Shown piece after piece: positions 1 through 64,000 of a DNA stretch of 64,000 nt; the first letter of the stretch is position 1; every line of letters begins with the position of its first letter. Source of the stretch: Perna viridis (taxonomy: Eukaryota); assembly GCA_037379345.1 (NCBI GenBank), contig CM074516.1, positions 28,768,001 through 28,832,000 on the forward strand, given 5' to 3'. The position numbers and the translations under genes are program-made. The notes under the pieces were generated by a model. It was not told where the DNA came from. It made no database searches and was given only the letters and a program-made list of their open reading frames with translations.

Positions 1-954
1 TCAATCATGAGAATTTGGCAATGTTTTGAGTAGATTTCTTCCACATTGCTACACAAAGATAAAGGTTTCAAGCTGCTTTTGGGGAAATTGATTGCAGAAT
101 AAGAAATGTGCATGAGAAACTATCCAAAAAAAGAGGATGTCTTAGCTGAAGTACAAAACCTATAAAATTTATGTAGAGTGCCTTTGTGTATTGACTGGTC
201 TGAATGTGAAAGTTGGAAAATAAAACTTTTATTGTGAAATTGTTTTTATGGCATATAAAAAGATGTCCCCATATGGACTGCATAAAAATAAATATTTAAT
301 TGTGGCAATGACAGATGTCAATGGCCATAGCTGAAGAGTACTCCAAACTCTGCACTCTCAAAACAAGACAGATTTGATTTTAAATTTGCAGGTGCCCTGT
401 CTTATAGAATCCTCATTGCCAGTGGGGGAAAGATGCTATGTTATGATCCAAACAATCCTTTTCATAGTAATTGAAATTTTGACATTTGTTGACTTGAAAT
501 CTTTTCTAAATATTTTTCAAGAAATATAGCTCTGGGCCAGGAAGTATGGAAGAATTTAGGATTATCTTAAATTATAACGGCAAATATTTTTGTGGGACAG
601 CATAAAAATACGTCAGATTTAAATAAGAAAGAAGATTACCTGACTGAATGTTGTTCAGTTACGTGTTTGAAGGAATAAGACTAAAAAAGAACAAAATTTT
701 TACTGTTATATATGTATTTTAGAATGTCTTATATTTAGCAATTGTACATCTTGGCACTGGTCAGAGGTCATTATGTAGAAGACCTTTCATCTGTAGATGG
801 ATTAGTCAATCAGTCCTGCCTTTTTTTTACTCAAATATTAATAATATTAATAAAACCCCTGCATCATCTTGTAACCTACTACTTATAATTCATTTCTTCT
901 GTCACAGGTGTTTCAAATGGTTTTCCCAATTTTATCAAACAATTTTTAATGGGT

Positions 955-956
<2 letters not shown>

Positions 957-991
<35 letters not shown>
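957..991 (+). repeat. Poly-T tract
   Basis: About 35 consecutive T. Confidence 0.95.
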
Positions 992-992
<1 letters not shown>

Positions 993-3900
993 TTTCATAA
1001 ATCATGTGTATCTTCATAACTGACTTAATTTAAGTCTATAGGAGATATGTAATGATGAGGTATAATTTTTTTTTTGGTAAACTGAAGGCTTAAATGGATT
1101 TTTAAGGTGTAAAAATGGAAATTCTGAATTTGTATCCAATTTTACAGACAATGAATTTGAGTATTTTTATTGCTGTTTCTTTTAAGTTATTACATATGTT
1201 ACATAGTCTGACACACATGTATTACTTCTAATTGTTTATGATCATTTTTTACAACCACAAGGTCTTTTAATGATATATATATATTATTCCATTTTACAAG
1301 TTGGAAATTCTGAATTCATGCAATTGTTGGGTTAAAAATTTTAAAATCATTTTACAAAGAGCAATAAGAGCTAGTTACAATTATTGATTTGGTTGCCATT
1401 ACATGAGAAATTCCAATTTCATTTGAAGTAGTTTATTTAATGTTTGAACTTCTTTTGTGGTCTTACTGACATTAAGTAAACTATAAACAGATTGCTGAAC
1501 CTTTATTTAGTGGGTGATGATCAAATTTTGGACAGGAAATATTAGCAAAGATGTGAAAATAATGAGTTAGTATTAAAGTCACCTGTGACATCATGCCTCT
1601 AATAGGTTAGTGCCAATTAATGGGTTAAACAAGCACTACTGAGAGATATTAGTGAATCCCTGTGATGACTTACAAATAAACAGTTCACATTTATCAAAGA
1701 TTTGGAATTATTTCATAGCTTGATTAAAGAATTCCCCAGCATTTTATCATCAATTAAATATCAGAGGCACTTGTCTCTAATTGTAATGACATTGAAAACA
1801 TGGAATGTAGAAGTAATATCTTGTAGGTCATTCTGTGGTGACTTAATAGCCAATACTAGAGCATGATCTAGAATATATCTCATCCCATCTACAATGATGC
1901 AGATACATGTAATATATTTATATTTAATGAAACTTGTTTTACCCTTGTCATCCCTTCTTGTCTTTTAATCCGCTTTACTTCTCTTTGTATTTATTACATC
2001 TTTATCTTGCTTCCATACCACATTATAGTCCAATTATGTACTAGAGTTAAATTTTTTAGATTAGATTTTTTTAAATGAACCAGACTGCAGCATGAAAAAT
2101 TGTAAAAGTATTGAGTCTTTCCTGTAATCAATTATAACAGAGTAATATTTGGAACTAGAATGTCAGGGAGTCTGTACACTCCTACATTAAACCTAAAATG
2201 TACCTTACTACTAGATATATTTACTAAACATTCCAGTTTGAATAAAAAATTGAATTCCCCCCCCCCCCCAAAAAAAGACACTTGGCTACCTCTCTTGTGT
2301 TATTTTTTTATCTGTTTAATAGTGTATTGGTATTTCAAAGTCATTCTTCTTTCTGGATGAAGTAAATGACCATTATTTACACACTGCCCTCCCTAACAGC
2401 AAGTTTCCCTTAAGTCATTGTTGATGGTCAATTGTTCCTCAGCCAATACACAAGGGAAGTCAGAACACATCAGTTTTGGATCAATGCAATGTTGATTGAT
2501 GATAAAGACCCCTTTTGAAATGATAAAATTTAACTAATTTGTAAAGATGTAAAAGTTATAAAGTTGGTGGCCTTTAATTGCTCTTGTTGAAAGATCTATG
2601 AACTTTCTGTGAACTATTAGACCAGTTGGGTTAGATGACCTGCTGTAAGGTAACTAGGGATATGAAATCTGAATTGTTTCCTCTATAGAGAATTCTCTAG
2701 ATTGAGTCAAATTAACCTTCTGGTTTGCTGACTATACAAAGAATTTCTAGTTAATTTCTATTCTAGCATCTTTTCTGGATTGGCTCAGCCATTTTTTTTT
2801 CACTTACAAGATATCCTTAGATCGACCAAACATTACTATCTTGCATTGTATAAAATAGGTATCTGTGATTCAAACCAACTAGCTACAGTTTAATGTCTGC
2901 TTGTATACAGAAACTTTGTGATTGATCATGGTCTTAAATATTGTAGCTTGCTAGAATATCCCATGAGTATAGAACTATCTGCATGAATAAACTTGTGTGT
3001 ATAGTAAGATAGCTTCAAGTATGAACCATGGCTTTTCTGCTCATACCATTTAAATATATATTGATTCATTTACCATATTTGTTGTCTGTCACATGTTCTT
3101 TTATTTTCATGACTGTCATTCTTAAAAATGGAAATAATGTACTGTTCATGATTTTCATCAAGGTTTACCCTCAATTGCTAATGGAGGGTTACTTTGCAAT
3201 TAATAATCAAAATGTTACATGCACTCTCAACTTATACATGAAAGAAAAAATTGAGAGTGATTAATGTCAAAATTACAGGTCTTCATGTGTTCCTGGGGGG
3301 ACTTCATGCACTTTTGATGGCCTCTTAATCCATCAAATATGCACTTTGCATGTTTTGTTCTTTACCACTAGTTGTTCTATTAACCTCTACTTAAACAATA
3401 TTGGTATTCAGATAACCCTCATTGTGCAACCAGGCTCTAGATATCAGTGCAGAGCTGGAATTTTGATCATTTTCCATATTTTGATCTATAGCTCTTGATA
3501 CTAATTGTCATGGGAAAACTTTCATTTCTCAGTCATGGTTGTTGTATTTCAAATTAACAGGAAATCCAGGTTTTAGATAAGGCATGTTTGTTCACCTCAC
3601 CTGATCATCTTTATCTTACCTGTCCCATCACTGACCACTGTGTATTGCCCAGCCACACATGCTTTAACATGCACCTGTTAATTACAGATTCCTTTGATCT
3701 TGCTCACCCTTGTCACCTTAAACATGGTTCTTTGTGTAAATGGTATTTTATGTATGTTTTCTTTTCATTTCGTTGCCTTTTTGTAACAGGTTAGTTTATT
3801 GATTGTGATTTACATATTAATTTGAAATTGATATGGTACAATTTAACTCCTTTGAACGTAAGTGCAAATATTTTACAGACAATTTATGATTAAATGTACC

Positions 3901-5832
3901 TTAAGTATTGTTTAATTTAATGTCAGGATTTTTAAATTATCAATTTCCAGATTTATTTCATTGATGTATATAAGTAAGAGTTATTTCCCCTTGACCATTA
4001 AAATTTTTCATCTGAAAAATGTGGTAATTGTCACCAAATGCTAACTTTATTCATTCAAAGGCAGCATTAATTTTTACATGGAATGGTACAGGCTTAAGAC
4101 ATTTTAGATATATGATCTATATGAACAAAACAAATGCCATTATATTAAGGTGCTAAAGCCAAAGGGAGTCAAAATGATAATAAATTTCAAAATCACGAAT
4201 ACAGTTATAAAAAAAAGTTGAAAATGTGTATGTTTTGTTTAAAAACATTCCTGATTGATTATATTGAAAACTTTTTTTTTCACTAAGGCTTCATATTAAG
4301 CATTATAGTACAAAATAGTTGCATACACAATAATAAACTATACTTATCACAATAGGAAGGTAGTAACATTTGACTGCTGACATCAGTGTCTTGCTAAATT
4401 TTTAAGGCCTATTAAAGTATTTTTTTAACAATTCCTATATTCCCTATCTGTTACACTGTTTGCACAATATGTTAGGCTTTTTGGCAAGAACCTACACCTT
4501 TCTTGAATAATATAGAAAAAAATTCAGTTAAATAAGAGTTATCTCCCCTTGACTGTACCATCACAATAAAGGTTGATTTGTTTATCTTTTGTTACTACAT
4601 CACTTTTAGTTTGTTTCTGACACATTCTCTGACCTCTATAATTAAAGTTATCATTTGAAATCCTTATCCTGTGATTGTCTTTGTGTATTGGGTGACAAGG
4701 TTGCATGTTGAACAACATTTATGAAAGTCTAGGAATGTGAACTAGATTTTCTTATTGTCTATTTTTGCTGCTTAACAGGACTCATTAAGGCTATCAAGTT
4801 CATTGTTATCTAGTACTTCATTGTTGGGACTGTCTATTGTCAAAGGTTCCTGGGTGGTAATGAGGTTTGAGACAGGTTATTTTATATAACAATTGATATT
4901 TAATAAATTGTAAATATTTTTATAATTATATTTGAGAAGTGGAGTAATAATAAGTTTTGTATAGTGTCATGCTCTCTCTAAGATAAGTTGTTGAAGTAGA
5001 CAAAATTTAATTGTTTGATTTTTGTTCATGAGACAACAGTTGTAGGACCTTCATTGTAGATCACATTTTCACTACACAGTGGTGGTTGTATACTGCCTTA
5101 TAGATGGGTAAAAATGAGAAGCTGACATTCATTGTTTAAAGGCCTCTGGAGATATCACTTGATTGCAGATTTCAAAAGTGGTTTTACCCAATACACATAT
5201 TTTTTTTCAGCATTTAAAACACTTGACCTTGACTTTTGTAACCTTTGAACTTAAGATTTGTTACATTGATAGTTATCTGTGTTTAGATTTTAGCTATTAC
5301 ACCAGAAGTGACAAGAGTATCCACTTGTATGCCAAAGAAGATAAGGAAGGAAGATGTTAAAAAGGGAATGCACCTACATTTAGCACCATTGAGTAATAGA
5401 ATTTACTGAGAACCTAAAGTTAAATTAAGGGCCAATCAGCTCATTGATCAGATATAACTAGTGCATATGAATGGAAATTTTTATGAAACTTTAGAAACTG
5501 CAGGAATTGAAATGAGCTTTCCCTTGTTTGTATGTATGTTTGTAGCTTCATCTGACTTTTTGAAGGGACTGATTTCAGCTTTCCCTTGGAGAACACACAT
5601 GATTTGCTAATTTTCACATCAAACACTTAAACTTTTTTAATACAACCTGTTACAAAAGGAATATGAAACACCTAAGTATTTCTCTGGGATTTTGTTAGGG
5701 TCATTTTACTTAAAATCTTAGCAAATAGCATTTTACTCTACAGAACTATCTCTTCCTAACTGATAGTGTTTCATCCAAAGCACATAGGAAGCAAACATAT
5801 GTAAAACTAGAAAACGAAGTAATTTGTTATAT

Positions 5833-6280
5833 CATATCCCCACTCAATGAATGGATACTACATTACAATCACCTTGTCTCTTCATCCGTTAGTCTGTTTG
5901 TCCAAATTTCTTAATAGATATCTCAACTTTGATGGATGGATTGATTGAAAATCTGGTTGGTGGCTTTATATAGATGATACATAAGTTTTTCCGATACAGT
6001 CGGTATATTTTCGCTCTTTACCCTTTGACCTTAAAGACACTCTTCCATGGAAACGCAAGTCACCTGAGCAAAATTCTGTTTCCAGATTGCCAGATTGGCC
6101 AAATACTGATAACTTAGTGGGGTTCAAAAAAGGAAATTTTCCTGATGAAAATTATCTGTAAAAAAAAATTTACTGAGTCAGCTATCTCTTTTTAAAGATA
6201 GTACTTGTTAGTAATTGTAGTTACAGTCAGATGTCAACTTCCTGTTTGAAGCGGGAAGAGATATATCTAGCCCAACAATA
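5833..6280 (+). mobile_element. Decayed HINE-like element
   Basis: atatccccac...atcaccttg, catccgttagtctgtttgtcc relic microsatellite, gatggatggattgattgaaa and tttgacctt. It resembles 13128-13430. Confidence 0.5.
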
Positions 6281-8138
6281 TGTACTTTATGTTAGATTTG
6301 TTATAGCACTATGTTTCTATATTCAGTTCTATTGTAATATTGATACATGACATTCTGTGTTTGTCAATGATCAGTTTGTGGCTGTTTTCGGACATATGTA
6401 AACATATAACCCTGTTGCAAACTGAAATTTTATCGCTTATATACATGATAGAACAGTGATGTTAGCATTGAACAAAATACCACACTAGTAGATAATTCTG
6501 AATTAAAATTTTGAATTCCTATCTACATGAGAAAAGAAGACTTTTCCAATCATTCAGAAAAGTTCTCTGACTTTCTCAAGGATTATTTGTTGTTTATTTC
6601 ATGTTTGTGGTTAAATAAATTCCTTCTAGGCATGATTCCATTCTGTATGTAAACACATATAAATATACAAATGATCAGGTTTAATTGGTAAGGAATTGGG
6701 GAAGTGTTTGACATTCCATGGTAATTATCACCTCATTGGCTAAAGAAACAATAGTATGGACAACCAGCAGTGTCAGGCATGTGGCTCTTGTTCCCCTTAT
6801 CATGTGTTTAATTGGTAATATTGGTATAGAAATCTTATGTCATATGTTCTCTTTGGGTGCAGTAGTTCAAGGTTTTCAAAGTTCTTCTGGGTAGTTCGAT
6901 GACATGTTTTGAATATTTTATGGTTAAATCATTGATGTCTGGCACTGCCATATCACCAGAAACAATGGAACTACAGAGGGAGCATAAGGTCATGGTGCAG
7001 TTTTAAGGGCTACCTATCATCTGCCTTTCCCAAACCCCTCTCCCCGTAAAATTATATTTTTATTTAACATCAGATTTCTGTATAAATATGCTCCTTTTGT
7101 TTCTGTCACAATATGTCACACTTATTGTAGAAGTATTGACAACCATACTTTACCACCATTTCAATAATGCATGTACACATTTGTATAGCTTGTGGTGTTT
7201 TGACTTTTCTATGCAGCAGGGATATATAGCTATGTGTAGCAATTTTGTTTGATTATGGAACATACATATAAATTAAAGTCGGCCATTTCAGTGATTGTTT
7301 TTTAAATTTCATAACACTGATCAAATTATAATAATCTGGGTTAAGTAGAAGCTTAGAATCATGTTAATAGATTCAGTGGCCGTTTCTCACAGGTCAGGAT
7401 ATAAACAAAGTTCAATCATTTTTATACCCTTCTCATCAAAACCATGTAGACATATAAATGCCAAATAAATTTGATCAATTTAGAATTTGACTTGGCATAA
7501 AGTTGACTGAAATCTGGAATTTATAAGCTGATAAAAGCATGAAATTAGATTGTAGTTCATCTAATTATTTTACAGGTTTAATGAGTATAAAAACAAAGAC
7601 AGGATGACCTGACATGCGTCCAAACAGAGGTCAGCTGATTGTCTTCATTTTATTCATATAAGATTTTCCTGGACATTGAAACATGATGTTTATAAAGTTA
7701 TCTCCCTTCAAACAGAATAGAACAAGACCAATGGTCTGAAACTTTCATTTTTTAAATTTACATTATTCTCTCTGTATTCCTAATATTGTCACAGTTACTT
7801 TTAGATTGGCATTGCTTACTGCAATATTTTTGCATATTGTGGGATTTTTGCAGAAGTGGAATATATCGGACAGGAAGAGCAGTGGAAAGGTGTTTTAAGT
7901 TACCAATCTGATCCAATGCAAAAAAAAATATTCTCAAGTTTTGATACTATTATAGAAGAAGTTGTGTTAAAAGGTTTATGAAGGTACTTAACTTAAACTT
8001 GACTTAATTCACTGTTTCTGTTAACTATATTGTATTAGGTCCCATTAGGATTGGTGTCTAATTACAGTATTCATTTACTTATAGTTTGGAATCAACACAG
8101 GAGACAATTAACAAATTGGTTTGTGCTTTATTTCATTA

Positions 8139-8370
8139 TTTTTATGTTCTGCCTACAAAGTAAAGGGCCATAGATGTTTCTTTTGTCTGTTTGTCTGTTC
8201 ATCACTTCTGAGATAGTGTTTTTTCTATTGAAGATTAATGGGTCACTTGTGTACATGTTCATATAAAACTTCAAATTAGAATTAATTGTATTTTTGGGGA
8301 CCTGTGATGTCTAACGAGCATTTATGTTACAAAAACCACAATTTTTTGGTGTTATGTAGGAAGGGGGCTT
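8139..8370 (+). mobile_element. Decayed HINE-like fragment
   Basis: tttttatgttctgcc...gggccatag followed by a gtctgtttgtctgtt relic microsatellite. Confidence 0.35.
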
Positions 8371-10047
8371 GGTTTTTCAAACATCTGGGACATTGTTTCA
8401 ACATTTTAATTTTCAATATTAATGTTGATCCAGCTTTGTACCAAAGAGACAACCAAAAATTCATCACTGTAAACATCAATGATTGTTGAAACTTCCTCAA
8501 GTTCATAGTTGGTCAGGTGTCTTTGTATAATTTTCTATTTCATTGACACCCAATCAACTAAAATGACCTGTTCATTACAAAGGGATCTAAGGACTAAAGT
8601 AGTCAACATATTATGGGTCAACTTGACTGCAGTTGTATCCCTGCTCTTGATTTCTGCCTGAACAGGTAGCTAACCATTCTTAAGAGCAGTCAATCTATAA
8701 TCAGTAACAGGTCTTATACAATGGTTACTGTGGGGTATTATAGAGATGTCAATGGACAAAGGCATTTATATTTGTCCTGTAGGGTACTTGTTGACAACAT
8801 GTAATTCTTAGGGGGCCACATATGTTCAACTTTTCCCCCAATTTTAACAAGCAATCACTCATCCTTCAATTAATTGAACTCTTAGGCCAAGTATATGTAT
8901 TATTTTTTTTATTTATGTTCCTTCAAATGATCTCAGACAAATGTTGACAAATCTATAGAGTTTCTGTGTATGAAACGTTTTCTAATGTTTCACATAATGT
9001 TTAGCTTATTATTAAGAGTATGTTTGAATGCATGTAATTTCTGCCATAGGAAATGACACCACAATCAATCAATCAATCTTATTTCTTCATTTAAGAATTA
9101 AAAGTTTTTAATATTGAAGCAACTTACTGCTGTTCAAATTCGTTTTCACAAAGTACTTTATGTTACTACTTTTATATAAATTAACATCCTTTATATAAAA
9201 ACAATTTCTCAAAGGAATTAAGACAAAGAAGACACAGTACTTTGTTTACCTATGAATACTAATTGCTAAATCAGCAAAAATGATATCGTCAACATATCTG
9301 TTGTTTTGTTCCTGTACGTGATCGTCACTTTGATGTAAGTTTGTTGTTCAACCTAAACCACAAAAATTCACTGTGCCCTCAAACCAGGAAATAAGATTGG
9401 TATTGCCTTAATAATAAATCTCCCACTATTTTACAATGTATTGACAAAAATCAATATTATTTATTGATGTTGATTTAAATGACATGATCAGAATGATTTT
9501 GATGTATTGAATGATATTTTATGTCCCAAAAAAATTACATGATGAAATAAAATAATTGATTTGATGACATAATAACTGTCAAAGAAAAAGAGGTAAAATA
9601 ATTATCATCTTTTCATAATTTCTTTTTAAACTTGTTTTTAGATTTGTAAAATAATTAATTTTGTCTTAATTTTGGACAGTCATGAATTTATTTGAAATAC
9701 TCTTGTCAAAATTGATTATGTTACAAGTTATAAAATTGATAATTGATAGAAAAGTGAATTTCTTGAACTCTTTGATCTTTTATTTTGTCTTTTTATGATA
9801 GATTTTTAAATAATCAAGTTAAACCAACCTTTTTGAAGTGACTGTTATTGATAATGAATGGTACAGTAAAAACCATTAATACTGGAAGAATGTTGTCTTT
9901 ACCCTTTTAAACATTGTTATCTTGAAGATATTTTTTTTTCGAAGTAAGCAGTATAAACTAAATAGTCCATAATTGTCAGAGTTACTGTCCTTTTGATATG
10001 AAATTTAATGTATATAACACAAGTTACCTGCCTTACATCTATGAGCC

Positions 10048-10180
10048 CTGGGCCAAGCTTCATAAAAAAGAAAACTTAAAATGAGAGTTATCTCAGTTCC
10101 TGCCTCAACTGAAAATTGGACCAATCAGATGGATTGAATTTGAAGATTTTAGGAAATTGAGATTTTTATGAAACCCAGAT
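10048..10180. mobile_element. Decayed MITE of similar type to 35083-35210
   Basis: ctg|ggccaagcttcataaaaa ... tttttatgaaacccagat. Short inverted ends and similar size. Confidence 0.4.
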
Positions 10181-13127
10181 CACAGCTGTTAACTTGCATT
10201 TTTGTTAATTTCTAAAAATAATATAGCTCCCCACTGACAATCTCATTATGGAGATTTTTAAGTAAAAGCAGATTTTTAATGTGAAAATTCAGTTATTTAG
10301 TATTTTTCAGAATTTATAGTACAAAATGTAATTTTAACCAAAACCAACCACAAATTTTTATTTTGGAGAAGTAGAAGATGATCAGTGTCATATTTATTAG
10401 TCTGTACAATAACATAATATTTTTAGATATGGCCTGTCTGTTTGTCCATTTTACACAAACTTATTACAGCACAACTTTGAAATGTTTAATCATGGAAGGA
10501 GGTAAATATTTTAGTAAGGAGTTATTGCCCTTGGTACTTACAGGCAGGCATGAGAAATCATGCTTATAGTAATAGTTTTGCAATTATTACTATTGTTCAA
10601 AACATTTTTAACATGGATTTTCTCAAGATATTTGACCAGTGCATTCAAGGTTCATTGAAGCTGACCATCACTAAGCAATAGTGATTGATGTGACCATAGA
10701 CAATAATTATTGTAAATCCTGACTGACCCCTGTGTATTGCATTTGTTGGCCTGATTGCCTTATCAGTGGGGGGATAATTAAATGCTTCTCTGGTCAAACT
10801 GCCTCAGACTTGACCACTGATAGACAACAAGTGACTATTCAATTTAATTTTAGATGTTATGACAGTGTGTATTGGGCAGAACTAATTCTTTAAGAAATTT
10901 GATGATTGAGTGGTTGGTGTCATTGGTCAGGTCTTGAACTTGTTACCTCTTATGTTTCTACTGTGCAAAAAGGTAGCTTATTAATGGAAGTTATTTTTAA
11001 AGGGAAAATTGAGATGGATTATCTGATACTTGTCAGAATTTTAATATTATTTCTATATTTAAGATACACTTACAAAAATTTAGTTTTAATATAGTCTTAT
11101 TAATTATTGATGAATTAAATGCTCATTGCTGTTGCTTCATGTAAGAAAAAATATTCATTAATATCAACATTTATCAGCTTTACTATTTGGAGTTCAATAC
11201 TGCCCTGGACCTTTTTCAGGAAACATTATTTTTTAGTTCTTTTTTTCGGAGTTTTGTGGTATAATAATTCTCACCACCTGGAAGTTTACCTGACCATTTT
11301 ATTGCAGGAAATAACAGGTCCTGGTCAATTAATGGTCAAGTACCAGTAAGCTCATTTTACTGCAGATTCCTCTTCAATATCATCAAAACTGACAAGAAGT
11401 GACCATCTTAGATAATACCAAAATGATCAAAGGTCTATTAGACAGAATTCTAAAACCCCAAGCCATCATGGCTTATGTGGTCTGACATTCATGGAACCAT
11501 TGGAAGGGTCAAAGTTTTACTTTTTAATGGAAAAATTAATTTGATCATTATCAGAGAAGAATATAAACCTCCTTTGAAGTAGGTTTTGTGTCTGATGTAC
11601 AAAGTTTACTTGGATTATATTGTCAATTCCCTGATCATGGTCTGTGAAGCAGAATTGTTTTTATTCTTGTATTTGTGGCTCTGTCTGGAATCTATTTGTC
11701 TCTGATAGTTAGGTCTTCTGTTGGTCATGTGTATTTGTGAAAAACTGTCAATTGGTTTATAGTACCTGTATTTTGTTGGGTTTTCTTTTTTGAGTCAGAC
11801 TTCATTTGTCTCTTCTGCCCATTACAAATTTAGTTAGCCCCCTTCATTTTTTTTTACCTTTGCATTAATGAATGACTGAAAAAGACAGGCTGGCCCCATT
11901 TGTGCTTGTAGGCAGCCCCCGACTCCTAAATTTCTGGATCTACCACTGGTTAGCTAAATCATGTTTTTTTTATATATTTTATATTATATATGAAATATTA
12001 TGAATAGCTTTCAAAATTGCACAGTATACTTTGAATACTGTACTTAAGTATATTAACAATGACCACCTAATTTTAGTCTGAAACATAAGAGACTGATGGT
12101 TGTGTGGTCAACATTTTTTATAAAGAATCCAATATTTTCTCAATCTAACATATCTAAATAAAAATAGACTGTATTGATATTGTTGTCACTAATATCTGTA
12201 CTGAAAACTGGGTCAAGAAGTGGAAAATTTAGTAGAAATTTATGTTAATTTAAATACTTAAAAAAGAAATATTTGCCACCAAAATACTGAAGGTCATATA
12301 AAGTTTAAGTGTTCAAGTCAGATGCCACATTCTTACAAAAGCTAAACGGAAATTATTTTATGCGGTAATTTAAGGCCAAATTCGCTGCCATTGATATTTT
12401 AATGATCAGCTGTGGTTCCTGACAGCTACAGGTTTATACAATGTTCTGCTGTTTACAATTGTCTCAGCATTGAAATCACCGAAAACACTTGTAGCCCACG
12501 GAAAACAAATGTAAATTTTTTCATTCATCAGTCAAGTGGGGCATTAAGTAACTGTCACAAATTGGGTAAAGACCTCAAAGGCCTAACATAGTTAACAAGG
12601 ATTTTGTCTGGTCTGTGTTGGCTATATCATATAATAATACTGAACTTCATATTAAGGAATAAAAGCTACAGTGCTTGACACCCTGTTAGTCCGAAACTAT
12701 AAACAATTTTTTTTTTTTTTTTTTGTGAAGCACTAACCTTAGTGGAATTAATGTAATGTATGATACATGTAACAATAAGTAAAAATTCTATTGGAAGAAT
12801 TTATACCCAGGACTGTGTTCTACCATTCCACTTTCCCGTGAAATGGGGCAAGTGCAGTTATGGGGTGGGAAAGATGTTTATTATTTTCACTTTCCTTTTG
12901 GCAAGTTGAAAGCTTTAATTTCTTGAAGGGTCTGTTAAGTTTGGAATGCAGGGAAAGTAAAACTCCAGTAGAAACCCCAAATTTAAAAAAAAAAAAGCCT
13001 AGAACACTGCAGGATTAAAATTTCCTTCCCAATTACTAGATCTACTCCAACAAAATTGCCAGGGATGAATTTAAGGTGAAGCAATTCTAGCCAGGACTAT
13101 AGGTCAAAATCTATTATGTTTCATGTT

Positions 13128-13430
13128 ATATTCCCACTGAATGAGATGGTGGTATTTTGGAATCACCTTTTCCATCAGTTAATCTGTTTGTCTGTTGTTG
13201 AATTTTTATCATGATTATCTACACTTCCAATGGATGGATGTATTTCAAATTTAGAATGATGGGGCAAACATTGTAAGCAATTTAGATTGCTGCCTGATAT
13301 CAATTTCAGGTTTTGTAGGACTTTTCCATTTTTTACTATACATGAAACAATAGAGAAAGTTTCATCTCAGCTGGCACTGAATGGAATTTTGTAATGCAAT
13401 ACAACTGGGGGGTATATCTAACACGACAGC
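13128..13430 (+). mobile_element. Decayed HINE-like element
   Basis: attcccactgaatg...ggtattttggaatcacc, tctgtttgtctg, aatggatggatgtatttcaaa and a 3' ggggggtatatcta. Colinear with 5833-6280. Confidence 0.5.
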
Positions 13431-16400
13431 ATCACTGCAACTGTATGTTGAAGTAACTTTGTATGTAGAAACAAAAGATGTATAGATGCTAAACTAAGAA
13501 AGGACAAATCTGAAATCTGTTGATGGATTAATGTATGTACAATCCATAAGTTAAATTCAAATTATCAGTTTATCAGATATTGCTACAACTGGCTAGTTTT
13601 ACAATCCAAAAAAAAGTTGATATGGACTAGTTCTAGTACAAAATGCTTGTTTCAAAATTTCAAGTTATAAAAAGATAAGAGTAAACTGTTAGAAGTTCCT
13701 ACTTATTTTGTCTGCTGTAGGTGACGAGACCTTGCCATGATGGACATGTTTATGGCCCTTTGTTAAGATGTATTTGTATTTTACTGTTATTTATCTTCAT
13801 ATGCACTAATAACATGGTCCTTGGTGAGTACTGTTTTATGACAGGATTTTTGAAAAAAATATTTACCTTGTCAAAAAAGTTGATTTCCTCCATTAAGTAG
13901 GTAATGGAATTTTGAGGACAATTAGGTCATTCTGTTGTCTTCAGTTTGTCCCCTGCTTTTAGATCTAATCCTGACTTGTGGTTTATAAAATTATTTGATG
14001 TCAAATACCTACTGATTAACAGGGCAGTGCATTCTATATTTCAGTCACTTACCAAAAAGTCCACAGAAAGTAATTCTAGTCTTATTTTCTCTTTATTATA
14101 ATTGCAGCATGTGGTTATATTATGATCTGATCTCTTTTCTTACCAAACTTATTCTTTTCTATCCATTTCAGTTTCATTCATAGATTCATAAATAAGAGCA
14201 TATAAAACATTGACCAATGACATGGTGGTCAAAACTTGTAAAGTGTCATCACCCTCTGTAGGATATTTTACTGTCCCTCTGGGTGTCTAGAATGTCATTA
14301 AAACTAATTATAACACTTATATATTGTCCCCTGGTACACCCTGACATTGAAGGCTTATATCATGGCCCCCAATTCATTGTTTCATTGATGCTGAGTTTTA
14401 GTGGCCATAACCATCACCTTTAATTGGTTAAGTATTTACTAGATGCCCATAGACAAAAATAAAAACAGCTGGTGTACAATTAGATCTGTGTATTGACATG
14501 CTCTAAGATGTGTATTGGCATTAATGACTTGGATGGGAAAACTGCTTTGATGTTGTTTGTAAAGTATACAAATAAAGAAAAGATGAAAGTTTGTGAACAC
14601 ATATTTTACTTATTTGTATTAGGGCAGATTGGTTGTTGATTTTGTATTTTGTCTGCCTTTGTTTGTGTTCAAGTATGGTATTTTGATCTTGTCTTTCTAG
14701 TACCGGTACATGTAAAGTGAGTTTTGTATCTTTCAAGTGGTTTGTTAAATTATATTTTCAATATCAATCTTCCTGAAAGAGATTTACATGTTTATAACTT
14801 TTCATAGGTACTTCAAATTATTTCTTAGAAAAGGTATGTTAGGGAGTTTAACTTAGTCATCAAAAAATTGTTCAGTCCTTTTTGTTTGTTTACATATGCT
14901 TTGTTTGAACAAGCTGGGTTCCAGGAAGATTTCAAAAGTACCAATACATTGCCATTTCCAAGATTAAATATCGAGAAATACATGCTTTGTGTATCTTGGT
15001 ATTTCCTTTAAATAATTGAAATGTGTTAGAAGAAACTAATATCAGTTCAAGTATATTCAGAAATTATTATGTTTAACTATAGCAAAAAGGAGATGGAGTT
15101 GTAATAAATTTGTGCATATTTTTAACAAAACAGAAGCTCAATTTAATGGATAATGAAAATAATGGAAATAAAGAAAAAAGTGCTGAAAATTTTCCTGTCA
15201 ATTTTCCATTGTGCATTTTAACTAGATTTGATTAGATTTTTTAGCACATTAAATTATTCTAATATTTTATTCTTATTCCATATCAAATTATATTACTATT
15301 CATAATGTAATGTAATATTTGTTGACGATATTGTGTTTTGTTTTGACATTTTAAGTAGATCACTTCTTTGAAGCGATATCTAGTGAAATCCTTGACTTAA
15401 CCATTTAGCATATAGTTATAAATGTGATTTGAATAATATCATTTATTTATCATTCCATATTTATTACTGTTTGAGAGTACCTTAAGATAACTTCACAATA
15501 AAATTTCACTTCATTTTATATTATGTATAACTGTGACAATTATCTTTACATTGGTTATGTATGTGAATGATTTTATTTGCAAGCATTTGGATTAGGTAAT
15601 ATTTACCATAAACAGTATTTATGACTTTTTTTTACTTCTTTCTTACATAATTTGTTGTAAAATAACAATTACATTTGTTTAATTTGTATTCCAGTGTCAA
15701 ATTATTTGTAATTATATGTCAGAGTAAACAACTAATGTTTGATTACTGGTATCTTAAATAAGATCATTTGATGACTTTGTAATTTGTACCTGCTTCAGGT
15801 AAGACTGGGGCACCATCTGTTCAAATTTTTAGGGTAATTATGTGAGGTACTGACTTAGAAAGGACATAACAATAACTGACAATGATTCATCATTAAACTT
15901 TTATTATTTGTTCTCATCCATAACTACTTTACTATTTCTGTGTGGAGTATAATTTAATTTTTCTATTTAGTTTATATTTTATTCTAAATTATATATAGTA
16001 AATTAAATTGCTATTTGATTTTCAGATTGTAACTCCTGCTTAAGTGTACTTGAATATTTTTTCCTTTTTTATTAAAAAAAACTTATAATAACTTATTAGA
16101 ACCTTAAAAAGTATTTACACACAGCATGCATATAAATCTACTCAAATTAGTTACCTAAGCTTATTCAACTTTTGAGGGGCTTGTATAATATCATAAAAGT
16201 TTTTAAAACAATACACTCTGATTGTAGGAGAGTGATTTAAGGTTTAAGGTCAGAAATTAGTGTTAAGACTCTTCCATCAAAAATTATTCTGTATGAACAT
16301 TCCAACAGTGGAGGGAGCAAGGCAACACCTTGTCTGATGCCTCCAGCTAAATAACACCTTGTCTTGTGTAATTTTACATCTCCTTCTATAAATATTTGGA

Positions 16401-18250
16401 TAGCTAAAGGCCATATATAGATAGTCTATAGGATGTTACAGGGGAGTTAGGTAGTCCAAATAAAGTCTGGTGATAAAAAAGGTGACAAAACAAACCCAAC
16501 TACATTATATGGGTAACCATAGGGGGTTCTAAAGGTACAAATCAAATCAATTATTGGATTAATTTTCATCACATCTAAAATTGTTGGTTGTCATACTTAA
16601 ATTTTGAATCTTATTGTTCCTAGAGTGTCTATTATTTTGTGTAAGTGGAATAATTTGGTATGGAAATGAAATAATTATTTGAAATGACTTTATAAAGCAA
16701 TAGGAAACCAGTGGGGAATCTTGATTTAGGTGATATTGAACTATCAATTATGTCTTCAGTAATACAGATCTAGTTTCTCTAGGAAATTGTTGTGTATTGA
16801 CATGGTAAAATGATGATGGTTTGTGTCTTTCTATGAGTGAAGTCCTCAAGAATTTTTCTTTTCATATTCAGAAAAATTTTAGAATGGGAAAAAAACATAT
16901 TTGGTATTTGCTTCTTTTCATAGCTTATTTATGCCATTGCAACCCAGCAACACATTTGAATATAGAAACAAATGTATTTATTTAAGCATTTTAGACAGGA
17001 AAACTTTTTTTAATGATTTCTGATTATTTATTTACTATTAATTCTAAAATAATTGCCTTGTTTTATGTCCCCTTATAATATCAGCAGTGCCTGTAGCCTT
17101 TTATTTTCATTCTGTCAAATTGTATGATTGTCTAACAACAACACTTGTGAGCACAAAACCTTAAAAACCATACAAAGTTTATATTCCATATCAAATTTTG
17201 GTAAAAAGTTATATGTTATTTTCTGTAAAAATATTATTTTCATGCAGAAAATATTTGTTTTTTTAGGAACTATGCAAGTGAAAGTATGAAAGTAGTCTTG
17301 TAAAGTTTTGGTTTTTTTTATGTTAAGTGAGTTCATTACACTAAGATGTGCATTAAGTATAGGGTTTTTTGTTTTTTTTGAGAATCTGGCAAAATGGGAA
17401 AAATCCGAAACATGTCAAACCCCATCAATCGGACATTATAATTTTTTCTAGGATGCTTTCTCTTTGAAAAGACTATTATTTGATCTTGTTTTTGACAGTT
17501 ATCTGCCTTTGAAATGTTCATTTTCATTGCATTTCAATGAAATTTTAACTCAGTTTTACCAAAATGATATGGAAAATCATGTCTTGTTTCCTAGATTCTG
17601 ATGGTGCAAGTAGTCAAATTACACTTTCAAAATGATGGTTTTTCTCATACCATGTTTCTCCCACTGACTGATTCTTAGAGACTCTGACTTGGGTTCAATT
17701 TTGGATAATTGACTTTTCATATAAACACTTTTTTGAGGTGGACCCTTCCTGGCTTTTCTAGTTATTATTGCAAAAAATATGATTGAGTTACAGCAAGTAT
17801 TTCTGCTATAAAAATCATTGGTAGAAATATCTACAATTTTTTTTATACTTTTTCCTGATATTGTAAAAGCTAGAGTTCAAGATAACAAAATCATGGTAAT
17901 GAGTGCACTGATGCAGTATAATGGTGTTACTTTACTTAGTTGTGTTTTATAAGAATATTTTTCTTGTTTCCAAAATATTAAGTTGTAAAAATCTTCAAAT
18001 ATTCAGTGATCTCCTTTGAATTAGGAAAGGATAATGAATTTGTTTATTTACATACTTATTTTCTTCCTTTATTAGTGAAAATCTGTCACTCTAACTTAGA
18101 TGGCATTAGTAAAAATTTCGAACCACTGTAATAGCAAGAAGTTAATCTGTGTCCATTGTTTTTACTGTTGATTGTAAATATCCATACAAGTACATGTAGT
18201 AGTATTTACCCCCTACATGTACCAGAGTAAAAGTGTCAACAAGTATTTAA

Positions 18251-18673
18251 GGGGATAAATCTGCCTGTAGGTTTTCTGTTTATGCCTAATTACACTTAAT
18301 TCTCCTGTAAATTGGCCCTGGTAAAAATATTGTCAAACATATATTAAAGTCATATTAAATTTGAAGTTCAGAAATTATTGATTAAACAGTTGAGTTGTCA
18401 TAGAAATATTTCTGCCTGTAGTCACACTTTTTTACAACATTAACATAAATTTTTAGACAACATTTGTATAAAATTCAACACTTCAAAGGAAAATTTGAGT
18501 CTGAAGGACTAAATTATCATAAAGATGTATATTTAATTCTTAAAATGTTGTAGATTTTAGATCTTTGGTATAGGGATTGAAGACCTGCTGCACTATACTG
18601 ATCTCAGTGCTTGATAAAGTGAATATTAAGCAATATTTGGATAATTTTAATTTATAAGTGAAGATTTATCCCC
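18251..18673. mobile_element. Decayed TTAA-flanked MITE (Kolobok-like)
   Basis: TTAA|GGGGATAAATCT ... AGATTTATCCCC|TTAA: perfect 12-bp TIRs at the ends of a 423-bp element. Confidence 0.6.
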
Positions 18674-21282
18674 TTAAATGTTATGAAATGGCCAATATCG
18701 TGGCCAATATCGCTTTATCCACATCAAATAACTTATTGGTATTCATAATATTGCAGATAATATTCTGTAATATTTGCAGACTTGATACAAGATTTTAACT
18801 TTTATACATAATTTTTAACTATATGTTTTATAATTTAATTTGCTAAAGTTGATTTTGTTGTTGTTTTCCTATTTATTCCTAAATGGTTGGGACAATAACC
18901 CTCAAACTTGATACCAATATTCCTTTGTAGATCTTTGAAAACTCTAGATGTTTAAAAACATGTGAATTGATAATGCCAATATGGGTAAATGCGTAAATAG
19001 ACCCTTTGACTACTTGTGACATGATTTGTACTTTCTTATGGCATTTGCTCAGTCTGATCACATTGCCACAACCCAGAAACGTCATTGTCACTCAGTGATA
19101 TATATAGAAAGAACATTGGCTATGAGGAAACTTAAGTGGGTGGGAGACCCGACAGGGTAGTCAAAGACTTTAAAAAAAAACTCAGTCAGTCTACAAGGAC
19201 ATACAAAACAACCAAAACCTGAAACATATTCTGTAGATTGTGTTCAGTTCGACACTACCATGCTTTACAATTAATCAAAATGGATATAAAATGAATTCTG
19301 ATAAATAGTTGATGTTTTTTTTAAATGGTTTTACCTTCATGTTCGTTTGTATTTATTATACAGAATATTTTTGTAGGTTGTTAGTGTTATGAATGTTACA
19401 AAAAAAATGTCATTAGTTTATTGTCCCTTCCTTATCATTGTTCAAAATTCAAGTTTGGGAGACATATGTCTCAAAATTTTTCTTATTATTTTTTTTCTCT
19501 ATATCTGTAATCGGATTCATTATTTACAAATAATCAGGCGAATTTAAAGCCAACACTGAGGAAATGTGTGAGAAAGGTTACACTCCTGGTTAATCCTTGA
19601 TCCTTGGGTCATTTCTTTACTGTTATAACCCTGCTTGAACTTTTCCTTGAGCTTTCAAAACCCTAAAAATTACCGTTATATTTTAGAAAAAGGTCTTTTT
19701 CATTCAGCAATGGTCATTATTTGAGACAAATGGTTTGTATTCGTAAATAACTATTAAATTTATTAAAATACTTTTTTATTCCCTAAGCAATAAAATATGT
19801 TAAGTATAGGGTATGGGTAGAACACGAATTATCACCTTTATCTAAAAGTCAATAAAAACATAAAATTCATTCCATTGTTGTTAAAAAATGCTGTCGGTTC
19901 TCAAAAAAAGAGAAAGATTGCAAACAACAATTACTCCAATGTTTGCATTTTTCAACTATATGAAGCTGTTTATTTTGTTCGGGGCAAATCAGTTACCATG
20001 AAAACACAAAGAGTTAGTAACAAAAGAAGGGAATTGACCTCCGATTTATCAGATACTTGCCGATTTTGAACAATTATTTTGAGGCATTTAAGAAACTTGT
20101 ATTCTTATTGAAAACAAGGCTGCATTCTTTTAGATTGACTACCTTGACGGCAATAATTGTTCTTGATGTTCCTCCTCCTCTTTGAAGTACCGATTGATAC
20201 ACATTATGATTCAACCAATAAGTTACTCACACGCAAATTTTTCCCTTGCTTCCCTTTACTTGAAGAATTAATTTTATCTTTTCTGTCAGTCCGTCCTTTT
20301 TCACCCTTGTAAAAAAATTGAGGATAACATTTTAATTGGTTTGAATGCATTTTAACATTGCTTGGGAATTCTTGCTATAGTAAAATGAATGGACAGTCCT
20401 TCAAAAAATATTTGGAATAATGTTTCCTGTCTCATCGATGGAAACGTTGCTACGAATGGTAAAACAGAGCCCGTTTTGCATAATTTCCAATTAGCTTTGA
20501 CTTTATTTTCTTACCTAAAAGATGCACAATTTGTGTTTTGGCTGTGTCTTGCATTTTTTCTTTACTGTCACACTAACAGTTAATAAGCTACATAATTTAT
20601 TCAAACTTTAACCATCTTAGCGGCTGATGTTACAAAATGTCGTAAATTTAGTGTCATCAAATATTTCATTATTCATCACATCAAACCGGTAAAATGAAGT
20701 TTTTATTGAATTTTCCACTGTTAATTCAAAATACCTCGAATTCCGTGGAAATCTTTAACAAAGACTGTTGTCATTTTACTGTTATAAAGTCGTCAGTTGC
20801 ATCTTTGTTGGGCGATCGTTTTGCATTTAAAATGTGTTAAGAAACAACGGCTTTGTAATATTTGATGAGATTGTGCCGGAATGTCAGATAGATTCACCTT
20901 TAAGACAGGTGCATCAGACCTGAATACACATTCATTAAGATTCTTTGATCTGCATTTTGATAAATTGTAGAAATTCGAATGTCTTCATTTGACCCAGTCT
21001 TATCTTGATTTGTCTTGGCCATTGGAAGATCTTAGCTGATTAGTAACTGCATATGGCATACCTCGATTGCTCAGAAATTTGAAAACCATGATAGCTTCAA
21101 CCATGTGCAGTTTGTTTTAAAGAAATTGGTGGCACGCACTAATATTTGGTCAAGTACTACATGTTTGAATCGTCTTAACTTTCTCAATTGCCGTTCCCAT
21201 CCTCTTGTAGACTACATTCTTTTTCGAATTTACTTTAAAAATGCCTAAGATGTCTCCATTAGTGGACATAGACGGGCAATAC

Positions 21283-21540
21283 TTTTTTGTCGCCCGCCAC
21301 TACGCGGAAGGGGCATAGAAATACTGGTGTCTGTGCGTCCGGCCGTTACACTTTGTGGACGCAACTCCTCGGAAACCGCTGTGCGGATTTTGTTCAAATT
21401 TTGTAGGATTGTTGGTCACCATATGTAGTTGATCATATTGTACTGCAATTTTGATTTGTCAAATTTACAGGAGTTATGGGACTTTTACACTCAAATTTTA
21501 GGGCAGTGGGGAACATATGGCTACGTGTAGTTATCTTGTT
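21283..21540 (+). mobile_element. Non-autonomous Helentron/HINE (DINE-1/pearl-like) element
   Basis: T-tract, then cgcccgcc...ggggcata subterminal repeat, gtctgtgcgtccg microsatellite relic, gcaactcctcggaaaccgct...ggattttgttcaaattttg core, ggagttatgggactt, and a 3' ggggaacat...cttgtt end. Confidence 0.7.
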
Positions 21541-24500
21541 GTTTTCACTGGTGGTTTAAAGCATCTTTTGTCACCAAATTGCACTGAAAACTTGTTGCTT
21601 ATGTTTGCAAGTATCTAGTCACTTTTCACTTTGCTATAATTTTGAACTTAGTTTTAGAAAATGTCTCAATACCACACTAAAGTAATTGATTAAACATACC
21701 TTTGGTGGATTATGAAGTGCAAGGTGCAGCAACACTTTTAAAAGACACGGTTTGAAAAAAAACGATATAGAATTAGCAATGGTAAAATATAAGTGAATAG
21801 TTATACAACTGGTCCTGTCGTATGTCAAAGTAAAGTATGGTACATTTTTGTATTATATTTGTATACATCCTTACAACACCGACTATCCATCCTCTTGGTT
21901 TATTTCTAGATCTACTCTTTGGCTATACATAAATTATCTATACGATTATTATAATGCTCATTTACAGTAATGAAATTAAACATAAAATTAGCATACTTCC
22001 GGACCTCCGGATATGACCGTTTATATCATGTAGATTTTTTGTTGTTTTGAATGTCGTCAAGAAAATGATCTAAGGTACCTCAAGACCTTGTCCCGAAGTT
22101 AACCCTTATAATTCATTTTTTTAACACGTTATCCTTTAATGATGCCTTCTAAAGATTAAGTAAGTCGAATTGGTACGTTTTTGCATAATTCTTTCAGTGA
22201 AAGGATTTTTTATACTTCAGAAGCGGCTGAAGCATGAACAACACCGTGTTTTAGTGCTGGTATAACAAGGTTGCGAACTGAGTTGTAATCACTCATAAAT
22301 GTTCATATCTTGCAAAATAATACATTACAATATTATGGTTCAGATTTGTTTCGTTTAAATGCGTTTTATAGTATGTTTTCTCTGATATAATGGTCATGGT
22401 GTTGTATTATTCTGCAGTAGTACAAGTTAATCTGCATGTAACTCGGTTATTTCCTGCCCTTTGATCGATTGCTTCTTTATTTGATGACCATTTCCATGAA
22501 ATAAGAATATGACATATTTGATTTTAATTCATATACCAGAGCCATCAATATAATACCCAGTAGTCGTCTACCTGTTGACGATAATGTACCCATTGTAATA
22601 AAACAGTTATTGTAATACAGAAGTCTCACTTTATACCCTACAAGGATGTTCAATGACCTTTCAGTTAAACGATCTTTATGAATGAAATTCTTCTGAACTA
22701 TTTTTTTTCCATTCATGATAACGAATTGTGTGACAAGCGATTTATTTGATGTCACCTTGGGGTACTGTGAAATTGTCGTCTGCTTAACCATTGTTAACGT
22801 TTGATCTTATCATGTCTTAAATATGAAGAAATTATTAAGTTATAACTACGAAATTGGTAAAATGACGTAGATTTTAATCGTGTCGGCATAAATTCCATTC
22901 CAGAAATTTAGTTGTTAAATCGGCCCCTTATTGTACCTCTTTAAATAAGTAAGTGGTGTGTGGCCTGAGGTTGAGCTGGTCAACTGTTATGGGACTTAGA
23001 TCCTATGTATTTTGAAGTTGTCATATGGAACGTTATTTCAACTTATTTATGACTTTTATGACAATTCAGACTTCCTGTCCTTTGTCTTAGTTTCTTTGTC
23101 CTGTTTATTATCCCATAGTCATGCACGTGACAGAAAATCATCTATCTTTGATTACGTCACTTCAACGTTGCTTAAAATTATGACACTCCTGTGCAAACGA
23201 AAGAACAAAACTATTTTGAAACTATTAGAATGATACAAGCAATAATTTGACGCGCAGAAGGACCATTTTATACGTATGTTTTTATTTATTTTTTAACAGC
23301 AATAAAATTGTTTTTACAACAGGTTTTCAATGAATTTAATTTTATCAAACACAACAGAGGACATTTAGCCTGATCATGAAAAATGTTAGAAATTTTTATC
23401 TTTCTGAATTAAAATGCCTTTCAAATGCTCCGAGGTTAAAGGACAATAAATCACAATTATAGTGGGAATTTCATTTTATTGCAGATCCCCATATAACTAA
23501 TAATAAACGTGTATACTGGATTGATATTTATGCCCTGATATACGGTCCTGATAAGACCTAGCTTGGACCTATGCTTTCCTTGGGTCAACCGTATTCAGTT
23601 TCTTTGGTCTCTTTATTGTTTGATTATTGGCACATTTTATCTGTTGAAGGTGCAATTAAGTACATTTATCGTCTTCAGGGCACGACCCAGTACATTATGT
23701 TTAAAATGTTAATTTTGGATGCTGTTCAACTTTTTACTTAGCGGTGTCTTAGAACTCTTGTTATGAAGGCGACAAGAAAGACGATTAGGGATTCAATTTT
23801 TTTCTTCAAAGATTTACATGTAGTTAATAATGGTGACAATTATTATTTACCAATATCTTGGGAAACGGGTATTTTAAAGAAAATGAAGAGACTGAAATAA
23901 CAAACATCCTTAAATAAATTCAAAGTAAATGTAATACACTTAAAATGTAGATGATAGAGAGCAATTAACATTAAAATATATGAAAAAATTCCCTCATGGT
24001 ACAGAACGGATCACGTTTGTAGTTGTTAGTTTGTTAGATGTTCGAATCAAATGTCATTGGCGTATGCATTTACATGTAAAAACAAATAACTCAAAGGTTA
24101 ATCGTAGATTTGACCATTTATTATATGTCATGAATTTCTGTCATGAAGCTTAACTTAATCTTCGAAAGTAAAAAAAACAGGGGATCTAAACAATCTTATC
24201 CTAGGCGGTGTGACAGTAATTTCTGTACTTATTTAAAATATGTAAATGATTGTACAGCTTACATAACAAAACGAAATTAAACCTTTCGAATTCCTCAATA
24301 AAAGAATGTTTTACATGTATACGCCTCGACCTTCAATTGAGTGCAAAATATGCCATTTTCTTCATGCAGACAAATAATGCTATTTCATGAGTTTTTCATT
24401 TGATCCCACTAACAGAGAAGAATCTAATTTTAAAGCATCAATTTTAGTATAAATAAGAAAAAAAACTCGACGACAGTAATCTCCATATAGGTGGCTGTAT

Positions 24501-26452
24501 CACCTTTGATGTAGGGTATTCAGTGACAAATGTTTCTATTTATTTGGACAATAAAAACCAATCAACTCATCTCCTATATCACTTCTTTTGAAACCTAATG
24601 ATGTAATTACTTATCTCCCCTTACTCAAATTATACCCTTCACAGCATACCATTGTCGTAAAGGGTTAACAATCCATTTGTCCTCAAGTGAGGAAGAATAT
24701 ATAAAGAATTGTCATCCATTAAGACTGAGTCTAAGTTTCTTCAAATACGAGGTGGCCTTTATATGTTGTGTCATGTGTGCAGAAGGCCTTGATAGAATAA
24801 TCAGATATAAAGAGATAGTCCAAAGAACAATCAGCCACCTCCCTTTGAACCCTTGAAAGTCGGTCATTTTGGGTGTTCTGGGCAACTTTTAGAGTGATTA
24901 AATGATGCATTTTGGAACTTGAATTGTCAATTGTTGTTAACTGTTTTGTTACCCTTTGAGTTTTTTTTTTTTAATTTCATGAAATGTGTCCATGTGCCTT
25001 GTGTATATGAATGGTGACAGTAAAGGACCTTTTGAAACATTGCACTTGGAAGTTGTTTCCACGTGATGACTTCTAAGACCTTAGTTTCGATTGCAGGTAC
25101 ATTTGCGAGTTGCGAGTTCCTATGCTACGATTTTTTTAAGCTAAATGTTCTCTAAATGTTTTATCAGTTGTCTTTGAACTGTTATGACGTACAGTTGTCA
25201 TCAAATTCTGTGTTTTTGTTTCATATGTGACTCCCAATTATATTGAGCGCAATTGTTTGAATCGACCTGATTGTCCGAGTCTTAGTTCCCTTGATTACAC
25301 TTTATTCGTGAAATCTTCTCTTTTTCTTCCTTTATATTTTGTGTCCTCTCTTATGTGGAGGTCTGGTATTCCTAATTACATCATTATTGATATATAAGCG
25401 AAACTGTCATTCCAAATAGTCGTAAGTTATTTTTATTTTGACTTATTCGAAAGTTATGAACCTGTTGGTCAGCAGACAATTATATGGACGGACAGTTATT
25501 ATTGTGGAAAATGTCAGATTGCATTGACATTCCAACAGACAGGTGTTGGTCATTTCTCTTTCTACTCCTACATTATCTTGTCATCTTACCATGTCATTCT
25601 TTAACCAACCTACCGAATACACATAGTTCGGACTCTTTGTGCCACTCATTAGGGGGTTGAACAAGCCATATTTAGCATTGTACGTCTCCATTACTAGTAT
25701 TAGTCAAGTCTGTAATACCTTTTCTCTGTCCCAATTATAACCTCTATCGGGTATTTATGAAAGTGTCATGAATTTCATGCAAAAACTGTGAGAAAATGTC
25801 CTAATAAAGGTGTTGTCACGTTTTAATCGGTATTGCACAATATATGAACCTGGTGACTTCTACTTGACCGCTGTTGATCATCTATAGGAGGCTGCAGAGC
25901 GAGATGACATTCAAAAGCAGTACAGATTTCTGGGTTCGTACACTTCAAGTGGAGTCAAATGCAGCACAAAACTTTCCTATTGTTGACTTCACAGTCCTTG
26001 AAACATGTCAAATTCCTTAGCTGACCGAATATGACTTGTCGCAAAAATGTGTTGTGTTATTCACGAAGTTACCAGGTTATTGGGGTTAGAGGCATAAATT
26101 ATTATTTGATATTTTACGTTTTTCTCTTAATAAATGAAATCATTTAACATGCTTCACCTTCAACGGCACTTGTTTTAAAGTAACTTGAATGTGTATTGTA
26201 ATATTCATTACTAAATAAATAGCGTGCCCGAATGAATTTTAATGTATCGAGTATGAATAGACAGGAAGTGTAAATTGTTATAAATGAGAGGTTTATATAT
26301 CAGCACAGATTGTGCATTCGATTAAGGTGACAGCTGTAAGGGGTGAATAGTCTTTACTACTCTGCACCATCTGTTGCAGTGGCTATATATACTTCTTGTC
26401 ATTTTTTTGTTGCATTACTACCATGTCAACCACATACTGTTTGCAGTGTACC

Positions 26453-26580
26453 NNNNNNNNNNNNNNNNNNNNNNNNNNNNNNNNNNNNNNNNNNNNNNNN
26501 NNNNNNNNNNNNNNNNNNNNNNNNNNNNNNNNNNNNNNNNNNNNNNNNNNNNNNNNNNNNNNNNNNNNNNNNNNNNNNNN
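26453..26580. other. Assembly gap
   Basis: Run of N. Confidence 1.
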
Positions 26581-39639: not shown

Positions 39640-40184
39640 ATAATGATAGTCAAGTTGTCCAATTATTTTAAGCAACTATGCAAATCTTTACATGTAATAT
39701 GTTTGCGAGGTCTGAAGCTTTTGACAAAATTAAGATGTTTCAAATTAAAACTACCCATAGAAATCAGGAGTCCCACGGAATCAAAAGAATATGTAATCTT
39801 TGTGAAGAAGGGATGGGAGATGAATTTCACATATTCTTCCAGTGTAAATATCCTACATTTAAGTATTTAAGATCTCGTTACTTCCAAGATTACTACTAAA
39901 AGCACCTAATTATGATTAAATTTGGTAGGTTATTATTTATCCGTAATGTTCAATAATACAAAAGAATGTTTACTATTTTACGAAAAAATGCTGCTATCAT
40001 ATGAAATTGAATGTGTGAAAATAAAAATGTGAATTTGTAGTTATTCATATATGATATTGAATGTTCTGTGTATTGTGTCTGTGTATTTGTTTTTTTTTTT
40101 TTTATTTATGTACATGTAAGTGTGTTTTTGTCCTTTTGTACACCTACTGTGTCGGAGGCTATCAATAAATCTTGTCTTGTCTTG
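39640..40184 (+). mobile_element. 5'-truncated non-LTR retrotransposon 3' end (probably RTE-X clade), frameshifted
   Basis: Overlapping ORFs give KLRCFKLKLPIE and RICNLCEEGMGDEFHIFFQC (C-terminal CCHC knuckle of LINE ORF2), then RSRYF..YY..IKF. The 3'UTR ends in AATAAA (40164) plus a (TCTTG)3 tail. Confidence 0.8.
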
Positions 40185-40579
40185 AAGTAGCAGGAATATC
40201 ACTGTAGCAACAATAATTTCAATAGTTTCATACTACAGGAAAAAATAAGCTTCAAGGTAAAAGATGTAAACAGCTAACCGATAGATCACTTTTCTTTATT
40301 AAAAATACATTCGTCGGATAATTGATTGATATTGAAACCGTAATAGCGTGGTCGGGAATGGACGAAGTCTAATTAGAATTTAATTTAAATTTTTGTGGAG
40401 AAATTCAACAGCACAATACTAATGTGATGGATTTCTATTAAAAAATTACTATACATCAACTAATCAAATTCCTCCATTAAGGACAAATGTTCTTCATTAT
40501 TATCACCTCACATATTATTATCAAAATCAAAATGATTTAAAGGGTTATTCATCAAATAAAGTAAATACTTAGCATCCCC

Positions 40580-40770
40580 TACCGGCACGTGGCCCTTGTC
40601 AATTGTCTCGTAATTATCTGTTGTTTGATGTGTATTGGCCACGGTTACAGGTGACAGTACACCTGTATGCTAAATTGATTAATTAGGGGGCTTCCTTGTA
40701 GCAGCAGATGTTTTTACCTATGATTATTTACATCCAGACCATCAATTAGAAGGCAGATGGTAGCAATTTT
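40580..40770. promoter_or_regulatory. Candidate enhancer (bHLH/ZEB/TALE/homeodomain motif cluster)
   Basis: GGCACGTG at 40584, inverted pair ACAGGTG-acagta-CACCTGT at 40647-40666, GCAGATG twice, and TAATTA sites. Confidence 0.4.
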
Positions 40771-41476
40771 TACCTTTAAAGTACTAAGGCAATACCTTTT
40801 TAGTACTATATAGATTTGTCGGATTGAAATTAAAATCTCCTACTATTTATATATTTTAGGTTAATCCCGTATTTCCGTTCCTGAAGATATTTTGAAAGTT
40901 TCATATTGTTTGGAAATACTTCTAAAAGTATTTATTAAATTTGCTTACTTGATCCGTTGATAGACAAAACCCATCTGTCAGACTCGAACCCGTGCTGTGA
41001 AATTCCATCATCCCCATTCGGTTGTTTCGGTCTTCTAACATTATCTTGTAGCAGGGATTACAGAAATGACTGTTGACATTATCTAAAATGTAGTGTTCTA
41101 CATGTGGACCTCCGTCTGAAACAAATCATACATCAGGCATATTGTATGACTATGGAAGTATAACGTCTAGATAATATACTTAAATTCCATGGTATTACCA
41201 GACACTAGTCGTATGCTAGGCAAAATTTAAAAAAAACATGTCTGACCGGACAACTGATTTAAACACAAGGCCAAAAATGAAATAAAATGTGTGACCATGC
41301 AATAAATACCAGACCAACATTGAAATGAATTATTAAACCACAAATCATACAATAGCCCAAAATTGAAATAAAGGACTTAACAAAATTCATATACACGTTA
41401 GGCGCGATATTCGTCAGAACCCTAACAGAACGTCAGGATTACCAGCAACGCAAATGTCGTTTTTAGCTAGTGGGAC

Positions 41477-41646
41477 TAGTGGCGGATCCAGACACTTTGA
41501 AAAGGAGGGGTGCCAGCCGGGGTTCCAGAGAAAAAATGGTGGGGATGCTAGAACATTATTTACCATTTTTTGTCAATTTTACACATGGAAATGAAAAAAA
41601 ATCAAAAAAATGAGGGATACCACCCCCCCCCCTGCACCCGCCACTG
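41477..41646. mobile_element. MITE with (C/T)AGTGGCGG termini (hAT-like)
   Basis: tagtggcggatccag ... ctgcacccgccactg with G-run/C-run subtermini. Related decayed ends lie at ~11930-11948 and ~59915-59930. Confidence 0.6.
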
Positions 41647-44600
41647 GGACGATCTTGTAAGACTCCGACCAAGTGACGATGCTTTAATCTTATGTAACGT
41701 AAAAGGGATAAAAGATGGATTTTTATTAAAATGCAGAAAAATAACATTCTGAAAGATCATGAAATCAACCACTAAAGAAGCATTACCGAACAAACCATAG
41801 CTGTTAATTTCAGTCAGTCTCGTATTTCAGACCAAAATTGGAAGTGCGACAACCCTGTAAGCCTCAGTAAAATAGCGCATATTTCAAAACACTACGTAAT
41901 GAGGGTAATCATGCTGAACAATTATTAATTTTAGCAAAATAGCAATTATTTAGTAATAAAATTATCACACTTTTTTATTTTAAATCTTCGTTCTTTGATT
42001 CTACAATCGGTTTGCCGTTCTCATTTTTTTCATACGGGACACATTTCCTCTTTTCATATAGAACGAATTATTTTTTTTCTGAAACATCATAAGAACATAA
42101 TAGAATATTACCAAAATGACTACCAGAAACTTCTTGTTTAAGAAGGCAATGATATTAGGCATTTACTTGGGAATTGGTTTAGTATTATGATCAATGAAAC
42201 AAGCAGGACAAGTTGATTTAAAAATTTATTTTTCTTAAATGTCCTTATATTCCAAAATAAATACAGAAGAAAGTGGTTCTTTCGCACGAAATGGCGATTA
42301 TTTCGCTTGATTCTATCTATATGCGCCGATTATTCAATGAAGTACTAAAAGAGCGTGTATTGCCATACAACAGGCCAAAATCAAAAGAAAATGTTCAATT
42401 ATTCGTCTTGATACCTTCTGGATGTTCGACAACATTTTTCTGTGTAGAATCCGTCTGGTCACTGATTTGTGTGAGGGAAATGTATTTTTGATCAGTATTT
42501 ATTCAGCTATCGCATTATATTCCATACAGATAAAACAATAGCACAAAACGGCCAAAAAGGAAAAATACGTCTGCTTAGGGCTTAAAGGGATAGACAGGGA
42601 AACATTAAACAAATATTTTTTATTTGTCCTTCGGCAATATGAAAGTCAATGCCTGAAAGACATATTGTTTTGTGCAACTTCCGAAGCATAAATGACATGT
42701 GAACAGATTCAAAACTAAACTGCAAATAGTGCCTTTAAGTGACTTATTATTGAAATTAAGTGCATTTTGTACAAAGTTGAAAGCTTTAAAAAAAAAAAGG
42801 ATTCTTTCCATGCCAAAGTAATCAAATAAGAGTTATTATACTCATTAAAATTGCATTTTACATGCAATTTTATGATGTTTACAGATATTTGTCCGAATTC
42901 CATCTTCTACAGTTACAGCATTTGTCGTTGAAGAAAAGGTACAAGAATTTAAAGAAAAAAACTAATAATAAGACTTATTTTTCTTTTGTGGACTTTAACT
43001 GTTCAAGAATTTTAAAAGGCGGAAAATAGCCTAGGTGATAAAATTAGCTCGCGAGGTTTACAACGTAAAGAACCTACCCGCCTTCCCAAAGTTCTACGCG
43101 AATATTCGTCACCCCAGATACGGGTCAGATATTTATTCATCACTTAAATCCTACCGACAAGGCCATCCTTGTTAATATTTTGGTAAACTAAAGAAAACGA
43201 CAAAGGGTTAAGTTTCACTTTATCAATATAAAGTTAAAAATCCTTGGTTGGTATATATAGCTCATTTAGCCATTCAGAACACAGAAAAACAAGTGCTCGA
43301 AAAATAGCCCCAAAAATGCAAATTGATACATAGCATAATGTTGAAAACCGATAGTTCTGTAACTATATCTTAGTACATTATTATTTTAAAATGGAGTTTT
43401 TAACAGTTTTCTTAGAACAGTACACAGCGTGATGAGTCAGTTCAGAATAAAAATGTTTTATCCATTATTCGACACATTTAAATATTACAGGGAAAAAACA
43501 GGAAAAGCATACCATAATTGAAGATTTTTTAAAGTACTGAGGACATTTCTAAGAATTTTTTTAATATACAGATATTCGTCTGAATTTACTTGTACCTTGT
43601 GATATAAAATATTAGACGATATCGATAAAATGTCAAAATGAGTCTCCGACTAATATCAAATAGTAGTACCATGCTTTTTTCTTTTCTCTTGTCATTTTAT
43701 AATCACTTAATACATATCATAATCGAACATCATACACTGTATCCCGAATGAATAATACTTTGTTGTACATTTGCAGTATTAAAAGACAAACGTGCGTCAA
43801 TATGCTTCTTGTTCATTTTCAATTTGTAGTTGAATCAAATGTGGATCAACCAAAGTGTTTGGGAGTTGTCCCTCTTTAACAATATGATAAGTGTGTGTGT
43901 TCGACTTGCTCAATGGTACTGTTACATTTATTGCAAAGCAGCTGTGCTTCGTAGTCATATCATTAAATAACCAAATCTATCATATCAAACAATGAATACC
44001 GAAACTGAAGATTATTTGCAACTTTTGCACATTAAGAAACATATGGATGTCAATTTTGCACATGATACGTTATTTCCTGGATTCAGATGGATAAAATGCA
44101 GATACCAACCTGTTACAACTTTTTGCAGGTGTATAATTTCACAATACAGCGATGTTGTAACAAAGTAACTGGTCTAGGTAGGTTCATTGCATGTAAGAGA
44201 CAACATGGGCTCGTGGCACCAGTCGATCCTGCCAACGGTATGTTAGAATCTAGATCGATCGTAATACCTAAAAGATGAATATAACAAGAATTCATCATAA
44301 CGGGCAAATACAACAGCTGTTCTTTTTCCTTATCGTCTGGTTATTTATTAAAATTTTAATAATCCTACTTTAAAATATTTACTTTTTTCGTTTATTCTCT
44401 TCAAGTGTAGTCTGATTTACATAATCAAATAATATTAGTGATTTAAAAATCAGTTTCTAGAGATTTTGTCAAGTCAACAAAAATGTACTCCATCTGTTAC
44501 CGTCCCAGGTAGCTTATAAAAAAATAAATGACTTTTAAAAGTGTACAATACACAGGAAATCAGACTTTCTTAAACGATCCTCTAATTTCAGTAAAAATAT

Positions 44601-45884
44601 GTCGGGGTGTCGGAGGGTGTTTTATTACCGCAATATATTAACAAACTGGAGACTGAACTAATTCTCTTACAAGACAATATTAGGTTTTCGTCAATAAATG
44701 TCCCGTTTCAAAACTGTATCGTGGTTCAGAAGAAATTTATGGGTAGACTCGTCGATGAATTTTCTCGATTACTTCAACTTTCCACCTACAATCATTATTC
44801 ATACTTGGCTGTGGTAACTAGTATTAGTCCATCAGCACTTAGATTAGAACTGTAATTATTTTATGCATCTCACTTTTACTTTTAACTGATGAAACTTATA
44901 TGTCCACTATCACTACGTTTTACTATCTCGGACTTCATCTCACATAGTAATGAAATTAAAATGCTTATACGTCTGTTAATTACAGTTCATTTTTCACTAC
45001 ATAGCACTATACCATTTTCATACTATATACTACTGTCCGTTCCAAATTCGGATATATAGCAAATTCGCACCTTAAGAAGCAATTAGTACAAATTATTTGA
45101 AAATTATAAGAATTTAAAAAAGATGAGAATTCTAGATTTTTATCATGCCATGATTTTTTTTTTTTTTTTTTTTTTTTTTGTGGCTAAGCAAAATTTTCCT
45201 ACGCCGTACGCCTCGATACCAAAACATAAAAATTACATGTATAGTTTTATCAAAATGCCATTGTCCACAAATTGTACTTACATTAAATGATGAGTTTTCT
45301 TTTTCAGTTTATTTATTTACTTACTTTTATTAACGCTACTTAAAGACAATAAATTTAAGTACACGTTAATTAACTGGTTAACTGCCAAATATGTGGCTAC
45401 ATTCGTTTCCGCATCTTATTAATTTATTATCAGTTATGACGCAGAAAGACACTTCGTAATAAGTACTTCTACTTTAATGTACAGAAGATAAGTTAGATAA
45501 TGTTCAAAGTAGCCTTAAAATTGTAGTAATTTACCTTACAATAGTAAACTACTTGAACATGTTCGGCGAAATCAGGATTTCGGGAAAATTTACAAATCGT
45601 ACTGTAATTTGATTTAGCGCAAAATTTGAAAAAAATAATATCTCGTTATGAATACGAGTATATAAAAACTGATATATTCATGGAGGAGATCGGGACATTT
45701 TGTAGTTTCGAGTGCATGACTAAATCAGTGCCAGACATTTAAATTTGAAAATTCGAAACCCAGGAGCGGATCTGGTGTATAAGATGATTCGTGTAATGCC
45801 AGATTTTTCTTATTTACACTTTGTAAGATAATAAATTGAACTATCTAAATGCATTCAGTGCTCGTTTCCATCTCCTTTGCATCA

Positions 45885-47070
45885 AGTGGTTCGGCCGGCC
45901 GGAGTCGGACCGTACGACCGTGGCGTCACGTGCTCCTTGACCGGCGCTTCAGGATACACAAATTGACCTACATCCTGTATATAGGGTTATGGTCAAGGCT
46001 TGAGTACTTTAAAGGCTATATCTAGTCTTGTATAGAGATAAAGAACTTAAACTTTGTCTTTTGCTGTTTGCTTAGTGATTTACGTCCACTTAACTGACCA
46101 ATGGAATGACCCGGATGTCACAGCGACCCCTATGGCCAAATTTCTGCCGAGTCTTACATTTGTACCTCCCACCGTTTATCATGTGGTAGTAAGCTTATCT
46201 TGCTTTTCTTTACTTTCTTAGTTCATTTATAACACTTTACCTGTTTCTTAAAATGTAAATACAAATAAAATATCAAAAATTTCTAACACAAAGAATTCAT
46301 TCGGTCTAAATACCTCAATCGGCGAGGCGAACGCTGCCGATTGGTTAGTTATCTGTAGACGAGTATGATAGAATTAATTTTTGCTGAACTATCACTTTCA
46401 GGTTCGATTATGATTTTTAAGGTCACAGTTTAAATATTTAGAAAATGACTGTCAAATCCTATGAATAAATCTTTTAGATCCTTTATCTATGGAGTGTGGG
46501 AAAGTTTTCAACTATATCTTTTCGCGGATTTATCTTCCTAGCTAAAAAGAAAACAATATACTTATTTCACTTCACTGGTATAATTCTGTGACCGTGATTA
46601 AAGAATCAATATTTTGGGCGGTTCTGTATACGAAAAAAGACTATGACTCGAATACTTAGCCAGGCATTCTAAGGTTTTTCGTTTTGGTAGATTTAGAAGT
46701 CGAGCTTATAATGCTTTTTAATAAGTCAGAATCGCCGGTCAAAATAACATGTGTCAAGAAAACGGATTAACAAGACATTAACAATAGTAGCAGTTTTTGT
46801 AAGACTTCTATATCTTCCGGTCCCGGGTCAGACCAATCGGTTTTGATGGTCTGCAACATGTCCAGTAAAATAACGATCGGCACACTTTATAGCTATATTA
46901 TAAAAAAGATTCATTGTGTAATTAAAGTAATCAGATAAGTGGGCTGAAAAGATGATTAAAACAAAGTCTAGGCTCTCTATCCACAAAATCCGGAGGTTAA
47001 CTGGGCGGTCTCTTCAAATTGACATTTCGAAGGGAAGAATCACCATTTTCAGCACGTGACCATATCCGCT
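45885..47070. promoter_or_regulatory. Candidate promoter-like region
   Basis: CpG-dense patch 45888-45950 with GCGTCACGTG. CCAAT boxes at ~46098, ~46341 (reverse) and ~46833. ETS-like CCGGATGT ~46111 and CTTCCGG ~46814. GCACGTGAC ~47052. Confidence 0.3.
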
Positions 47071-48171
47071 TGTGGAAAACCGCACATTAGTTTCGTCTAT
47101 ACTATCGAATTCATCTGTGTACTTTTAATAGAAGGCAAAACTGCATCTAGTAAGTATCCGGGAAGCAGTTATTCTTAAAAAATCATTTTAACATAATTAC
47201 ACACACAAATTACAATTACATGGCATGCACTAAAATTAAAATTGCCAGTAGCCCTGTATAGATATACAAAGAGTGTGGGTTGTTCATTTTATATTCAGAA
47301 CCTTTCTTTTTGAGATTTATCCAAAAAAAATCCGCGCCTTTGATGTTTTTTTTTCATCTTGTACATTTCTCCTAGATACTTGTAAGCACGGACAATATAC
47401 GGAAGGTTTAATTGGAATTACCTCCCTTTGATCACAAAATTACAATTATGTACAGCTGTAACTTGTATAATGCATGTACATGTTATCGGTTAATGTGATA
47501 ATTTAGATTGCTTTTTTTAATGGTACAAGTCATCATATTTTGTTACATTGTTAAATCTGTCTTTTGTCACATTAGACCAGAGTAAATACAGTTAGCTGCA
47601 TTCACGTGGTAAGTAATACATGCATTGGAAATCAATGTAATGATAATTGTATAAAATTAGACACTAATTAATTAGTTCCACAGTAGTTTACTGAATGGCA
47701 GGTTGATAGTAGCCACAGCTCATCACGCTGAGTTAATCCCATGTGCTCGAATTATTCAGAGCATAAAATTACAATTAATATATTCAACTCTCTTGTCAAA
47801 ATAAAATGATGCAAATTGATTAATTTGCCTATATCACGCATTACTTGTTAGATTTTTTACATAATCCCCAAATTTTCACGCTGGGTTTGTACTCAAAATT
47901 TCGCAGTACAGAGTAAATATTGAATTGTGTTACTTTATAATTTGCCCTGACATACATTTATATATACACGTTTATTACATATGTATACTTAAAAAATATT
48001 TCTTCGATATCTGAGGGCAAATTAATAAGGAATCAAATTACAGTGCTTTAATTGCCCTACTTAATCCGTGTTTAGGTCAATCCGTAATCCGGCTCAACCT
48101 GACATTGAACTGTTAAGTATTTTGGTGGGCTTGACGCCGTCATTTAGTTCTTATTTCTTCATTTATTTAAC

Positions 48172-48300
48172 NNNNNNNNNNNNNNNNNNNNNNNNNNNNN
48201 NNNNNNNNNNNNNNNNNNNNNNNNNNNNNNNNNNNNNNNNNNNNNNNNNNNNNNNNNNNNNNNNNNNNNNNNNNNNNNNNNNNNNNNNNNNNNNNNNNNN
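48172..48300. other. Assembly gap
   Basis: Run of N. Confidence 1.
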
Positions 48301-51300
48301 CGAACATGTATTTTATGATTTTATGTATAATATGTATTCTTAGTACTATGTATAAGGAACCAAATTCTAGAAGAAATTTATTAAAATTACGGAAGTGTCC
48401 GAACTGGCCGCAAAATGCCCAAATATCATTCTCCCCATAGTGATTGCAATGTTATGTAAATTGCAAAATGTGTTGACAATGTAGGCCAAAACTAAAACCT
48501 GTCTTCTTATCCTCATTAAACATGTAGTAAAATGAAACGGGTACATGACTTCTACTACCCTACCATTGTATATACGAGCATGTGGTTTGCAATAATCGTT
48601 TTTCATATTTACGGAATACAATCCATTTCAGCAAGTTTTTCAAAGGGACGTAACCCACCAATACCCGACAACCTGGTTGGCGGTCTCATTGGGGAAAGGA
48701 AGAACAGTAAACATTTTTTTCTTTGGAACTTAAACTAGTTACACTTCATTAAGTAGCAAAATTGCTTGAAATTAATTAAAATTCATAAGTTATCAAGTAC
48801 TTACCATAAGTCAAATATTTGAATTTGAAAACTACTGCTGTCCATCGCTCCAATGGGACAGTAAACCTCTCTGTCGGATTAGATGGTTACTTCCCTTGGC
48901 TCAAAATTTTTTAAATCGATGTGAAACTCGGTAATATGAAAAAGGTTTATTATAGTGACATATATCTAGTACATGTATATAAAATCGAGTTAATAAAACG
49001 TTCCACACATTCCCTGATTTATCAGATCTAAATGTTAATTCTATCCAGCAGTATTATTGAAAGAATTTTTGGAAATTGGACTGATATGTTAAACATTTGA
49101 CCTATCGTTTATAATTAGGTGTCAGAGATTATAAAGTCAAATTTTTCCATCATAATTTGACAACCTGCCCGTCATAATTAATTTACAATCGTCGATATAT
49201 TAGCGATATACAAGTGATGATCAGTGTCTTCAACACACGTCTCAAATTATTAGCTCTAAAGCAAGATATGGCGTACCGGGTGCCCGCAGTTAACTTGTTA
49301 AGTTGTCGCTTTCATACTTAATCAGATTGGACGTTAAAATGATACTGTCAATCATTTCATAAAACATGTAGCCAATGAATCCGTTTCTTATGATAAAAAA
49401 AATATAGTGAACTGTAATTGACAACGCTTAATCGAGCGTACAAATTCCAGGTCTAAAGCTTTATGAAAATGTAAGCCTTGTTATTCAATCTTACTGACCT
49501 TTGTGTCTTACTTTTAAGGGTTTTTTAAACAATTTTATCGGTTTTCCTTTTGATTACATTCAACAGAAATACACAAATTTATGGTAAATTTCACCTTGAT
49601 CGAATTTCAAAGAAGTATTCCCTACTTGCGGAGCTCGGGATGCAGCTATATTTTATCCTGTTTTGCAGAGTAACCTCCCGTAAGAGCAGGTTTAATTTCG
49701 AAGACTCTCTAATCGATGTTCGGATTCGGGTGCAGAAAAAAGAAGTAACTCGAATGAAAATGGAATCCCCAGCAGACAAACTCAATGGTGTTTCTAAAAT
49801 TTACAGGGTGTTTCATTTTGTTGGTAGGTTACATAAGGATGATTTTCATTTGTATCCCGGGTAAAGAAAATTTATGGCAAGGTCAGTAGAACGAGAAATT
49901 CCCTTTTGACTTTCGAGATTTTCTAAACTATCGTCGATATCGGATGGAAAACTTTACGTGTTCCGAATAGACACCTGCTCCAAAGGGTGGTAAATGTTGA
50001 CAAAATGTTGGTCCGCAAGTCGGGAATATGGTCAGTGTTCGTTTTTTTTTATCATTCTTGGAAAAGCGTGATAAATGTTATGGTCACCAATAGATAAAAT
50101 GTCTTACTGTAATTTTATCTTTGGTGAATGAATATTAATTTTATAAATAAAAACACAGCTTTAATTTATTATGTGTACTTAGTTTCATCGAATCCATTTC
50201 GCATTTTTTTGCCAATGACTGTCTTACGATAGTACATTTATGCACATGGTTTGTAATATGATACTGACCTATATGCAAGTGATATTTTGTGGTACATTAC
50301 AAACTCCGTTTGTTTTTTAAGATGCTGATTGGCATTTTTTGGCGTATTAAAATACATGTTCTATGTAAACATGTCAATGGTATGTTTGAACTGGAAAGGG
50401 AAGACTATTTTCAGACGAACTGTCCCAATGAAATATTAAAATGCTACCAAAAATAGTTCTATTAAAAATATATTGACAAACGATTAGCATGGGTATGCCC
50501 CGTACATGTAATCAATGAAATCGGCATTTTGATCCGAAAGGGCAGAAAGACAACAAAAATCTTTAACACTACACATTCTAACACGGAATGTGCTAGATAA
50601 GGTAATTTCTATTTGTTTATATACATAGTGAGGACACCCTAAAGCCACCGACTCGTCTGTCACTCATTATGATTTATTATAATGTTATCATAATAATTAT
50701 GATAATTTTCGACATTCCGAAAACAGTTGCCCTGAGACAAGACACCGAACAACCTGGTCTCAGAATGACCTTTCTGTTTATATGTCTTTAGTTTTGGCAC
50801 ATTTTCAGGAATTTTCAGGTAGATTTACCGGCTTTGTATAGGTCACATTGTCTGTCGATCTTGTTCTGTTGCGTAAAAGAAGTCAATGTTGTCATATTAG
50901 CCAAAAAGGTGGAGGTTAAAGGATGCGCTCGACTTGTACATTGCTAGTGTTGCCATTAACTTGCCTTTACCAGTGGTTTACCAGTGACGTCCACTTTATC
51001 GCTGAAAACTTCTCATTCTCTTCCATTGCTCCAAGTTTACAATATAAATGTACAAACAACTTTTGACACTTCCTTTGACACTGCGATATTTCATAGCACT
51101 CTGCTACGCTGTATTGTATATGCATGCAGCTGAATGCTTTTGGATCGACATGTGCAGGAAAATACAAGTATGACCGGTACGGTCAACATTTAAAGTGAAC
51201 AGTGTTTAACAGACTTGCTTTCGACTCCCGTTTTTTAAGTATTGTGTACTGGGATTTGCTACACAGCGCTGTAAAACATATATAATAGTCGGTCAGTATA

Positions 51301-52740
51301 TCTGACAGAGAGCACAAGTCCCAGTGCAAATATAAAAAAAATCTTACATTTAATGAACAAGGCTTGACGATTGGACAATGAAATTAAGAATTGCAATTAT
51401 AAGTCAATACAAAAAGCATTTGCATGTTAACACTGATTTACTGGTTATTAATATCGGTGTTGTGGCCTGGTTTTAGCTTAGCTGGGGATGTATAGGAACC
51501 GGATATTCCAAATCGATCCACGGATATGCATTGAACAATTATTATTATGCACATCAAGAACGACGTATTATAAATACCTTTTTGAACCTAAACCAATAAC
51601 CAGGCCAGTGTTTTGTTATTGCATCCGGTTCCATATATAGGCCACAGACTTCATGGGATGCCATGCGGGGTCAATACAGTGAAACCCAAAGTCAACTGTC
51701 TACGCTGACCACGAACCCATTGTCAATTGAAAAACGACAGAGTTGTGGGACGGGCATCATTTGTCCGCAGTAATTACTGTTATTCTTTAACTGATTTGAA
51801 AATTTCTTCTTTTCAATCTCAAGTAGCCATGGAAATAAATAAATAGCATAAAGGTTCAGTCTGAAGTCTCTGTGTCAAGTATTACGGGAATTTAAAAGTC
51901 ATTTCAAAACATGTAGTTTGCAAATTCAATGGACTCGACTACAGTTAAGATGAACTAAGTCACATTATTTGAATATTTTGACCAGTTGACCGGTGCATTG
52001 TCCGTTCAGCCATGGTACACAAAGAAAAGGTCTGTATCGCATGACCCTATGTCATTTGTAGAGTAAAATGTTATCGCTTCATCAACTATTTAAGTTGACA
52101 ATAGTCAAAACATGATGACCATTTCGATGTTTTCTTCTGTCTCGCCATCAAAATTGAGCTTGCGCAATCTACAAAGAATTATAAATCCTCCAACTCTTTG
52201 CTGTATGTTCCTAAATCTTGAAGGCGATGTTCCCCACTATTGACTGAATTCATAGATTAGGGAATCGGTGGTGGATGAATTGGGTTTACAAGTAATAGAA
52301 TGTAGATTCGTATGCAATTATATTTGCATTGTTTCACTATGCACATAATGTGGATAATGTTATAAAATGCAAATAAATCAGTAAAGGGCATTGGATGAAG
52401 CTCTGAAAATTGCACAAACTGTAATAGGTGATTTTCTACAAACTCAACACTGAAAAAGAAATGATGTATTCTACAGTTTCAAAATACACGTAAAGCTGGG
52501 TTGACATTTTGAGTCAGGGTTTTGCAGACAAACACACGGTTAGTATGTGCGTTCAAAAATTACAGATATATCAGGAGGTTTGTAGATGATACGGATAATT
52601 TAGTTGGTACCGAAATTCCTTAACTTCTATTGAGCCAGTGTGCAGAAAACAAAATAAAAAATTGGCTAATTACATCTTACCTGAACTTAACCGTCACTCC
52701 ATCGTAGTGATTGTCCTTATTAGTGGTTAGAAGTATCCCT

Positions 52741-52870
52741 CTTACTTACTTACTCTTACTTATTTACTTACTTACTCTTACTTACATACTTACTGTCCAT
52801 TACTCCGAATGGCTTATTGGGCAGCAACAAAGGTACGCCACTTCTGTCTGTTCTTGGTCATCTCCTATAA
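52741..52870 (-). mobile_element. Extreme 3' end of an RTE-clade LINE with (TAAG)n tail
   Basis: The minus strand translates EMTKNRQKWRTFVAAQ*AIRSNGQ*, matching the RTE 'DRxxWRxxVxAL' terminus. A (TAAG)n microsatellite follows directly, seen as (CTTA)n on the plus strand. Confidence 0.8.
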
Positions 52871-55107
52871 CTTCAAAGTACCCTTGTACGAAATTCTAGC
52901 ATTCTTGGATGTTCTAGCAAACTATCGCAGTTTCCAGTATGTCTGCTGTTCGCCAGAATTGAAAAATTAAGTGTATTTGAAAAATAATAAATCTAATGCA
53001 ATATGTTTAGCAATCTATTTTTTTCAAATTATGTTTCCCTGGCCAGTAGGAGAAAACCTGGATGTACTTTCAGCAAACTTGCATTATTTGTCGTTTAATG
53101 GACATCCGCGAATTATCTTTTTTACTGTTTATACTAATACAGTGTTTACATTTATGCTTTAGTAATGTAAACAGCCCTAAAATTATCTTACATAATTTAT
53201 TTACTCAATATATATCCCCGTCGTTGAAATACAAATGCTTGTCAAAACTTTGGAGAGAAATATTTACTTTTTAATAGGCTTTGACATAGTAATTAACCGG
53301 AATTTGGCCACATTTTGACGGTATTTAGGTATTTCATTAACGAACACAGGAATTTTTATTGCCCCACTTATTAAGGAAACTTGTATCAGTCATTTTTACA
53401 ATTATTTCACTTTATGTCAGTTGTATGTTAAGTTATGGACGAGTTTCGTAACTTGACTGTTTTGTATCCTCGAGCCTTAACGGACAACTAACTAATTAAT
53501 TTTGACATGATCTGTCAATAACTTAATTACAGCAACAGTCCGAAATATTCCGAACAGTGTAGGTACACAGGTTTATTTCAGTGTCAAAATAGATATCAGG
53601 TGTCATCACTCGATTGAACAGATCTATCACCTATTGGAAATCGATTAGAACTAATGAGGTTTCGATTGGTGTTCCTCCTCGGGTCTGGTTTTTGTCCCAG
53701 TCAATCTAACTGCCATGTCATTCTGTAATTGTATATGAATTATAACTCCCGACACGTATCTGGTTTGCCGGTTTTACGCAAATCTTGTGTCAGGGCAATC
53801 TGGACTCCTGTTTACCAAAATCTAACTACCCGTTAACAAAGTTACATACCACGATGTCAAATTAATCATAACGGTTTTCTGATTCATGTGATTGACATTT
53901 AAAGAATAATTGATTAACATCTCCGTTTTGAAATCTGCACAATAATGATTTTGTGTGACCTGAATGTACATTGTTATTTTGATTTATAGAGTAACGTGAT
54001 ATAACCGTATTGGGTGACAAGAGCGACATCTGAGTGCCAAAAGTACCTGGAAATATAATACACCCATTAGTTTCCCAAAAATGTTGTTGATCGGGTGCGT
54101 TCGATGGATAGATCCTCTTGCTCATCTTCAATGATAAGATGATCGCGTGACACTAAAACCCCCTTTTGTAAATTGTTGATTCCTCATTCTATCCTTTTGT
54201 TTACCCCTCCCAATATCATTCAAAGGGTTATATCACAATAAAGTAAATCAAGACTTATCACTGAGCTTCCTGTTTACATTGTCATTGTAAAACCAAGTTA
54301 TATCCCTTGATAAAGTGTCAATTTCTCTGTCTGTTCTGATATACAAAATAAACACCTATCTCGGAAGGGATTGTCGTTTTCACTTTTCCTCCTGGGGCAT
54401 GCCGGGATACCTATGTATGTGAAATAGGGATTATATATTTCCCACAAGAATTAATACCCTATCATATATAATTTGTTTTGATAGTAGCATTTTGCTTGTT
54501 GTTTGATGCTGGAAACTTGCTCATCTGTGATAGAAAGGAATGTAACATGATGTATATGGGTACTAACTTACAATATCAATAAGTTACTTTAAATGCAGGA
54601 GTTTGTTATTATCGATAAAATTTTCAGCATACCACGATACAAACTATAGGTCCATGGATTGACATTTTTGTTGATTTCTATACTCCTAGTTTTAGGCTTT
54701 TTTTCTTTTATAGTTGGCAGTTTTTGTCTCAGATGTTTTTGCATGGTCTTTGTTCCTCCGAAATTCTAATGAGCGATTTTTCAACTACTCACGAGAGTAC
54801 ATTAAAGGTCCTTTGGGAAGAATTCCTTCCATCAAATTTTACAATTATGATATAAGTAGCGTTCTTGGGTCTATACTATAAGTATCAAAACTGCGATTAT
54901 CGAAATATGGATGGCGTATTTCACAATTTAAAAAGGTCACCGGAAAAATTCTTTTTTTTTATTATAAAATAATTCGAGTTTGAAAGTTAACGGGGAACAA
55001 AGCAAAGCAGTTAGAGAATAAGTTACACATGTCATAGCCAACTAAAAATGAGCTTGAAAGCACGGATACATGTCAGTGCAGTGTAAAGATGTTCTCCTCT
55101 GGGAACG

Positions 55108-55657
55108 GGCGGTTATGTTGATGATTGGAGGTTTTTACGGTCTTGACTATCCTTACGGATCTCGAACGACCGCCCCTTACGGGGATTTTGTTAGTAAATG
55201 TCTGTTAGTAGTTGGTGGTAGCGGAGCCCAGCCTTCGGGATACCCGACCGAAGAACTCAGTCAGAGTATGTCCTACTATCGGCTGGGCTGCTCTGTTGAC
55301 GCTCTGGCCTACTCCCAGATCCCACGTTGGTCCGAGAGCGTTTCCCCATTCTAGCTGTTCGGAAGTACGTCAACGTGAAGAGTGGCGGTTATGTTGATGA
55401 TTAGGGGTTATTGACGACCCTGAATACCAATACAGGCCTCTCACGGTCGATGTTAGTAGGTTAGTAGAACCAACTGGTGTTGGTGGCGGAGCCCAGCCTT
55501 CGGGATACCTGACCGAAGAACCCGGTCAGATTATGTCCTACTAGCGGCTGGGCTATTGTGTTGACGCTCTCGCCTACTCCCAGACCCCACGTGGGTCCGA
55601 GAGCGTTTCCCCACTATTAACTGTTTGGGAGTACGTCAACGTGTAGAGTGTTATGTT
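55108..55657 (-). repeat. Tandem dimer (period ~276 bp) of a GC-rich structured repeat; candidate structured RNA / retrozyme-like element
   Basis: Units start with ggcggttatgttgatgatt at 55108 and 55384. Their 3' two-thirds align closely. Several helices covary, and the wobble pattern favours the minus strand. Confidence 0.85.
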
Positions 55658-57657
55658 ATATCTATCACACCTTTTATATCCACGCGACTTTCCACCTGGT
55701 TATTTTTGCTTAGTCAATCTTAAATTTTGGTTACTCAATATTTTTGGTCAAATGATAAAAGATGTCGGTATTTAAAAGAGAACAAGAAAAGAATAGAGAA
55801 TCTTTACTGAAACTAACTTCCCGCAGAGTTATCTTTTCTTTATCTAGAAAGGTCGGAGATTACCTGCCCGGGTCAGGTGTTTCTTCCGAAACTACAAAGA
55901 AAATAGTTAGAGAGGCGTGATTAGAATACCTGTAGTAGCCATTTGTCGGTAAAACTTAACTGTATTCCGTAATAATTAAAGGCATAAACTTGGTTCTTAT
56001 TTCTATATCATCAGGAGGTGGGTCTTAATTTGTTTTAATTTTGCTCTGCAAGGTTATATGTACAGTAAAACTCTAAATGTCTTACTAAATGTCTTAACTT
56101 TGCAGTAATATTATATTAAATTGCTTTTATCAATCTTAGAGACAGTAGATAACAATCACACATTTTCCAGCATTGTCTCATCAAACCCAGAAGGCTTAAT
56201 CGAAAAGAAGTGTCACAAAAGCCTGTCTGATCATTTTTAGCGCCGGAAGTTGTAAATCGTTTTAATATAAAAATTAGACACAAAAAAAATTCAAAGACAA
56301 CACAGAAACTGACGACACCATGGAAATCAATGTCAACTACAATAGGAAACTGGTTCCTGTAAGCGTTTGATCTTCCGGGTCAAATTTTCGCGAGGCGAAA
56401 CATTATCATTAGCATCAACTTAGATTAATTCAATTAAAAGATCAAATGGTCAAAAACGAAAATTTACAACTTTTCCCCTGTGGGGTGTGTCGTATTGTTC
56501 CTGTAGTGTAAGTATTTATCGACCCTGATCTACTCGTTTTATGGCGAGTATTACAAGATTTTATTGCGTTTCGAGATAGCGACTATCTGCCAAAATGCCG
56601 AAGGAACAGTTTGAAGTTACAATTCGGAATCACCTGTAACTCCTTAATTAAGTTATCTAAATCTCGTCTCTGTGTAATCAAAACAGATTATCCTAATTCG
56701 GAGATGATTATGTCACACTTTTTACTTAATTAAAGGTATATCAAAGTATATCCATTAGAAGCAAGGCGGAAAATGGTCTTTAATTGGTATGATTTAATTG
56801 CGTCATCCTCAGAGAAAGTCGAATTCCTTTTTACTAGCTTAATCAAACCACCAATGTCCGAAAATTATTCCATTCTATTACATCTTGAATACGATCATTC
56901 AAATGAGCTTTTAATTAAAACGACGACGAAAAAAAAACAGCAAAGATTTAAAGACAAAATGAATTCATCACTTAAAACAGAATAATGATTAATTTCAAAA
57001 CAAAACATATGAAACTAGTCTTTTATTTGTTGTTTTAAATGCCAACTAACCCAGTGATCCAAACCCTACACGATCGATTGCAGGCAAGTATTCCTTTATT
57101 TTGTAACATTAGAAAGAAATAAAAACACACAACTCGAAAACTTTTAATTTTATTGTTGACCTATTAATTATGAGATTAAATCTATTGGCTTAGCAGCATG
57201 ATGATTTGTATATTATTTGGTCTTATTTGATACAACAACTCTATCGAAGGGCCACCTTCTGTCGAGATCTATTAGCCCATCATAACCAACCCGGGGAGTC
57301 ATACAACCTGGAGCGATCCCTCCATAAGATCTGTCCCGTCTGGGATTATCAGATGACAATAATTTTGTTTTGCCCGATTGACACTTATTTGCTATTTTGT
57401 CCAACTCTATGACAGCCATATTCTATTGATAGCAAGTAAGCGTGTATGATGTTGTATTATGCAATTCAAAGCGTTTTTAGGTTCTTGCAATTTAGGCGTA
57501 ATACTTTTAAAATTCTGTGATATACATACCTACATCTGCCTTGTCTTTTATATCAATTACCACTTCCTTCTTTATTAATTATTTAAATCAAAGCCTTATT
57601 TGCAAATATTACATATAAAATACAATAATTATGTATACTAAATATATGTCATTTTGC

Positions 57658-57885
57658 CGTAGACGTACTTCCAAGACAGAGTGAAGAAACGCTCCCAGAC
57701 CCACGTGGGGTCTATGAGTAGGCCAGAGCTTCTACACAGCAGCCCAGCCGCTATTAAGACATACTCTGACCAAGTTCTCCGGTCAGGTTTCCCGAAGGCT
57801 CGGTTCGGCTACCAACACAGTTGTTTCTAATATCGACCGTGAGAGACATGTATTGGTATTCAAGGTCGTCAAAAACCCCAATCAT
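57658..57885 (+). repeat. Third, inverted monomer of the same structured repeat
   Basis: The reverse complement aligns along the whole of 55397-55641 (e.g. gacccacgtggggtc, agcccagccgc, cccgaaggct, tattggtattca). Confidence 0.85.
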
Positions 57886-58689
57886 TATACTTATAATATA
57901 GTGCTGTCCGTAAAATACTAGTATTTAGGGGTAGTCTCCATCTCCAAGTATGTTTTTTTTTAACTTGATGCACTTTTATGTAGTTTGAAAGAAAATTAAA
58001 GTTCAACAAAACAAAGATGAACCAAACGAACTAAAATAGTCACGTTTATAAAAGAGTAGACGAAGGGAGCCTTTCTAATGTGTCTATGCTTTTAGAGTTG
58101 TTGTCTCTTCTTTTCCTAAGTGCGGGTTGCCCCCGGTCACCCATGTATGAGTGAATCTTATTTATCACTTGACAAAAAACTAAACTTGTCAAATTATTCA
58201 AAGACAATTATTCCATACACCTTACAATCTAATCTGATATATCCCCTCTTTTGTTATAGTTTCAACGAAAATAGAGGAATACAATCGGGGTCAAATTCGT
58301 TAATGATTTTTTTAATGTTTGATTGAGGATAACTGTGAATAAATCGCCGAGGGACAGGAAGTTCGATGGAATTATGAAGCTGTCATCACAGAAATTGTAA
58401 ATGTTCTCTAATTGTCAACCAGTTTTTCAGAACATATCATTAACCGTGTAAATCAATTAAACTTCCAAATGTTTGATAAGGATGAAGAAATGATAGAGAG
58501 ATACTAGAGAAATGTAGAACGAAAACCGATCTTGGCAATGAAATGACACCAGAATAAAATTGGGATTGGAATTAAAATTTGGGTTGAGATAAACATAGAA
58601 AATACCAATGGGACATACACACACATATGTAGAAAAATACTCACGAAAAAAATGGGAGAAGAGTAATCAAGGGAACCAGGAATATGGTG

Positions 58690-58910
58690 GAAGTCAAAAA
58701 ATGTAATTCAAGGACAAATAACAGACATGGAAAACACACACACTCAACGAAGTACATAAAATAACCAGAACAATATATACAATGTAACGAAAGTAAATTA
58801 GCAACTCTGACTCCACTTAAAACTGGGAGCGTGGACCAACTGCACCGTTAGGCTAAGCATCCTTTGCTTTTCTAGAAACACCCACCGAATTGCTTATAAA
58901 AAGTCAAGTC
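58690..58910. mobile_element. Decayed copy of a common bivalve interspersed repeat (possibly Penelope-associated)
   Basis: A-rich tract, then agcaactctgactccacttaaaactggg...taagcatcctttgc...acaccc. This resembles from memory the widespread agcaacacgaaccccac...gggtaagcagttcctgc repeat; the family is not verified. Confidence 0.4.
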
Positions 58911-60409
58911 AAGGATATACGAAAGAGGAAAGGAAAACCATGACACATTGAACAAATCAGTTCTCATTTTGCAGATAGAAAAACTATGTTCTGTGTGAAT
59001 TTGAATTTATTTGCTATTGTGACATATTTTGCAAATTCTTTTCGAGAGCATGTATGTATAAAGACAATTTAAGATTGTCTGTAAGATATGAGCATTATGA
59101 TGATGGGCAAAATTAACGCTGTCACTCTTTAAGAGGGACCATTGTTGTATAATGTGCTTTTCGCGGGATTTTTTTTTGTCTTCCACTTTTTTAATATTAT
59201 CAAATTATATTCTTTGAATGCTACATTGATCATTTTCTTAAGACCCAAATGTGAATTTTCAAAAGATACTTTCTTTAAAAATTCATGTCAGAAAGTAAAA
59301 TTAATAGACGAATTAGACTTATTGTTCATTAAAAATTAATATTTCGTGATTTGGGTTGTGATTTTTCGGGTACCACTTGTGCGGTTTCTGCATAAAGACA
59401 AATCTATATGAAATAAAACATTGCGAGTTGTATTATGATCATGTTTATTATCGCTTTCATGGTGTATTGGTTTCAAAGACAGATGCCCTACTGTTGATCA
59501 GAATGAATTAATTCGACAGGTGCCCTATTCCGCGAATGACATATGCCTTGCACGATCTCCATTATTTTGCAGAAGACCACATGTGATCACGTGATGTCAA
59601 CTGTTTCGGCATCTATGTGGATCTAATAAATTCTTACAGAATATACATTTTACAGTGGATTTTTGAAACCTGAGTGTGGTACATTTTTTACCGATTTACC
59701 ACTGATGTATAATTTAACCAAAACGTGTATTGAAAGAAAGCTTTTACACAGAGATATTTCACGTGCTTTGTAATTATGGTTAAGATTTCACCGAACAAAG
59801 GTCTCAGAGTATCAGGGTATCCAAGGTGTATGGTGGGCAAGAACCCCATCCCTTATGAAACTGATTCTTTTTAAATGTAATATTTTAAGAGAAAAAATAG
59901 CCCCTTTGTAAGTCTCTGGAGCCGCCATTGGCATCTTACATGTATAAATATTCATACCTTTAAAACAGCGGTTGACCGTTTGTCAATAACTTCTATATAA
60001 TTATGAACAAATCATGAAAAGACGAGTATAAGAACAGACCAGAACATTAGGTTTGTTCAATTGACAAAAATTTTTGACTCAGTTTTTGCAAGATAACCAC
60101 ATGCAAAATGACCTTTTAAAGTGAAGAGCACGATCGTCCCAGCTGCACACCAGCATTAGATACACACATTTCAGTTTTAAATTTTAATAGAAAAATTAAC
60201 AAAATTTCAATAGCATCAAGGTGAATTTTCTTCTTTTCACTTAAAATGAATAGAAATGGTACTCGGAGTGTGCCCTATGTTTGATTAATCAAAGCGGAGA
60301 CTCTCATTATACCATTCTCTGTCGGAACCCGAAAGCTTTGTTATGGATTTTTTTTTATTATAAGTGATGGTATCTGGTAAATTGCTAATACCTTTACAAA
60401 AGTTCATAT

Positions 60410-60990
60410 TCCGACGCGTGTAATGTAATATTTAATAGAAAGTTATTCATACTCGAGTAAACATTATGGTTATACAGTGGAACGTATGTAAATTTTACCT
60501 TAAAGAGCACCTGCCTATCTACAGCTGTATTAAAATCACATTGAATTAATGCTACTAATTCGAGAAAACAAAGATGGGACGCGTGCCGACACCTGCCTAG
60601 GGGATAATGGGGTTACATTAAAAAATAGGTCTCACATTTAACTGTGTAGGAATTATGGTCATAAAGGGGTGTTTGCTCCTGAATGCCCTTACATAGCTAC
60701 AAAGACACCGGCCACGCGCACTTTCACCTCTTTGGCCTCATCTGATCAAAATTGGGATGGAAATAAAAAGAGTCCCGTTAGTCCCGCCTTCATCCCCTAT
60801 TGTTCTTAAAACAGAATATGGACTTTCGCGTGCCAGTTGTTATTTTAATCAACAAACATTCTCAAACACGGTTGATGTATCGCCATTCTATATCCAAATG
60901 TATAGCTATGGAGCCTGAATTCTGATGGGCAGATGACTCTTTGTTTGTCAAATCGCACCTGCCCCTCGCACGACGGTCGCGTGTAAATTT
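60410..60990. promoter_or_regulatory. Candidate neural enhancer: clustered Hes class-C sites and proneural-type E-boxes
   Basis: CACGCG (either strand) at 60415, 60580, 60713, 60827 and 60978. CACCTGC at 60508, 60590 and 60956. Confidence 0.5.
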
Positions 60991-63900
60991 TAAAACTTGT
61001 TAAAGAGAATTTTAATATGTTGTTATTGTGATTATTCATAGAGAATACAATTAAGCTTTTGATCTCTTGATATTTTGTCCTGCTGAAGGTTCGGTGGTCC
61101 AATGATACGGAGTAAGAAGGCCACGTGTTTCATCAGGTCGATGACCATTTAAAAGTACCGTTTTATCATAAGTTAGCAATGGTCATTAGCTGTCCCTAAT
61201 TGGTTTAGACCGTGTGCCATTTGTTCTCAAGTTCCTATTTTCTACAGTTTCGTTCTGAGTTACTTCAGAGTTTGCTGCATGAGCGAACTTATGCCTGTGT
61301 GAGTTAGTATCAAGCAATCAACCTTTATTTAGAATATATTGTTAGAACCATGTTATTATAATATTTATTTGTCTATACTTCCATATATAGTAGAACCAAC
61401 TAGTTATAGAGAAATATGCACTAAACTTTTTTCAATAGTTACTGAAAGTATGACCGTCATCTTTGAAATCACATGTAGCACAGGTCCGAAAATATTAATT
61501 GTTTAACAGACGTCAGCACTATTTGGTACTTCTATCATCTTCAACGAATGTTGACTCAGAAATATATCCAAACCAATGCAAGACAGACAAAAGACAATAC
61601 ATCAGAAAAATTACACCACAACCATCAGTAGATTATCGCTGAGTACAATCCGGTTATAATAAATAATCAGTTTGTTATACCATTTGCATATAGCTATACG
61701 GTATATATGAATATCAGTAAGAACTTTTATTATGCCTTATTAAATGTAAAATGCTGCCTTCAAATGTTTTTAATTCTTTTTGAAGCAGTCAAATAAAAAA
61801 GACTTTCTGATTCTTCAAGATCTCATATAGTTCATGTCATTCTCCAAATTCTCTGTTAACAATGATGTACAATAAATTACAAGTAATAAAAACCCCTTAA
61901 TCATTAACATTACGTCGCCAATTGAGGGTGTACACGATCAATGAACTACATTATGCAAATCCTTTATTTTTTCAAACGTGTAGGCTTATTATCCCCTAAG
62001 TGGTAAATCAGATTGATACAAAACTTGATATAAATGGGGATTTACGTAACGTTCCTACAGATAGGACTGAGTCAGCTATTGAGCTATTACAGTAATTAAC
62101 ACATAATCGGCTTTATATTAGAAGATTACGGACTTCCCGGCTTAACTTGTTTTGGTGTAATTTCATTTACCGAGGTTTGTACTATAGCCATAAAAACTTC
62201 TTATATCAACTAAGGGAATTTTGTACGCAGACAGCTTCGAATTCGTGCCAATGGCTCGGTCCGTTTTAATCTTACGATCTGTGAACTTCTTTCCAGTCAA
62301 AAGTCAGAATATTTCATTCAACATTTTACGTCAAGTCTGTCCAATAGAAAGGTTTGGAGGCCAAAACATGTTGGCCTGGCCCTTTCAAGCCCATAAGCTA
62401 AATTCGTGAAGGCGTCAAGAAACAGCATACCCTGTTAAACCATAACCATATTGATCAGAATACAGATGTTGATTTACATCTATCTAATAGATTAGCAGCA
62501 TTTCAAAGTACATGATATCTGTTGGCCGCGAGTAGTCGGTAAAACATTGCACATAGTAAAGCTAAATTCTTCTGACGAATTATACAAATTAATATATGAA
62601 AAATCATATCCTTTTCTCAACTGTTCTTTTTATGACTTCCCTAAATTTTATATCGATTATTTCATTCCAAACTATAGGAATTAAAACTATACCCGGTACC
62701 TGAAATATGACATTGATATATATTTCTTAAATAGCCAAAACTACAAAAAGGGAATAGCTGAATCATGAAACAATCTTTTATTCATGGTCCATTTTGCTAA
62801 TGATATACCAGCTGCTTGATGACAAACGGAACCGGAAATTGAACTTCAAAGTAACGACCCCTGCAGGCCGCCAATGTGAAGAGCATGGGCATATATCTTA
62901 TGTGTCTGTCTAATGAGCAGAAAATTAGATTTTAAAAGGTTCGAATCTAAACGTTCTTCTTCTGGACATAAGGCTATTGTCGCCACTGATTCCAAAGCCT
63001 TCGTGAAATCCATTTTAATGCTTGAATTTGGCAGAGAATCGTAGGTCAAGGACTTTAGGGGTTCTTTGTCTAGCTTGTTTTTCCTTATGCATTTTTGCAT
63101 GGTCATTTAGGTACAAGCTATAAACATTCTAGTCCGCTTCAAAAGTGCAAAGAGGCATTGCAAATGGCAATAAACAATGTATATAATGTCTATAAAGTCA
63201 TTTTAACGCTTTTAAGGAGGAAAAGCAAATTTTCCAAAAAATCTACAATGTTTTCTGCCAGACAATTAGTTCAAAAATTAAAAACAACAGATAAATCGTT
63301 TTTTTCCCTTTATTTTAAGTGAGAGGAAAATTATTAGCTTTATTGTTTTATGCATTTCATTGTAAGTTTTGTTGTAAGTATCCTGGCTAAATAATTGGGA
63401 GTTCAGTTGGAGATGTTAGCTTCAGCACTGGAGCTGTTTTGTAACAAGTTTGTTAAATAATATATATTTTTTTAAAGAACAATATAAGGTCATCCTACAT
63501 GCTCCGCTTTTTGTGTTAACTTCGACACGCTTTTAACTCAAAATATACATGTGCATAACCCTCAATATCCCCACCCCATGTTACACATAGGTGTTTCCCA
63601 ACGCATTTCTCTTGTTCATTATTACAATTATACTAGTGTTTAATATCAAGGGAACATTCATCGCATTGTATGAACAATATAGTTTGAAATAAAGACAGGA
63701 CTTGGTTAAAATTGGATGAGAAGTTCGGCAAAATCGACTGCAAAATAACCCTAAAGCCCTTTAAATTATTGCAGTGGAAATTCACACAGCGATGTGACTT
63801 TTTAGAGCTAATTCCTTCCGTGTGTATATACTGATAATATGCCAAGGAATATATGTGTATGCGACTAGTTGGTTATGAACATTTTCAGTATTGTCATGTA

Positions 63901-64000
63901 AAACAGAAACATCGTATGAAATGTAGGTCCATGTTGTAAAAAAATTTGCATGCGTTAATATTTCGAAAATGTATATTTTTTTCAGTGGGCTAATACCATA

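Follow-up and report, generated by a model that had tools for sequence, protein, structure and literature searches.

The repeat that we analysed in a 64,000-nt stretch of the Perna viridis genome (hereafter the window; contig CM074516.1, positions 28,768,001 to 28,832,000) is almost certainly a dispersed non-LTR retroposon. We consider it probable that this retroposon is promoter-less, is copied by a LINE, carries a predicted HDV-like fold at its 5' end and is inserted preferentially ~21 bp downstream of a TATA box. A preliminary description of the window had reported a three-copy repeat with a ~275-nt monomer and proposed a retrozyme-like element with a novel fold. Its view of a mobile element with an HDV-like helix order, in which RNA structure is selected on one strand, is supported by our results. 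The features in the window are the following (TSD, target-site duplication).

55119-55384, minus strand: copy 1, full-length, younger head, tail type 1, 266 nt
55395-55650, minus strand: copy 2, full-length, younger head, tail type 2, 256 nt
57650-57885, plus strand: copy 3, older subfamily, tail type 2, decayed, ~236 nt
55109-55118, minus strand: 10-nt TSD after copy 1
55385-55394, minus strand: 10-nt TSD between copies 2 and 1, identical to 55109-55118
55651-55656, minus strand: 6-nt shorter version of the same TSD, before copy 2
55672-55678, minus strand: host TATA box TATAAAA at the target of copies 1 and 2, first T 22 nt before the start of the TSD
57614-57620, plus strand: host TATA box TATAAAA at the target of copy 3, 20 nt before the TSD starting at 57634 (degenerate, read by eye)
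55560-55650, minus strand: domain A of copy 2, predicted HDV-like fold overlapping the alternative pseudoknot (5' strands of P1 at 55644-55650, P2 at 55633-55640 and P3 at 55630-55632; L3 at 55623-55629)
55295-55384, minus strand: domain A of copy 1, putative catalytic C at 55306
57670-57677, plus strand: L3 loop of the older head in copy 3, UCCAAGAC, with the bases equivalent to U20, C21, C22 and G25
55490-55554, minus strand: domain B, long hairpin, stable against shuffles (z -3.75), with an AGUA/GAA internal loop (55538-55543, 55499-55505)
55415-55448, minus strand: domain C of copy 2, 3' stem-loop
55138-55171, minus strand: domain C of copy 1
57834-57868, plus strand: domain C of copy 3

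The ~275-nt monomer is replaced by lengths of 256, 266 and ~236 nt plus the 10-nt TSD. Private damage is present in all three copies, and in copy 3 both P1 and P1.1 are broken by a 4-nt deletion and substitutions. Copies 2 and 1 belong to different subfamilies and are parted by the 10-nt duplication that recurs after copy 1; the dimer arose from two independent insertions at one target, and the 6-nt version of the duplication likely reflects a second insertion at the same first nick. All helices named in the preliminary description are present, its coordinates for domains A and B are correct, and its strand assignment (minus for copies 1 and 2, plus for copy 3) was borne out. The domain C helices exist too, but their 3'-side arms on the plus strand begin one base before the given positions, at 55167 and 55444, with a spacing of 24 instead of 25 nt. 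Copy 2 is predicted to fold more stably than shuffled sequences on either strand (z -3.7 minus, -3.6 plus).

A first-look search of the 723-Mb genome with copy 2 returned 1338 candidate copies, and the 40 genome candidates that were scored share ~89-93% identity with the query over nearly its whole length. Exact pattern searches found not three copies but 230 matches to the 19-nt 5' end and 353 to tails 1 and 2, in addition to 230 matches to tail 4 and 17 to the older head, each with 0 matches to the reversed control. The family is dispersed, ~256-266 nt long and flanked by direct repeats (TSDs of ~11 bp), and has a (TCA)n tail and a single fixed 5' end. After removal of stacked and duplicated flanks, 114 independent insertions remained; a TSD was called in 52 of these, measuring 10-13 bp in 42/52 with a mode of 11 bp. 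Dispersed copies, variable TSDs and a 3' microsatellite tail mark a non-autonomous non-LTR retroposon. An A-box occurs in 2/101 and a B-box in 3/101 full-length copies, and ARAGORN detected no tRNA in the element, whose head is thus not a small-RNA head bearing an A-box and a B-box for Pol III as in tRNA, 5S or 7SL SINEs. The repeat is a LINE-dependent short retroposon with a head that is not derived from a small RNA.

The older subfamily is more diverged than the younger one (median 0.167 vs 0.076, p 0.03), and a similarity-biased set shows no such difference (0.078 vs 0.073); the age order, old before young, is modestly supported. An Rfam search, which the preliminary description had put forward as a check, gave no match to a described family in the element or in old copies, but it also missed the sister-LINE positive control and is therefore insensitive here. 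A consensus of the family may already have been deposited. A metagenome pattern scan gave a single, unrelated match. Contigs from four presumed-RNA runs cover the element; strand, ends and level are unreadable from them, and they are not counted as evidence. At L035, L042-L044, L053, L056 and L073, a single insertion was amplified passively within a larger repeat with shared flanks, and it entered the counts once or twice only.

Domain C is a LINE-type 3' tail. Its stem exists in three paired versions across the tails (CGGTC/GACCG in 27/42, CGACC/GGTCG in 22/40 and CGTCC/GGACG in 17/20), which confirms the double compensation described between copies 1 and 2, and it is common, again with compensatory changes, to an RNase H-bearing LINE and a free-standing mini-element. 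This stem-loop is likely the recognition site of the reverse transcriptase. Of 30 loci with a third tail version (tail type 4), 6, all with distinct 3' flanks, extend into a shared long element. The remaining 24 are non-LINE loci, 20 of which have their first base in common and 4 of which are shorter; none of the 30 is of intermediate length. The long element matches RVT_1 and RNase_H and encodes an ORF1 with Cys/His knuckles, and its APE was seen only by tblastn to the sister LINE; one copy with both ends was found (L273). This partner LINE is likely a Nimb/I group element. The molluscan I-group clades are Nimb and Ingi (PMC10294476), and in bivalve Nimb tails, too, a terminal stem is described as preceding TAAA(A)CC (PMC11481361).

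The 3' tail shared with the LINE is identical in the mini-element and conserved in structure, with compensation, in tails 1 and 2, and we consider it quite probable that the partner LINE mobilised all three families. Among the best 150 of 2456 RT candidates and 30 of 353 tail loci, we detected no LINE with tail 1 or 2 or with this head. The head has no match to the 5' end of either LINE family, and 0/11 5' ends of the partner LINE fit the HDV descriptor. Any LINE donor of the head may be extinct or unsampled, and head and tail may derive from different LINEs.

Three observations concern the LINEs and their products. The mini-retroposon (~60 nt; L092, L093, L095 and others) consists of nothing but the LINE's 3' stem-loop plus its tail; it has TSDs, and its 5' end is uniform. 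The family represented by L127:1204-7279 is a young, intact two-ORF LINE (APE-RT-RNase H, 1247 aa; 123 exact 5'-pattern matches), the first ~60 nt of which fit an HDV-like fold starting at C1 and which has no TATA signature; it is a candidate active Nimb-type element with a predicted 5' ribozyme. In one LINE copy, ~30 nt of foreign sequence (L123:4021-4050), possibly a template jump, lie between the TSD and the true 5' end, and a TATA box is positioned relative to the foreign start.

The flanks of the insertions show an A/T band at -32 to -26 from C1. TATAWA was found at -35 to -26 in 27/76 young, 3/19 old and 7/19 mini-element loci (background 2.1% of 22,701 windows), in 2/11 partner-LINE 5' ends, a weak signal, and in 0/29 sister-LINE 5' ends. 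These positions were chosen after the first 30 loci had been seen, and the old, mini and tail-selected sets replicate the result; new tail-selected copies have TATAWA in 4/10 and TATA in 8/10 cases (two of the ten are duplicates). In the partner LINE, the signal is present in one of two long copies with a clear TSD, most other long-copy calls having failed. With 0-1 mismatch, TATAWAW lies 28-35 nt upstream of 72/114 insertions (background 12.5%; sister LINE 3/29), and both targets in the window carry a TATA box. The motif has a preferred orientation (33 vs 10, p 6e-4) and starts 21 bp before the TSD on the 52 reconstructed pre-insertion sites, where no base is favoured at the nicks. The box also lies at -20 to -22 from the TSD in 4/4 copies with further truncation that were picked by eye; TATA is therefore a property of target choice and not of full-length sources. 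A separate 'truncated' group (1/12 with TATA), consisting mostly of internal deletions with the wrong anchor, was left out. There is hardly any doubt that the TATA-linked targeting is real. We found no TATA-box-directed target rule for a non-LTR element in the open-access literature searched. If real, the rule is a simple form of targeting that can be read from sequence and has no base preference at the nick, relevant to LINE biology and to RNA-templated gene insertion tools.

Under the reading that we prefer, the RNA's 5' end would originally have been set by self-cleavage before C1 from read-through transcripts, as in L1Tc/NARTc. The 3' stem-loop would be bound by the LINE protein, which would prime at the (TCA)n tail, and the integration complex would read the oriented TATA box, directly or through TBP. 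Nicks ~21 and 32 bp downstream of TATA, without base preference, would yield the ~11-bp TSDs, and TATA box and TSD would be regenerated upstream, so that the site could be hit again and mixed stacks could form. In the younger, more numerous subfamilies, the U20.G25 loop would have been lost, with cleavage likely poor, and the head would have refolded into a crossing pseudoknot. ORF2 may read the box itself or be tethered by TBP; the duplicated 11 bp correspond roughly to the region first melted at promoters, which is a hint only.

An extension of this account is that insertion captures a promoter: each new copy would be transcribed from the TATA box, with a start near +1; every copy, the 60-nt mini-element included, could then serve as a source, and the ribozyme would have become dispensable. 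Between the 5' junction and the T of the TATA box there are ~32 nt, close to the usual TATA-to-start distance, and the element begins with what is presumably an initiator-like YCANT motif. The near-absence of A- and B-boxes and the lack of a tRNA would fit such transcription, as would the common start base of type 4 loci with no intermediate lengths and the decay of the ribozyme loop in the more numerous subfamilies. However, every family member starts with C, whereas transcripts of polymerases II and III mostly begin with a purine; copying of a capped template frequently adds a G, yet G stands at -1 in only 9%, and the pre-insertion site has no initiator bias. Promoter capture is a tentative possibility; if the box does drive transcription, this would explain how SINEs lacking Pol III boxes come to be expressed. 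More speculative still is the general scheme in which LINE integration is aimed by TATA, possibly via TBP, with the first base of each insert at transcription-start distance, passengers without a promoter, as short as a 60-nt stem-loop, gain one with each insertion, and the HDV-like ribozyme, once essential, decays and refolds into a new pseudoknot.

The TATA peak is unlikely to stem from nothing more than a broad preference for nucleosome edges or for DNA that is AT-rich or bendable. AT-only heptamers are enriched too (49/76 vs 24%) and a perfect TATAWAW is present at only 30/114 sites, as such a preference would have it, but TATA is over-represented even among AT-rich windows (47/71, 66%, vs 811/3443, 24%) and poly-A/T runs are not (5/71 vs 15%). 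The strand orientation of the motif and its absence from the sister LINE argue in the same direction.

Domain A, which had been put forward as part of a novel fold, maps onto the known HDV-like fold. On the sense strand, counted from C1, the predicted structure is a nested double pseudoknot composed of P1 (1-7:32-38; 6 or 7 bp) at the putative cleavage site, P2 (11-18:83-90), P3 (19-21:29-31) with L3 (22-28), P1.1 (23-24:39-40) and P4 (46-57:63-74), with C79-A-G-A immediately before P2. In HDV-like ribozymes, the catalytic C in J4/2 has the pattern C-N-R-A. The statement that no HDV J4/2 exists in the repeat does not extend to the family, which reads C-A-G-A at this place, position 79 being C in at least 92/101 copies; only copy 2 has its putative catalytic C replaced by G (window 55571).

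The descriptor that we used was composed from known HDV features after the element had been seen. Its strict version, with P1 at +1, matched 24/76 young copies, 1/19 old copies and 0/20,000 shuffles and missed the positive control (0/29 sister-LINE copies). A looser version matched 27/76 element copies and 23/29 copies of the control, against a background of 0 anchored and 8 anywhere per 20,000 shuffles and 0/76 on the antisense strand.

In the older subfamily, which includes copy 3, the loop is 8 nt long and carries U and G where HDV has U20 and G25, the G25-equivalent being present in 17/21 old rows (the search pattern preset the U in 17 rows, but not the G); the subfamily also has Watson-Crick pairs at 50:70 and 52:68 and a compensated P2 pair. 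The younger subfamilies lack this U20.G25-type loop: U22 is changed to C, the G is deleted and two P4 pairs are turned into wobbles, and each of the three substitutions strengthens the crossing helices. Fast cleavage is lost in a related ribozyme when G25 is mutated to A (PMC13635239), and young heads are therefore likely poor cleavers. That the element starts with a pyrimidine does not speak against cleavage, since the mapped cleavage site of ingi-clade ribozymes lies before C1 (PMC4035085, PMC3185411). Against the HDV-like reading, the old and type-1 subfamilies have U.U as the seventh P1 pair, which leaves six pairs, a 4-nt deletion destroying P3/P1 recurs in all subfamilies (~7/54, 9/47 and 6-7/21), and only the one old copy still matches the strict descriptor in full. 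Judging from sequence, the head very probably derives from an HDV-like ribozyme; the chances that the old-type head is active as a ribozyme appear even, and activity of the young-type head seems improbable. The two subfamilies would lend themselves to a comparison of a ribozyme before and after a switch of fold.

The crossing pseudoknot, on which the earlier interpretation of domain A was built, most likely arose secondarily, as an alternative fold, in the younger subfamilies. We doubt that it is the sole functional fold, serving for example RNA stability or binding of the translation machinery, with the HDV match as a by-product of three similar internal motifs that pair in several ways. In a young copy, no single helix is more stable than its 8-bp helix 18-25:68-75 (-11.6 kcal/mol vs -7.6 for P1 and -8.3 for the outer P4), and this helix is intact in all subfamilies, in which the P3/P1-killing deletions recur; the second helix, however, breaks in the older subfamily, and P1 exactly at +1, the adjacent P3, GG, C-N-R-A and the old-type U..G loop are left unexplained. 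One crossing helix described as 8 bp has 6 bp in the family, because the completing G is private to copy 2; the completing pair is formed in 1/30 rows. Paired cells amount to 91.9% for the HDV-like and 87.6% for the crossing fold, and P4 pairs 50:70 and 52:68 remain paired across subfamilies while crossing-fold pairs 50:80 and 52:78 are broken in 12 and 11 of 30 rows. The covariation of the closing helix (gtTga/tcAac vs gtAga/tcTac) was recovered as a subfamily difference (U-A in 20 and A-U in 9 of 30 rows); domain A has a single clear double-sided change, which is common to both folds. Resemblances to RNase P/MRP, twister, pistol and IRES were rejected, the conserved bases being absent, as was a hammerhead reading of GAAAC...GUC, which has no core upstream.

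Outside the window, nine tail-TSD-head junctions were found in 6 other loci, and one element copy directly precedes a LINE 5' end. The stacked members are different subfamilies or the LINE itself, and the stacks thus speak for repeated insertion at one site and against multimeric RNA. Unequal recombination between TSDs has been proposed for same-family arrays (PMC11481361), but it would not mix subfamilies. The supposed tandem array of one monomer is likewise made of copies that differ in subfamily, with a TSD between them. Retrozyme-like replication through circular or multimeric RNA, suggested by the tandem copies in the window and the structured ~260-nt monomer, is very improbable and already largely refuted: the copies are dispersed with fixed, non-permuted ends, TSDs and a microsatellite tail, stacks mix subfamilies or include the LINE, the CUGANGA hammerhead core is absent from the sense strand, as had been noted (0/101 copies), and a single ribozyme at +1 would cut the 5' end only.

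Animal non-LTR retrozymes (PMC7229834) are similar in size, non-autonomous and ribozyme-bearing (predicted here), whereas our element has no hammerhead core and shows fixed ends with TSDs, a LINE tail and independent tandem insertions. Parallels are also seen in NARTc, RIME and SIDER with the Pr77 HDV-like ribozyme (PMC3185411, PMC4035085, PMC3820030), which are likewise non-autonomous I-group partners, have a conserved motif upstream of the insertion, form tandem stacks at one target and include some copies with inactive ribozymes. Their HDV-like fold, which cleaves before C1, and their near-fixed 12-bp TSD have counterparts in the predicted fold and the ~11-bp TSD of our element. Upstream insertion signatures are known for ingi (PMC3820030); those of NARTc, RIME and SIDER are T-rich or G/T, whereas that of our element is a TATA box. 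These trypanosomatid elements share their 5' end with the LINE, while for this element, in an animal genome, no LINE with its head was found. Bipartite non-autonomous LINEs and R2 SIDEs (Kojima 2018, PMC5786205; PMC3414825) combine a LINE-type 5' ribozyme module with a LINE 3' tail and no ORF; PMC5786205 reports bipartite LINEs only for RTE, Ingi, Vingi and R2 and does not mention Nimb. The RTE 'Tn-TA' signature also places a motif whole helical turns from the nick, as a thymine stretch ~10 bp upstream plus TA at the nick (PMC13295347), unlike the oriented TATA ~21 bp upstream and the lack of base preference at either nick seen here. Ty3 and TRE5-A likewise insert at a fixed distance from a transcription-factor site; their targets are tRNA genes, whereas our element lands at dispersed, unique sites that resemble a TATA box.

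LP-SINEs of gastropods and bivalves (Matetovici et al. 2016, PMC4758252) are likewise short and TSD-flanked, with a head that is not a small RNA, a Nimb/RTE-related context and 3' short tandem repeats. Their head starts with CCCCCTG, unlike that of our element (compared by eye and word search), the head and tail words of our element are absent from three of the four supplement files, and our element lacks the ~70-bp LP head homologous to Nimb-17_LMi, I-3_DR and RTE-9_CPB. The main text of that study proposes the LP head as a promoter and does not contain 'TATA'. The predicted ribozyme of the sister LINE begins like this CCCCCTG of the LP head (PMC4758252, supplement Fig. S2), and the LP head could be an HDV-like ribozyme candidate rather than only a promoter. 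More generally, the so far unexplained LINE-derived heads of molluscan SINEs are suggested as ribozyme candidates.

Elsewhere in the window, at 38621-39049, a 48-bp unit is tandemly repeated nine times, with reading frames open on either strand. In domain B, the AGUA/GAA internal loop is presumably a loop-E-like motif, as had been suggested, and both of its strands are exact in 47/101 copies. Two ACUAAC motifs, which we take to be branch-point or STAR-protein-like, lie between domains B and C in the window (55185-55215 and 55449-55470, minus strand), and at least two are present in 65/101 copies.
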